This document shows, piece after piece, positions 1 through 64,000 of a stretch of 64,000 nt of DNA. The DNA comes from an uncultured Gemmatimonadales bacterium (GTDB lineage: Bacteria > Gemmatimonadota > Gemmatimonadetes > Gemmatimonadales > GWC2-71-9). The stretch is taken from positions 160,001 to 224,000 of the forward strand of contig CAVSQW010000007.1 in NCBI GenBank assembly GCA_963730185.1, written 5' to 3'. The position numbers and the translations under genes were made by a program. How positions within the stretch are numbered: position 1 is the stretch's first letter; each line of letters starts with the position of its first letter. Under the pieces are notes generated by a model, which searched no databases, was not told where the DNA came from, and saw nothing but the letters and a program-made list of their open reading frames with translations.

Positions 1-3000
1 GTCCGGGGCACGGTAACCATCGGCCGGCTGGAAGGGAATTTCATCTCCCGGCTCACGCTCGACTCGGTGGTGGTGCGCGATACGGCCGGGCAGCTGGTGG
101 CCGACTTCCCCCGGCTCGAGCTGCACTTCTCCCTCCCGCTGCTTCTGGCCCGGCAGATCGTCCTCAGCGACGTCAGAGCCATCGATCCGCGGGTCGAGGT
201 GGTAAAGCACCGCAGCGGCCGGATGAACTACGAGGAGGTGCTCCGGTTGGGCGAAGGGCCGAACAACGGCGGGCCGGGCACCCTGATCGAACTTCGCAAT
301 CTGGAAATCGTCAACGGGCGAATGGAGATCAGCACGCCCTGGAATCCCGATGGTCGGTTGCGCACGGCGGCCCAGATCGACTCGGCCCTGGCCGCCGAGC
401 GGGCCAAGCCGGGCCGGCGGATCGAGCCGGGCGCCCGGAGCTCGGACAGCCTGCTCCAGGTCCGGGTGATCGACCAGCTGGCCGCCCGATTCGCGACCAT
501 GCGGCTCTCGACGCCCGATCACCAGCCCTTCGCCACCACGATCGACACCCTGGCGGCCCGGATCAGCGATCCGGAGCTCCGGATCCGCGATCTGTCCGCG
601 TCGCTCACCCAGGGAGCCGACAGCTTGCTTTTCGAGGTGAAGCGGGGGGCCTTTCCCAACACGGTGGTGAGCGGGGCCGGCCGGATCGATTGGCCCCGCG
701 ACACCGTGCTCTACGACTTCTCGCTCGACGCCCCGCGCCTCGATCTGGTGGACCTCCGTTGGATCTCACCGAACTTCCCGGCGCTGTCTGGCCGAGGCCA
801 AGTGCGGGCCAGGTCGGTGGCGGGGAGCCGGGCCGAGTTCGACGTTCGGGATCTGCACTTGGCGGATCGAACCTCGCGGGTCGACGGCCGGCTGACCTCG
901 ATCGTCGACGTGTACCGAGGCCTGGGCTTCCGGGGCCTCGATCTGAATCTCACCAACTTCGATCTGGAGAATGTCCGGCCCTTTCTCGACAGCTTGCCGC
1001 TGGCCGGCCGACTGACCGGACCGCTCACGGCCACGGGGTTCTTCGACGCCATGGACGTGACCTTCGACTGGCGCTTCGCGGACGCTCGGATCGAGGGGGA
1101 GCCCGAGAGCCAGGTCGCCCTCGAAGGGCGGGTGGAGCTGGGGGGCACCCAGGGCATCGTCTTCCAACAGGCGCGGCTTCCCCATGCCGATCTCGATCTT
1201 CGGACGGTCAAGCTGATCGCGCCGTCGGTCCAGTTGGACGGGCGGCTCCAGCTCGCCGGCTCGCTGGACGGCCCCTGGCACGACGTAACTTTCGACGGCA
1301 CCGCCCGCCACCAGGACGGCAGCCGCCCGGCGAGCCAGGTCCGGGGGCGGGCTCGGCTCGACACCGGGGGGCCGGTCTTCGCTGTGGACGCCAATCTGGT
1401 GCTCGACAGCCTCGCCTTCGACGGTATTCGCGGCACCTTCCCGTCGCTCACGGCGGACGGCGGGCTCCAGGGCCCGGTCCGGCTCCGGGGCAGCCTGGAC
1501 CGGATGGCGGTGGAGGCCGATGTGCGCGGTGCGATCGGTCGCTATCAGGTCACGGGGTGGGCCACGCTCCAACCGCCTCGCTGGGGGGCCGACTCCCTGA
1601 CCGTGAAATTCGCGAACGCCGATCTGGCCCGGCTCGCGCCCGGCGGAGTGGCCACCCGGCTCAACGGGACGCTCGATCTGTCCGGCGGGGTCGATTCGGC
1701 GGTGGCGCCCAGCGGGCGAGCCCGGCTCGATCTGGTCCGCTCCCGGATCCGTGAGGTGACGATCGACTCGGCCCGGATCAGCCTCGCGGTCCAGGACAGC
1801 GTGGTGACCGTCGACTCCTCCACCGCCTGGTGGGAAGGGGGCGAGGCCACGGCGGCCGGCACGCTGGGCTGGGCCGCCCCCCACCAGGGGACGCTCGCAG
1901 GCGACCTGGTGGCCCTGACCCTGGCACCGTTCGATTCGTTGGCGGTGGCGTTGGGCGGCGTGTCGCGGGAAGACCTGGCCGACGTGGGCGTGCTCGCCGG
2001 GCGGGGCCGGGGACACTACGCCCTGGACGGCTCGCTCGACGCCTGGCATCTCACGGCCACCGCCCGGGCCGACTCGGTCCGGTGGCTCGACTATCAGGCC
2101 CGGGGCGGCCGGATCGCGATCGACTGGCGGGGCGGGCGGCTCGACAGCACCCGTTTTGTCGTGAACGCGACGCTCGACACCACCAGCCTGGGGCAGTACG
2201 AGATCGCGGAGGTCGACGGGACGGTGACCGGCACGCCCTCGACGTTCGTGTGGCACGGGTCGGCGACGACCCGGGGCGCCACCCGGTTTCGTGCCGGGGG
2301 TTCGTCGCGACTGCGCGATGGGGAGCGGGTCGTCGAGGTCGATTCCCTCGCGGCCCGGGTGCTCGATCGCGACTGGCGGCTGGTGAGCCCGGTCCTGGTC
2401 CGAATCGTGGACTCGCTCACCACCTTCGATACGGTGCGGGTCGCGACCGCCGATGGCTCGGGCCTGGTCCGGGTCACCGGCGACTTCCCCGGTCGGGCCC
2501 CCGGGTCGCTCGGGCTCCACGCGATCGGGATCGGCCTCCGGGATCTCTACGCCCTGCTTCAGCGCGATACCGCCGGCGTGGCCGGTGATCTCGCACTGGA
2601 CCTCCGGCTGGCCGGTACCCGACAGGCGCCGACCTTCCGGGGCAGCGGGTCGCTCACCGGTCCGGTGCTGGGTGACTTTCGGGCGCCGTTGATCCGGGGG
2701 GTGTTCAACTACGAGGACCGGAGCCTCGAGAGCAATCTGACGCTCTGGCGGACCGGCCGCCCAGTGCTCGACGTCGACGTGGACCTCCCCCTCGATCTGG
2801 CCCTCACCTCGGTGAACCAGCGGCAGTTGCCGGGCACTCTCGTGGTTCGAGGGCACGCCGACAGCGTCGACTTGGCCGTGGTCGAGGCCTTTACCGACAA
2901 CTTGCGGCGGGTGCGGGGCGCGATCACCGCCGACGTTCAGGTCACCGGCACCTGGGACCGACCGGAGCTGGGCGGCGCCATCCAGATTCGCGGTGGGGCC

Positions 3001-4284
3001 GCCCGGGTCCCGGGCCTCGGCGTGGACTACGATCGCCTGAACGGAAACGTTCGACTGGCCGCGGATTCGATCGTGGCGGACTCGGTGACCGTCTACAGCG
3101 GCGACGAGGGGCACCTGATCGCGACCGGTGGGATCCGGCTGGAGCGGCTCACCCGGCCGGTGCTCGATCTGACCATCACGGTAGTCGACTTCCTCTTGAT
3201 GAACGCGCGGGACTACCTCACGCTCCGAGCCCGGGGCCAGGTCACCCTCACCGGCCCGGTCACCCGCCCGGTGTTGGCTGGTCAGGCCGTGGCGAACAAC
3301 AGCGTGCTGTACTTCTCGGACCTGATTACCAAGGACATCATCAACCTCGAGGACCCGCTCACCGCCGATCTGGTGGATACGACGGTGCTCCGGGCCCAGA
3401 ACCTCGGCGCCCAGTTCCAGAGCCGGTTTCTGGACTCGCTGGCGATTCGCGACCTGCAGTTCCGAGCCGGCGAAGGCGTGTGGCTTCGGTCCAACGAGGC
3501 CAACGTCCAGCTGGAGGGGCAGGTGACCGTCAACAAAGACCGGCGGAGCGGTCGGGGGCGCGAGTACCGCGTCAGCGGCGAGCTCCAGACGCCGCGCGGC
3601 ACCTATACGCTCCAACTCGGGATCGCCAAGCGCACCTTCACGGTCAACCGGGGTACGCTCCGCTATTTCAACACCTCGGACCTCAACGCGGCGCTGGATC
3701 TGGAGGCAGGGTACACGGTCCAGACGACATCCGACGAGATTCCGATCGTGGCCCGCATTACCGGTACCATGCTGGCCCCCAAGCTCGCCCTCAGTACGGC
3801 CGACACCCGGCTCCCGCTTTCCGAGCGCGAGTTGGTGTCGCTCTTGGCGTTTGGCACCACCAACACCCTGCCCGGCGGGGCCAACTGGGCCTTCCTGGGC
3901 TCTACCGTGCTGGTGGCCGAACTGCAGCGGGCGTTGATCTCGAGTCCCAACGCCCCGTTCGACCTGGTGGAGATCCGGCCGCCCGCCTTCGGACCGGGAG
4001 GGTCCGCGCTGGGTACCAGCGGGGGCGCGCTGACCTCGCTGGCGTTCGGCAAGCAGATCAGCAGCCGCCTCTTCGCCACCGTCAACGCCGGTGCCTGCGT
4101 CGGCGGCACGGAAGCGTTCTCCTATCGGTATCTTGGGGCAACGATCGAATACCGCTTGCATCCGACCCTCCGGCTCACGCTGGCCGCGGAGCCCCTGCAG
4201 ACTTGTCTCTCGCAGGTCGCGACCACCTTTTCGCAGGGTCGATACCAGTTCGCCGCGGACCTCCGTTGGGACCGGGACTATTGA
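1..4284 (+). CDS. TamB/AsmA-like translocation and assembly module protein (5' end truncated by window)
   Basis: Frame is open from base 1. >1400 aa of beta-rich repeats with a C-terminal TamB/DUF490-like region (GTY...F.V.RG.LRYF...N..LDLEA...I..RITGT...PKL.LS), ending in RWDRDY. Confidence 0.8.
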   Translation, partial: VRGTVTIGRLEGNFISRLTLDSVVVRDTAGQLVADFPRLELHFSLPLLLARQIVLSDVRAIDPRVEVVKHRSGRMNYEEVLRLGEGPNNGGPGTLIELRNLEIVNGRMEISTPWNPDGRLRTAAQIDSALAAERAKPGRRIEPGARSSDSLLQVRVIDQLAARFATMRLSTPDHQPFATTIDTLAARISDPELRIRDLSASLTQGADSLLFEVKRGAFPNTVVSGAGRIDWPRDTVLYDFSLDAPRLDLVDLRWISPNFPALSGRGQVRARSVAGSRAEFDVRDLHLADRTSRVDGRLTSIVDVYRGLGFRGLDLNLTNFDLENVRPFLDSLPLAGRLTGPLTATGFFDAMDVTFDWRFADARIEGEPESQVALEGRVELGGTQGIVFQQARLPHADLDLRTVKLIAPSVQLDGRLQLAGSLDGPWHDVTFDGTARHQDGSRPASQVRGRARLDTGGPVFAVDANLVLDSLAFDGIRGTFPSLTADGGLQGPVRLRGSLDRMAVEADVRGAIGRYQVTGWATLQPPRWGADSLTVKFANADLARLAPGGVATRLNGTLDLSGGVDSAVAPSGRARLDLVRSRIREVTIDSARISLAVQDSVVTVDSSTAWWEGGEATAAGTLGWAAPHQGTLAGDLVALTLAPFDSLAVALGGVSREDLADVGVLAGRGRGHYALDGSLDAWHLTATARADSVRWLDYQARGGRIAIDWRGGRLDSTRFVVNATLDTTSLGQYEIAEVDGTVTGTPSTFVWHGSATTRGATRFRAGGSSRLRDGERVVEVDSLAARVLDRDWRLVSPVLVRIVDSLTTFDTVRVATADGSGLVRVTGDFPGRAPGSLGLHAIGIGLRDLYALLQRDTAGVAGDLALDLRLAGTRQAPTFRGSGSLTGPVLGDFRAPLIRGVFNYEDRSLESNLTLWRTGRPVLDVDVDLPLDLALTSVNQRQLPGTLVVRGHADSVDLAVVEAFTDNLRRVRGAITADVQVTGTWDRPELGGAIQIRGGAARVPGLGVDYDRLNGNVRLAADSIVADSVTVYSGDEGHLIATGGIRLERLTRPVLDLTITVVDFLLMNARDYLTLRARGQVTLTGPVTRPVLAGQAVANNSVLYFSDLITKDIINLEDPLTADLVDTTVLRAQNLGAQFQSRFLDSLAIRDLQFRAGEGVWLRSNEANVQLEGQVTVNKDRRSGRGREYRVSGELQTPRGTYTLQLGIAKRTFTVNRGTLRYFNTSDLNAALDLEAGYTVQTTSDEIPIVARITGTMLAPKLALSTADTRLPLSERELVSLLAFGTTNTLPGGANWAFLGSTVLVAELQRALISSPNAPFDLVEIRPPAFGPGGSALGTSGGALTSLAFGKQISSRLFATVNAGACVGGTEAFSYRYLGATIEYRLHPTLRLTLAAEPLQTCLSQVATTFSQGRYQFAADLRWDRDY

Positions 4285-5187
4285 ATGGCGCGTGCCCTGC
4301 TCATCACCAATCCGATCGCTGCCCGCAACAGCCCGGAGCGGACGGCGATCGTCCGGCGGACGCTGGTAGCGCGCGGATGGCACCTCGACGTCGAGGCCAC
4401 CGCGGCCCCGGGGCACGCCCGTCGTCTGGCCGCCGACGCCGTCACGGCGGGGCTCGACGCGGTCATCGTGCTCGGGGGCGACGGCACCACCACCCAGGCG
4501 GCGAGCGCCCTGGTCGGCACCGACGTCGCGTTGGGGTTGGTGCCGGGTGGGACGGGTAACCTGCTGGCGGGCAATCTCCGGATTCCGGCGGCGCCGGTGC
4601 CGGCGGCCGAGCTGATCGCCCTGGGTCGGAGCCGCCGGATCGACCTCGGGCGGCTCGACCGGCCGAACGGACCCCACTACTTCGCGGTGGGGTGCGGGGC
4701 GGGGGCCGACGCGAGGGTCATGGGCGAAACGGCCACGCACGCCAAGCGCCGGTTCGGGATGGGTGGCTACCTCGCCACCCTCTTCCGGGTGCTGCCCGAG
4801 GTCCGGTCGACGCCGGTGAGGATCACGATCGACGACACGCTCATCGAGCGGCCGGCGGCCTTGGTGCTGGCCCTGAACTGCGCCGAGATCATGCCTCGGG
4901 TGTTGCGGGTCCGCGAGGGCGCGGTGCTCGACGACGGCCTGCTCGATCTGATCGTGATCTCGGCCGATACGCCGTGGCAAGCGGTTCGAGGGGTCTGGCG
5001 GGTGTTCCAGAACGTGGTCGTCGGCGGGGGAGAGACGGCCTATCTGGCGTACGGTCGGGGCCAGCGGATCACGATCGAGGCGCTCGATCCGTTGCCGGTT
5101 CAGTACGACGGCGAGGCCGCCGGGTCGACGCCGGCGACGATTTCGGTGGTGCCCGGCGCGCTCCGGGTGATGGCGCCGACTCCGTGA
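4285..5187 (+). CDS. Diacylglycerol/lipid kinase family protein (YegS/BmrU-like)
   Basis: NP motif, GGDGT, PGGTGN and C-terminal DGE motifs. Confidence 0.9.
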   Translation: MARALLITNPIAARNSPERTAIVRRTLVARGWHLDVEATAAPGHARRLAADAVTAGLDAVIVLGGDGTTTQAASALVGTDVALGLVPGGTGNLLAGNLRIPAAPVPAAELIALGRSRRIDLGRLDRPNGPHYFAVGCGAGADARVMGETATHAKRRFGMGGYLATLFRVLPEVRSTPVRITIDDTLIERPAALVLALNCAEIMPRVLRVREGAVLDDGLLDLIVISADTPWQAVRGVWRVFQNVVVGGGETAYLAYGRGQRITIEALDPLPVQYDGEAAGSTPATISVVPGALRVMAPTP

Positions 5188-5290
5188 TGCTCGGGGCCGG
5201 CGGTGGTGCGTTGCGCTGGTGGTGCCCGGCGACGATCCTTCGACGAAAGGATCGACGCGGGGGCTCGGCTCACGTCGACTTCCAGGGGAG

Positions 5291-6631
5291 ATGATGACCG
5301 ACTCGATCTTGCTCGTTCATGACGATGCCGGTGTGCTCCGGGCGATCGGCGCCCGTTTCGAGGAAGCTGGGCACGAGGTGATTCGGGAGCTCAGTGTGGA
5401 GGCCGGGGTGGCGTCGCTGGGACGGCTCCGTCCCGACGCCGTGCTGCTGGCGCTGCCGCTGGCCAGCACGGAATCGATTGGGCTGCTCGGCGCCGGCGAG
5501 ACGCCGGTCGTCGTCTTCGGCGATCGTCCCGAGTCGCCGGCGGCTGCGGCCTGTCTCGAGGCGGGCGCGGCCCAGGTGGTCGACACCGCCACCGACCAGG
5601 GCGTGCTCCTCCGGGCTGCCGCGGCCGTCTCCGGCGGCACCCGGTGCCGGAGGCTGGCCGGAGCGCTCCTCGAGGCCAGCGCACCGCGTCGCGGGGTCGA
5701 CGCCCTGGGCAGCTCACCCGCGATGCGGCAGCTGGCCCAGCAGATCGGCCTGCTGGCCCAGAGCGATCGCACCACGCTGCTGCTCACCGGCGAGCTTGGG
5801 GTCGGCAAGGCCTGGACCGCTCGGGTCATCCATGACCTGGGGGCCCGAACCGGCCGGCCTTATCTCGAGGTGCGGTGCACCGGCGCGAACGCCACCTACC
5901 TGGAGTCGCTGCTCTTCGGCCACGAGAAAGGGGTCTTCGTCGAGGCGACCGAGCGTCGGCGGGGCCTGGTGGAGCTCGCCAACGGCGGGACCCTCGTGCT
6001 CCGGGAGGTGGGCGACCTGCCCGAGGAGATCCAGCCCAAGCTGCTCCGGGTCCTCGAGACCCGGAGCTTCCGGCGTCTGGGCGGCGGCGACGACCTGTCG
6101 GTCGACACCCGGTTGATCGTCACCACCCGGCGCAATCTCTCCGCCGACGTCGAGGCCGGCCGGTTCCGGGAGGATCTCTTCTATCGCCTGAGCGTGATGC
6201 CGCTTGCCCTCCCGCCGCTGCGGGAGCGGACCCAGGAAGACCGACTCGGCCTGATCAACGGCATCCACGACGATTTCAAGGCCGAGATCCCCGACGGCCC
6301 GCCGTCGCTCTCGGTCGAGGCGATCGAGCGGCTCCTGGCCTATCCCTGGCCCGGCAACGTGCGGGAGATGGAGAACGTGTTGGAGCGGTCCATGTTGGTG
6401 GGGCGGGGGCAGGTGACCGTCAACGTGGAGCACCTGCCCGGCGAGTTCCGCGCCCGCACCGGCCTGGGCGACCGGCGTCACACGCCGATGACGCTCGATG
6501 CCGTCGAGCATCAACACGTCGAGCGGGCGCTCCGCTATCACGGCGGCAACCGAACCCGCGCCGCCAAGGAGCTGGGGATTTCGCGGGCGACCTTGATCAA
6601 CAAGATCAAGCTCTACCAGATCACCGATTGA
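5291..6631 (+). CDS. NtrC-like regulator (receiver-like, AAA+, Fis HTH) with degenerate motifs
   Basis: GGGGAG RBS before ATG. Motifs GELGVGK, ESLLFGHEKG, FREDLFYRL, WPGNVRE and HTH GNRTRAAKELGISRATL. Confidence 0.85.
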   Translation: MMTDSILLVHDDAGVLRAIGARFEEAGHEVIRELSVEAGVASLGRLRPDAVLLALPLASTESIGLLGAGETPVVVFGDRPESPAAAACLEAGAAQVVDTATDQGVLLRAAAAVSGGTRCRRLAGALLEASAPRRGVDALGSSPAMRQLAQQIGLLAQSDRTTLLLTGELGVGKAWTARVIHDLGARTGRPYLEVRCTGANATYLESLLFGHEKGVFVEATERRRGLVELANGGTLVLREVGDLPEEIQPKLLRVLETRSFRRLGGGDDLSVDTRLIVTTRRNLSADVEAGRFREDLFYRLSVMPLALPPLRERTQEDRLGLINGIHDDFKAEIPDGPPSLSVEAIERLLAYPWPGNVREMENVLERSMLVGRGQVTVNVEHLPGEFRARTGLGDRRHTPMTLDAVEHQHVERALRYHGGNRTRAAKELGISRATLINKIKLYQITD

Positions 6632-6641
6632 GGAGGCCGCC

Positions 6642-6833
6642 ATGGATACCCCCAAGCAGCCCGCCGCCGACGCGATGATCTGTCGCGCCTGCGGGCGCGA
6701 GGAACGGGCCTCCGAGGGCTATCCCTGCGAGGAGTGCGGGACCTTCATCTGCCTGATCTGTACCTTTCGGGGCGTGACCCTCTGCCGGGATTGTGCCAGC
6801 CGTCACGAAGGCACCCCCCCCCCGTCCGCATGA
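6642..6833 (+). CDS. Small Cys-rich putative zinc-binding protein
   Basis: GAGGAGG RBS. Four CxxC pairs in 63 aa. Stop overlaps the next ATG (ATGA). Confidence 0.75.
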   Translation: MDTPKQPAADAMICRACGREERASEGYPCEECGTFICLICTFRGVTLCRDCASRHEGTPPPSA

Positions 6834-7540
6834 CCCGGCGCCTGGTCCTGTTCGACATCGACGGTACGCTGCTTCTTTCCGGCGGGGCGGGGCGCCGGGC
6901 CATCATGGGCGCCATCGCAGACGAGATCGGGGTGTCGGCCGGGGCACTCGACCGGATCCGCTTCGACGGCAAGACCGATCCGCAGATCGTCACCGAGCTG
7001 CTGCTCGCCTCGGGCGAGCCGGAGCCGCCGGCGCCCGAGCGGATCGCCCGGGTGCTCGACCGCTATCTCCACCACCTCGAGGCCGATCTGGCCATCAATG
7101 CCCACCGAGCGGAGCTGATGCCGGGGGTACCGGCGCTGCTGGATCTGCTCGAGGGTGACACCCGAAGCGTGCTGGGTCTCCTGACCGGCAACATCTCCGG
7201 GGGTGCCGCGCTCAAGCTCCGGGCGGTGCGGCTCGAGCCGGCGCGCTTCCGGGTCGGCGCCTACGGATCGGATCACGCCGTCCGCGCCGAGCTCCCGGCC
7301 ATCGCCGCCGAGCGGGCCGCGGCCCACTTCGGGCGGCCCGTCGGCGGCCGCGAGGTGGTGATCATCGGCGACACCCCGGCCGACGTCACCTGCGGACGCG
7401 GGATCGGCGCCCGGTCCATCGCGGTGGCCACCGGGAGCTTCTCCGCGGGCGAGCTCCGAGCCGCGGGGGCCGATCTCGTCTTCGACGACTTCGCGGACGC
7501 CGCCCGCGCCTGCGCCGCCATCCTGGACGACGCCTCATGA
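6830..7540 (+). CDS. HAD-superfamily hydrolase (phosphoglycolate-phosphatase-like)
   Basis: Motif I LFDIDGTL, motif II LLTGN, motif IV IGDTPAD. Confidence 0.9.
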   Translation: MTRRLVLFDIDGTLLLSGGAGRRAIMGAIADEIGVSAGALDRIRFDGKTDPQIVTELLLASGEPEPPAPERIARVLDRYLHHLEADLAINAHRAELMPGVPALLDLLEGDTRSVLGLLTGNISGGAALKLRAVRLEPARFRVGAYGSDHAVRAELPAIAAERAAAHFGRPVGGREVVIIGDTPADVTCGRGIGARSIAVATGSFSAGELRAAGADLVFDDFADAARACAAILDDAS

Positions 7541-8124
7541 TCGAGCTCGAAGTCAAAGCGGTCGTGCCCGACCCGGATGCCCTCCGTGATCAGTTGCGGG
7601 CGGCCCGGGCCCTGCCGGGGTTCAGCGGGCTCATGGAGGACCGCCGGTTCGATCGGGACGGCGCGCTCCTGGCCCGAGACGAAGTGCTCCGGGTGCGTCG
7701 CTTCCGCACCCCCGAGGGCACCGTGCGGGCCCGGGTCAGCTGGAAGGGGCCGGTGTCGGTCGACCGGGGCTACAAGCGGCGGGCTGAGCTCGAGTACGCC
7801 GTCTCGGAGGGCGATCCGGCGGCCGTCTTCGAGGCCCTCGGCTACGACGTCACCGAAGGCATCGATCGGATGGTGGAGTACTACGAGCTGGCGGACGCGA
7901 CGCTCCGGATCGAGTGGTATCCGCGGATGGACGTGCTCCTCGAGGTCGAGGGGAGCCCCGAGGCGATCGAGACGGCGGTCGAGGCCACCGGGATTCCGCG
8001 CGCCGACTTCACCCCGGAGGCACTACCCGAATTCGTGGCCCGTTACGAGGCCAGGGTGGGCCGGCCCGCCGCCACCTCGGTGGCCGCCTTGGGCGACGAG
8101 CCACCGGCGTGGCCCGGCCGATGA
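7537..8124 (+). CDS. CYTH domain protein (class IV adenylate cyclase/triphosphate tunnel metalloenzyme)
   Basis: N-terminal ExExK (ELEVK), then LRVR, WKGP and LEVEG. Confidence 0.85.
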   Translation: MIELEVKAVVPDPDALRDQLRAARALPGFSGLMEDRRFDRDGALLARDEVLRVRRFRTPEGTVRARVSWKGPVSVDRGYKRRAELEYAVSEGDPAAVFEALGYDVTEGIDRMVEYYELADATLRIEWYPRMDVLLEVEGSPEAIETAVEATGIPRADFTPEALPEFVARYEARVGRPAATSVAALGDEPPAWPGR

Positions 8125-8834
8125 CACCCGGATCGGAGACGGCCCGGCCCGGCCTGCCCGAGTTGGGTCCCCTCCTGGGCCGTCTGACCGAGATGTCGCC
8201 TCGGGGGCCGAGCGCGGTGCCGGGGCTCGATTCCGTCCGCCTGGAGCTCGTCAGCGATCTGTTCGAGGTGGCAGCGGCAGCCCGGCGGGCCTTCGCCGCG
8301 GGCGACGAAGTCGGAGCCCGGGCTCGGTTGGACCGCGCCGCCTGGCTCGAGCTCTGGCATCGCGCCGTGACCGCCACGGCGGACCGGACCCTCGAGGCGA
8401 TCGACGCCCGGTTGGACCGGGCCGCGGCCCGGTCGGCCGCGCCGCGCCGCCGCCGCCGGTCGGTCGGTCCGGCGGACGAAGATCGGGCCGTGATTCGGGC
8501 CCGCCTCGACGCCGCCGGCATCGTGCTCGAACAGGTGCTATCCCGGCCGTTGGCCGGCCAGCGAGACTGGCCGGCGGCGATCCGGCGCGCCGCCGCCGCC
8601 CTCGAGGAGGCCTGGGACGAGTTGGAGCGCACCGCGAGCGTGCTCGGGGCGGAGTGGGACCCGGTGGTGGGCGAGTTGGAGCGGTGGCGGCCGCCGATGC
8701 TGCTCTACGCGATTCCGGCGGCGCTGCTGGTGCTCCTGGCTCTCGGTCTGGGGCTGGCCATCGGCGGCTATCTCCCGAGGCCGTCATGGCTGGACCCCGT
8801 GGCCGCCTGGTTCTGGACCCTGCCGTGGCCGTGA
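8121..8834 (+). CDS. Hypothetical helical protein with C-terminal membrane anchor
   Basis: Overlaps both neighbouring genes by 4 nt. Hydrophobic C-terminal segment. Confidence 0.65.
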   Translation: MTPGSETARPGLPELGPLLGRLTEMSPRGPSAVPGLDSVRLELVSDLFEVAAAARRAFAAGDEVGARARLDRAAWLELWHRAVTATADRTLEAIDARLDRAAARSAAPRRRRRSVGPADEDRAVIRARLDAAGIVLEQVLSRPLAGQRDWPAAIRRAAAALEEAWDELERTASVLGAEWDPVVGELERWRPPMLLYAIPAALLVLLALGLGLAIGGYLPRPSWLDPVAAWFWTLPWP

Positions 8835-9217
8835 TCGGCATCGGGGTGGACGTGGTCGACGTGGACCGCGCCGAGGCGATGCTCGCGCCGCATCGCCGGC
8901 GGGTCCTGACCCGGCTGCTCCGGGACGGCGAACGCGACTACATCTTCCGGATGCCGCACCCGGCTCGGCACCTGGCGGTCCGCCTGGCGGCCAAAGAAGC
9001 GGTGTACAAGGCCCTGCAGCCGCTCGAGGGGAGTCGTCGGATCGGGTGGCGCGATCTCGAGGTCCTCCGAGAACCCACCGGACTGCCGTCGATCCGGGTC
9101 CACGGGGTGGCGGCGGAGGTGCTGGAGGCCAACGGGGGGCCCACGATCCACCTCTCATTGACGCATTCCGACCGTTCGGCGGTGGCGATGGCGGTGGTGG
9201 AGAGCCGGGGCCCGTAG
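8831..9217 (+). CDS. acpS: Holo-[acyl-carrier-protein] synthase
   Basis: GIGVDVVD, RLAAKEAVYKA and HLSLTHS motifs. Confidence 0.92.
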   Translation: MIGIGVDVVDVDRAEAMLAPHRRRVLTRLLRDGERDYIFRMPHPARHLAVRLAAKEAVYKALQPLEGSRRIGWRDLEVLREPTGLPSIRVHGVAAEVLEANGGPTIHLSLTHSDRSAVAMAVVESRGP

Positions 9218-9278
9218 GGCTGCCCTCTGGCAATCCCTATCGTCGCGGTCTAGTTTAGATCGCGATGATCAAAATCAC

Positions 9279-11183
9279 ATGACACTCATTCTCATTGGCC
9301 TTCTCGCCGCTGCTACGGTCGGCCGCCCGCCCGCGATCCAGGACTCCCTCGACGCCGCCCGCCGAATCGCGACGAGCTCCCGACTCGCCGCTTCCGAGTA
9401 TCGGCTCGGCGTCGCCGATGGCCGGGTCACGGCCACCGCCGAGGTCGAAGAGACGCGCCTCTTCCTGGCCGAGGCCCGCCGCTCGGCGGCGCGGCTGCCG
9501 GAACGGCTTCGGGATTCCATTCGGGTCGGTCTCGATGGCGTCGTCTCGCTGGTCGAGCGCACGGCGGCGCCGGACTCGGTCGCCGCGTCGGTCGAGTCCG
9601 TGCTCGCCGGGCTCGCCCGATCTCTCGGCACCGAGCTCGAGGACGTGCCGATCGCCACCCCCTCGCTCGCCCGCGGGGCGGTGGTGTACCGGGAGAGCTG
9701 CGCGGTGTGTCACGGCGTGATGGGGCGGGGCGACGGCCTGGGCGGCCGGGGCATCCTGCCGGCGCCCACGAACCTCACCGACGCCGAATTTCTTGCCCGC
9801 TCCACTCCGCTCGATTTCTATCGTCGCATCACCATCGGGGTCGCCGGAACGGCCATGCCGCCGTTCGAGCACCAGCTTACGGCCGACGATCGGTGGGCGG
9901 TGGCGCTCTTCAGCTCGACCCTCCGCCTGCCGCCGGCCCGCGGCACCGTGCCGGCCGGGCTCGCGAGCTTCTCCGTCACCGCCGCTCTCAGCGATGGGTC
10001 GATTCGCGACTCGCTCGGCGCCTCGGCGACGGCCGCTCAGGTCGCGGCGGTGCGAATCGGGGCGGAGTCAGGGCGCGACTATGCCGCGCTCTTCAGCGCC
10101 GTGCGGGCCCGGGTGGACTCGAGCTACGAGCTGGCCCGGGCGGGGCGCACCGGGGAAGCCCGGTCGGCGGCGATCGATGCCTACATGGTCTTTGAGGCGG
10201 TGGAGCGCGAACTCCGGGTCAAGGACCCCGCGCTCGCGACCGAGGCGGAGCAGGCCTTCGCGGCGGCCCGCGAGGGCGTGGCCGGCCCGTCCGAGACCCT
10301 GGCATCGGCCCGGTCGGAGCTCTTCCGGGTGCTGGAGAAGGTGGAGCGGACCATGGGGGCCGATCTCTCCGCCCCGGCCGTGGCGATGCAGTCGTTCGTG
10401 ATTCTGGTCCGCGAGGGGCTGGAAGCGATCCTGATCGTTGGCGCCTTGATGGCCTTCCTGGCCAAGCTCGGCGCCAGCGAGCGACGGCGCGACCTGCACC
10501 GGGGCGTGGCCGCGGCCATCGCCCTCAGCCTGGTGACCGCGGTCGTGATCGAGACCGTCTTTCGCCTGTCGCCGACCCATCAGGAGACGCTCGAAGCCGG
10601 GACCATGGTGGTCGCGACGGTCATGCTCTTCTGGGTGAGCTTCTGGCTCCTCTCGAAGGTCGAGGTCGCCAACTGGAATCGGTTCGTCCGGACCCGGCTT
10701 TCGGAGGCGGTCGGCAAGCGGTCGTCGCTGGCGCTCGCGTCGGTGGCTTTCCTGGCCGTCTACCGCGAGGGCTTCGAGACCGTGCTCTTCTACAAGGCGC
10801 TGGCCGTCTCGGGCGGGAGTCCGGCGGTTGCCCTGCCGATCGGGCTCGGCATCGCGGCCGGGGCGCTGGTCTTGGGGGTGGTGTACGTCGCCATCAACCG
10901 CTACGGCGTCCGGCTCCCGCTCCGGCCCTTCTTTGCAGTCACCAGCGCCTTCCTCTACGCGATGGCCTTCAACTTCGCCGGGACCGCGATTGCCGAACTC
11001 CAGGAGGGCGGTATCCTGCCGCTCACTCCGGTGGAGTGGCTGCCACGGGTGCCGGCTCTCGGGCTCTATCCCACGGTCGAGGCGGCCCTGGTGCAGGGGC
11101 TGTTGATCGCGCTGGCGGTGGGGGCGTTGGTCTGGACGTTCGTGGTCGCACCGAGAAGGAGCCGAGCGCCGGCCGTGGCGTGA
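9279..11183 (+). CDS. Cytochrome c-FTR1 family iron permease fusion (PbrT/EfeU-like)
   Basis: Signal peptide, CAVCH heme motif, two REGxE motifs (REGLE, REGFE) in the TM domain. Confidence 0.9.
   Translation: MTLILIGLLAAATVGRPPAIQDSLDAARRIATSSRLAASEYRLGVADGRVTATAEVEETRLFLAEARRSAARLPERLRDSIRVGLDGVVSLVERTAAPDSVAASVESVLAGLARSLGTELEDVPIATPSLARGAVVYRESCAVCHGVMGRGDGLGGRGILPAPTNLTDAEFLARSTPLDFYRRITIGVAGTAMPPFEHQLTADDRWAVALFSSTLRLPPARGTVPAGLASFSVTAALSDGSIRDSLGASATAAQVAAVRIGAESGRDYAALFSAVRARVDSSYELARAGRTGEARSAAIDAYMVFEAVERELRVKDPALATEAEQAFAAAREGVAGPSETLASARSELFRVLEKVERTMGADLSAPAVAMQSFVILVREGLEAILIVGALMAFLAKLGASERRRDLHRGVAAAIALSLVTAVVIETVFRLSPTHQETLEAGTMVVATVMLFWVSFWLLSKVEVANWNRFVRTRLSEAVGKRSSLALASVAFLAVYREGFETVLFYKALAVSGGSPAVALPIGLGIAAGALVLGVVYVAINRYGVRLPLRPFFAVTSAFLYAMAFNFAGTAIAELQEGGILPLTPVEWLPRVPALGLYPTVEAALVQGLLIALAVGALVWTFVVAPRRSRAPAVA
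9280..9294. promoter_or_regulatory. Putative Fur-box-like operator overlapping the FTR1 start
   Basis: TGACACT-C-ATTCTCA matches the 7-1-7 TGATAAT-N-ATTATCA consensus at 11/14 positions, in an AT-rich patch. Confidence 0.45.
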
Positions 11184-11193
11184 GGCGCCGCCG

Positions 11194-12030
11194 TTATCCG
11201 TCCGCCTTCAACAGGTATGCCCCCGGATCGGGGCTCCCCGCGTGGCTCAGCCGGCGGGTGACCACCGCGCCAATGATCACCACGATCACGCTGGTGAGCT
11301 GCGCCAGGGTGAAGGGGCCGAGGAAGCGGTCGTCCTTGGCTCGGAGGATCTCCACCAGGAAGCGCTCCGCCCCCGCGAACATCAGGTAGACCCCGAAGAG
11401 CCAGCCCAGCGGCTTGTCCCGGAGCCGCCACCGCCAGAGCAGCATGAACACGCCCAGCATGAGGGCGACTTCGTAGAGCTGGGTCGGGTGGACCGCGAGG
11501 ACGGTCGACGCCGCTTCGCCCGCGGGGACGCTGACCCCGAACTGGGCTGCGAGGTTGCCGGCGGTGGAGGGCGGGAGCCCCTGCGGGAACTTCACCCCCC
11601 AGGGCAGCGAGGTCGGGCGGCCGTAGTCGTCTCCCACCACGAAACAGCCGATCCGGCCGACCGCGTAGGCGGCGGCCAGCGCCGGGGCGGTGAGGTGCAT
11701 GGTGATCCGGATCGGGACCTTGTGCCGCCAGCCCGCGACGATCACGGCCGACACGCCCCCGATGAACCCTCCGTACCACACCAGCCCCCCCCGGGAGAAG
11801 AGGGCTCGCGGGTCGCCGGTCAGGGCCACGTACCAGAGCTTGGCGCCGATCACCCCGCCGATGACGGCGGCCACCACGACGTCGGCGCCGTACTCCTGGT
11901 ACCATCCCTTTCGTCGGAGCTCGAGGGTCACCAGCCATCCGCCCACCAGGAAAGCCAGCATCATCATGATGCCGAACCCGGTGACCTCGAACGAGCCGAT
12001 GCGGAAGACGAGGGGGTAGACGGTGGTCAT
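11194..12030 (-). CDS. lgt: Prolipoprotein diacylglyceryl transferase
   Basis: GGLVWYGG, GRIGCF..GDDYGRPT, HPTQLYE and RFLVEILR motifs. Confidence 0.93.
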   Translation of the reverse strand: MTTVYPLVFRIGSFEVTGFGIMMMLAFLVGGWLVTLELRRKGWYQEYGADVVVAAVIGGVIGAKLWYVALTGDPRALFSRGGLVWYGGFIGGVSAVIVAGWRHKVPIRITMHLTAPALAAAYAVGRIGCFVVGDDYGRPTSLPWGVKFPQGLPPSTAGNLAAQFGVSVPAGEAASTVLAVHPTQLYEVALMLGVFMLLWRWRLRDKPLGWLFGVYLMFAGAERFLVEILRAKDDRFLGPFTLAQLTSVIVVIIGAVVTRRLSHAGSPDPGAYLLKADG

Positions 12031-12040
12031 AGATCGGACT

Positions 12041-13093
12041 TCAAGGTAGGCCCGGGGCGGGCTTGAGGCCAGGCAAGGGGCGCCGGTCGAACGGTTCCAG
12101 ATCCAGCCCGTCGCGTTCGCCCCGGGCCAGCCGCCAGGCGCCGGCCGCGGCAATCATGGCCGCGTTGTCGGTGTTGAGCCGGGGCGAGGCGACGACCACC
12201 CGGGCCCGTCCCGCCAGTCGTTGGCGGACCGCCTCGGCCAGGGCCCGGTTGCAGGCCACCCCTCCGACCAGCACCGCGGCCGGCCGGTTCAGCTCCAAGG
12301 TGGCACGGGCGGTCTTGGCGGCCAGCACGTCGAGCGCCGCGTCCTGGAAGCCGCGGGCCAGGTCGGCCCGGTCGCGTTCGAGGTCGTCGCTGGCCCGGAC
12401 GGCGCGGAGCACGGCCGTCTTGAGGCCGCTGAAGGAGAAGGCGTATCGCTTGGGACCGGATTCCTCCAGCTCCTTGAGCATCGGGCGGGGGAACGCGAAC
12501 CGGGCCGGCCGGCCGTCCCGGGCCAGCCGCTCGACCAGGGCGCCGGCGGGGTAGGTGAGCCCGAGCAGGGTGCCCACCTTGTCGAAGGCCTCACCGGCGG
12601 CGTCGTCGAGGGTTTCGCCGAGGAGGGTATAGTCGCCCCAGTCGGCGACGTCGAGGAGCATGGTATGTCCGCCGCTGACCAGCAGGGCCACGAAGGGCGG
12701 CGCGAGGTCGGGCGTCTCGAGGGTGGGGGCGAAGAGGTGGCCCTCGTGGTGGTGGACGCCGATCAGCGGCCGGTCGAGTCCCAGGGCCAGGCCTTTGCCG
12801 TACATCACCCCGACGAGAAGCGCGCCGATCAGTCCCGGGCCGGCCGTGACCGCGATGGCGTCGAGCTCGGAGAAGGACGCGCCCGCTTCCGTCATCGCCC
12901 GGGCCACCACGGGCTCGATGGTGCGGACGTGCTCCCGGCTGGCCAGCTCGGGCACCACGCCGCCGAACACCTCGTGGACGTCCTGAGAGAGGATCACGAC
13001 GCTCCGAAGGGTCGGCCGCCCGGGCTCGGAGGTGAGCAGGGCGGCCGAGGTTTCGTCGCAACTGGTCTCGATCCCGAGGATCAGCTCAGCCAC
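12041..13093 (-). CDS. tsaD: tRNA N6-adenosine threonylcarbamoyltransferase
   Basis: GIETSCDET, GGVVPELASREH, HHEGH, SGGHT, DDAAGEAFDK and TDNAAMI motifs. Confidence 0.96.
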   Translation of the reverse strand: MAELILGIETSCDETSAALLTSEPGRPTLRSVVILSQDVHEVFGGVVPELASREHVRTIEPVVARAMTEAGASFSELDAIAVTAGPGLIGALLVGVMYGKGLALGLDRPLIGVHHHEGHLFAPTLETPDLAPPFVALLVSGGHTMLLDVADWGDYTLLGETLDDAAGEAFDKVGTLLGLTYPAGALVERLARDGRPARFAFPRPMLKELEESGPKRYAFSFSGLKTAVLRAVRASDDLERDRADLARGFQDAALDVLAAKTARATLELNRPAAVLVGGVACNRALAEAVRQRLAGRARVVVASPRLNTDNAAMIAAAGAWRLARGERDGLDLEPFDRRPLPGLKPAPGLP

Positions 13094-13664
13094 CGGGCGT
13101 CGGGACGACGGGGCCCTCGTCCCGGACTTCGGCCGGGACGCCGAGGAGCTGGGCGACGATCCGTCGGTTGGCGTCTGAGCTCCAGGGATGGGCTCCGATC
13201 GCCTTCTTGACGATGGTCCCGTCCTTGTCGAGCAGGAAGCTCTCGGGATAGCCGGTCGTCTGGTACAGGCGCTCGATGCTGTGGTCGCCGTCGTGGAGGA
13301 TGTCGAAGGTGAGTCCCAGCTCCTTGGCGAAGGCGAGCACGTCCTTGGGGTTGCCGTCGTCGATGCTCACCGCGGCGATCTTGAAGCCCTTGGGGCCGAA
13401 CTCCTGGTAGAGCTTCTCCATCGCCGGCATCTCCTCCCGGCAGGGCACGCACCAGGTGGCCCAGATGTTTACCAGGACGACCTGTCCTTTGTAGGCGTCC
13501 TTGAAGGCCAAACTGTCGCCGGTGGAGAGGTTCACCGCCCGGAAGTCGGGCGCCCGCCGGCCCACTTCCACCGGCTCGATCCGTTTGCCGGCTCGGATCA
13601 GGAACGCCGCGCCGAGGGCGAGGCCGGCGATGATTCCGAGCACGGCGGTCCACTGCTTGTTCAT
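13086..13664 (-). CDS. TlpA/ResA-like thiol-disulfide oxidoreductase
   Basis: N-terminal TM anchor, WATWCVPCREEMP, GYPESF. Confidence 0.9.
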   Translation of the reverse strand: MNKQWTAVLGIIAGLALGAAFLIRAGKRIEPVEVGRRAPDFRAVNLSTGDSLAFKDAYKGQVVLVNIWATWCVPCREEMPAMEKLYQEFGPKGFKIAAVSIDDGNPKDVLAFAKELGLTFDILHDGDHSIERLYQTTGYPESFLLDKDGTIVKKAIGAHPWSSDANRRIVAQLLGVPAEVRDEGPVVPTPGG

Positions 13665-13722
13665 GGGGGAAAGGTAGTGGGGGGTAGGGAGGGATGGGGA
13701 GAGACGGGGTGGGGGGAGGCTC

Positions 13723-14397
13723 TCACACCTCCGTTCCCCTCCGGCACCCCGCCCGCAAGGCCCTCACCGCCGCGGCCGGGTCGGGCTCCTTGAACACCGC
13801 GGTGCCGGCCACGAAGGTGTCGGCACCGGCCCGCCAGGCGGTCTCGATCGTGTCGGGGGCGATGCCACCGTCGACTTCCAGGGCGGCGCCCGAGGCCCGG
13901 GCGTCGAGCAGGGCCCGAATCCGCTGGATCTTGGCGGTGGTGGCGGGGATGTAGCTCTGGCCCCCGAAGCCGGGATTGACGGACATGGCGAGCACCAGGT
14001 CGACGTCGGCCACCACTTCGTCGAGGAGCGCGGTGGGGGTGCCCGGGTTCAGGGCCAGCCCGGCTCGCATCCCGCGCTCCCGCACGTGACTCAGGTGTCG
14101 CTGCACGTGGTAGGTGGCCTCGGGGTGGAAGGTGAAGACCTGGACCCCGAGGTCCGCGTACTCGGCGATGTAGCACTCCGGCTCCACCACCATGAGGTGG
14201 ACGTCGAGCGGGAGCCGGGTCAGCCGGGCCACGGCCCGGATGATCGGCGCCCCGAAGGTGAGGTTGGGGACGAAGCGCCCGTCCATCACGTCGATGTGGA
14301 TCCAGTCGGCGCCCCCGTCTTCGACTCGGGCGATGGCCTCGGCTAGCCGGCCGAGGTCGGCACTCAGGATGGAGGGGGCGATCCGGACGGGACGCAT
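13723..14397 (-). CDS. rpe: Ribulose-phosphate 3-epimerase
   Basis: IAPSILSAD, HIDVMDG.FVPN, MSVNPGFGGQ and VDGG motifs. Confidence 0.96.
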   Translation of the reverse strand: MRPVRIAPSILSADLGRLAEAIARVEDGGADWIHIDVMDGRFVPNLTFGAPIIRAVARLTRLPLDVHLMVVEPECYIAEYADLGVQVFTFHPEATYHVQRHLSHVRERGMRAGLALNPGTPTALLDEVVADVDLVLAMSVNPGFGGQSYIPATTAKIQRIRALLDARASGAALEVDGGIAPDTIETAWRAGADTFVAGTAVFKEPDPAAAVRALRAGCRRGTEV

Positions 14398-15159
14398 CTA
14401 GTTCACCTCCGTGACGACCAGGTCGATCCGGGCGCCGTGGGCGCGGAGCCCCCCCGCCGCCGGCCGCTGCTCCACCACGGTGTCGGGCGGGCCGGCCCTC
14501 GTAACCCGGGTAACCTGGCCGGGGGTGAGCCCCGCGTCGGCCAGCCGCTGGCGGGCCTCGGTCAGGGGCAGGCCGATGAGGTTAGGCACTCTGATGGTGG
14601 CGGGGCCGCGGCTCACCACCAGGTCGATGGTGGTGCCGGGCGGGCGGCCGGTGCCGGCCGTAGGCCGGGTGGCCACGACCACACCGGGGTCGACCTCGTT
14701 GGGAACCGAGTCGACCGCCCCGACCTTGAGCCCGGCGGCGTTGATCACTCGGGTGGCCTGGGCGGCGTCGAACTGGGTGACGTCGGGGACCGCCACCGGA
14801 GCGGGCCCGCTCGATCGGGTGAGCGTGACGATCGTGCCGCCTGGGGCCACCAGGTCGGGCGGAGGATCTTGCCAGACCACGTGTCCCTCGGGAATGTCGG
14901 GGTCGGCGGCCTCGCCCGCGATCCTCACCTTGAAGCCCAGCCCGGTCAGGGTGGCTTCGGCGTCGGCCACGGGCTGTCCGATCACCCGGGCGACCACGTG
15001 ATCCTGGTCGAACATCGGGTTCGGATAGATCACGCAGGTGGTCAGGTAGCCCGCCGCCCCGGCCAAGAGGAGCACCACGACCGCCGTGAGCCGGCGTCGG
15101 CCCGCGACGGTGCGGGGCATCGGCAGCCGGAAGCGGCGTCGCGCTCGGGCTCCGCTCAC
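14398..15159 (-). CDS. Membrane-anchored triple PASTA domain protein (no kinase domain)
   Basis: One TM helix followed by three repeats of the VP...G....A...L..G...V..Q.P PASTA pattern. Confidence 0.85.
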   Translation of the reverse strand: MSGARARRRFRLPMPRTVAGRRRLTAVVVLLLAGAAGYLTTCVIYPNPMFDQDHVVARVIGQPVADAEATLTGLGFKVRIAGEAADPDIPEGHVVWQDPPPDLVAPGGTIVTLTRSSGPAPVAVPDVTQFDAAQATRVINAAGLKVGAVDSVPNEVDPGVVVATRPTAGTGRPPGTTIDLVVSRGPATIRVPNLIGLPLTEARQRLADAGLTPGQVTRVTRAGPPDTVVEQRPAAGGLRAHGARIDLVVTEVN

Positions 15160-16469
15160 GCGGCCACCCGGCGCAGCCGAGCGGCGAATGCGCCGTCGGT
15201 GCCGTGGATGTGGGGGAGGATCATCAGATCACCCTGGGCGGTCAGCGTGTCGGGTGGCGCGTCGCTCCATGGTTCCCGACGGAAGCGACGGTCGTGGGCG
15301 AGGAACCGATCGACCTGCTGCTCGTTTTCCTCGGATTCGAGGGAACAGGTAGCAAATAATAACAGGCCCCCCGGCTCGACGATGTCGGCGGCCGTTTCGA
15401 GGAACCCGGCGGCCTGGGTGACGAGATGCTCCAGGGCCCGCTCGGTGATCCGCCAGCGGGCGTCGGGATTCCGGGCCAGAGTGCCGGTCCCGAGGCAGGG
15501 GACGTCGAGCACCACCGCCGGCGCCGAGCGGAGCGGCGGTCGGGTGGCGTCGGCCACGATCACCCCGGCGGGTCCGGTCCCGGCCCGTGCGAGGTTTTCC
15601 CGGAGTCGCCGGGCGCGGAGCCGTTGGCGGTCGGCGGCCACCAGGAATCGAGCCGTTCGAGCCAGGGCGAGGCTCTTGCCCCCGGGGGCCGCGCAGGCGT
15701 CGTAGATCAGCTGATCGGGCGGAAGGTCGAAAAAGCGGGTCACCTGCCGTTGGGCCGGATCCTGGACGTAGAACGCGCCCTCGGGGAAGCCGGGCAGGTC
15801 GACGGGGCGCCGACCCCGGACCACGAGGCCGGCGTCCCACCGGGCGGGCTCGAACCCGATGCCGCGTTCCGTCAGCGCCGCTTCGAGTCGGGCCTGGGGC
15901 CAGCGGGCCGGCTGGATCACCAGCGAGGGCGTCGCGTTGTTCCAGGCAAGGAGCCGCTCGGTGGCCTCGGCGCCGAACCGAGCGAGCCAGCGTCCGACCA
16001 GCCACTCGGGGTGCGAGTGGGTCACCGCGAGGGTGGCCACCGGGTCCGCTCCGTCGGTCGGCGGCTCGGACCGAGGCGCCGCGTCCGCGACCCGGCGGAG
16101 CACCGCATTGACGAAGCCCGCCACCCGTCGGCCGCCGAGCCGCCGAGCGACCGCGACCGAGGTCTGCACGGCGGCATGCACCGGCACCCGATCGAGCTGG
16201 ATCACCTGGAAGGCGCCCAGACGGAGCACGTCCAGGGTGTCGGCCCGGACGCTGCCGAGTCCACGTTCCACCGCGGGCTTGAGGGCCAGATCGAGGGCGG
16301 AGCGGCTCCGGAACACCCCGGCGGCGAGCTCGTGCGCCAGCCGCTTGTCGTCGGGTTCGAGGTCTCGGATGGCGCGCCGGAGCGCGAGATCGAACGGGAC
16401 CCCGTGCCGCACGTCGTGGAGAATCCGCCAGGCGGCGAACCGCGGGCCGAGTCCCGGGGTTCGCGTCAT
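15156..16469 (-). CDS. rsmB: 16S rRNA m5C967 methyltransferase RsmB/Sun
   Basis: NusB-like N-terminus (GFVNAVLR), SHPEWL, DACAAPGGKS, DVPC.GTG and TCS motifs. Confidence 0.92.
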   Translation of the reverse strand: MTRTPGLGPRFAAWRILHDVRHGVPFDLALRRAIRDLEPDDKRLAHELAAGVFRSRSALDLALKPAVERGLGSVRADTLDVLRLGAFQVIQLDRVPVHAAVQTSVAVARRLGGRRVAGFVNAVLRRVADAAPRSEPPTDGADPVATLAVTHSHPEWLVGRWLARFGAEATERLLAWNNATPSLVIQPARWPQARLEAALTERGIGFEPARWDAGLVVRGRRPVDLPGFPEGAFYVQDPAQRQVTRFFDLPPDQLIYDACAAPGGKSLALARTARFLVAADRQRLRARRLRENLARAGTGPAGVIVADATRPPLRSAPAVVLDVPCLGTGTLARNPDARWRITERALEHLVTQAAGFLETAADIVEPGGLLLFATCSLESEENEQQVDRFLAHDRRFRREPWSDAPPDTLTAQGDLMILPHIHGTDGAFAARLRRVAA

Positions 16470-16485
16470 CCGCACGCGGGGACCG

Positions 16486-17259
16486 TCAGCTGAGCATCCC
16501 CGTGGTGGGCGACGACGGCACCGCGATCTCGCGCCGCGGCATCCGCCCGGCCAGATAGGCGTCGCGTCCAGCCAGCACCGCATGCCGCATCGCCCTCGCC
16601 ATCAGGATCGGGTCGAGCGCCTCGGCCAGGGCCGTGTTCATCAGGATCCCATCCACGCCCTGCTCCATCACCAGGCAGGCGTCGGACGCGGTGCCGACCC
16701 CGGCGTCGACGATCACCGGCACGGTGAGCCGGCGCTTGATGGTCCGGATCGAGTATGGATTGATCAGGCCCAGGCCCGACCCGATCGGCGAGGCGAGCGG
16801 CATCACGGCGGCGCAGCCCGCGTCCTCCAGCCGGAGCGCGGTGATCAGGTCGTCGTTGGTGTAGGCCAGCACCTGGAAGCCCTCCTTGACCAGCGTCCGG
16901 GCGGCCGCCAGGAGGCCGTCCACGTCGGGCAGCAGGGTCTCCCGGTCGCCGATCACCTCGAGCTTGACGAACTCGTTGAAGCCGGCCTCGCGGCCCAGTC
17001 GGGCATAGCGCACCGCCTCGTCGGCGCTGTAGCAGCCGGCCGTGTTGGCGAGCAGGAAGAACCGCTCCGGCGAGAGATGATGCAGGATGCCTTCCTGGTT
17101 GGCCCGGTCGAGATCGACCCGGCGGACGGCCACGGTGACGACCTCGGCGCCGGCGGCGTCGATCGCGGCCACCATCTCCTCGTTGGACCGGTACTTCCCG
17201 GTGCCGACGAAGAGGCGGGAGTGGAAGGGGTGGTTGGCGATCGTGAAGAAGTCGGACAT
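16486..17259 (-). CDS. thiG: Thiazole synthase
   Basis: SRLFVGTGKY, NTAGC, KLEVIGD, MPLASPIGSG and DAGVG motifs. Confidence 0.96.
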   Translation of the reverse strand: MSDFFTIANHPFHSRLFVGTGKYRSNEEMVAAIDAAGAEVVTVAVRRVDLDRANQEGILHHLSPERFFLLANTAGCYSADEAVRYARLGREAGFNEFVKLEVIGDRETLLPDVDGLLAAARTLVKEGFQVLAYTNDDLITALRLEDAGCAAVMPLASPIGSGLGLINPYSIRTIKRRLTVPVIVDAGVGTASDACLVMEQGVDGILMNTALAEALDPILMARAMRHAVLAGRDAYLAGRMPRREIAVPSSPTTGMLS

Positions 17260-17311
17260 GTCGCGCAGCTCCAGACGGACGGACTGACTGACAGACGGAC
17301 GGACGACGAGC

Positions 17312-17524
17312 TCAGCCGCCGCCGACGAAATGTACGATCTCGATGGTGTCGCCGTCGGCAACCGGCGCGCCGGGGAGATCGGCCCGGCGGACGATGGCTC
17401 GGTTCCGCTCGACGACCACGGCGCGGGGGTCGAGGCCGAGATGCGCGAGAAGCTCCACCAGCGTGGCGAGGGTCGGGACGGTGCGGGCCTCGCCATTGAT
17501 GGTCAGGATCATCGAGTCACTCAT
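17312..17524 (-). CDS. thiS: Sulfur carrier protein ThiS
   Basis: INGE start, C-terminal IEIVHFVGGG. Confidence 0.93.
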   Translation of the reverse strand: MSDSMILTINGEARTVPTLATLVELLAHLGLDPRAVVVERNRAIVRRADLPGAPVADGDTIEIVHFVGGG

Positions 17525-18138
17525 CCTGCCAACGCCTCCAGAAACGCCATCGTCTCCCGCGCCGGGTCGGCCGCCTGCCAGAGGGCCGAGATCGCGGCCA
17601 CGCCCCACACGCCGGTCGCGAGGAGCTCCGGCACCCGGGCGGCCGTGATCCCTCCGATGGCGACGACCCGGGGCACGGCGGCCGTGATCTGGGCGAGCCA
17701 GTCGATCCCTTGGGCGGGCCGGCCCGGATGGCTGCCGGTCTGGTAGACGTTCCCCGCCACCACGAAGTCGGCTCCCTCGGCCGCGGCCCGAGCTGCCTCC
17801 CCGGCGGTATGCACCGAGACGCCGATCCAGGCGTCGGGCGCCACCAGGCGGGCGTCGCCGGGCGACAGGTCGTCGAGCCGGAGCTGCACTCCGGCCGCCC
17901 CCGCCATCCGGGCCAGGGCCGGGTCGCCATGGGCGAAGAGCGCCGCTTCGGCCGGCCGGGCGAGCGCGCCGGCCCGATCGGTGAACCGGAGCCGCTCGGC
18001 GGCGGCGGCGTCGGGGGCCCGCACCACGAGGGCCACGCTCGAGCCGCCCGACGCGATCGCGGCCGCCCGGGCCCCGAAGTCGTCGGCCCGGCAGATGGCC
18101 GAGTCGGTCCAGGCGAACACCCGGGGGAGCGGTCTCAT
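17521..18138 (-). CDS. ThiE/TenI family protein (probably TenI-like; ThiE catalytic motifs degenerate)
   Basis: GVSVH, GADF, TGSHPG and AIGGI present. QxRxK and NDRxD absent. Confidence 0.8.
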   Translation of the reverse strand: MRPLPRVFAWTDSAICRADDFGARAAAIASGGSSVALVVRAPDAAAAERLRFTDRAGALARPAEAALFAHGDPALARMAGAAGVQLRLDDLSPGDARLVAPDAWIGVSVHTAGEAARAAAEGADFVVAGNVYQTGSHPGRPAQGIDWLAQITAAVPRVVAIGGITAARVPELLATGVWGVAAISALWQAADPARETMAFLEALAG

Positions 18139-19076
18139 CCGAGTCGGGCCTCGGCCGGCAGAGGGTGGCCCCGGAGCCACTCGTCGGCCGGCATCCTGGT
18201 CCGCCCGGCCGGCTGGACCTCCCCGATCCGGACCGCCCCCGTTCCGGCGGCGACGACCAGGGCGCCGTCGGCGGCGACCAGGGTGCCGCCGACGGTGATC
18301 GGCCCGCCGGGCGTCCCGGCGCCGGCCACGACCCGGGGGCGGAAACACTTGAGCTCGAGCCCGCCTAACGAGGTCCACGCGCCCGGTACCGGATCGAAGG
18401 CCCTGATCCGGCGGGCCACCTCGTCGCCCGACCGGGTCCAGTCGATCCGAGCCGTCTCCCGACCGATCTTCGGGGCCAAGGTGGCCAGCGACGGATCCTG
18501 GGGCGTCGCCTCGGCAGCATCGTCGAACCGGTCCAGGACGTCGACCAGGGCGCCGGCGCCGAGCCGGGCGAGCCGCTCGGTGAGGTCGCCGCCGGTCTCA
18601 TCCGGGCCGATCGGGGTCGCCTCCCGGCCCAGCATCGGCCCGCTGTCCATTCCCGCGTCCATCCGCATGATGGTGACCCCCGTCTCCCGGTCTCCCGCCG
18701 CGATCGCCCACTGGATCGGGGCGGCGCCGCGATGGCGGGGCAGGAGGCTCGCGTGGACGTTGATCATCCCGTGCCGGGGGATGGCCAGGATCTCCGGCCG
18801 AAGGATGTGCCCGTAGGCGACGACCACGCCCAGGTCCGGGGTCAGGTCCCGGAGCCAGCCGGCGAACGGGTCGCCGCGGGGCCGCTCCGGTTGGGACACG
18901 GGGACGCCGGCAGTCTGGGCGCGGACCTTCACGGGGGGAGCGACGAGGGTGGAGCGGGAGCGTCCTCGGGGGCGGTCCGGCTGGGTGACCGCCGCCACGA
19001 CCGGGTGGCCGCGTTCGAGCAGGGCCTCGAGGCTCGGCACGGCGAACGCAGGCGTGCCGAAGAACACGATCCGCAT
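18135..19076 (-). CDS. fmt: Methionyl-tRNA formyltransferase
   Basis: FFGTPAFA, VTQPDRP and INVHASLLPRHRGAAPI motifs. Confidence 0.96.
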   Translation of the reverse strand: MRIVFFGTPAFAVPSLEALLERGHPVVAAVTQPDRPRGRSRSTLVAPPVKVRAQTAGVPVSQPERPRGDPFAGWLRDLTPDLGVVVAYGHILRPEILAIPRHGMINVHASLLPRHRGAAPIQWAIAAGDRETGVTIMRMDAGMDSGPMLGREATPIGPDETGGDLTERLARLGAGALVDVLDRFDDAAEATPQDPSLATLAPKIGRETARIDWTRSGDEVARRIRAFDPVPGAWTSLGGLELKCFRPRVVAGAGTPGGPITVGGTLVAADGALVVAAGTGAVRIGEVQPAGRTRMPADEWLRGHPLPAEARLG

Positions 19077-19608
19077 CAGGATCGGGCGCCGTCCTCCGGC
19101 ACGACCTTCTTCACCACCGCCTCGCCTCGATGCTCCTTCTTCCAGCGCTTGAGCAGCATCTGGCGCTTGAGCATGCTCACGTGGTCGAGGAAGAGAATCC
19201 CGTCCAGGTGGTCGATCTCGTGCTGGACCGCCCGCGCCACGTGACCGTCGAGCTCGCGCCGATACGGCTCGCCCTCGCGATCCAGGGCCTCCACCACGAT
19301 CCGGGCGGGCCGGGTCACCTCGGCGTAGAGCTCGGGAATCGAGAGGCAGCCCTCTTCGCCCCGGGAGCTGCCCTCGGCGCTGAGGATCACGGGGTTCACC
19401 ATGGCGAACCGGTCGCCGTCGATGCCCACCACCGCCACCCGCCGGGTCACCCCGACCTGATTGGCCGCGAGCCCGACGCCCTTGGCGGCGTCCATGGTCT
19501 CGAAGAGATCGTCGATGAACTGCTTGACCTCGTCATCCACCTCCGCGACGTCGTCGCTCCGGGTCCGGAGCACGGACGACCCCAGGAGGTGCAGGTCCAA
19601 CAACGACA

Positions 19609-19609
<1 letters not shown>
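19076..19609 (-). CDS. def: Peptide deformylase
   Basis: GVGLAANQVG, EGCLS and QHEIDHLDG motifs. Confidence 0.96.
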
Positions 19610-21966
<2,357 letters not shown>

Positions 21967-22130
21967 GTCTGCCTTTCCGTGAGGCGTCCCTAAGAGGTAC
22001 CGTCCCTCGCTCTCCGCGTCCATCCGTCCCCGCGGTCCCGCCCCCTTCGGCCTCCCCCTCAGCCCCCGCGTCCCCCGTCGCCCCCGCTTCCATCGTCCTC
22101 GTTCCCCCGTTCCTCCGGGTCCACCAACCG

Positions 22131-23624
22131 TCACGCGGCCGTATGGCGATACAGGTGGCGTACGCCCGGGTCACCCAGCCCGGCGTGATTGAAGGGCGCG
22201 ATCAAGCGGGCGATCTCGGCCTCGAACCCCGCGTCGTCGTCCGGGCGGCCGGCCAGCCGGGCGTCGAGCGCGGCCCCGGCCTGCCGCGCCAGCAGTCGAA
22301 CCGCGGGATCGTCCGCCAGGAAGAGCGCTCCGGTCCGGTCGCCGCCGGTCGTCCGTCGCTTCTCCCAGGTGGTGACGGCGGCGAAGAACACCAGACTGAA
22401 GGCCCGGAAGAGCGGGAACCGGCCCATCGCGCGGTAGCATCCGCCCACCAGCTCGTCGATCAGGGCCAGCTCCGCCTGGACGAGGCTCTCATAACCCGTC
22501 ATGGCTCGATCCAGGGAGGAACGCCCCCAGTGCTCGCCCAGGTCCGTGGCCAGCCGCTCGACGCCGTGCATCGTCTGGGCGATCCCCGTGCTGTGGAGCG
22601 GATCGACGAATCCGGCCGAATGGGGAAGGAGCGCCCAGGTGGGGCCGGCGGCGGGGCGGAGCCGGCGCTGGAGGCGCCCGGTCCGGCGGAGGCCCCCGGC
22701 CGGCGCTACCAGCTCCGCGCCGGCGAACTGCCGGGCGACCGACGGCAGGCGGCTGAGCAGGGCACCCCATTCCTCGCCGGGTGGCCGCCCGGGATCCAGG
22801 GGATGGCGTCGGAAGTCGAGCGCGAATCCCGCGCTGGTCACCCCGTCGTCGAACCGGAGCGTCCACATCCAGCCGCCGTCGAACACGTGGTGCAACGCCG
22901 CGCGGTCGCAGGGGAAAGGATGGTCGTCGATCCGGCCGCCGCCTCGCTCCAGCACCTCGGCCCAGGGCGGGACGCCCCGGAAGTGCCCGAACAGGGCCCG
23001 CGAGGCGGTGGTCATGGTCGCGCGCTGGTCGGCGAGCGAGAGCGGCTCCCGGAGCAGCCCGGCGTCGCCGGTGGCGTCGACCAGGAACCGGGCCGCGATC
23101 GTCACCGGCCGGTCCAGCCGGGCGCCCTCGAGACGCCAGCCGTTCGGGGCGGTCCGGGCCGCGACCTCGGTCCGGTCCAGGAACTCGACGCCCGCGTCGC
23201 GGGCTTCGTCCACCAGAAAGGCGTCCACGGCCGACCGGAGCCAGTGGGTGTCGGCCTGGTCCTCGCCGACGCTCGCGGCCACCAGCAGCTCGTTGCCGTG
23301 GGCTGGGTCGGGGACGAAGGCAGCCCCGGCCTGGTGCCCGAAGTAGCTGAACCCCCGCTTCGGGCCGCGGGTGAGGTCGGGATAGGCCCGACACCAGCTT
23401 CCGTAGCGGGTCAGCGGGGCCAGGCGGGGCAGGTCGTAGCGCCGGGCCAGGTCGCCGAGGATCAGGTCGGCGGCGGGGGTGGACGACTCACCGATGGCGA
23501 AGCGGGGGTGGTGTGCCCGGTCCAGGAGCACCACTCGTCTCCCGAGCCGGGTCAGGATCAGGGCGAGCAGGCTCCCCCCGAACCCCGAGCCGGCGATCGC
23601 GACGTCGCAGTCCAGGACCCTCAC
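22131..23624 (-). CDS. FAD-dependent halogenase-like oxidoreductase (tryptophan halogenase family)
   Basis: GSGFGG, HPRFAIGES, K in GPKRGF, WMW (WxWxI-like) and FVDPLHSTG. GTG start overlaps the upstream stop. Confidence 0.85.
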   Translation of the reverse strand: MRVLDCDVAIAGSGFGGSLLALILTRLGRRVVLLDRAHHPRFAIGESSTPAADLILGDLARRYDLPRLAPLTRYGSWCRAYPDLTRGPKRGFSYFGHQAGAAFVPDPAHGNELLVAASVGEDQADTHWLRSAVDAFLVDEARDAGVEFLDRTEVAARTAPNGWRLEGARLDRPVTIAARFLVDATGDAGLLREPLSLADQRATMTTASRALFGHFRGVPPWAEVLERGGGRIDDHPFPCDRAALHHVFDGGWMWTLRFDDGVTSAGFALDFRRHPLDPGRPPGEEWGALLSRLPSVARQFAGAELVAPAGGLRRTGRLQRRLRPAAGPTWALLPHSAGFVDPLHSTGIAQTMHGVERLATDLGEHWGRSSLDRAMTGYESLVQAELALIDELVGGCYRAMGRFPLFRAFSLVFFAAVTTWEKRRTTGGDRTGALFLADDPAVRLLARQAGAALDARLAGRPDDDAGFEAEIARLIAPFNHAGLGDPGVRHLYRHTAA

Positions 23625-24568
23625 GCGCCGCAGGGCTCGCAGCGAACCGCCGGGAGGATCCGCTGGTCGAGGTTCATCCGGTGGAGCCGCTCGCGGCGGT
23701 CGGCGCGGCAGTGGGGGCAGGCGGCGACCTGCTCGAAATCCCAGAGATCCATGAAGACCCGCCCCCGGCCGAGCCCGATCCCGGCCGCCAGGGCGCGCTC
23801 GATGGCGCCGAGCGAAGGCGGCCCGGCTCGGCCCTCGCGCGCGAGCTTGGCCAGCAGTCCGCCGTCGGTCCGAGTGGGCACCATCGCGACGCACCCGACC
23901 CCCCGCTCGAACGCCCACTGGGCCGATCGAATCGCCCAGTCGACCCCTTCCTCGTCGCCGAGGAAGGGCGGGCGAAGCAGGACGAAGGCCCGAACCGCGA
24001 TGTCGCTCCGGAGCAGCCGGTCCACGGCCCGCGCGAAATCGTCCAGCGTCATCCGCTTGTTGAGGGCGGGGAGGACCTCCGGGTGGACCGTCTCGAGTCC
24101 CAGCGCCACCTCGAGGCCGGTCCCGAGCCGATCCCGAAAGGCGTCACACCGCTCGTCGGTCAATCGGGGGTGGTTCTCGACGATGACGGTCTCGAACCCG
24201 CCAACCCGCTCGACGATCGCGACGTGGTCGGCGGGCGGAATCGCGCGAGGGTCGAAGAAGTTGCCGGCGTTGTAGAGCTTGATCTGACGGGCGGGTGGCA
24301 GCACCGCGAGTGCCCGATCGAGCTGCGCCGGGATCGCGCCGACCGGCACGGTCTCGTTCGTGGTTCCGGCCCAGAGGTCGCACATCAGACAGCGGAAGGG
24401 GCACTCGCGGTTGGTGAGCAGCACCGTCGCGACGCTCACCACTTCGCCTGAGGCGGAGCGCTCCGGCTCGACGAAGAAGCCTTGGGGTCGGGTCGGGTCG
24501 ACCGGCCGCTTGGGGCCCCGGGCCGCGAGGATCTCGCGATCGGTGGCCCGGGCGACTCCCTCAGGCAT
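23621..24568 (-). CDS. Radical SAM protein resembling archaeosine synthase RaSEA
   Basis: CPFRCLMC (CxxxCxxC), IKLYNAGNFFD, EVALGLET, NK, FVLLRPPFL and PPSL. Confidence 0.85.
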   Translation of the reverse strand: MPEGVARATDREILAARGPKRPVDPTRPQGFFVEPERSASGEVVSVATVLLTNRECPFRCLMCDLWAGTTNETVPVGAIPAQLDRALAVLPPARQIKLYNAGNFFDPRAIPPADHVAIVERVGGFETVIVENHPRLTDERCDAFRDRLGTGLEVALGLETVHPEVLPALNKRMTLDDFARAVDRLLRSDIAVRAFVLLRPPFLGDEEGVDWAIRSAQWAFERGVGCVAMVPTRTDGGLLAKLAREGRAGPPSLGAIERALAAGIGLGRGRVFMDLWDFEQVAACPHCRADRRERLHRMNLDQRILPAVRCEPCGA

Positions 24569-25886
24569 GGAGCGCCGCGAACGCCTTTCGGTAGCCGGAC
24601 TCGTCGGCCGGAAACAGCGCATCGAAGCCGCTCCGCCGGACGGCGCCGTGCTGGAAGCGGCGCTTCTCGAAGGCCGGCATGGCCAGACCGGTGACCGCCC
24701 GGACGCCCCGGGTGACGATCTCACCCTTGAGGGCGTAGAGCTTGTCGGGGTCGAACCCGGTGAGCTCGACGAACGGGATCCCCTCGGCCACTTCGATGAC
24801 GTTGGGCACGGCGTAGGGGCTGAACCCCTCGAACCCGAGGGCCCGGGCCGGCGCCCAGGACCGGACCTGGCCGCGGCTCTGGCCGCCCGAGTAGGTGAGC
24901 GAGTGCTTGACGGCCTCGACTCCCCAGCCCTCCTGGTAGAGCATCAAGTTGTTGAGCACGCTCCGAATGGTGAGCTCCGAGTTCTCCTCGATCGGGTAGT
25001 CCTTGAGGTTCTCGTCGCCGCCGTCCCCATCCACCAGATACCGCCAGTCGGGATACCGGGCCCGAATGCCCCGGCAGAGCGCCAGCGCCATGGTGGCGGA
25101 CTGGACGTCGAGCGGCTTGTAGTCTTCGATGACCCGGATGGCCTCGCGATAGTCGAGCGCGTCAGGCGAGACCTCGATCGGTTCCAGGAACATGCCGAGG
25201 CCCAGCGCGTCGAGAAACCGGCGGGCCTGGTCGAGGTCGGGGCCGCCGCCGTCGACGGCGAGCGTGAACGCCTTGAGCCGGGCCGGCGACTGTCCCCGGC
25301 GGAGGAGGCGGTGATAGAGGGCCAGAAAGACGGAGCCGCTGTCGATCCCGCCGGAAAAGGGCACCCCGATCGGCGCGTCGGGCTCGACGTGATCGAGCCA
25401 GCGGTCGAGCTCCCGCGCGAGCGTCGCGACGTAGGTCCAGCCGATTTCGTCGAGATCGGTGCCGAGGCGGTTCCGTTCCGGCGTGAAGTACCGGACCGGC
25501 GTGGGATTGGGGTCCGGGCACCCCACCAGGGCCAGCTCCACCACGTAGTGGGCCGGCACCATTCTGGTGTAGGACGGGTGGAACTGTCCGGCCAGCCCTT
25601 CGCTCTCCAGGAAGGCCCGGATCTCGTCGATCCGCTCGGCGATCACGAGACACGGCCCCTCCGCCCGCTTGGCGAGGAAGAAACGCATCGGGCGCCCGAT
25701 CGAGCGGGCCATCCGGACTGTGATCCCCTGCTTGTGGACCAGGGCGAAGACGCCGTCGATCTCGCGGACCTGGGTCGGGTCGCCGGAGCCGACCCGGGCG
25801 GTCGCTTCGTCCACCGACATGTTGAAGAGCGTGTTCGCAGAGGGGTCCAGCAGATTGACGAGACGTTCGACGGTCGTGGTATGCAT
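24561..25886 (-). CDS. Asparagine-synthetase-related ATP pyrophosphatase with a truncated glutaminase domain
   Basis: PP-loop FSGGIDS, DGDGGDE, KxxF (KRRFQHG). N-terminus keeps GxFA and AR..GRP remnants but has no Cys1. Confidence 0.85.
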   Translation of the reverse strand: MHTTTVERLVNLLDPSANTLFNMSVDEATARVGSGDPTQVREIDGVFALVHKQGITVRMARSIGRPMRFFLAKRAEGPCLVIAERIDEIRAFLESEGLAGQFHPSYTRMVPAHYVVELALVGCPDPNPTPVRYFTPERNRLGTDLDEIGWTYVATLARELDRWLDHVEPDAPIGVPFSGGIDSGSVFLALYHRLLRRGQSPARLKAFTLAVDGGGPDLDQARRFLDALGLGMFLEPIEVSPDALDYREAIRVIEDYKPLDVQSATMALALCRGIRARYPDWRYLVDGDGGDENLKDYPIEENSELTIRSVLNNLMLYQEGWGVEAVKHSLTYSGGQSRGQVRSWAPARALGFEGFSPYAVPNVIEVAEGIPFVELTGFDPDKLYALKGEIVTRGVRAVTGLAMPAFEKRRFQHGAVRRSGFDALFPADESGYRKAFAALHA

Positions 25887-25944
25887 CGATCCGGTCGGTG
25901 AGGCGTGGCTGGGGGCGGAGTCGACGAAGGTCGTGGAAAGATAG

Positions 25945-26493
25945 TCAGGGCTCCCGATCCACCGCCTGCCGCAGGAAGGCCGGCCGGACGACGGGCTCGC
26001 GGGCGACGCGAATCACGATCTCGATCTGCTCGAGCAACTCGGCCTGTTCGTGGTGGTCGCCGGGAGCAGTCGCCACCTCACTCCTGAGCGCGAGGAGATC
26101 GGACTCGCGGCGAGCCCGGTCGCCGGGGCCGGCCGGCGTACCGCGGAGGCGCTCCAGCCGACGGCGGAAGGCGGCGAAGCGGTACGACGTGCCGCCGACG
26201 GGGCTGATCAACGTCAGACCACCGGCGACGAAGGTGCCCAGGCCCACGCCGGCGAGCACGGCCCGGGTCGTGGTGAAGCCGGCGATCCCGGATCCAAACG
26301 CGGAGCCGAGCAGGCCCAGCAAGCTCACGGCGCCCGTGGCGACCAGACCGATCCCGACCAGGCCCCGCCGCTGACGGAGCCGCTCCTTCCAGCCGCCGAG
26401 CTGGCCCGCCGCCGCGATCATGCCGACCGACGATGCGAGGAGCGTCAGCCCCACGCCGATCAGCTGGCCGACCGAGCCGGTGGAGCTCGCCAT
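25945..26493 (-). CDS. Hypothetical membrane protein (about 3 TM helices plus a soluble C-terminal tail)
   Basis: Hydrophobic segments. Fills the gap between co-oriented genes. Confidence 0.6.
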   Translation of the reverse strand: MASSTGSVGQLIGVGLTLLASSVGMIAAAGQLGGWKERLRQRRGLVGIGLVATGAVSLLGLLGSAFGSGIAGFTTTRAVLAGVGLGTFVAGGLTLISPVGGTSYRFAAFRRRLERLRGTPAGPGDRARRESDLLALRSEVATAPGDHHEQAELLEQIEIVIRVAREPVVRPAFLRQAVDREP

Positions 26494-26512
26494 TGTCGGG
26501 GACGGCGGCGAC

Positions 26513-28432
26513 TCAGTGGAGCCAACGGTCGAACCAGGCGACGAACCGCCGGGTCCGGTCCAGGAGGTGCTTCTCTTCGCGGAGTCCGTGGCCTTCCCGG
26601 GGATAGACCACCAGCTCGGCCGGCACGTCGTAGCGCTTGAGCGCCCGGTAGAGCATCTGGCTCTGGGCCAGCGGGTCGGTGGTATCGTCCTCGCCCTGGA
26701 GGATCAGCGTCGGGGTGTGGGCCCGGGTGATGTAGGTCAGCGGGGAGCTCTTCCGGAACCCGTCGGGTCGCTCGTACGGGGTGCCGTAGAACCACTCGTC
26801 GTACGCCGGGCCGGCCTCGGTGCCGAACTCGGTCGCGAGGTCGCTCATCCCGGCGCCGGTCACCGCCGCCTTGAAGCGGTCGGTCTGGGTGATGGCCCAG
26901 GAGGCCATGTAGCCGCCGTAGGACCAGCCCCCGATCCCCAGCCGGCTGGGGTCGGCGACACCCCGGCGAACCAGCTCGTCCACGCCGGCCATGATGTCCT
27001 GGAAGTCGCGGCCGCCCCAGTCGGCCCGATTGGCCGCCAGGAAGGCAAACCCATAACCCGTCGACCCCCGAGGGTTCGGGTAGAACACGGCGTAGCCCTT
27101 GGCGGCGAGCAGCTGCCCCCAGCCCTCGAAGCGATCGCCCCACGCCCCGGTCGGCCCCCCGTGGACCAGCACCACCAGCGGGAGTCGGGCGTTCGGCGCC
27201 CGGTCGGCCGGCAGGAGGAGGGCGCCCTCGATCGCCTGGCCGTCGACGCTTCGGTAGCGCACGATCTCGGGCGCGATCACCGGGAGCGAATCCCAGCGGG
27301 CGTTGAGCATGGTGATCCGCCGGGCCGCGCCCGGTCCGCTCTGGCGCCAGAGCTCCGGCGCCCGGGTCGCGGTCTGTCCCACGAAGAGGAGCGACCCGTC
27401 GGCGAGCGTCACCGCGTCCGAGGGATGGGGCGACGGGGTCGGGAGCGCCGTCGAGCGGCCGCCGGTCGTCAGCCGGGCTCGCCGAACCTCGAACCCGTCG
27501 GGGTAGAGCAGGTCGAGCGTCCCGTCCTGCTCCCAGCGATAGTCCTGGACCGGCCGGTCGATCGTCCCCGCGGTGAGGTTCCGGGCCGGTCCGCCGGCGA
27601 GCGGCAGCAGGTAGAGGTCGTGCGGGACCGGACCGTCCACCCTCGCTCCCTGGTAGGAGAGCAGGGCGCCGTCGGGCGAGACCTCGAGTCCGCCGATCGG
27701 CCCGGTTGGCGCCGCCACCAGCCGGGGGATCGAATCCCGAACCCCGATCGTGTAGAGCGCCTCGGTCCAGCGGTCGCTCTCGGGATGGTCGGTGGCGATC
27801 AGGGCCAGCCGGTCGCCGCTCGGGAGCCAGACCAGGTCGCGGACGGTCCAGGGGGCCGCCGTCATCCGGTGGACCTCGCCCGAGGGCAGGTCGAGCAGCC
27901 AGAGGCTCGCGGGCCGGTCGTCCCGGTCCACCACCCGGGCGTCGTCCTTGTCCTTTCGGCGCTGCTCCTCTTCGTCGGTCGGCGGCGGGGCCGCCACGAA
28001 GGCGATCCGCCGCCCATCCGGCGCCCAGGCGAACTGCCGCACCGCCGACTTGCCCTTGGTCAGCGGTCGGGCTTCGCCGCCGTCGAGCGGCAGCAGCCAG
28101 ATCTGGGGCCGGTCCACCCGGTCCGAAAGGAACGCCAGGGAGCGCCCATCGGGCGCGAACCGGGGCGACCACTCGCTCCGGCTCGAGCTGGTGAGCTGCC
28201 TCGCGCTGTCGGCGCCCAGCTGGAAGAGGAACACGTGCTGGGGCTGATCGGTACCGGAGACCGGCTCCTGGACCACGAACGCGGCCGCCCGGCGGTCCGG
28301 CGCCAGCTCGAGGTCGCGGAGCGAGCGGCGGTCGAGGGTGATCTCGGGCGTGATCTGGGCCGACGCCGGCGCGGCGAAGACGAGGACGAGCAGCGTCTGA
28401 ACCGGGAGGAGCCGGCGGAGAGTTCGGATCAT
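26513..28432 (-). CDS. S9 family peptidase (acylaminoacyl-peptidase-like, beta-propeller plus alpha/beta hydrolase)
   Basis: Signal peptide, PD40-like repeats, HGGP, NPRGSTGYG, GWSYGG and EGHG. Confidence 0.93.
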   Translation of the reverse strand: MIRTLRRLLPVQTLLVLVFAAPASAQITPEITLDRRSLRDLELAPDRRAAAFVVQEPVSGTDQPQHVFLFQLGADSARQLTSSSRSEWSPRFAPDGRSLAFLSDRVDRPQIWLLPLDGGEARPLTKGKSAVRQFAWAPDGRRIAFVAAPPPTDEEEQRRKDKDDARVVDRDDRPASLWLLDLPSGEVHRMTAAPWTVRDLVWLPSGDRLALIATDHPESDRWTEALYTIGVRDSIPRLVAAPTGPIGGLEVSPDGALLSYQGARVDGPVPHDLYLLPLAGGPARNLTAGTIDRPVQDYRWEQDGTLDLLYPDGFEVRRARLTTGGRSTALPTPSPHPSDAVTLADGSLLFVGQTATRAPELWRQSGPGAARRITMLNARWDSLPVIAPEIVRYRSVDGQAIEGALLLPADRAPNARLPLVVLVHGGPTGAWGDRFEGWGQLLAAKGYAVFYPNPRGSTGYGFAFLAANRADWGGRDFQDIMAGVDELVRRGVADPSRLGIGGWSYGGYMASWAITQTDRFKAAVTGAGMSDLATEFGTEAGPAYDEWFYGTPYERPDGFRKSSPLTYITRAHTPTLILQGEDDTTDPLAQSQMLYRALKRYDVPAELVVYPREGHGLREEKHLLDRTRRFVAWFDRWLH

Positions 28433-28684
28433 GAGAGGACCATCACGCCCGCCGGGCTCGACGGGTCAGAAGGAGGTGGAGACGCCCAGGCTTCCGCGAT
28501 TCCCGACGTGAACCGGTCGGGACCGGGCCTCGGCCAAGCCGGGGGCCGTGCCGCCGGCCGGAACCCGAAGCCGAGGGCGACCGCCAGGAGCGCCAACCCG
28601 ATCAGCCGCTTCGACGGGAGCTCCCCGGAATGGGGAGCAAGGTCGAAGGTAGGGCGCCGGCGCGCCGCGGGCCAGAGGCGCGGG

Positions 28685-29151
28685 CTAGGGCGGGGACCGA
28701 TCGGTCGAGTTGGGAGCGTCGAGTCGGTAGCAGGGGTGCCGGAGTCCGGTCGGCGGATAGAGCTCGTCGTGGGTGGGGCGGAATCCCAGCCGTTCGAGCC
28801 GCCGCTTCGACGGAGCGTTGTCGGGGTGATGGCCGGCGAAGAGGAACCGGGCCCCGAGGGTCTCGAAGGCGTGGGCGATCGTGGCCCCCGCGGGCGGAGT
28901 CCGGCCGCCCCGACGAGGTCGCCGGTGGGTCGGAGGAAGACGGGCCAGTACTGCACCCCGTGAGACGTCGCCATCGCGATCTCGGCGGCGAGCCGCGCCG
29001 CGACCTCGGCCGCCGACCATGGGCCGCCGATCAGCCGGGCGACCTCGGGGTCGCCCCAGAGCGCCAGCGCCAGGTCGAGGTCGGTTCTCCGCCAGCGGCC
29101 GAAGCCGAGCCGGGGTGTGGTGAGCCACCAGTCGGACACCGCTCCGCTCAA
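28685..29151 (-). pseudogene. RimJ/RimL-type GNAT acetyltransferase with internal deletion and frameshift
   Basis: N-half (TPRL...GAAGLRP) and C-half (IAHAFETLG...HHPDN.PS...LERLGF) are in different frames. The usual ELG...WG.G.ATE acetyl-CoA motif is missing. Confidence 0.7.
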
Positions 29152-30674
29152 GCGACCCGGAAGACGCCGACTCTCCCGGCCCGGCCCCGGAGCTCCAGGT
29201 CGCCGACCCGGGCCAGCGGGGGTGGGGCGGTCAGCGCCGCCGCCAGGGTCTCCGACACCAGAATCTCGCCCGGGTCGGCCCGTCCGCAGAGCCGGGAGGC
29301 GACGTTGACGGTGTCGCCTAACACGCTGTACTCGAGCCGGCGCTCGCTCCCGAGGTAGCCGGCGAAGACGTCGCCGGTGGCGAGCCCGATCCCAATCGCG
29401 ATCGGGGGCCGGGTCCCGGTCCAGCGCCGGTTGAGCTCCCCGACCCGCGCCTGCATCTGCTGCGCGGCCGCCAGGGCGCGGTCGGCGTCGTCGGGCTCGG
29501 TCAGGGGCGCGCCCCAGACCGCCATCAGGGCGTCGCCGATGAACTTGTCGAGCGTGCCGCCGTGGTCGAAGACCAGATCCACCATCTCGGTGAAGTAGTC
29601 GGTCAGGAGCGCGGCGACCTCTTCGGGGCGGAGCCGCTCGGCCAGGGGCGTGAAGCCCCGGATGTCGGCGAAGAGCACTGTGGCCACCCGCCGCTCACCG
29701 CCCAGGGCCACCGCGTCGGTCTGGCGGGCGATCCGCTCGGCCACGTTGGGGGCGAAGAACCGCTCGAAGTTCGCCCTCACCTGGGCCTCGCGATGCATCG
29801 CCTCGGCGTAGCGGATCTTGCCGATCGCCACGGCCGCGATCCCGCCGAAGGCGAAGAGCAGGGTCGCCTCCTCCTCGGTGAAGCCCCGGGTGGCGGTCAG
29901 CGAGTCGGCGTAGAGCACGCCGAGGACCTGGTCTTCGGACCCAAGGAGAGGGGTCGCGATCGCGCTCCGGACGCTCTGGAGCATCACCGAGCCGCTTCGG
30001 AGCCGCTCGTCCGCGGCCGCGTTGTCGGTGATGATCGGGGCCCGGTCGTCCACCGTGCGCTGGGCGATCGAGCGGGGCACCCGCATCCCGGCCGGATCGC
30101 TGACCCGGCTCCGGGAGAGCGCCGGGACCAGCTCGCCGGAGCGGGCGTCGAGCAGGAGGAGGGACACCCGGTCGACGGGCAGGAGGTCGAAGGTGCCCTC
30201 CACCACGGCGGCGATCAGCGAGTCGAGCTCGAACTCGCCCGAGAGGCGCTTGGCCAGATCGAGGAGCCGAGCCAACCGCTCGGCGTGCGGTCCCGGCGGC
30301 GCGGTCGCCGTCCCGACCGGCGCGAAGCCGCGACCCACGGACACGGCCCGGACCACGGTCTCCGCGGTGCCCGGGTCCAAAGGCGCGGGGGTGCCGCCCT
30401 CGACCCGGTAGCTCACCTTCCCGAAGGTCACCGTGTCGGTCGGAGTCAGGAGGCCCTCCACGATCCGGGCGCCGTTGATCGCGGTCCCGTTGGAGCTCTC
30501 CAGGTCGCGGACCCGGACCCCGGCCGGGGTAACCCGGAGCTCGGCGTGCCGGCGGGAGACGGTGACGTCGGGGACGCTCAGGTCGCTGGCGGCCGAGCGT
30601 CCGACCACCACCGCCCGATCGTCGGGGAGGATCAGCTCGTGCTCATGGCCGAGACCGTGGAGTCGCCAGGACAT
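29148..30674 (-). CDS. FHA-GAF-class III adenylate/guanylate cyclase
   Basis: FHA motifs VGR..SRRHA..SNGT, a GAF domain, and cyclase motifs LFADIRGFT, DKFIGDA and GDTVNVASRL. Confidence 0.92.
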   Translation of the reverse strand: MSWRLHGLGHEHELILPDDRAVVVGRSAASDLSVPDVTVSRRHAELRVTPAGVRVRDLESSNGTAINGARIVEGLLTPTDTVTFGKVSYRVEGGTPAPLDPGTAETVVRAVSVGRGFAPVGTATAPPGPHAERLARLLDLAKRLSGEFELDSLIAAVVEGTFDLLPVDRVSLLLLDARSGELVPALSRSRVSDPAGMRVPRSIAQRTVDDRAPIITDNAAADERLRSGSVMLQSVRSAIATPLLGSEDQVLGVLYADSLTATRGFTEEEATLLFAFGGIAAVAIGKIRYAEAMHREAQVRANFERFFAPNVAERIARQTDAVALGGERRVATVLFADIRGFTPLAERLRPEEVAALLTDYFTEMVDLVFDHGGTLDKFIGDALMAVWGAPLTEPDDADRALAAAQQMQARVGELNRRWTGTRPPIAIGIGLATGDVFAGYLGSERRLEYSVLGDTVNVASRLCGRADPGEILVSETLAAALTAPPPLARVGDLELRGRAGRVGVFRVA

Positions 30675-30684
30675 CGGGCCGGAC

Positions 30685-31281
30685 CTAGCGGGGGGCCGCC
30701 ACGACGTACGCGCCGGGGCCCGGCACGGCGGCCTCGAGGAGGTCCGAGCCGGGGCGCTGGCTGGGAAGGAAGACCACCCGGCCGTCGGGGTCGACCCGCC
30801 CGATCAGGAGCACCTGCTCGAAGGCCAGGTCGCTGCCGTAGCGCTTGCGGGCGCCTTCGGAGGCCGCGAAATGGAAGCCGTAGCTGAAGGTTACCGTCGC
30901 GCCGGCGGCCAGCTGCCCGTCGGTCTCGAGCGTGACGCCGTAGACTCCGGGGCGGGGGCGGACCGCCACGTGGGTCGAATCGCGTCCGGGCGGTGGGGTC
31001 AGGCTGGCGGCCGGGATGGTCACCTTGGCGAAGAGGCTGTTGTCGGGCGCGCCGCGCCGCATGATGATCGTCCGGCCTTCCCCGGCGGGCACCGCCACCA
31101 CCGTGTCCTCGGGCAGGACTCCGCTCGACTCCAGGATGAACACCCCCGCGAGGTCGGTCGGCGGCGGCAGCCGGGTGCCCGGGGTCCCCGCGCCGGCCGC
31201 GGCGGCCCCACCGCCACCACCGCACCCCGCGAGCGTCGCGGCGAACAGCAGGGCAGCCAGCACGGGCGCGCGCTCTGACAT
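30685..31281 (-). CDS. Hypothetical lipoprotein
   Basis: Lipobox LAGC after a hydrophobic signal sequence. Confidence 0.65.
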   Translation of the reverse strand: MSERAPVLAALLFAATLAGCGGGGGAAAAGAGTPGTRLPPPTDLAGVFILESSGVLPEDTVVAVPAGEGRTIIMRRGAPDNSLFAKVTIPAASLTPPPGRDSTHVAVRPRPGVYGVTLETDGQLAAGATVTFSYGFHFAASEGARKRYGSDLAFEQVLLIGRVDPDGRVVFLPSQRPGSDLLEAAVPGPGAYVVAAPR

Positions 31282-31422
31282 CGGCTCCGTCTCGTCGGGC
31301 GAAGGTGGGCCGGCTCCCGGAGCCGGCATGGCGGACGTCCAAGTTTCGACCGTTCCGGCGGCGGAGCGCAATGGCGCGGCCGGCCGGCCGGGCGCGCGGT
31401 CGGCCGGTGTAGTTTCCGGACG

Positions 31423-33504
31423 ATGCGTTCGCGCTGGCTTGCCCTTGCTCCGCTGGTGGTGCCCGCCGCCCTGGCGGGCCTCCAGCCGGCCGCCTTGGCG
31501 GCCCAGCAGCCGCCCGCCCTGCCGGCGCGGTCGCTGGCCACCGACTCCGCGCCGCCGGCCATCGTCACCCTCGCGATCGCCCGGCGCCAGGTCGAGACGG
31601 ACTCCTCCTTGCGGGCCTGGCGGGCCCGAGCCCGCGGGGTGGTGACCTTTCTGGCCGAATACGGGACTGGTCCCAGCATGACCACCCGGCTGGTCAAGGC
31701 CGACGAGCTCGATGTCGACGTCTACTGGGAAGGCCGGGGCCGGAGTCGCCAGGTGATCCGCGCCTGGCGCGACACCACCTTCCTCCCCACCGGGATGGGC
31801 TATCACCGCGACCACCTGGCCATCGTCACCGACGACTTCGGCCCCGTGATCCGGGTCGGCGAGGGCGACGAGGTCGCGGACGCCATCCATCCGCTCGCGC
31901 CCGCGGGCCCCGCGCACTACACCTACGCCGTTCGCGACACCACCACGGTCCGCACCTCGACCGGAGTGCTGGAGGTGGTCGCGGTCGACGTGCGCCCCCG
32001 GCGGCTCGACCAGCCGCTCGTGGTCGGCACGATGTACCTCGATCTGGCCCGGGCGATCCTGGTCCGCTCGCGGTTCACCTTCACGCCGGCCGCATACCGC
32101 GATCCGGATCTCGAAGACATCACCATCCGGCTCGAGCGCACCCTCGTGGACGACCGGGCCTGGCTCCCGTATCGCCAGGAAATCGAGGTGCGGCGCCGGT
32201 CGGCGGTGGCGGCGTTTCCGCTCCGGGGCGTGATCCGGGGCGAGTGGGTGATCGGCGACTTCGAGCTCGATGCCGCCATGCCCGCCGAGGCGCGCCGGGG
32301 CCCCGCCATCGGAGGGCTCCGGCGTCCCGGCGGGCCCGACCTCTGGGCCGCTCCGCTCGCCACCGCGATCGACTCCGGGCTCCGGCCGGCGGACCGGCGG
32401 GACGTCGAGCAGGTCCGGCGCGACGCCGCCCGTCTGGTCGGCGGACGCCTGTTGGACGGCTTACCCGATTTTCGCCCCGGAGTGGACCGGTTGAGCGAGA
32501 TTTTGCGCGTCAATCGGATAGAAGGGCTGGTGCTGGGCGGTGGATTCCGGTGGCAGCCGCGTGGCCATCTTCCCGCGCTCGACGGTCGATTGGCGGTCGG
32601 GACCGCTGACGGACGGGTGACGGGCTCGCTCGCGCTTGGCTGGCGCACCGGGGGGGGAACCCTCGCGGTGACCGGTCGGCGAGGGGTCGTCGACGTGAGC
32701 GACGTCCCGGTCGCCAGCGGTGTCTTCGGCTCGCTGTCCGCTCAGGAGACCGGCCATGACTACGGCGACTACGTCCTGGCCGAGGGCGTTGGCCTGGCCT
32801 GGCGCGGCGACTTGGTGGGGGCGGCGGGAGTGTCGCTCGAGCTGGGTCGGGAATGGGCCTGGTCGGTGCGGAATGCGGCGAGTCCGGCCCGCGGCGCCTA
32901 CCGGCCCAATCCGCCGCTCGGGAGCGAGGCCTATTGGGTGGCCCGCGGCCAGCTCGGCCGGGTGGAAGACCACCGCGGCCGACGGGGGTGGTCGGGCCGG
33001 GTCGCCCTCGAAGCCGGGGTGGGCCGGGAGAACGGCTATGCCCGGGCCCTGCTGGAGGCGGCCGACGAACGCCCGCTGGGGCCCGGCATTTTGGGGCTCC
33101 GGGGCTGGCTCGGTTTGGGGACCGCCGCTTTGCCGGCCCGGCGATCGTTCCCCCTCGGCGGCCGCGGCACGCTCCTCGGCACCCCGTATCGCGCCTGGGG
33201 TGGACGGCAGGCGGCCTGGCTCGGCGCCGAGTGGCTCGGGCCGCTCCCGGCGCCGAGCCTCCCGCTGGGCTGGCTGGGCCGGACGGCGCCTCAGGTCTGG
33301 CTCGGACCGGTGGTTCGAGTCGGGTGGGCTGGAGGCGCGGTGGAAGCCCCCTGGCAGCCGTCCCGGGGGCCTGAAGTGGTGGTCGGTGGGGCCCTGGAGC
33401 TGTTCGACCGGCTGGTCCGGCTGGAAGTGGCCCGGTCGGTGCGTACCAATTCGGGGCTTGGGTTCGCCATCGACGTGACTCGGCCGTGGTGGCCGATCCT
33501 GTAG
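31423..33504 (+). CDS. Hypothetical exported, probably outer-membrane beta-barrel protein
   Basis: Signal peptide. C-terminal half has alternating beta-strand character with an LGGRGTL.G loop-like motif. Confidence 0.6.
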   Translation: MRSRWLALAPLVVPAALAGLQPAALAAQQPPALPARSLATDSAPPAIVTLAIARRQVETDSSLRAWRARARGVVTFLAEYGTGPSMTTRLVKADELDVDVYWEGRGRSRQVIRAWRDTTFLPTGMGYHRDHLAIVTDDFGPVIRVGEGDEVADAIHPLAPAGPAHYTYAVRDTTTVRTSTGVLEVVAVDVRPRRLDQPLVVGTMYLDLARAILVRSRFTFTPAAYRDPDLEDITIRLERTLVDDRAWLPYRQEIEVRRRSAVAAFPLRGVIRGEWVIGDFELDAAMPAEARRGPAIGGLRRPGGPDLWAAPLATAIDSGLRPADRRDVEQVRRDAARLVGGRLLDGLPDFRPGVDRLSEILRVNRIEGLVLGGGFRWQPRGHLPALDGRLAVGTADGRVTGSLALGWRTGGGTLAVTGRRGVVDVSDVPVASGVFGSLSAQETGHDYGDYVLAEGVGLAWRGDLVGAAGVSLELGREWAWSVRNAASPARGAYRPNPPLGSEAYWVARGQLGRVEDHRGRRGWSGRVALEAGVGRENGYARALLEAADERPLGPGILGLRGWLGLGTAALPARRSFPLGGRGTLLGTPYRAWGGRQAAWLGAEWLGPLPAPSLPLGWLGRTAPQVWLGPVVRVGWAGGAVEAPWQPSRGPEVVVGGALELFDRLVRLEVARSVRTNSGLGFAIDVTRPWWPIL

Positions 33505-33559
33505 CCGGTCGTCGCGCGGAAGTATTATTGGGAAGCTGACTTAGGGGGAATTACGAAAC

Positions 33560-35812
33560 TTGTTGTTTTCGGATGAGTGGCTGGTCCCGGCCCTGGGAAC
33601 CCTGATCCCTGAGAATGTCGTCGCCGAGCTTCGCAAGACGGTGGCGGGGTCCGGTGTGTCGCTTTGGCAGGCCGTCCTCGACCGGCGCCTTCTGCCCGAG
33701 GACGAGATCCTCAAGACCGTCGCCAGCCGGTTCCGGATGCCGATCGCCGATCTGGGGGCGGTCGACCCCCGGGTCCGTGACGAGGTGCCGGAGCAGCTGG
33801 CCCGCCGGTTCCACGTGGTGCCTCTCCATTTGACCGACAGCCGGCTTCGGGTCGCAACCGCCAATCCGTTCGACATGGACGCGGAGAAGATGCTGGCGTT
33901 CGCGACCGGTCGAGAGGTGCGGCTCGAGCTCTGCTCGCCCCAGCGGATCCGGGAGAAGCTCGACGAGCTCTACCGTCCCGACGACCTGGTGGAGCAGCTG
34001 CTCGGGGGGATGACCGAAGAGGCCGAGGTCACCCAGCTGGGCGACGAGGCGGACGATCTCGCGGTCAGCGCCGAGGAGGCCGCGGCCCGTCCCATCATCA
34101 AGCTGGTGGACACCCTGCTCGCCGACGGGATCACCAGCCGGGCCAGCGACATTCACGTCGAGCCGGTGGAAGGTGGCGTGGTGGTCCGCTACCGGATCGA
34201 CGGGGTGCTTCGCCAGGTCATGCGGATCCCCCGATCGGCGGGTGTCCCGCTGATCTCCCGGATCAAGATCATGTCGGGCATGGACATCGCGGACCGGCTC
34301 CGGCCCCAGGATGGCCGCTGCCGGGTGGCGGTGAACGGCAACCCGGTTGACCTCCGGGTGTCGACCCTGCCGGCCTCGCTGGGCGAGAAGGTGGTGATTC
34401 GGATCCTCAACGCCCGGGCCACCCTGCTGTCGCTCAAGGCGCTTGGGTATTCGGACGAGGAGCGGTACGCCATCGAGCGGCTGCTCGACCAGAAGGAAGG
34501 GATCCTCCTCGTCACGGGCCCCACCGGGTCGGGCAAGACCACGACGCTCTATGCGGCGCTCCGCCAGGTTCAGGGCGAGGGCGTCAACATCGTGACGGTG
34601 GAGGATCCGGTCGAGTATCGCCTGGGGCAGAACATCGTCCAGGTGCAGGTCAACGAGAAGGCGGGGCTCACCTTCTCGTCGGCGCTTCGGTCGATCCTCC
34701 GGCAGGATCCCGACGTGGTGCTGGTGGGTGAGATCCGGGATCGGGAGACGGCCCAGATTGCGGTCCAGGCGTCGCTCACCGGCCACCTCGTGCTGTCCAC
34801 CCTGCACACCAACGACGCGCCCAACTCCGTGACCCGGCTCCTCGACATGGGGATGGAGGCGTACAAGATCGGCTCGGCGCTCCGCGGGGTAGTGGCCCAG
34901 CGGCTGATGCGGCGGCTCTGTCCCACCTGCCGGGTGGAGTCGACCGAACCCCTTCCCGCCAAGCTGGCGGCCTACCTGGCGGAGGGGGCGACGCTCTACC
35001 GGGCGGTGGGATGCTCGGAGTGCGCCCAGACCGGGTACCGCGGTCGTTTCGGCATTCTGGAAGTGCTCGCGATGAACCAGACGCTGGAGCGGCTGGTTTC
35101 GTCGGGGGCGAACGCCGACGTGATCGCGAAAGTGGCCCGGGCCAACGGGATGAAGTCGCTGTTCGAGTCGGCGATTCGTCACGTCCTGAGCGGCGAGACC
35201 TCGGTCGAAGAGCTGCTCCGGGTGACGGACCCGCCCCGTCTGGATCTCGACCCGCCGCCGGTCGAGGCGCCCCGCCCGCGCCGGGACAGCCGGCCCGAGC
35301 CCCGGCCGCGACCGTCGCGCCCGCACCCCACCTTGGCGGTCGAGGCGACTCGGGTCGAAGTGGACGACCTCTCGCCCGCGTTCGAGCTGCTGGAAGAGCA
35401 CCAGCTGCCGCCGGCCCGCTTCGAGCTGACCCGGAAGGGCGCCGTGGTGCTGCTGGTCGACGACGAGGACCAGCTCCGCCGGGTCATGCGCGACCTGCTC
35501 GAGCACGAGGGGTACACCGTGGTCGAGGCGCGGGACGGCGCCGAAGCGCTCGCCGAGGTGGACCGGAGCGCGCCCGACTTGATGATCCTCGACCTGAACC
35601 TGCCGAACGTCGACGGATATACCGTGCTGGGGCAGCTCCGGTCGCGCGACGCCACCCGGAACCTCCCGATCATCGTGCTCACCGCCAAAGCCGACGAGGA
35701 CAACGAGGTCCGGGTCCTCGAGCTCGGCGCCGACGATTTCCTCACCAAACCCTTCCGGGCCCGGGCCCTCGGGGCCCGGCTCCAGAGCATGCTGGCCCGT
35801 CACCGCGCGTGA
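33560..35812 (+). CDS. GspE/PilB secretion ATPase fused to a C-terminal receiver domain
   Basis: [37 protein letters not shown], tetracysteine motif. REC domain has DD, D-LNLP, T and KP. Confidence 0.92.
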
Positions 35813-35831
35813 CCGCCACCCGCTCGTCCGC

Positions 35832-36305
35832 GTGACCGTTCCCGTCGTCGCCTACGTCGACGTCTACGTGCTCCGGGGCGCGGCGGTCGGTCTCGAGGCG
35901 CTGCTCCTCCGGCGGAGCGCCGGGGTCCGGTGCCCGGGGTCGTGGGAGACCGTTCACGGTCACATCGAGGCCGGCGAAACGCCGGTCGAGGCCGCCCGGC
36001 GCGAGCTCCGCGAAGAGACCGGCCTGGAGCCCGAGCGATTCTACAACGCCAGCCGGATCGAGTCGTTCTACGTGCACCGGCTCGATCAGGTGGCCCTGAT
36101 CCCGGTCTTCGCCGCGCTGGTCGGAGCCGAGGCCCTGGTCCGGGTCTCCGACGAGCACGACGACCACCGCTGGCTTCCCGTGGCCGAGGCGGCCCGCCGC
36201 TACGCCTGGCCCCGCGAGCGGAGGGCGGTGACCGACCTGGCGGTGTTGTTCGAGCGGGGGGATGCGGGCGAGCTCGAGGACGTACTCCGGATCCCACCGC
36301 CCTGA
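35832..36305 (+). CDS. NUDIX hydrolase (NudB-like)
   Basis: Nudix box [22 protein letters not shown], plus SDEH. Confidence 0.9.
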
Positions 36306-36332
36306 CGACGGGGCCGTGAGATCCGGGCGCAA

Positions 36333-36962
36333 TCAGAAGTCGTTGTCGAAGCTCAGGAACTCGAACCGTCCGCCCCGCTCGATGATGGCGCCGAAGAGCT
36401 TGAGCGGCGTGGCTTTCTCCCCGTCCCGTGATAGCGTCACCTTGCAGCCGCTCCAGATGCGATTGTCGCCCTCGATCGTGGGCTTGGGGTCACACTGGTA
36501 GCCGATCAGCGTCAGACGGTGTCCTCCGAGCTCCCGCAGGGCCCGGAAGATTCCCTTCCGGCTCTTCTCCTCCAGCTGAAACCAGGCCAGGGCCGGCGGG
36601 AGCTCGTAGGGGGGCTTGGCCGTGGCGGTGGTGGGATAGTAGAGCCAGGCGAACTCGGCCCGGTCGACGGTCATCGCCTCGAAGGCCGCCGTGTCGCTGG
36701 CCGCCAGCGCCGCGATCAGCCGTTCCACCAGGTCGTCTCTGCTGGTTGCCAGGCCGCGAAGCCCGGTGGTCTGGGGCAGGCTCTTTCGGAACCGGTCCAG
36801 CATCACGTTCATCGGAAACACGCTGTCCACCACGTGCGCGGGCGGCGCGACCGCCGTCGGGACCACGGCGGGTGCGCTGTCAGCGGGGGCGGGTCGGGGC
36901 TTGCCGGTTCCGCACCCAGCGGTTCCCAGCAGGCAGAGCATCCAGAATGAGGGTCGCATCAT
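36333..36962 (-). CDS. Hypothetical lipoprotein
   Basis: Lipobox TAGC. Confidence 0.7.
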   Translation of the reverse strand: MMRPSFWMLCLLGTAGCGTGKPRPAPADSAPAVVPTAVAPPAHVVDSVFPMNVMLDRFRKSLPQTTGLRGLATSRDDLVERLIAALAASDTAAFEAMTVDRAEFAWLYYPTTATAKPPYELPPALAWFQLEEKSRKGIFRALRELGGHRLTLIGYQCDPKPTIEGDNRIWSGCKVTLSRDGEKATPLKLFGAIIERGGRFEFLSFDNDF

Positions 36963-37058
36963 CGGCTGAAAGGGAGCGACCGGTCCGGCGACGGGCGCTC
37001 GAACCGGTCGATGGTGGATTGAGTCGGACCGGGGCGGCGCCCCGGTCCGATCTTCGAT

Positions 37059-38768
37059 CTAATTCCGATACCACCTTGTCCAGCCAGCGTACCAGGGCGT
37101 GGCGGCGGTCGGATCGAGCGCGCCGATGTAGGTCGTGGCGGGCATGTCGGCGCCGAAGTAGTTGGTCACCCGCGGCGCGAGCGGGGTGCCGGTGAAGTCC
37201 GAGAGACCGGCTGTGGAGGCCGCCGACCCGGCCGAGAGCCAGATGTTGAGGTTGGACTCGTCGACGGTGGTCGTGGAGGTCGGCAGGGCCCCGGCGAACA
37301 CGTTGCCCAGGGTCCCTTCGGTGACGTTCCAGGCCACGGCGTTGTCGGAGATGACGTGGCCGAAGTTGACGTTGGCCGGCTCAAAGTTGCTGCCGTTGTC
37401 GACCAGGTACAGGTTCCGGATCCAGGTCGAGTCGTTGCCGACGAGGGCGTTGCTCTCGGCGTCCCGGATGCTGATCCCGACGCCGGGCCACCGCGCGATG
37501 ATACCGTTGACCATGTCGGCCGCTGAGCCGCGACGGATGACCGCACCGTTGCCGTCGGTCGCCGAGAACACGCCCGTGCCCGGCCCGATGACCGTGAAGT
37601 TGGCCCAGACCGGCTTCGAGAACGGCGGGTTCGCGAAGGTGCAGCCGGCCTTGTCGATCTCGCAGCCGTCGCCCTCGAAGCCGCGCGGGTCGCTCGACGT
37701 GGTGCCCGTCCCGGGAACCGGCTGAATCACCGAGGTCTGGAGGCCGATCAGGAACTGGCCCCGCCCGCGGAAGCCTTCGGTCCAGTCGTAATGGTCGTCG
37801 CCCGACTCCCACGAGACCATGTGCCGGATGTCCACGCTCCCGCCGAAGAACTCGAAGCTGTCGTCGAGGCCGGCCACCGACTGGACGTACTCGTAGGTCG
37901 TGCCCCGGCCCACCGCGTAGCTCGAGATCGAGTTGAGCTCCTGGCCGCCGCCGTTCGAGACGTCGTAGCCCGCGAACTCGACCCGGACGTACTTGAGGTG
38001 CCCCGAGCTGTCGTTGAAGTCAGTGCCCCCGGCGTAGTTCTCGGCGGCGCCGACCGGGCCTTCCGTGAAGATCGGGTTGGCGGTCCGGTTGATGATCCCG
38101 TTCCCCACGATGATGACCCCGCCCCAGTCACCGGGCTTCCGGTTGCCGGGCGACCGGGCCGAGGTGAACACGATCGGGTCGCTGGCGGTGCCGTCGGCGA
38201 TGATCTGCGAGCCGCGGAGGATCCAGAGCGAGCTCCCCGGGACCAGCGTGTCGCCGATGATCCTGGTGCCGGCCTGGATGGTGAGCGTGGCGCCGTTGCT
38301 CACCTTGACGTAGCCGCTCAGCGTGTACACGGTGTCGGCGTAGAAGGTCCGGCTCAGCGGAAGGCCGGTGACCGTCGCGACCTTCGGCCCCTCGGCCAAC
38401 GTCGTGGCCGGCGCCGCGGTGCTGTTGGACGACTTGACGCCGCCCGAGACGGCCCGGACCTCATAGGTGTAGGCGGTCGCCGGGGCCAGGCCGGTGTCCT
38501 CGAAAAACGTGCTCGTGAGGCCCGTCTGGATGGTCGCGAAGCCCCCGCCCGCCGCCGACCGGTCGAGCTCGTAGCTGTCGGCCCCGGACACCTGGTTCCA
38601 CGTGACCCGAATCGACGTCGTCGAGGTGGCCGCCGCGGCCACGCCGGTCGGCGCGTCGACAGTGGGCGGCGGCGGGGGCGGATTCACCACGTCGTTGCTG
38701 CTGCACGCCGCGAATCCGGCACCCAAAAGCAGGGCGCCGGCAAGTCGGAAGAATCTACCTGAGTCCAT
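37059..38768 (-). CDS. Surface lipoprotein with an Fn3 domain and a beta-helix-like domain, associated with the TonB receptor
   Basis: Lipobox FAAC, Fn3 pattern (W..V.GA..Y...Y.V.A), then PIVFTS, GDWGG, YVRVEFAG and DDSFEFFGG. Confidence 0.8.
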   Translation of the reverse strand: MDSGRFFRLAGALLLGAGFAACSSNDVVNPPPPPPTVDAPTGVAAAATSTTSIRVTWNQVSGADSYELDRSAAGGGFATIQTGLTSTFFEDTGLAPATAYTYEVRAVSGGVKSSNSTAAPATTLAEGPKVATVTGLPLSRTFYADTVYTLSGYVKVSNGATLTIQAGTRIIGDTLVPGSSLWILRGSQIIADGTASDPIVFTSARSPGNRKPGDWGGVIIVGNGIINRTANPIFTEGPVGAAENYAGGTDFNDSSGHLKYVRVEFAGYDVSNGGGQELNSISSYAVGRGTTYEYVQSVAGLDDSFEFFGGSVDIRHMVSWESGDDHYDWTEGFRGRGQFLIGLQTSVIQPVPGTGTTSSDPRGFEGDGCEIDKAGCTFANPPFSKPVWANFTVIGPGTGVFSATDGNGAVIRRGSAADMVNGIIARWPGVGISIRDAESNALVGNDSTWIRNLYLVDNGSNFEPANVNFGHVISDNAVAWNVTEGTLGNVFAGALPTSTTTVDESNLNIWLSAGSAASTAGLSDFTGTPLAPRVTNYFGADMPATTYIGALDPTAATPWYAGWTRWYRN

Positions 38769-38926
38769 GCGCACGGGGAGCGTTCTCCATGTGATGATGC
38801 GAAAGGTCCGTATCGGGCGGTGTGACGAGCCGTTCAGATGCTGGGAAGAACGCCTGACAGTGTGAACGCCCGGCAACCGCAGGGTAACAAACCGGTCGCA
38901 CCCCCACGGAAGGCGCCTCACGAAGG

Positions 38927-38961
38927 CACGAGGCCCCCGGCGTCGCGCCGGGGGCCTCGTG
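38927..38961. repeat. GC-rich palindrome (REP/terminator-like), copy 1
   Basis: CACGAGGCCCCCGGCG-tcg-CGCCGGGGGCCTCGTG, a 16-bp perfect stem just downstream of the TonB receptor stop. Confidence 0.8.
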
Positions 38962-38981
38962 GGTCGGGAGCCGAGCCCGGC

Positions 38982-41801
38982 TCAGTGCAGGTTCCAGCTC
39001 AACCCGACGCTGAACGAGCGGCCGGTGGTGTAGCGGTAGCGGACCACGTCGCCCTGCCGCTCCTCGTAGGCGGAGTCGAGCAGGTTGACCGGCGTCCGAC
39101 CTTGGCGCCGAGCCCGCCGAAGACCGGGAAGCGGACCGAGAAGTCGAGCCCCGTGGCGGGGCCTGCTCGTAGGTGTCCACCGTGATCGGGGTCACGGCCG
39201 CCGAGGTGATCCGCTTGACCGACCACGTTGTAGAGCAGGGTGGCGCTGGTGGTACTGGCTCGGCTCGTGTAGGAGAGCCCGGCGTTCACCACGTAGGGCG
39301 CCTGGCCCACCATGGGCCGCTTGTCGTTGGTCAAGCGCGGAGAGCGTCGCTGTTGCTGGTGTTGATCCGGCTCTTCATCAGGGTGACGTTGGTGAAGAAG
39401 CCGAACGGCTCCATCGCCGTGCCCAGGAAGCCCAGTCCCTTCCGAAGCTCCAGCTCCACGCCGTAGTTGAACGCCGACTGCGGCGTTGATGAAGCTCAGC
39501 TGGGAGACGCCCGAGGTGGCCACGTCGATCTGCTCGATGGGCTTGTCGAAGTGCTTGGCGAAGAGCCCACGCTCACCACCTCGCCGAAGCTGGGATACCA
39601 CTCCCAGCGCGCGTCGTAGTTCTGCACCAGCGTGCGCACCAGGCTCGAATCGCCGAAGACCTCGCGCTCGCCCAGCATGTCCCGGTAGCTGATCGGCGCC
39701 AGCTCGCGGTACTCCGGCCGGGCCAGGGTCTGCGATGGCGAGAAGCCGGAGCGTCTGGTTCTCCGGTCAGCGTTCGCGTTCAGGGCCAGCGACGTAGAGC
39801 ACATCGGTGTTGTTCCGGCGGATGTCCATGAGCGCCGCTGGCTGGCTGGGCTCCACTGCATCGCCAGCGTTCCAGCGCTCCACCCGGGCCCCGCCGATCA
39901 GCGCGGACCTTGGCGCCGAACGGGCAGCTCCGCCATGGCGTAGCCGGCCACGACCTTGTCGGTGGCGCGGTAGGTGCCGCCGCGGTGTTGGGCTCCATCG
40001 TGATCTTCGGCGCGTTGCCCTCGGTGAAGGCGCCGTAGAAGAGCTCGTCCGGCGTCGCGGCCGCGCGGGCTGCGGACTCCAGCCCCAGGGCCCGCAGGTT
40101 GTAGGACGCCGTGCGCGAGTCCCGCTCGGTGCTGCCGATAGGCGCCGCCGACCTTGACGTGGTCGGCCGGTCCGGCCGGCCCAGCGTCAGCGTGTAGTCC
40201 GGCCGCGCCGTTGATCGCGTCCTCCGGCAGTTCGACGGGGTGCGCTTGGCCGCCTCGGGAATGAACCCGAGCCAGGCCAGCGGCAGGCGCTCGCCGGTGG
40301 GCGCGTACTCGTAGCCGTAGGCCAGGTCCGACCGGTCCGGCTCGACGCGGGTAACCGCCGAGGAGGTGAACGACCAGCTGATGCGGTTCCGGTCGTTCGA
40401 GCAGGTGCTCGGCCGCTGAGCTGGTTGGAGCGGACCGTCCGCTCCACGTAGTGGAGCGACGTCCGCCGGACACTGTCGACCTGCTGGAACTCCTCCAGCG
40501 TGCCCCAGTCCAGGTGCGCCGCGTTGTCCGCGGTGCGGTCGTAGGTGTTGTTCAGCTCGAACTTGGTGCTCCGCCCCAGGTCAGGTGCTCAGGTTGAGCA
40601 GGCCGCCCCAGAGCACACTGCTCTGGCCCGTGGCTGCCGATGAACGGGTTGTAGGGTTTGGGCGTCCCCGGCGAGTCGCCCGGCACGGCGCGCGCACGCG
40701 GATGCTCGCCGTCGTGGACGTCCTGGCTGCGCGCGTAGGAGAGGGAGCCCGACGTAGCCCGATGCGATGCCCGAAGATCGGGTCTCTCGCCGCCCACGGA
40801 AAGCGCCGCCCGACAGGTTCGGCAGGGCGCTGCTGGCCTCCCGTACGCTCCAGTCGCTGGGCATGCGCCCGGATCAGGCCGTTGACGTCGGTGCTGGGTC
40901 AGGGTGGTGAAGTCGGTGTCCTGGTGAGCGCCGTCGGGCAGCGCCCGCTCCGAGGCGGCCAGGGCCAGCCACTCGCCGCCCGGTGGCGGCGGCGGTCAGG
41001 AGGTCTGCCCGGTGGCCTGCTGTTGAAGCCGCTGGAGAGCGAGAGCTGGATACGCCGGCTCGGCCGGGAAGGAGCGGGTGCGCAGGTTCACCTCGGCGCC
41101 GCTGAAGTCCCCCGGCTGGTCGGGTGTGAAGGTCTTGGAGGTGGTGATGGCGTCGAGCAGGCTGGACGGGAAGAGGTCGAGCGGCACCACCTTCTTTTCC
41201 GGCTCCGGGCTCGGCACCCGGGCGCCATTGAGCGACGTCGTGGTGTAGCGCTCGCCCAGACCCCGGACGAACACGTACTTCCCGTCCTGCACCGTGACGC
41301 CGCTGACCCGCTTCACCGCCTGGGCCGCGTCCTAGTCCGGGCTCTTGGCGATCTGCTCCGCCGTGGTGCGCGCTGATCACGCCGATCGGCGGTCCGCTGC
41401 TCGTCGAGCGCCTGGGCCACCGAGCCCTTTTCCAGCTCCGCCGAAACCGTCAGCTCGGCGATGGAGATGACCGAGTGGGTCAGGGAGACGTCCTGGGAGA
41501 CCGTTCCGCCCGCCGGGACCGTAACACCCGACACGGTCTTGGCTGTGTATCCGATGAAACGCACCTGGATGGACTGCGCGCCGGACGGCACCTCGGCCAG
41601 GGCGTAACGCCCGCCCACGCCCGAGGAGGTCTTGAGCTCCGTGCCCACGACGGAGATCTGTGCGCCCGTCACCGGCTGGCCGGTCTCGCCGTCGACGATC
41701 CGCCCCACGATGCGGCCCGTCGTCGACTGGGCCAGGGCGGGAGACACGAGCAGCACGGCCAGCAGCAGGACCGACCCCAGCGATCGATGTGTAGTTCGCA
41801 C
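38982..41801 (-). pseudogene. TonB-dependent receptor with many frameshifts and an in-frame TAG (true pseudogene or sequencing error)
   Basis: Signal peptide and carboxypeptidase-regulatory-like N-domain, plug motifs VRGLGERY and LDLFPS, barrel fragments in several frames, C-terminus RSFSVGLSWNLH*. Confidence 0.85.
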
Positions 41802-42008
41802 GCTCTTCCTCTTGGACCGGATGGACTCCGCCTCGCCTCGGCCGAGTCGGCCGGGGTCAGGGAAGACCGAATGGAAGCGCTGGCCCCACTCGGTTCCGCC
41901 AAGATCCGGTCACCGTGTTGTAACGAATGGCCTGCTGCGTGACGTTCGTGGGACGGACCCGTCACCGCGGGCCGTCGCGAACGCCTGGGAGGCGGGCTGC
42001 GCGGGGAG

Positions 42009-42848
42009 CTACAAGTCTTCCCGCTCCACCCGGCGGGAGACCCGCTCGGTCACGTAGACCTCGGGAGGTGCGTTGGGCTTGACCCGAACGGACTTGGCCG
42101 GAATCCCGACGTTCACGTGATAGGGCTTCACGTCTTTGGTGGCCAGCGCGAGCGCGCCGACCATCCCGTTCCGGCCGATCCGGTTACCGGCCAGGACGGT
42201 GGCGTGGTAGGTGATCCGGACGTCGTCCTCCAGGATGGTCCGCGCGTCGGTCACCTCCAGCTGGTCCACGATGCTGTGGGTGTGGCTATAGAGGTTGGCG
42301 TAGTCGGAGATGCTCACCCGGTTGCCGAGCGTGATCCCGCCCCGGTCGTCGAGCAGGACGTGGCGGTGCACCACCACGTCGTCGCCGACCTCCATGTTGT
42401 AGCCGAACGAGAACTCCACCTGCTGGAACGCTTTGAAGTTCGCCCCGCAGCGGGCGAAGATCCGGGGTGCCAGGAGCCGGCGCAGCCGGACGCCGAGGTC
42501 CACGTGCTGGCCGCCCATGGGGGAGCGATCGAACGAGTACCAGAGCCAGAGCAGCGGCTTGACCCGGGCGAACTTCGCGACGTCCACCTCGGCGTAGTAC
42601 TCGGGTTCCAGGGTGATGCAGTGGGGGTCGAGCGCCGCGAGCGCGGCTTGGGCGGTGGGCGTCGTCGGCTTGGCGTCGCCGTACCGGCCTTGCCCCGGGT
42701 GCCAGATCTCGAACAGAACTTCGCGACAGAGGGCGTACCAGTCGGCGTCCGGTTCGGCGAGCCGGCCCTCGATCATCTGAAGCCAGTCGTCGTAGATGGC
42801 CTGGGCGCGGCCGGGAAGGGGTACGGGACGCAGGGGACGCAATACCAT
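42009..42848 (-). CDS. Left-handed beta-helix (hexapeptide repeat) acyltransferase
   Basis: Hexapeptide repeats (VGDDVV, LGNRVSI, LEDDVRI, IGRNGMVG) and GIPAK. Confidence 0.85.
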   Translation of the reverse strand: MVLRPLRPVPLPGRAQAIYDDWLQMIEGRLAEPDADWYALCREVLFEIWHPGQGRYGDAKPTTPTAQAALAALDPHCITLEPEYYAEVDVAKFARVKPLLWLWYSFDRSPMGGQHVDLGVRLRRLLAPRIFARCGANFKAFQQVEFSFGYNMEVGDDVVVHRHVLLDDRGGITLGNRVSISDYANLYSHTHSIVDQLEVTDARTILEDDVRITYHATVLAGNRIGRNGMVGALALATKDVKPYHVNVGIPAKSVRVKPNAPPEVYVTERVSRRVEREDL

Positions 42849-42925
42849 GGAGCGAGCTCGAGGCCAAAGACCTGCCGAATCTAGCGGCGCTCGGCGCCGG
42901 CCCGCGACCCGCCTCCCGGTCCGCT

Positions 42926-43522
42926 CTAGCGCTCCGCCTCGCCCGCCTGCCGCTCGATCTCCAGCCCCAACTCCTCCAACCCCATTCCCGTGTCGCTGCT
43001 GGTCAGGAGCAGCTCGTGGGGCTCGAGCTCGAGCTCCCCGGCCCGGGATGCCTGGGCCCGGACCCGCTGCCCATGGGGCAGCTTGTCGGCCTTGGTGAGG
43101 ACGGCCAGAACGGGGCACCCGCTCTCGGTCAGGAGCTCGCGCATCGCCAGGTCGTCGCTCGATGGTGGGTGCCTGATGTCGATCAGCCAGACCACGGCGC
43201 GGACCTGCTCCCGCTGGCGGATCACGGTCTCCAGCATCTGCCGAAATCGGATCCGGTCCGCCTTCGACACCCGGGCGAATCCGTAGCCCGGCAGGTCGAC
43301 GAGATAGAGGTTGGGCAGGCGAAAGACGTTGAGCAGCTGTGTCTTCCCCGGGGTCCGACTGGTCCGGGCGATCTTCTGGCCCACCAAGGCGTTGAGGAGG
43401 GTCGATTTGCCGACGTTCGACCGCCCCAGAAAAACGAACTCGGGCAGGACCGGGGTCAGGGGATGGCGGGGATCGGGGAAGCTCCCGACGAACTCGATCG
43501 GGCGGCCGGACAGCGGTGGCAG
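42926..43522 (-). CDS. engB: Ribosome biogenesis GTPase EngB/YsxC (probable CTG start)
   Basis: [20 protein letters not shown] and TKADK motifs. Located directly after clpX. Confidence 0.92.
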
Positions 43523-43526
43523 GAGG

Positions 43527-44783
43527 CTATGCTTCCTTGACCGCCCTCGGCCGCTCCGTGATGACCAGCGGGGGCGACCCTTCGTTGATCGACTCGGGGG
43601 TGATGACCACCTCGCGCACGTCGTCCCGGGTCGGGAGCTCGAACATGATGTCGGTCATCACGTTCTCGAGGATGGCGCGGAGGCCCCGGGCGCCGGTGCC
43701 TCGCTTGAGCGCCTTCCGGGCCACGGCCCTGAGAGCCTCCTGGTCGAACGTCAGCCCAACCGATTCGAGCTCGAACAGCTTTTCGTACTGCTTGCTGAGC
43801 GAGTTCTTGGGCTCGACCAGGATCCGGACCAGGGCCTCCTCGTCGAGCGACTGCAGCGGCACGATCACCGGGAGACGGCCCACCAGCTCGGGGATCAGCC
43901 CGAAGCGGAGCAGGTCGTCGGGCTCGGCGTGCGCGAACGGGCTGGCCTTGTCGACCACCGCCTGGGGGGTGCCGTCGCTGGCCGGCGCGCGGGTGAAGCC
44001 GATCTGCTGGTGGCCGAGCCGGTTCTCGATCACTTTCTCGAGCCCGTCGAAGGCTCCGCCGCAGATGAACAGGATGTCCTTGGTGTTGATCTGGATGTAT
44101 TCCTGCTGCGGGTGCTTCCGGCCCCCCTGGGGCGGCACGCTGGCAACCGTCCCTTCGAGGATCTTGAGCAGCGCCTGCTGCACCCCCTCGCCGGACACGT
44201 CGCGGGTGATGCTCGGATTCTCCGACTTTCGGGCAATCTTGTCGATCTCGTCGATGTAGACGATGCCCCGCTCGCACTCCGAGACGTTGAACTCGCCGGC
44301 CTGCAGGAGCCGAACGAGGATGTTCTCCACGTCCTCGCCCACGTAGCCCGCCTCGGTCAGCGTGGTGGCGTCGGCGATGGTGAAGGGGACGTCGAGGATC
44401 CGGGCCAAGGTCTGGGCCAGCAACGTCTTGCCGACGCCGGTGGGGCCCAGCAGCAGGATGTTCGACTTGTCCAGTTCCACCGAGTTGTCGCGGCCGGCGG
44501 CGGCGTTGATTCGTTTGTAGTGGTTGTAGACGGCGACGGCCAGGGTCCGCTTGGCGCGCTCCTGGCCGATCACGTACTGGTCCAGCACGTCCTTGATCTC
44601 GCTGGGGGTCGGAACGTGGGTGATGTTGTCGACCACGTCCCGCTCTTCGTCCTCGGCCAGGATCTCGTTGCAGAGCGAGATGCACTCGTTGCAGATGTAG
44701 ACCGACGGGCCGGAGATGAACTTCCGGACCGAATCCTTCGACTTACCGCAGAAGGAACAGCGGAGGTGCTTGTCGTTGGACAT
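43527..44783 (-). CDS. clpX: ATP-dependent Clp protease ATP-binding subunit
   Basis: Zinc finger CSFC...[24 protein letters not shown] and IGF loop. Confidence 0.98.
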
Positions 44784-44851
44784 GATCGGTCGCCAACCGC
44801 GTCACGGGATTTCGAAAATACTGGCGGGTACCGCCCGCCGCTGAACCTGGT

Positions 44852-44867
44852 CGCAAGAATGCTACCA
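44852..44867 (-). promoter_or_regulatory. Putative sigma54 -24/-12 promoter of clpX
   Basis: Minus strand reads TGGTAGCATTCTTGCG, with exact GG-N10-GC spacing, about 70 bp upstream of ATG. Confidence 0.55.
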
Positions 44868-45181
44868 ACAATCGCCCGGCGGCCGTTCCCGCGTCAAGCC
44901 TGACCGCCCGCTTTCGATCTGGGTCAGAAACAGCGAAACCAATGTGAATAAAGGACTTGGGTCATGTGCGCCGAGACTTTTCCCGGCCGGAACCGCCGCC
45001 AGGTCCCCGTCCGGGAACGGCGGTTGAGCTCGGCGGCCGGACCCGCCCCGTACCGACCGGCCCCCGAAAAACGCGAGCGTCGACCATCCGGCCGATTCCC
45101 GTCCGGTCAGGCCCCCGAAAAGGTCGGCGGGCCCCGCCCCCGAGGCCCGCAGCGCACCCAGCCGTCCAGCCGTCCGCCCGT

Positions 45182-45799
45182 CTAGTCCTTCTTCTTCCCG
45201 TCCGGGGTGCGGGTCGGCTCGAATACCGTGTCGATGATCCCGTAGGTCTTGGCTTCGTCGGCGCTCATGTACCGGTCGCGATCCACGTCCTTCTCGACGG
45301 CCTCCAGCGTCTGGCCGGTGTGCGCCGCGAAAAGCCGGTTCATGGTCTCCCGCGTGTGGAGGATCTCCCGCGCCATGATCTCGATGTCGGCGGCGGTGCC
45401 CTGCGACCCGCCCGACGGCTGGTGGATCATGATCCGGGCGTGAGGCAGCGCGGCCCGCTTGCCCTTGGTGCCGGACGCGAGCAGGAAGGCGCCCATCGAG
45501 GCCGCCATGCCCATGCAGATCGTGTTGATCGGGGCCCGGAGGTGCTGCATCGTGTCGTAGATCGCCAACCCCGAGTGGACGTGCCCGCCCGGGGAGTTGA
45601 TGTACATGTTGATGTCCTTGTCCGGATTGTCGGCATCCAGGAACAGGAGCTGGGCGATGATGATGTTGGCGACGTCGTCGTTGATCCCGGCACCGAGGAA
45701 CACGATCCGGTCCATCAGGAGCCGCGAGAAGATGTCGTAGGTCCGCTCGCCCCGGGGCGAGCGCTCGATGATGTACGGGGGATACAGCATGGTGCTCAC
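45182..45799 (-). CDS. clpP: ATP-dependent Clp protease proteolytic subunit
   Basis: [25 protein letters not shown] and DRD motifs. Confidence 0.98.
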
Positions 45800-47049
45800 G
45801 CGCTCTTCTCCTCGACCGTGGACTGCTGGAGCAGGAACTCGAAGACCTTCTCCTCGGTGATGCTGCGCTCGAGCTCGGGCAACCGCTTATTCTTCTCGAA
45901 CGAAGCGTAGACCTCGGCGGGCGACACCCCCCGACCTTCCGCGAGCTTCGCGATCCGGCCGTCGAGGTCGGCTTCCGTGGCGAACAGCTTCTCCCGCTCG
46001 GCCACCGCCCCGACCACCAGCTCCCGCTTCACGTGGTTCACGGCCACCGGCCGGAACTCGGTGTAGAACTGCTCCTCCCGCTCGTGGGGCACTTCGTAGG
46101 CGTGGAGGTAGGCGTGGAGGGCCCGGTTGACCAGCGACGGCGGGGCTTCGACCCCGTTCGCCTCGATGACCTGATTGAGCACGGCCTCGCGGACGCCGGC
46201 CTCCGCCTCGCGGGCCGCGTTTCGCTCCAGGTCGCTCCGAACCCCCGCCCGGAGCGCCGCCAGGTCGTCGAAGTCGCCGACCTCCTTGGCGAAGCCGTCG
46301 TCGATGGGCGGCAGCTCCTGGCGCTTCACCTCCAGCAGCGAGACCCGGACCTTCCGGTGCTGGCCCCGCCGAGTCGGATCGGGGTGGTCGTCCGGCAATT
46401 TGATGTCCGCCTCGGCCGTCTCGCCGGGCTTGAGCTCCATGATCTTTTCTTCCAGGGCCGGCACCGCCTGGCCCTGGCCCACCACCACGGAGTAGGTCTG
46501 CGGATCCTTGAGCTCCCCGTCCTCGATCGAGGTTACCTCCACCCGTACCATGTTGCCCGGCACGGGCGCCGCGTCGGCCACCGGAATCCAGGCGGCCCGA
46601 CTCTCCCGAAGCTGCTCGATCTGCTCGGCCACCATCTCGTCCGTGACCGGCACCACCTCGCGGGTGACGGTGAAGCCTCCCAGGCGGCTGAGCTCGATCG
46701 ACGGGCGGACGTCGACCTGAAAGTCGAACTCGACCGGCTGGCCGTCCTCGAACTTGAGGTTCCGGACCGTCGGATCGGAGATCGGCTTGAGGTCGTCCGC
46801 CGTCCGGGCCTGCTCCCAGCCCTCCCGGATCACTTCCTCGATGACGTATTGGCGGATCGCCTGCCCGAAGCGTTTTCGGACCACGGCGTCGGGTGCCTTG
46901 CCGGCCCGAAACCCGGGCAGCTTGGCCCGACGCCCATACTCGCGGAGCGCCCGCGCCTCGGCCGCCTGGACGCGGTCGACCGGGACGGTGACGTGCAATG
47001 ATTTCGACGCCGCGTCTTCCGCGGTAGCCGTGATGGTGATCTCAGTCAT
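45796..47049 (-). CDS. tig: Trigger factor
   Basis: Ribosome-binding motif PGFRAGKAP and FKBP-like domain. Conserved tig-clpP-clpX order. Confidence 0.95.
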
Positions 47050-47128
47050 AAGCGGGCGGAATCTAGACCCCCCCAGACTGATGGGGTAGGCCGAATGGAA
47101 GGAAGGAGGGGCCTGCCCGGGAGGGGGG

Positions 47129-47407
47129 CTACTGCGGCGCGATCGGAAGCGTAGGCTGCCCCGAGGTCGCGCTGACGACGCTTACGACCAGCTTGACCGC
47201 CAAGGTCAGGGCCGGAAGACCCACCCCGGTGGCCAGCAAGACCAGGTTCGCCGCCACCAACGGTGACGTCAACCGGTTCACCAGGCGCCGATCCCGGGTC
47301 AGGAACACCCCGATCGCCGCCAGGCCGTTGAGGAGCAGGAACGCGACCGCCGACCAACGGAAGGCCGTCGCGCCGAGAGTGCCGAGTGAGGTGGCTAGGT
47401 TTTCCAT
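47129..47407 (-). CDS. Small hypothetical membrane protein
   Basis: GGAGG RBS and two hydrophobic helices. Confidence 0.6.
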   Translation of the reverse strand: MENLATSLGTLGATAFRWSAVAFLLLNGLAAIGVFLTRDRRLVNRLTSPLVAANLVLLATGVGLPALTLAVKLVVSVVSATSGQPTLPIAPQ

Positions 47408-47455
47408 GGGACGGGTACCTCCACGTCGAGACGACGGGACCCCGAGATCAATGCG

Positions 47456-47536
47456 TGCGAACGGCGGGAGTCGAACCCGCACCCCGCGAGGGACAGGATC
47501 CTAAATCCTGCGCGTCTGCCATTCCGCCACGTTCGC
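47456..47536 (-). tRNA. tRNA-Leu (anticodon TAG), CCA not encoded
   Basis: GCGAACG acceptor stem, D loop GGAATGGCAGAC, anticodon arm CAGGA-TTTAGGA-TCCTG, long variable arm, GGTTCGACTCC T arm. Confidence 0.95.
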
Positions 47537-47658
47537 GCGACCAGCCCCGGCTGGGGCCGGATGAGAATTGGATAACTGCTCAACATTACCAACGCTATCG
47601 GATTCGCGCGAGCGGTTGTTTCGAGGTGGAACCTCAACTGGTGTCCCGACTTGCGGCC

Positions 47659-48030
47659 CTAGCTCCCCGATCGAGCCCGGAACCGCCGAAGGGCCTCGAT
47701 CGCCTCGTGTCCCCGGGCGTCGAGCGTGGGGAGGTATTCCCCGGCCTTCGCGGTCCTGCCCTCCCGGGCCTCCCCCTCGAGCTCGGCGGCCAGGCCGGCC
47801 AGGGCTACCGCCCCGATGGTGGCCGCGCTGCCCTTGAGGGCGTGGGCCGCCTTGCGAATCGGGTCCGCCGCGCCCTCGCCGACCGCCTCCCGCAAGCCGG
47901 CGAGCCGCTTCGGCAGGTCGGCTTCGAAGACCTCGATCAACTCGAGGATGAGATCCGGTTCGCCCTCCTCCTGGAGGATCCGGTAGCGGTCGAGCACCTG
48001 CTCGTCGATGACACCGACGTCGTGGGCCAT
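47659..48030 (-). CDS. Stand-alone Hpt phosphotransfer protein
   Basis: AAHALKGSAATIGA motif. AGGAG RBS. Confidence 0.88.
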   Translation of the reverse strand: MAHDVGVIDEQVLDRYRILQEEGEPDLILELIEVFEADLPKRLAGLREAVGEGAADPIRKAAHALKGSAATIGAVALAGLAAELEGEAREGRTAKAGEYLPTLDARGHEAIEALRRFRARSGS

Positions 48031-48164
48031 AGGCTCCTGTTCTTGGGCAAAGGGTCCAGCCTTGAGCATCGGCCCGCCCGGGCCGGTCCTTGAGCTCCGG
48101 GGTGATAGGGGGGGCTTGGCGCGGGTGTTAGATTAGGCGCCCTCTTGCGGTGGAGCGGATCGTG

Positions 48165-48524
48165 ATGCGGATCACATGGCGGCGCGGGGTGCGGTTGCTG
48201 GCGTTGGGTGCCCTGGTGGCGGCCGGAGCGTGCGAGCGCCCGGACGCCCGCCTCGAGAAGCTCGCCCTCGGGATCTCCAAGGACAGCGTGCTCGCCCTCA
48301 TGGGCGGGCAGCCCGCCCGAACCGATGCCTACCTGAACCAGGGGCAGTACATCCAGGCCCTCTACTTTCCCCCCCACGGCTCGGCCCCGCCGGACTCCGG
48401 CCAGGATCGGACCATGTCGCCCGTCATCCTGATTGGAGCCACGGGCAAGGTCACCGGCTGGGGTTGGTCCTATTGGGATTCGGTCGCCGCGGCCAACAAG
48501 ATCCAGGTGGCGCCGGCGAAGTAG
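48165..48524 (+). CDS. Small lipoprotein (SmpA/DUF3192-like)
   Basis: Lipobox AGAC and LG.SK..V...MG pattern. Confidence 0.65.
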   Translation: MRITWRRGVRLLALGALVAAGACERPDARLEKLALGISKDSVLALMGGQPARTDAYLNQGQYIQALYFPPHGSAPPDSGQDRTMSPVILIGATGKVTGWGWSYWDSVAAANKIQVAPAK

Positions 48525-48543
48525 GGGGCCGGACCCGGAGAGA

Positions 48544-48581
48544 GCACGAGGCCCCCGGCCAGCCGGCCGGGGGCCTCGTGC
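48544..48581. repeat. GC-rich palindrome (REP/bidirectional terminator-like), copy 2
   Basis: GCACGAGGCCCCCGGCC-agcc-GGCCGGGGGCCTCGTGC, a 17-bp stem between convergent genes. Confidence 0.8.
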
Positions 48582-48602
48582 GTTCGTCCCCTCGACCGGC
48601 GG

Positions 48603-50195
48603 TCAGTTTGCCAGCTTCACCCGAATGATGCTGGTGCCGCCCTGGCCGCCCGCCTGCTGCGGTTGGAATACCGACAGGGTGACGATCTCGCCCGCCTTGA
48701 AGCCCTTGAGCGCCGACCGGAGCTCCGCCTCGGAGCGCACAGCCTTGCCTTCGACCGCGGTGATGACGTCGATCCGCTGGGCGGGCGGGAAGAGGAGGCC
48801 GTCGGCCGGGCCGTAGGGATCCACGTCCTCGACCAGCACCCCGTGGGTCGCGTTGGTGCCCAACTGGCGGGCCATGTCCGGGGTGATCGTCTCGACCCCG
48901 ATCCCGAGGCGGCTCTTGATCTCGCCGGCATCGTTGTTGGTCGGCTCGGCCGGCGTGGAGTCATGGCCCTGCTCGGCCACCTGGGTCGTGGCGCCCTGCT
49001 CGACCAGCCGGACGTTGAAGGTCTTCCGGACGCCGCCCTTCCGCGCCACCTCGATCTTCGCGATCGTGCCCGGTTTCTTGAACCCGACCACCTGCTGGAG
49101 CTGGCTGGTGTACTCGACCGGGGTCCCGTCCACCGTGATGACGATGTCGCCCGCCTCGAGCCCGGCCGCCTGGGCCGGCGAGCCGGGCGTGAACTCGTTG
49201 ATCTTGACCCCGCGGATCTCGGGGAGCTTCACGTAGTCCGCATCGAGCTGGGTGGCGTCCTGGACCAGCACGCCGAGGGCGGCCCGCTCCACCTTGCCGT
49301 GGGCGATCAGCTGATCCATGACCTGCTTGGCCAGGTCGATCGGGATGGCGAAGGCATACCCCACGTTGAACCCGGTCTGGGAGAAGATCGCCGAGTTGAT
49401 CCCGATCACCTCGCCCCGGACGTTGAGCAGCGGCCCGCCCGAGTTGCCCCGGTTGATGGCCGCGTCGGTCTGAATGAAGTCCTGGATCGTGCTGCCGCCG
49501 CTGTTCGGGAGCGGCAGGTTGGCCCGACCCTTGGCGCTCACGATCCCCGAGGTGACCGTGAAATTGAGCTCTTCCTGGAGCGGGTTGCCGACCGCCAGGA
49601 CCCACTCGCCGACCCGGGTCGCGTCGCTCGAACCCAGCCGGGCCGGCGTCAGCGCCACGCTCCGGGGGTCGATCTTGATCACCGCCAGATCGGTGTTCTG
49701 GTCGGTGCCGACGATCTTGGCCTTGAACTCGTGGCGGTCGGACAGCCGCACCATGACCTCGTCGGCGTCTTCGACCACGTGGTAGTTGGTCAGGATGTAG
49801 CCGTCGGCGGACACCACGAAGCCGGACCCGGCCCCAGTCTCGACCTGGGGCTCACCGCGGTTCCGCTGCGGCCGGCCGAAGAACTCCTCGAACCCGGGCG
49901 GCACCCGGCGGGCGGTGGCGCTCCGCTCGGTCCGGCGGGAACGGATGTAGACGACCGATGGTTTGACGCCCTCGGCCACCGTGGCGAAGGCGTCGCTCAG
50001 CGTGGTCAGCGGCTGAGTGGCCGCGGCTGGCACGAGTGTCTGAACCGCCGGAATGACCGATCCCGCCTGGGACGCGCGGGTCTGGGCCGCCGACGCGGCC
50101 GGCAGATCCAGCAACCCCGCGAAGAGGAGGCCCAGCACGAAGGCCAGGCCGACCAAACCACCGAACTTGAGCCAATTCAACGACCGTACGGACAT
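48603..50195 (-). CDS. degP: DegP/HtrA (Do) serine protease with two PDZ domains
   Basis: GSGF, TNYHV, DLAVIK, TDAAINRGNSGGP and two PDZ domains. Confidence 0.93.
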   Translation of the reverse strand: MSVRSLNWLKFGGLVGLAFVLGLLFAGLLDLPAASAAQTRASQAGSVIPAVQTLVPAAATQPLTTLSDAFATVAEGVKPSVVYIRSRRTERSATARRVPPGFEEFFGRPQRNRGEPQVETGAGSGFVVSADGYILTNYHVVEDADEVMVRLSDRHEFKAKIVGTDQNTDLAVIKIDPRSVALTPARLGSSDATRVGEWVLAVGNPLQEELNFTVTSGIVSAKGRANLPLPNSGGSTIQDFIQTDAAINRGNSGGPLLNVRGEVIGINSAIFSQTGFNVGYAFAIPIDLAKQVMDQLIAHGKVERAALGVLVQDATQLDADYVKLPEIRGVKINEFTPGSPAQAAGLEAGDIVITVDGTPVEYTSQLQQVVGFKKPGTIAKIEVARKGGVRKTFNVRLVEQGATTQVAEQGHDSTPAEPTNNDAGEIKSRLGIGVETITPDMARQLGTNATHGVLVEDVDPYGPADGLLFPPAQRIDVITAVEGKAVRSEAELRSALKGFKAGEIVTLSVFQPQQAGGQGGTSIIRVKLAN

Positions 50196-50355
50196 GGCGG
50201 TGCTCTATCCCTCTTGGTTCAGACGCTGACGGTTGTGATCGCCTCCCGGACCGGCCTCGGGCCGGTCGGGAGGCGCCTTGCTGCAATATACGAGAGATGC
50301 CCCATCGGGGGTTCCCGTCGCGGCGAACCCCCGGCGGAGGGGCGGACCGGGGCTC

Positions 50356-51900
50356 TCAGGGTGAGGTCGTCGCCACCGCCCCCGTCCGCGAGGTGCCGCC
50401 GATGAAGGCCGCGATGTTCCGCTTGAGCTTGGCCAGATCCGGCGTGTGGAGATACATCATGTGACCGGCGTCGTAGTACTTCTCCGCGATGTTGCCGCGG
50501 AGCTTGGCCGGGAGTCCCGCCAGATGGTCCACCGTGTACTCGGTGGCGAAGAACGGGGTGGCCAGATCGTAATAGCCGTTCTCGATCTCCACCTTGAGAG
50601 CCGGGTTGGTCACCAGGGCCTGGACCAGGTCGGTGCCCACGTAGGTGGCCGTGAGCCAGCCGCGGCTCCCCTGGCGGTTCCAATCCCACTGGACCCCGCC
50701 GCTCATCTTGTAACGGTCCTCGGTCGAGAACTTGAGCTCGTCGCGGAGGTAGGAGTTGGTGGCGGCCGTGAACGCGCCAGCTGACCGCGTCCGACTGCGG
50801 GTCGCCCCGGGCGCCCTCGGCCAGCAGGTCCGTGACCGGGCCCGAAAACCGTGAATCAGCCGGCCGGTTACCTCGCCGTGGGACCGTTGGAGCTCCGCCA
50901 TGAACTGGCTCAGGTCGACCCGGAGGTCGGCCTTCATGAGGTAGTCCTCCGAGAGGCCGGTGTACTGGCTCAGCTGCTTGGCCACCGCGGCCTTCCGGGC
51001 CTCCGGAAGGTCGAGCCCTGGGCCAGGGCGCTGGCGTACTCGCCGGCGGCGTATTGGCGCACCTGGGTCAGGAAGGACTCCAGGTTGCCGGGGCCGGGAT
51101 CAGCTTGTGATACGCCGCCGTCGCCGCGTAGCTCGGCAGATAGAGCAGGTACGAGATGTCGTGACCCGGCGCGAAGTTGAGGGTCTCGAAGTCGAGCACC
51201 GACGAGATCAGGACCACGCCGTTGAAGGCCATGTTTTCCTGCCGCTGGAGCCGGTTCACCAGCACCGCCGACCGGGTGGTTCCGTAGCTCTCGCCGATCA
51301 GGTACTTGGGCGAGTTCCAGCGGTTGTTTCGGGTCACGTACTGGTAGACGAACTGCGCCAGGGAACGGGCGTCCTCGTCCACCCCCAGAAGTCTTTCCCG
51401 GTGCCCTTGCCCGCGAGTTTCGAGAAGCCGGTCCCGATCGGGTCGACGAAGACCAGGTCGGTCACGTCGATGAGGGAGTTGGCGTTGTCCTCGAGCTGGT
51501 AGGGCGGGGGCGGGGTGTGCTCGGCGTCGGTCGTCATGATCCGCCGCGGTCCGAAGGCGCCCATGTGGAGCCAGGCCGAGGCCGATCCGGGCCCTCCGTT
51601 GTAGACGAAGGCCAGCGGCCGCTGGGACGGGTCCTTCACGTCCGACCGGGTGTAGGCGGTGTAGTAGAGACTGCCGATCGGCTCGTCCTTGTCGTTCTTG
51701 AGCAGGATCGTCGCGGCGGTAGCCTGGTACGGGACCAGGGTGCCGCCCACCCGGATCGAGTGCTGGGTGACGGACGTCTCCTCCTTGGGGACCGGAGCCG
51801 GTTGATGGGAAGAGTCGGACTCGGCGGGCCGGGGTGGCCGCTGCGCCTGGGCCGGCGCCACCAGAGTCGCGGTGAGCAATGTGACGGCGAGCAATCGCAT
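50356..51900 (-). CDS. S10 serine carboxypeptidase (frameshifted in this sequence)
   Basis: [24 protein letters not shown] and GHMMY distributed over several frames. Confidence 0.85.
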
Positions 51901-51976
51901 CGTGCCTCCTTGGAATGCCTGGGGCGCGCCTGGGGCGCGGCAGGGGATGAGGAGTATGCACCGGCGGCCGGACGCG

Positions 51977-52013
51977 CGAAACCCCGCCGCCGGCCGGGCC
52001 GGGGCGGGGTTCG
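51977..52013. terminator. Imperfect hairpin downstream of dnaK
   Basis: AACCCCGCC...GGCGGGGTT inverted repeat after the dnaK stop. Confidence 0.45.
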
Positions 52014-52037
52014 CCGGGGCGCGAGGCGCCGCCGTGC

Positions 52038-54056
<2,019 letters not shown>

Positions 54057-54063
54057 TCACTAG

Positions 54064-54079
54064 AGCAACCGACGTACCG
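54064..54079 (-). promoter_or_regulatory. Putative sigma54 -24/-12 promoter of dnaK
   Basis: Minus strand reads CGGTACGTCGGTTGCT (GG-N10-GC), close to the TGGCACG-N4-TTGCW consensus. Confidence 0.55.
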
Positions 54080-54182
54080 CCGAAATGCGCCATAATGGCA
54101 CACGGACGGCAGATCGCGACCTGGCTGGGATTTCTGGGGGCTGCTGGGGTCGGGTGCTGTCGGCTGGCCCGGGCCCCGCGGT

Positions 54183-56834
54183 TCAGCTGGGGGGCTTCCG
54201 GGTCGAGGTAGCGGGCCTGCTCCATCGGGCCAGGACGGCTTCGACATCGGCCAGCTGAACCGGCTTGGCGAGATAGTCGTCCATGCCTGCTGCCAGGCAG
54301 GCCTCTCGATCACCCCGCATGGCATTCGCCGTCATCGCGACGATCGGGACCCGGACGACCCCATCTCGCTCGCGGATCTTCCGGGTGGCCTCCACGCCGT
54401 CGAGGTGGGGCATCTGCCAGTCCATCATGATCAGGTCGTAGCTCCGCTCCCGGCTCAGGGCGACAGCCTCGGCACCGTCGGCCGCCACGTCGACCGTGCA
54501 GCCGAGCCGCTCGAGCATCTTGACCGCCACTTTCTGGTTGACCGGATTGTCTTCCGCCAGGAGCACGCGCAGCATCCCGGCCGAGGCTTCCCTGAGGCGG
54601 GGGGTGGCGGGCTGGTCGGCCGGTGCCCGGGCGAGGTCGAGCGGTAAGGTAAAGGCGAAGGTGGAGCCGACGCCTTCGACGCTCTCGGCCTCGAGGGTGC
54701 CTTCCATCAGCTCCACCAGGCGGCGAGAGATGCTGAGACCAAGGCCGGTTCCGCCGAAGCGGCGGGTGGTCGACGCGTCGGCCTGGACGAACGGCTCGAA
54801 GAGTTGAGCCAACCTTCCGGTCGGGATCCCGATCCCGGTGTCCCGAACCGCGAACCGGACCCTGGTCCGTCCCTCAGGCTCGTGGGCCTCGGAGACGTCG
54901 ATCCTGACCTCGCCCTCGGTCGTGAACTTGAGGGCGTTGTGACAGAGGTTCGTGAGAACCTGGCGAATCCGGCTGGGGTCGCCGCCGACCCAGGTCGGAA
55001 CGGCGGGCGTCAGCGAGGCGGTGAACGACACCGATCGGGCCTCCGCCTTGGCCGCGAAGAGATCGTGAACCTCGCGAACGAGTCGGTGCAGGTCGAACGG
55101 GGTGCGCTCCAGGCGAAGGCGACCCGCTTCGATCCTGGAGAAATCCAGGACGTCGTCGAGGATGGTCAGCAGCGCCTCGGCCGAGCTATGGATGATCCGG
55201 GCGAAGTCTTGCTGCTCGGCGGTGAGGTCGGTGTCGAGTAGCAGGGAGGTCATTCCGAGGACCCCGTTCATCGGGGTTCGGATCTCGTGGCTCATCGAGG
55301 CCAGGAAAAGGCTTTTGGCGCGGGTTGCCTCTTCGGCCCGCTCTCGGGCGGCGATCAGTTCGGTCTCGGCTTCGCGGCGGTCGGTGATGTCGACGTAGGT
55401 CCCGAGCACGCCGGTGATCCGCCCCTCGCGATCGCGGAGCGGCACCTTGCAGGTCGAGAGCCAGCGCTGCTTGCCGTCGGGGGTGGTGAGTGGCTCGACG
55501 ATGTCGAGCTCGACCCGGCCCTCGGCCATCACCCGGAGGTCGCAGCTCCGGAAGAAGTCCGCCTGGGCCTCCGGAAGCAGGTCGTGGTCCGTGAACCCTT
55601 CGATGTCATCCCGCCCAAGGTCCTGGCGGAGGGCCCGATTGGCTCCGAGAAAGCGTCCGGCGCGGTCCTTCCAGAAGACCCGCTGGGGCAGGAGGTCCAA
55701 CGCCGTCGCCAGAAGGTCCTCCGAGGCCCGCAATCGCTCGCGCCGTTCCCGCTCCTCGGTGACATCGACGAAGCTGGCGACGACCGCGGTGACGCCGCCG
55801 TCGCCGTCGTGGACGGGCTCGGTATTGACCTCGATCCAGCCTTGAGTCCCGTCCGCCCTGGTAAAGCCCAGGACCGAGCCCCGGCTCGGCTCACCGGTGC
55901 GAGCGGTGGCGGCGATGGGCTGGGCTTCATCGTCGGCCGGTGAGCCGTCCTCCCGGATCAGGCGCCAGCCGGTGAAGGCTGGCTGTCCGATCAGCTCCTC
56001 GATCGGCGTTCGGACGATCCGGGCCGCGCTCGGGTTGGCCTCGAGAATCCGCCCGTCCCGGTCCACCAGGACGACGCCTTCGGTCAAGGCGGTCACGATC
56101 GAACCCAGCCGTTGTCGGGACGCTCGGACCGTATCGGCGTAGCTGTCGGCCTCCGCGATCCGGCGTCGAAGCGAACGGAGGGCCCGCCCCAGGGCCACTG
56201 CCCCGACCAGGGCGGCCAGGGTCAACAGGAGCAATTGCGCCAGCGACTCCCGGTCGTGCTGTTGGCGCTGGACCACCCTCGCACGGGCCTGCCATATCCG
56301 ATTGAGCGAATCGACCGCGGCGGCCAGGCGGTCCTGGGAGCCGGCCAGCGTGGCCGGGTCAGCGACGGCCGGGGCGGACGTCGGCGGCGGGCGGCCGCCC
56401 CGCCGGGCCAGCTCCGCCGCTCTGCCCAGCTCGCCGACGGCTCCGGCGATCGCGGCAAACTGTTTCCGGGTTGCTTGGTCGTCGAGCGCTGGGTCCCCGG
56501 CCGCCCGGAACCCCGACCGGAGCGTCTCGTTGGCGCGGATCAGCGAATCTACCCATCCCGTCCAGCCCCGGCCGACCGGATCGGCGGCCGCCCCGTTGCC
56601 CGATCCGGCCAGCCGGAGCAGGTCGATCGAGATCATCTGGCCGTAATGGCGCAGCGTCCTCGCCTGCTCGACCAGAGAGGTCAGCTGGTCTTCGCGACCG
56701 AGTTCGGTCTGGCGGAACCGGTGTCCGATGAAGCCGGCCCCAAGCAGCAATGCCAGGGCTCCGGCGCCGGTATAGTAGATCCGCACCAGGGCGCTGGTGG
56801 GGGACGGCGGGCTGGGGGAGAGACGCAACGGCAT
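54183..56834 (-). CDS. Hybrid sensor histidine kinase (2 TM, 2 PAS, HisKA, HATPase, REC)
   Basis: FLASMSHEIRTPMNG, NALKFT, DTGIG and GGTGLGL motifs. REC domain has EDN, MD.QMP and KP. Confidence 0.95.
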   Translation of the reverse strand: MPLRLSPSPPSPTSALVRIYYTGAGALALLLGAGFIGHRFRQTELGREDQLTSLVEQARTLRHYGQMISIDLLRLAGSGNGAAADPVGRGWTGWVDSLIRANETLRSGFRAAGDPALDDQATRKQFAAIAGAVGELGRAAELARRGGRPPPTSAPAVADPATLAGSQDRLAAAVDSLNRIWQARARVVQRQQHDRESLAQLLLLTLAALVGAVALGRALRSLRRRIAEADSYADTVRASRQRLGSIVTALTEGVVLVDRDGRILEANPSAARIVRTPIEELIGQPAFTGWRLIREDGSPADDEAQPIAATARTGEPSRGSVLGFTRADGTQGWIEVNTEPVHDGDGGVTAVVASFVDVTEERERRERLRASEDLLATALDLLPQRVFWKDRAGRFLGANRALRQDLGRDDIEGFTDHDLLPEAQADFFRSCDLRVMAEGRVELDIVEPLTTPDGKQRWLSTCKVPLRDREGRITGVLGTYVDITDRREAETELIAARERAEEATRAKSLFLASMSHEIRTPMNGVLGMTSLLLDTDLTAEQQDFARIIHSSAEALLTILDDVLDFSRIEAGRLRLERTPFDLHRLVREVHDLFAAKAEARSVSFTASLTPAVPTWVGGDPSRIRQVLTNLCHNALKFTTEGEVRIDVSEAHEPEGRTRVRFAVRDTGIGIPTGRLAQLFEPFVQADASTTRRFGGTGLGLSISRRLVELMEGTLEAESVEGVGSTFAFTLPLDLARAPADQPATPRLREASAGMLRVLLAEDNPVNQKVAVKMLERLGCTVDVAADGAEAVALSRERSYDLIMMDWQMPHLDGVEATRKIRERDGVVRVPIVAMTANAMRGDREACLAAGMDDYLAKPVQLADVEAVLARWSRPATSTRKPPS

Positions 56835-56893
56835 GGGTACCCTCTACCCGAGTCAGTATCGGCGCAGATGGGGGTTCCTTGAACGGCACCATT

Positions 56894-56945
56894 CCCATTG
56901 AAACCTTATGGGGCCAACGTCGTATCTCCCTAAGAACATTATGGG
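56894..56945. promoter_or_regulatory. Two related quasi-palindromic operators upstream of padR
   Basis: CCCATTGAAACCTTATGGG (56894-56912) and TCCCTAAGAACATTATGGG (56927-56945). Confidence 0.55.
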
Positions 56946-56952
56946 AGGCGCC

Positions 56953-57297
56953 GTGGCCGACGATCTCGATTTGCTCCGGGGGACGCTCGATCTCCTGGTG
57001 CTCCGGACGCTCCGGCCTGGGCCGATGCACGGCTACGCGGTGGCCGCCGCGATCCGCGACCGGAGCGACGGCGACCTGCTGGTCGAAGAGGGGGCGCTCT
57101 ATCCGGCGCTCCATCGACTCGAGGCGCGGGGTTGGGTGGAGGCCGAGTGGGGAGTCTCCGAGAACAACCGGAAGGCGCGGTACTATGGGCTGACCCGAGC
57201 CGGGGCGAGGCGCCTCCGGGCGGCCACAGCCGAGTGGGATCGGTACGTCCGGGCGGTGGGTCGCGTGCTGGCCCCCGGGTCGGCGGGAGGCGAATGA
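56953..57297 (+). CDS. PadR family transcriptional regulator (acidobacterial type)
   Basis: LLRGTLDLLVL, MHGY, EEGALYPALHRLE and WGVSENNRKARYY motifs. Confidence 0.93.
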   Translation: MADDLDLLRGTLDLLVLRTLRPGPMHGYAVAAAIRDRSDGDLLVEEGALYPALHRLEARGWVEAEWGVSENNRKARYYGLTRAGARRLRAATAEWDRYVRAVGRVLAPGSAGGE

Positions 57298-57300
57298 GCG

Positions 57301-59971
57301 ATGGCGCTGCCTCCCGGCGTGAAACGCGTCTTCCGGCTCTTGGTCCGCTCGCGGGACGTCGATGCCGAGGTGGGTCGGGAGCTTGAGTTCCATGTGGCCG
57401 AGACCACCGAGCGGCTGGTCCGGGAGGGTTGGGAGCCCGACCGGGCTCGGGCCGAGGCCGAACGGCGGTTCGGGGGGCGGGAGCGGGTGGCGGCGCAGGT
57501 TCGCCGGATCGACGAGCGGCGCGAGCGCCGGCGGGAGTGGCGGTTCGGGTTGGCCGGGTTGGGCCAGGACCTCCGCCAGGCGGCGCGCAGCCTGACCCGG
57601 TCGCCGGGGTTCACGGCCGTGGCGGTGGCGACCTTCGCGCTCGGGATCGGGGCCAACGTCGCCGTCTTCACGGTGCTCGACGGCGTGGTGCTCCGCCCGC
57701 TTCCCTACCCGGAGCCCGAGCGGGTGCTCCGGATCTTCGAGCAGAACGGTCGCGAGGGCCGGGTCTTCGGCAACATCACCATTGCCGACTTCCGCGACTG
57801 GCGGGCCCAGGCGACCTCGTTCTCGGCCATGGCGGCGCTCCGATGGGGCTCGGCCTCGATCGTGCTGCCGGACCGCGCGGTGTTGCTGCCGGCGGCTCGG
57901 GTAACGGCGTCGTTCTTCGACGTGCTCGGTGTCAGCCCGGCGATCGGCCGTGGGTTCCGTCCGGCCGACGAGTCGGCCGGCGCCGAGCCGGTGGCGGTCC
58001 TGAGCGACCGGGTCTGGCGGACGGACTTTGGCGCCGATTCGGCGCTGGTCGGCCGGCCGATTCGCCTCGATGGCGGGACGGCGACCGTGATCGGTGTTTT
58101 GCCCCGCGGGTTCGTGCCGCCGGGCGGCGGGACGGTGGGCGTCTGGACGGCCGGCGACTTCGCCGCGATCGCGGACGATCCCTCGCGGGCTCGCCGGATG
58201 CACTTCCTGAGCGGGTTCGCCCGGGTCAGGCCGGGCGTGTCCCGGGAGGCGGCGACGGCCGAGCTCCGCCTGATCGGGGAGCGGCTGATGGCCGAGCATC
58301 CCCGGGACAACGACGGTCACCTGCCCAACCCGGTTCCCGTATCCCGAGCCGACGTCCGGGGCGTGGAGCCGGTTCTCTTCCTGACCGCGGCCGGTGTCGC
58401 CGCGCTCCTGCTCCTGGCCGCGGCCAATCTCGCCAATCTGGTGCTGGCCCGGGCGCTGGCTCGAGGTCGGGAGCTCGCGGTTCGGGCCGCGCTTGGCGCG
58501 GGCCGGGCCCGGCTGGCGCGCACGGTGCTGGTCGAACAGGGGCTGTTGGCGGTGGTCGGCGGAGTGGTGGGGGTTGGGGTGGCGGTCTTCGCCTCCCGGG
58601 GGCTCGTCGCGCTGCTCGGCGACGCGCTGCCGCACGCGGGCCGGGTCGGGGTCGACGGTGGCGTCCTCGGCTTCGCACTGGGTCTCACGGTGGTCACCGC
58701 GGGGTTGACCGGTCTCCTGCCGGCCTTGCTGGCGGTGCGCCTGGATCTTCAGGGGGTGCTGCGCGCCGATGGCGGCGGCACGACGGCCGGCCGGCGGAGC
58801 CACCGGATCCGGAGCACGCTGGTGGCGGTGCAGGTGGCCCTGGCGGCGCTCCTGGCCACCGGGTCCGGCCTGGTCGCCCAGAGCTTGATCGCGATTCTGC
58901 GCGAGGACCTCGGGTTCCGTCCCGACGGCGTCGTGGCGTTCGGTCTGCCGCTCCAGGGCGGGCGGTACCCCGACCGATCGGCGATCGACGGGTTCGAGCG
59001 GCGGTTGCTCGAGCGGCTCCGGGAACTGCCCGGCGCGCGGGCCGCGGGTGCGGCATACGCCATCCCGATGCGGAACGTGAGCACCACCAGCTTCCGGCTC
59101 GAGGGGGCGGCGCCCCGGTCGGGCCCGGCCCCGGAGGTCGGGTACAACGCCGCCTCGCCGGGCTATTTCGACGCGGTGGGGATTCCGCTGGTTAGCCGGC
59201 CGGGCCTTCGATGACCGCGATCGAAGCGGCGCGCCGGGCGTGGTGATCGTGAATCAGGCCTTCGTGCGGCGGTATCTCCCGGAGGGCCATCCGCTGGGAC
59301 GCCGGCTCCAGTCGGGTCCTGGTGACGTCTCGCCGTGGCTGGAGATCGTCGGCGTGGTGGGCGACATCCGCCGGGCCAGTGCCGAGGAGGCGCCGATCCC
59401 GGAGCTCTACTTTGCCCTGGCGCAGGACGTCACCGCTTCGCCCGTGGTAGTGGTCTCGTCGACCGCGCCCGGGTCGGTGACGCTGGCGGCCGCTGGGCGG
59501 GTGCTGCACGAGCTCGATCCCGAGCTCCCGATGGCGTTTCCGCAGGCTCTCCGGGAGGTGGTCGACGAGGGACTGGCTCGGCCCCGCTTCCTGAGCGTGC
59601 TGCTCGGGATCTTCGCGGCTTTGGCGTTGGCGCTCGCCGCAGTGGGGGTACACGGCGTCATCGCCTTCGTGGTGGCGGAGCGGACCCGGGAGATCGGCGT
59701 TCGGCGGGCTCTGGGGGCCGGTTCGGGCGCGGTCCTCGCGGACGTGCTTCGGCGCGGCCTCCGTCCGGTGGTGGCCGGGCTTGCGGTGGGCTTGGGCGCG
59801 GCCCTCGTGCTGGGGCCCTTGGCGAGGAGTCTGCTCTACCAGGTTCGCCCTGGGGATCCGGTCACCCTCGGCGTGGTCCTGGTGGTGACGCTCGCCGCCG
59901 GCGTGGCCGGGTGCCTGGTTCCGGCCCGCCGGGCCGCCCGGGTCGATCCCCTGACGGCCATCCGCGACTAG
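57301..59971 (+). CDS. ADOP family duplicated MacB/FtsX-type ABC permease (single +1 frameshift near 59194)
   Basis: ELEFH prefix, QDLR.A.R.L..SPGF, LGIGAN, RELAVR.ALGA and RTREIGVR.ALGA. Removing one A restores LVAGRAFDDRD. Confidence 0.88.
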
Positions 59972-60065
59972 CGGCGCGGGCCCCACCAGTCCAGTTCGCC
60001 GCCCGAGGGGGCCGCTCGCTGCAGGACGCCTCGCGCGGGTGGCCGGTCGGCCCTAACGTTGAGGC

Positions 60066-61229
60066 ATGGCCGAATCCGTTCCGACGCCGCACGTCCGCCC
60101 GTTCCGGCTCCTGCTGGTCGGCGCCACCGTGCTGGCCATGTTGACCGCGGCGCAGCACTGGGTGGTGATGCAGCTCGAGCCCACCCCGCCGTCCTGGAAG
60201 ACCGTCGCGCACGCGCTCAAGAAAGAGGCGCCGGCCTGGTACCTCTGGGTCCTGGTGTCGCCGTTGGTCTTCTGGCTGGTCCGCCGGATTCCGCTCCGTC
60301 GCGGGCGGTTGGCCCTGGCCATCCCGGCTCACGTGGTCATCGGCCTGGCGCTCGTGTTGGTCCACCAGGGGGCGGTGCTGGTGGTCCAGCGGCTGACGGG
60401 CTTTCCCGTAGGCAACGGGTCGCTCCTTCGCCTCTACGCCGATAGCATCGTCTACCGGGTTCTGCTCGGGCTCCTGGGCTATGCGATTCTCTTCGGTGCG
60501 GTCCTGGCGATCGACTACTACGGCCGGCTCCAGGAGCGCGAGATCGCGGCGGCTGAGCTGGGCCGGCAGCTGGCGGAAGCCCGGCTGCAGGCGCTCCGGA
60601 TGCAGCTCAATCCGCACTTTCTGTTCAACACGATGAATACGATCGCGATGCTGGTCCGCCAGGGGGACAACGGCCAGGCGGTCCGGATGCTGGCCGACCT
60701 GAGCGACATCCTCCGGCACGTCTTGGTCGACTCGCCGCCGATGGAGACGCCGCTCCGGGACGAGCTCCGCTTTACCGAGCGCTATCTCGATCTCGAGCGG
60801 GTCCGGTTCCGCGATCGGCTGACCACCGTGATCGAGGTGACCCCGGAGGCGGCCAATGCGCTGGTCCCGACCCTGGTCCTCCAGCCGTTGGTGGAGAACG
60901 CCATCAAGCACGGGATCGCGCGGCGGGTCCGGGCGGGCCGACTGGCGATCGGCGCCCGCCGGCTGGGACCCCTGCTGGAGCTGACCGTGGAGGACGACGG
61001 GCCGGGGCCGGGTGGGGGGCGGGACGGGGTGACCCCGGCGTCGGGCATCGGGATCACCTCGAACGGGATTGGCCTGGCCAACACCGCCAGCCGGCTGGCC
61101 CAGCTCTACGGCGAGCGGGCGGAGCTCCGGCTCGAGACGTCGCCCCGAGGGGGAGCGATCGCCCGGGTTACCCTCCCCTTCCGGCCCAGCCCGGTCGAGC
61201 TGGACGTGGCCGGAGCGGTGCCGTCGTGA
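60066..61229 (+). CDS. LytS/YehU-type sensor histidine kinase
   Basis: TM helices, QLNPHFLFN, LQPLVENAIKHG and GIGLAN motifs. Confidence 0.93.
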   Translation: MAESVPTPHVRPFRLLLVGATVLAMLTAAQHWVVMQLEPTPPSWKTVAHALKKEAPAWYLWVLVSPLVFWLVRRIPLRRGRLALAIPAHVVIGLALVLVHQGAVLVVQRLTGFPVGNGSLLRLYADSIVYRVLLGLLGYAILFGAVLAIDYYGRLQEREIAAAELGRQLAEARLQALRMQLNPHFLFNTMNTIAMLVRQGDNGQAVRMLADLSDILRHVLVDSPPMETPLRDELRFTERYLDLERVRFRDRLTTVIEVTPEAANALVPTLVLQPLVENAIKHGIARRVRAGRLAIGARRLGPLLELTVEDDGPGPGGGRDGVTPASGIGITSNGIGLANTASRLAQLYGERAELRLETSPRGGAIARVTLPFRPSPVELDVAGAVPS

Positions 61230-62015
61230 GCGCGCCGCTCCGGGTGCTGATCGTCGACGACGAGCCGGTGGCGCGGGAAGGACTCCGGGGCCTCCTGGCC
61301 CAGGATCCCGAGATCGCCGTCGTGGGCGAGCGCGCCGACGGGCAGGCCGCCGCCGAGGCGATCGTGTCGCTGGCCCCCGACCTGGTGCTGCTCGACATCC
61401 AGATGCCGGAGCTCGACGGGTTCGAGGTGGTGCGGACCGTCGGGCCCGGAGCACATGCCCCCGGTCGTGTTCGTCACCGCCTACGACGAGTTCGCGCTTC
61501 GGGCCTTCGAGGTCCACGCGCTGGACTACCTCCTCAAGCCCTTCGACGACGACCGCTTTGCCGCCGCGATGGATCGGGCCAAGGCGATCGTCCGGGCCGG
61601 CGACCTCGGGGGCCTGGCCCGCCGGCTCCTGGCGTTGTTGGCGGACACCGGCCAGCAGCAGGAGGGAAGCGAAACCGGCTGGCTCACCCGACTGGTGATC
61701 AAGAAGCCCGGCGCCAGCCTCTTCCTCGGGGTGGAGCAGATCGACTGGATCGAATCGGCCGACTACTGCGTCAAGATCCACGTCGGGGCGCGGACCCACG
61801 TGATCCGTGAGTCGCTCCAGCGATTGGAGGGCCGGCTCGACCCGGCCCGCTTCTTCCGGGCCCACCGGTCGGCCATCGTGAACCTCGATCGGGTGCGCGA
61901 GGTTCAGCCCGCCTTCCACGGCGACTTCGCCTTGATCCTCCACGACGGCACCCGGGTCAAGCTCAGCCGGAGCCGCCGGTCCGACCTCGAGCGGCGGCTG
62001 GGGCAGACCCTCTAG
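61226..62015 (+). CDS. LytTR family response regulator (+1 frameshift near 61448)
   Basis: REC motifs DDE and LDIQMP, then FVTAYD, YLLKP and the LytTR motif FFRAHRS.IVN in the next frame. Confidence 0.9.
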
Positions 62016-62195
62016 CGGCGAGCGGCTGGCTGCAGCGGGCCCCGTCTGGCTACATGGGGTGGGCGCTCGAGATGCCGTCGGCCGCCGCCCTCGATTCGGT
62101 GCTCGAAGCGGACCCGCATCAAGGCCGGAACGGGCGCCTGCCCGGCGCCGGGAGCCTCTACTTTGGCTCGGTGGTGGGAGCCGCCCCCTGAGCCC

Positions 62196-62912
62196 TCAGA
62201 GGAGCCGGCGAAGGATCAGGACGGAGGCCGATCCGGCGCAGACGATCAGGATCAGCCGGCGGAGCAGGGTGCGGCTCACGGCGGCCATGGCGCGGTGCGA
62301 GGCCTGGTAGCCGATCAACACCCCGGGGAAGAGGGCGACGGCATCGATTGCTTCCGGCCCGCCCAGGTGGCCGCTTAGGGCGAGCCCGGCCAGGGTGAGC
62401 AGGCCGCCGAGGAGGAAGTACGCCGACAGGGTCGCCCGGATGCTCGGGCCGGCCTCGTGTTGGTAGAGGAGCGCCATCGGCGGGCCGCCGACCGAGCTGG
62501 TCGTGGCCATGAAACCCGACACCACGCCGGCGCCCAGCAGATTCCGGGGCCGGAGTCGGAGCGAGAGGCCCAGCCCGCTGATCACCACCGCGCCGAGGAC
62601 CAGGCTGCCGAGCAGGAGATCGGTGCCGCCGGTCGAGACCCGGTCCAGCACCGCCACGGCCAGCACGATGCCGCCCACCCGCCCGGCGAGAGACCAGCCC
62701 AGGTCGGCCCGCCGGATGTCGCTCCACTCTCGCCGGGTCATCAGCAGGGTGAGCAGGATGGAGGCCGCGACGACGGGCCCCGGCACGAAGCGATGGTCGA
62801 TCAGGGCAAGGAGCGGAGCCGAGAAGAGACCCATCCCGAAGCCGACGGTGCCCTGGAGGAACGCCCCGGTGCCGATGATCAGAGTGGCGATGACGAAGGT
62901 CGGCCAGCTCAC
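62196..62912 (-). CDS. TauE/SafE family sulfite exporter
   Basis: QG.VGFG.G and GGPP motifs, multiple TM helices. Confidence 0.85.
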   Translation of the reverse strand: MSWPTFVIATLIIGTGAFLQGTVGFGMGLFSAPLLALIDHRFVPGPVVAASILLTLLMTRREWSDIRRADLGWSLAGRVGGIVLAVAVLDRVSTGGTDLLLGSLVLGAVVISGLGLSLRLRPRNLLGAGVVSGFMATTSSVGGPPMALLYQHEAGPSIRATLSAYFLLGGLLTLAGLALSGHLGGPEAIDAVALFPGVLIGYQASHRAMAAVSRTLLRRLILIVCAGSASVLILRRLL

Positions 62913-63514
62913 CCGCGGGCGCCCGGGGCGATGGTGAGGCCGTCCCGTCGGGTGAACGTCGTATAGAAGCCCTGAATGGCCGCAATGTCCGCCGGCATGT
63001 CGCCGGTCGGTTCGAAGGCCGGCAACAGGCCCACCGTCTTCCGACTCCAGTCGAAGAATCCGGGAACGATCGGCACCCGCGCCTTGGCCGCGATTCGATA
63101 GAAGCCGGTCTTCCAGCGGGCGCCGTGGCGGCGGGTTCCCTCCGGGGCCAACCCGAGGACCATGCCCGCCGTCCGGGCGAACTGGTCGACCACCTGATCG
63201 ATGATGCCTTCGGGGTTGGCCCGGTCTACCGCCACGCCGCCCATCGATCGGAGGAGCCAACCGAGCGGACCCCGGAAGAGCTCGGTCTTGCCGATGAAGC
63301 GCACCCGGACGCCCATCGCCATCATGAACGAGATCCCGATCACGAAGTCCCAGGCGGACGAGTGGGGCGCGGCGATCACGACCAGATGGGAGCGGTCGGG
63401 GAAGGCGCCTTCCGTCCGCCATCCTAGGAAGCGGAGGGTGGTCCGTCCCAGCCAGCGCGTGAAGGCATTCCCCCGGCGAGGCAGGGGTGACGTGGGGCCC
63501 GGCTGGTTCGGCAT
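62909..63514 (-). CDS. Lysophospholipid (1-acyl-sn-glycerol-3-phosphate) acyltransferase family
   Basis: PHSS.WD (HxxxxD), PEGTR and WKTGFY motifs. Confidence 0.9.
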   Translation of the reverse strand: MPNQPGPTSPLPRRGNAFTRWLGRTTLRFLGWRTEGAFPDRSHLVVIAAPHSSAWDFVIGISFMMAMGVRVRFIGKTELFRGPLGWLLRSMGGVAVDRANPEGIIDQVVDQFARTAGMVLGLAPEGTRRHGARWKTGFYRIAAKARVPIVPGFFDWSRKTVGLLPAFEPTGDMPADIAAIQGFYTTFTRRDGLTIAPGARG

Positions 63515-63563
63515 GGCGGGAACCATGCAGCCGGGACCGCGTTCAGTCAACGCGTCGGTGGGG

Positions 63564-64000
63564 TCAGCCCCCGAGATGGTCGATCAGGTTGCCGGTGGTT
63601 TGGCGGAGCATCTGCGCGATGGCGGTGGCGATCGCCAGGGTCAGGGTGACGCCGAGGGCGGGAGACTCCTCGCAGAGCCGGTGAAAGTCGGCGCGGCTCA
63701 GGATCAGCAGATCGGTGGGAACCGCGGTGACCGCCGTGGCCGACCGGGCGGCGCCGTCGATCAGCGACATCTCGCCCACCATCTTGCCGTTCCCCACCCG
63801 GGCCACCACTCGGCTCTGCTCGGCGCTGTCGGCCTTCAAGATCTCGAGCTGCCCGCCGGCGACGATGGCGAGGAAGGCGTCGTGGTCGCCCTCGTGGAAC
63901 ACGGTCTTCCCAACCGCGAAGTGGTACTGGCGGAGGTAGCGGGCCAGCCCCCGGAGGTCGGCCCAGCTGTGGCGCATGGCCCACGAGGTGCCGTCGAGGA
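63564..64000 (-). CDS. Cyclic-nucleotide-binding domain protein (5' end truncated by window)
   Basis: VFHEGD, GEMSLID and RSAT cNMP-binding motifs. Confidence 0.85.
   Translation of the reverse strand, partial: LDGTSWAMRHSWADLRGLARYLRQYHFAVGKTVFHEGDHDAFLAIVAGGQLEILKADSAEQSRVVARVGNGKMVGEMSLIDGAARSATAVTAVPTDLLILSRADFHRLCEESPALGVTLTLAIATAIAQMLRQTTGNLIDHLGG

Follow-up and report, generated by a model that had tools for sequence, protein, structure and literature searches.

Three overlapping genes of an uncultured Gemmatimonadales bacterium, encoding an AsnB-like ligase, a radical SAM enzyme (rSAM) and a flavoprotein of the halogenase family, form a functional unit which shows strict genome-level co-occurrence within the phylum sample and has been gained and lost as one self-contained block across several bacterial phyla. 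The most likely role of this trio, to which we assign a probability of about 0.4, is that of a self-contained, horizontally mobile module building or tailoring a small amide-type metabolite, with the enzymes probably organised in a complex. The initial annotation knew of no characterised pathway with this trio, and literature searches found no publication on it either. The positions of the genes in the window (the whole stretch of 64,000 nucleotides analysed) are given in Table 1.

Table 1 The trio genes and the neighbouring tgt gene in the window
Feature	Position	Strand	Product
Gene 1, AsnB-like PP-loop ATP-dependent ligase	24561-25886	minus	441 aa
Gene 2, radical SAM enzyme (rSAM)	23621-24568	minus	315 aa
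Gene 3, flavin-dependent-halogenase-family flavoprotein	22131-23624	minus	497 aa, GTG start
tgt	19935-21107	minus	

Direct reading of the sequence confirmed three co-oriented genes and both of the overlaps originally reported. The ligase and rSAM genes share the 8 nt ATGCCTGA (24561-24568), and in CTCCATGCCTGAGGG the ligase end L-H-A-stop lies over the rSAM start M-P-E-G; this start, an ATG at 24568, is consistent with the N-termini of homologues. The rSAM and flavoprotein genes share the 4 nt GTGA (23621-23624), with the rSAM end G-A-stop over the GTG start of the flavoprotein in GGCGCGTGAGGGTC. Abutting or overlapping profile-match coordinates of the trio were also obtained for several other genomes, G086, G047 and G044 among them. 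Searches with PF00733, PF04055, PF04820 and TIGR01210 bore out all three family assignments of the initial annotation, and gene structure, family assignments and intact catalytic motifs of the trio are established.

The phylum sample consisted of 151 genomes from the window's own phylum. All three genes are present in the same 14 genomes, adjacent in each of them, and none of the three in the other 137. Furthermore, the order ligase-rSAM-flavoprotein is repeated in dozens of loci outside the phylum and was found in Planctomycetota, Rhodothermota, Bacteroidota, Gemmatimonadota, Acidobacteria and Deferribacterota. Conservation of the trio in other genomes, on which the proposal of the initial annotation depended, is upheld, and the clustering exceeds chance. 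Eighty foreign loci were taken, 68 of them with sufficient flank on both sides; among the latter, 37 contain the complete trio in order, 14 have no ligase nearby, 9 no flavoprotein and 8 neither. A non-adjacent ligase was encoded elsewhere in all five genomes tested (776-817 bits) and a non-adjacent flavoprotein in three of five. The flavoprotein was not found anywhere in the remaining two, for which completeness is not given, and it may therefore be dispensable. Long forms comprise fusions of the rSAM with either the ligase or the flavoprotein, a single fusion each with FHA and DUF6807, and two proteins without a recorded domain. Within the genus the rSAM occurs in just 3 of 21 other genomes, and the copy in G010 has an internal TGA.

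No other conserved neighbour of the trio was found among ORFs of at least 90 aa in 80 loci, and no conserved small ORF (at least 25 aa, within 900 nt) in 33 complete trios. In the neighbour survey of the loci, neither a precursor peptide nor a transporter or any further partner was conserved with the trio, and the same held for RRE, protease and B-protein genes and for carboxyethylarginine-synthase and CarB-like genes. Neither a substrate or product nor a gene for transport, regulation, flavin reduction or resistance is linked to the trio, and thus nothing ties it specifically to secondary metabolism.

By its profile and fold matches, gene 1 encodes a PP-loop enzyme of the AsnB/beta-lactam-synthetase fold. 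The ligase scores 49.0 bits against PF00733 (cut-off 21) and just 39 bits against TIGR01536 (cut-off 267). Its PP-loop SGGIDS is present, as annotated before; 28 homologues show no variation at S178, G180, D182 and S183, at D286-G287-D288-G289 and D291-E292 of the DGDGGDE stretch (G290 at least 90 %) or at K408, R410, F411, Q412 and G414. The protein begins with MHTTT and therefore lacks Cys1, in line with the glutaminase nucleophile having been called absent, and its N-terminal Ntn-like domain is shortened. Conservation is among the highest in residues 297-334, which are nevertheless unmodelled (pLDDT <50) in an AF2 model with an overall pLDDT of 85.6. The best PDB folds for this model are beta-lactam synthetase (1mc1, 1mbz, 1jgt; E ~1e-11), human ASNS, E. 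coli AsnB, CarA (1q19) and TsnB9, with human ASNS and E. coli AsnB scoring equal to beta-lactam synthetase and CarA.

The rSAM encoded by gene 2 can be assigned by its profile matches to the RaSEA/MnmL/Elp3 branch, RaSEA being the sole good family match. It reaches 36.5 bits against PF04055 (cut-off 29.5) and 89.1 bits against TIGR01210, the RaSEA family (E 3e-25, residues 39-260), under the cut-off of 212 bits. The RaSEA likeness initially proposed held up, as TIGR01210 is the best match for all 28 rSAM family members, whereas TIGR01212 (MnmL/YhcC), the second-closest family, matches 14 of the 28 weakly and the window copy with 16 bits. Likewise, the CxxxCxxC motif noted earlier is present as CPFRCLMC, with C56, C60 and C63 unchanged throughout 28 sequences. 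An extra CxxC...CxxC at the C-terminus (C284, C287, C310, C313) lies outside the RaSEA match. Because the match misses this Cys4 region and stays at 89 versus 212 bits, the reaction may differ altogether from that of RaSEA. The AF2 model has a pLDDT of 95.1, and the best solved folds are the Elp3 radical-SAM domains 5l7l and 8asw_C. Pfam/NCBIfam-type profile searches gave no match to a SPASM or twitch domain. More than 6,500 relatives were found at E<=0.001, with identities between phyla typically near 60 %.

Gene 3 encodes a flavoprotein which, judged by its homologues, belongs to the CtcP/PltM branch of flavin-dependent halogenases. It matches PF04820 with 48.6 bits (cut-off 21), and a PDB sequence search gave clear homology over about 410 residues to the tetracycline 7-halogenase CtcP (7xgb, E 5.7e-49) and to PltM (6bza, E 2.4e-37), which both work on free phenolic small molecules. 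The halogenase motifs claimed for gene 3 are kept in part: GxGxxG (GSGFGG), HPRFxxGE, FxDPxxSxG (FVDPLHSTG) and the lysine of G-x-K are present, the latter as K89, which is invariant in 29 sequences and aligned with the Lys of GQK in CtcP and GIK in PltM. However, the WxWxIP site (GWMWIIPF in CtcP, GWLWVIPF in PltM) is replaced by GWMWTLRF in the window and by WMWxLR in the family consensus. Halogenase activity is uncertain, since the family has WxWxLR without the Ile-Pro of this motif. Weak NCBIfam matches to QhpG, GoxB and LodB (67, 42 and 26 bits), flavoproteins maturing protein-derived quinone cofactors, are all far under the cut-offs, and QhpG (E 1e-18) is far more distant than CtcP and PltM.

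Our best guess is that the product is a small molecule of amide type, perhaps halogenated, which arises by ligation and subsequent radical N-dealkylation. The glutaminase-less AsnB-like ligase would adenylate a carboxylate and couple it either with the amino group of an amine or amino acid or within the same molecule, in the manner of beta-lactam synthetase. The RaSEA/MnmL-type rSAM would then cleave the new N-C(alkyl) bond via a 5'-deoxyadenosyl radical, and this N-dealkylation would leave a primary amide or amine. In a third step the CtcP/PltM-like flavoprotein may halogenate or hydroxylate this molecule at an electron-rich ring. Substrate, step order, N-dealkylation and halogenation are what we infer by analogy, and the initially proposed sequence of amine ligation, radical cleavage to an amide and chlorination has the same standing. 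On average the proteins of each of the three families are acidic (median pI 5.5 for the ligase, 5.7 for the rSAM and 6.2 for the flavoprotein), which speaks weakly against nucleic acid as the substrate. The ligase identity of 58-76 % across phyla is unusual for secondary-metabolite tailoring enzymes and counts against a metabolite. Further points against a metabolite are the RaSEA score of 89 versus 212 bits, the lost WxWxIP and the fact that, to our knowledge, every characterised rSAM relative (RaSEA, MnmL/YhcC, Elp3) acts on tRNA and none on small molecules.

These tRNA enzymes, together with the TIGR01210 (28/28) and TIGR01212 (14/28) matches and the Elp3 folds, are consistent with a trio modifying nucleic acid, with a tRNA base as the likeliest target. 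The ligase would attach an amino acid to the base at a carboxylate, the rSAM would trim this addition in the way of RaSEA or MnmL, and the flavoprotein would oxidise or halogenate the base. The C-terminal CxxC...CxxC of the rSAM could be a zinc ribbon, and a trio needing no more biosynthetic genes is expected with a ubiquitous macromolecule as substrate. However, this explanation is unlikely: profile searches found a PUA, THUMP, TRAM or other RNA-binding domain in none of the three proteins, and the long forms and fusions are also without one; the acidic families, the patchy distribution even inside one genus and the halogenases CtcP and PltM as nearest solved flavoprotein relatives argue against it, and the tgt adjacency of the window is seen nowhere else. 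That tgt gene (TIGR00430, 466 bits), on the same strand and about 1 kb downstream, and the RaSEA likeness would fit a joint action of trio and tgt on a 7-deazapurine, a queuosine- or archaeosine-like base. This is very improbable and already contradicted by the distribution, with tgt beside the trio in 0 of 80 foreign loci and 0 of 5 loci of relatives searched with the tgt protein. It lies on another contig or megabases off in 12 of the 13 other trio genomes of the phylum sample, a partial match alone being listed for the thirteenth (G132), and it is present in all 151 sampled genomes versus 14 for the trio. In the window itself a cupredoxin-like lipoprotein gene intervenes, and the genome has its own normal QueC (239 bits), whereas ArcS was not found in it. 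The adjacency is accidental, the trio is independent of tgt and the queuosine genes, and the modified 7-deazapurine suggested as a product in the initial annotation is not supported.

A possible but doubtful alternative is that the ligase closes a lactam like beta-lactam or carbapenam synthetase, the rSAM carries out another radical step, for instance at C-C or C-H bonds, and the flavoprotein is a monooxygenase instead of a halogenase. The best folds of the ligase model, the degenerate WxWxIP and the rSAM score far under the RaSEA cut-off agree with it, but human ASNS and E. coli AsnB are equally good in the fold search, the partners expected for such a pathway are not conserved nearby, and the invariant flavoprotein lysine would be unneeded by a plain monooxygenase. 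The trio could also modify a protein or ribosomal peptide encoded elsewhere, for example by turning a carboxylate of a side chain or of the C-terminus into an amide and halogenating or hydroxylating a Tyr or Trp ring. Lasso-peptide cyclases are AsnB-like enzymes without a glutaminase site which adenylate Asp/Glu side chains of peptides, the EF-P modification enzymes EpmA/B/C follow a similar ligase-rSAM-oxygenase logic, and the weak QhpG, GoxB and LodB matches point in the same direction. This too is improbable, as no small ORF is conserved beside the 33 complete trios and no RRE, protease or B-protein gene near the surveyed loci, and in view of an rSAM without SPASM or twitch match and the much closer CtcP and PltM. 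There is next to no chance that gene 1 encodes an ordinary asparagine synthetase using ammonia and is clustered with the other two fortuitously. Its PP-loop and AsnB-type motifs are intact, but the strict three-way co-occurrence, the low TIGR01536 score and the lack of the family in 137 of 151 related genomes already contradict it; moreover, two full AsnB genes (507 and 458 bits) are present at other sites of the genome, and the ligase is not the housekeeping enzyme.

Among known systems, beta-lactam synthetase (clavulanate) and the carbapenam synthetase CarA have the AsnB fold with a glutaminase domain that does not function, and both make an amide from a carboxylate which they adenylate. The trio ligase resembles them in structure but differs in sequence (13-19 % identity), in the absence of their pathway partners and in its own conserved 297-334 segment. 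Unlike CtcP and PltM, the flavoprotein has no polyketide or other scaffold-building gene nearby. The N-dealkylation proposed for the rSAM is of the type performed by MnmL/YhcC and corresponds to the MnmC(o)-type step from cmnm5 to nm5. MnmL/YhcC (YtqA, TIGR01212), from the same radical SAM branch, is reported to replace MnmC in making mnm5s2U (bioRxiv 10.64898/2026.05.18.725915), and the accessible part of that report describes no AsnB-like or halogenase-like partner. RaSEA converts preQ0-Lys to archaeosine in a complex with ArcS, with lysine as nitrogen donor (PMC11298593). As in this pair from Euryarchaeota, a small radical SAM enzyme accompanies an enzyme putatively attaching an amine-bearing group. 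In contrast to ArcS-RaSEA, the partner is an AsnB-like PP-loop ligase and not a TGT/PUA-type ArcS, the flavoprotein is a third obligatory-looking partner, and the rSAM stays under the equivalog cut-off and carries the extra Cys4 motif; the host is bacterial, the distribution is patchy and a link to tgt or preQ0 genes is missing. The pairing of an AsnB-type enzyme with a flavin halogenase, compared at superfamily level only, has a precedent in the ammosamide pathway, where AsnB-like Amm20, the proposed maker of the primary carboxamide, and halogenase Amm3 act on one aromatic acid (PMC12715798). Unlike the trio, that pathway is described there as part of a large cluster which is RiPP-derived, contains PEARLs as well as a precursor peptide and involves no true radical SAM enzyme.

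The distribution of the trio is patchy and bears signs of transfer. In a tree of the concatenated ligase, rSAM and flavoprotein from 40 trios, 10 of 11 own-phylum copies form a single clade (SH-aLRT 100). The window trio is placed within a Planctomycetota/Rhodothermota group (supports 95, 98 and 100) and not with its own phylum, which suggests horizontal transfer. Its identity to own-phylum copies is 58-62 % for the ligase, 39-52 % for the rSAM and 39-47 % for the flavoprotein, versus 70-76 %, 60-65 % and about 50-60 %, respectively, to the best foreign copies.

The ligase (AsnB-like), the rSAM protein (radical SAM, RaSEA-like) and the flavoprotein (halogenase-like) are encoded head to tail on the minus strand of the window, which has a G+C content of about 71%. 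The initial annotation described three co-oriented genes with overlapping stop and start codons, and direct reading of both junctions agrees with this in all details: the ligase/rSAM junction reads ...CTC CAT GCC TGA over ATG CCT GAG, and the rSAM/flavoprotein junction ...GGC GCG TGA over GTG AGG GTC. The chosen starts match the N-termini of homologues, and the whole module comprises 3.8 kb. A promoter/terminator scan gave no signal above background.

Coordinates of the three coupled genes and of other features in the window
Feature	Position	Strand	Remarks
ThiG, longest ORF	16486-17496	-	
Peptide deformylase, longest ORF	19076-19954	-	
tgt	19935-21107		
Lipoprotein-like ORF	21130-22134	-	
Flavoprotein gene	22131-23624	-	497 aa, coding-type GC3
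rSAM/flavoprotein overlap	23621-23624		GTGA
rSAM gene	23621-24568	-	315 aa, coding-type GC3
Ligase/rSAM overlap	24561-24568		8 nt
Ligase gene	24561-25886	-	441 aa, coding-type GC3
Weak hairpin	25957-25945		
Predicted membrane protein ORF	25945-26493	-	182 aa
S9 prolyl-oligopeptidase-family protein	26513-28432		
FHA-GAF-cyclase fusion	29148-30674	-	508 aa
Type II/IV secretion ATPase	33545-35812	+	755 aa

The ligase matches the Pfam family Asn_synthase (PF00733) with 49 bits (cut-off 21). Among 28 homologues, S178, G180, D182 and S183 of the PP-loop SGGIDS are invariant, as are D286, G287, D288, G289, D291 and E292 of a DGDGGDE motif (G290 is nearly so), the counterpart of which in E. coli AsnB (1ct9) is SGEGSDE, and, within a K-R-R-F-Q-x-G motif at the C-terminus, K408, R410, F411, Q412 and G414. 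The short N-terminal domain begins with MHTTT, the Cys of an Ntn glutaminase is absent, and the consensus N-terminus of the 28 homologues (MH..VERVV) has no Cys at position 2. The asparagine-synthetase PP-loop without a catalytic Cys that had been read from gene 1 is thus confirmed, and the protein has an intact adenylating PP-loop site without a glutaminase. A function as asparagine synthetase was rejected, since the equivalog TIGR01536 is matched with 39.1 bits, below its cut-off of 267.1, and two full AsnB genes are present elsewhere in the genome. For an AlphaFold2 model built on the 28-homologue alignment (pLDDT 85.6), beta-lactam synthetase, human ASNS, E. coli AsnB, CarA and TsnB9 are fold matches of about the same quality (E 6e-12 to 7e-9, TM about 0.55-0.64); the top Foldseek matches are 1mc1, 1mbz, 1jgt and 1q19 (TM about 0.6). 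Residues 297-334 are nearly invariant but unmodelled (pLDDT below 50), as would be expected for a loop that becomes ordered on a substrate or partner.

The rSAM protein scores above the cut-off of Pfam Radical_SAM, and among the NCBIfam models only TIGR01210 (RaSEA) is matched substantially, with 89.1 bits (E 3e-25, residues 39-260 of 315), which falls short of the equivalog cut-off of 212.15 bits. MnmL/YtqA is matched with 16 bits. Matches to TIGR01210 were obtained for each of the 28 tested family members (best E 1.5e-35) and weak matches to MnmL for 14 of them, while C56, C60 and C63 of CPFRCLMC (CxxxCxxC) are invariant in 28 sequences; the RaSEA-like character and the CxxxCxxC motif first assigned to gene 2 therefore hold for the whole family tested. 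The nearest solved structures of the model (pLDDT 95.1) are Elp3 radical-SAM domains, and no RaSEA structure was seen among the listed matches. Four C-terminal cysteines, C284, C287, C310 and C313, fall outside the RaSEA-matching region; the first three occur in at least 90% of the rSAM sequences, and C313 is invariant only in the first set of 12 sequences. By sequence, the protein has an intact radical SAM site and belongs to the RaSEA/MnmL/Elp3 branch. A complex prediction for ligase and rSAM gave a score of 0.00, which speaks neither for nor against a complex.

Gene 3 was initially credited with halogenase motifs, which is correct in part. The flavoprotein matches Trp_halogenase (PF04820) with 48.6 bits (cut-off 21), contains GxGxxG and is homologous over about 410 residues to the tetracycline 7-halogenase CtcP (E 5.7e-49) and to PltM (E 2.4e-37). 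Its K89, invariant in 29 sequences, aligns with the Lys of GQK in CtcP and GIK in PltM, which we take to be the catalytic lysine of these enzymes. However, the signature WxWxIP is degenerate: the window protein reads WMWTLR and the consensus of 45 family members is WMWxLR (both Trp at least 98%, Leu at least 90%, Arg at least 70%), whereas CtcP, PltM and RadH carry I-P at the position of L-R. Because this signature is not intact, the protein is named halogenase-like and not a proven halogenase.

The trio is a tightly coupled, strictly co-inherited unit. In a sample of 151 genomes of the window's own phylum, rSAM, ligase and flavoprotein occur in the same 14 genomes and the remaining 137 have none of them; all 14 carriers have the trio adjacent on one contig, with one gene split across contig ends in two of them (G132 and G035). 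Two unpublished genomes, G128 and G089, flagged in a sample of equal size, are not among the carriers. A pattern scan of a one-genome-per-species collection revealed at least 555 confirmed loci, and the best 80 of these, examined here, represent at least six phyla; most are from Planctomycetota, others from Rhodothermales, Bacteroidota, Gemmatimonadota, Acidobacteria and a Deferribacteres-labelled MAG. Gene content was counted in the 68 of these 80 loci with enough flank on both sides: ligase, rSAM and flavoprotein follow in that order in 37, the ligase is not near the rSAM gene in 14, the flavoprotein in nine, and neither of them in eight. The conservation in other genomes on which the initial proposal depended is thus found both across phyla and within the window's own. 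A non-adjacent ligase is encoded elsewhere in all five genomes tested (776-817 bits), and a non-adjacent flavoprotein in three of five, where completeness is not given for the two misses.

All-against-all clustering of ORFs of at least 90 aa from the best 80 of the at least 555 loci returned only the trio families in many loci. The next neighbour cluster, DUF1501, occurs in 10 loci and is a multi-copy planctomycete family; DUF1501, DUF1559 and FG-GAP were all rejected as partners, since they are multi-copy families. ORFs adjoining an rSAM gene that lacks one partner show no relation to one another, and solitary ligase or flavoprotein genes have no common neighbour with a Pfam family. The trio is unlikely to have a precursor peptide next to it, because no small ORF (at least 25 aa, within 900 nt of 33 complete trios) is conserved beyond sets of near-identical genomes. 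Among the trio neighbours there was no Pfam match to a B-protein (RRE/protease). A phage or defence origin was also rejected: PADLOC assigned neither the trio proteins nor the two flanking ORFs to any family, and two pattern scans of viral contigs found no relative of the trio. The ESM Atlas returned only the trio families' own clusters.

Proteins in which trio members are joined are few. A search with the rSAM profile gave 10 long proteins, all single-member clusters, which by Pfam are three ligase-rSAM (P0124, P0126, P0131), four rSAM-flavoprotein (P0127-P0130) and one rSAM-FHA protein and two without a domain. All of them may be read-through or sequencing errors; the ligase-rSAM and rSAM-flavoprotein forms are either rare true fusions or read-through from misassembly where the genes overlap by 4 to 8 nt. 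The ligase profile gave six long proteins, one of them fused to DUF6807. The N-terminal extension of P0136 (31 members) looks like a mis-called low-complexity ORF, and P0137 (33 members) is assumed to be a similar case on the basis of its length and Pfam match; the remaining long forms are artefacts or singletons.

Neither of the ORFs flanking the trio in the window was found with it in the other loci searched. The lipoprotein-like ORF could overlap the flavoprotein stop with a GTG start, but was rejected as a fourth coupled gene since it never accompanies the trio elsewhere; its real start is likely a Met at about 21966, before a lipoprotein-type signal peptide. The predicted secreted product contains two repeats with Cys...His...Met resembling type-1 copper (cupredoxin) sites, has no Pfam or NCBIfam match and shares 29-37% identity with three paralogues from other parts of the genome. 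On the other side, a Gly/Ala-rich predicted membrane protein without family match is encoded by an ORF that stops upstream of the ligase gene at a distance of 58 nt, with the weak hairpin following; it was dismissed as a partner because it lies next to the trio in no other locus. Own-phylum trio loci (L090, L092, L096, L098, L100, L101 and others) contain genes for giant FG-GAP/ASPIC(UnbV)/TPR proteins of 1,170-1,430 aa. Such giants are near the trio in eight of 12 own-phylum stretches compared and an RnfD/NqrB-like membrane protein in four of the 12, in L090 immediately before the ligase gene. The window has neither, and both are probably a matter of shared synteny.

The distribution of the trio is patchy, with rSAM present in three of the 21 other genomes of the window's genus. 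One copy in this genus (G010:C26:17935-18800, L089/L094) contains a TGA within the gene and gives a match in two parts, and is either decaying or affected by a sequencing error. A concatenated three-protein tree was calculated for 40 loci, namely the window and the 39 of 93 loci in which each tblastn match covers at least 90% of the window protein (54 were dropped, including L093 and L094). One clade (SH-aLRT 100) unites ten of the 11 own-phylum copies, and the window's copy falls inside a Planctomycetota/Rhodothermota group (supports 95, 98 and 100 on the branches in between); as the tree is unrooted and comes from a quick search, it does not name a donor. Identity to own-phylum copies is 58-62% for the ligase, 39-52% for rSAM and 39-47% for the flavoprotein, and to the best foreign copies 70-76%, 60-65% and about 50-60%, respectively. 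From the patchy distribution, the tree and these identities the trio behaves as an accessory block moving between phyla, and the comparisons provide evidence for its transfer into the window's genome.

A modified 7-deazapurine had been suggested among the possible products, and about 1 kb downstream of the trio the window contains tgt (466 bits on TIGR00430), followed by def and fmt. This suggestion is not supported. Neither tgt, def and fmt nor the two flanking ORFs are found in the 80 foreign loci examined (the best of at least 555 loci) or in the loci of five relatives searched with these proteins. In 12 of the 13 other trio genomes of the phylum sample tgt is on a different contig or, in the single-contig genome G134, 2.6 Mb away; for the 13th (G132) the matches listed include only a partial one to tgt, on another contig. 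Furthermore, tgt is present in all 151 sampled own-phylum genomes and the trio in 14. The link between the trio and tgt was therefore rejected, and their adjacency in the window is an accident. A search of the whole genome (82% complete) for ArcS (NF040592) matched only tgt, with 29.7 bits against a cut-off of 440, and MnmL gave nothing above cut-off. The trio as a replacement for QueC was rejected because the genome already has a normal QueC (239 bits).

In the mnm5s2U pathway the MnmC step takes the carboxymethyl group off cmnm5. According to a recent report, MnmL/YhcC stands in for MnmC in this synthesis (bioRxiv 10.64898/2026.05.18.725915), and a complex of RaSEA and ArcS turns preQ0-Lys at position 15 of tRNA into archaeosine with lysine as the nitrogen donor (PMC11298593). 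By analogy, both reactions can be seen as cutting an N-alkyl bond such that the nitrogen stays on the substrate. A two-step amidation would agree with a ligase that gains no ammonia from glutamine and is coupled to an rSAM of this kind: the ligase would attach an amino acid or amine to an adenylated carboxylate and rSAM would remove all but the nitrogen of the attached group. Among solved structures, the flavoprotein is most closely related to CtcP and PltM, the substrates of which are free phenolic small molecules. In ammosamide biosynthesis an AsnB-type amidotransferase and a flavin halogenase act on one aromatic acid (PMC12715798). These parallels make a small amide-type, possibly halogenated metabolite our tentative choice for the product of the trio, with a probability of roughly 40%. 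The average pI of each of the three families is acidic (5.5, 5.7 and 6.2), which leans weakly in the same direction. Against a small molecule speak the unusual conservation of the ligase for a tailoring enzyme, the lack of a scaffold-building, export or regulatory gene linked to the trio, the degenerate WxWxIP of the flavoprotein and its possible absence from some carriers, and the fact that every characterised relative of the rSAM protein acts on tRNA.

This last point would suit a modification of tRNA or another nucleic acid, which is nevertheless improbable. The trio does not belong to the ArcS-RaSEA system, since the score of rSAM is under the cut-off, ArcS is missing and the partner enzyme is a different one; at most the logic is common to both. 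That the ligase might add an amino acid to a tRNA or rRNA base, rSAM trim it and the flavoprotein halogenate or hydroxylate the base is very improbable, and if true, the nucleic-acid reading would provide the first case of a nucleoside halogenated by an enzyme, and bacteria would have their own counterpart to the ArcS-RaSEA logic of archaea. Modification of a protein or peptide has similarly poor prospects; the trio is no lasso-peptide system, in which a precursor peptide and a B-protein would be adjacent, and neither was found beside it. Somewhat better placed, and still unlikely, is a lactam-forming variant of the ligase with different radical chemistry. According to Foldseek, the AsnB fold with a vestigial N-terminal domain is common to the trio ligase, beta-lactam synthetase and CarA. 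However, the partners that supply the beta-amino-acid substrate are absent among the conserved neighbours, and the trio represents neither a beta-lactam nor a carbapenam pathway.

The trio draws on known enzyme superfamilies and on a two-enzyme logic that is known as well, and is rated here as new in its combination of three enzymes; a full-text literature search, subscription-only literature aside, found no paper describing it. At least 555 loci in the one-genome-per-species collection carry this tightly coupled unit, whose product is not described. If ligation followed by radical dealkylation is true, bacteria, like archaea, would draw masked ammonia from an amino acid, but through a different ligase and with flavin chemistry added. 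If the flavoprotein halogenates, the product would be a widespread new organohalogen of soil and marine bacteria. The small module, without any other dedicated gene, is directly testable in the cultured Roseithermus sacchariphilus (L004) and Maioricimonas (L006). Among the sequencing runs listed there is no RNA run, and the best DNA runs, labelled soil metagenomes, contain 0.33 and 0.23 of the sampled words.

Some other genes of the window deserve mention. The longest ORFs for peptide deformylase and ThiG have N-terminal extensions of about 120 and 85 residues, respectively, before the Pfam domain, which probably arose from start calls placed too far upstream in GC-rich DNA; that of ThiG could alternatively be a fusion. 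An FHA-GAF-adenylate/guanylate cyclase fusion and a Type II/IV secretion ATPase (MshEN and T2SSE) with a C-terminal response-regulator receiver domain are also encoded. The S9 prolyl-oligopeptidase-family protein has more than 40 tblastn matches over 11 contigs of the host genome, which points to a large paralogous expansion.
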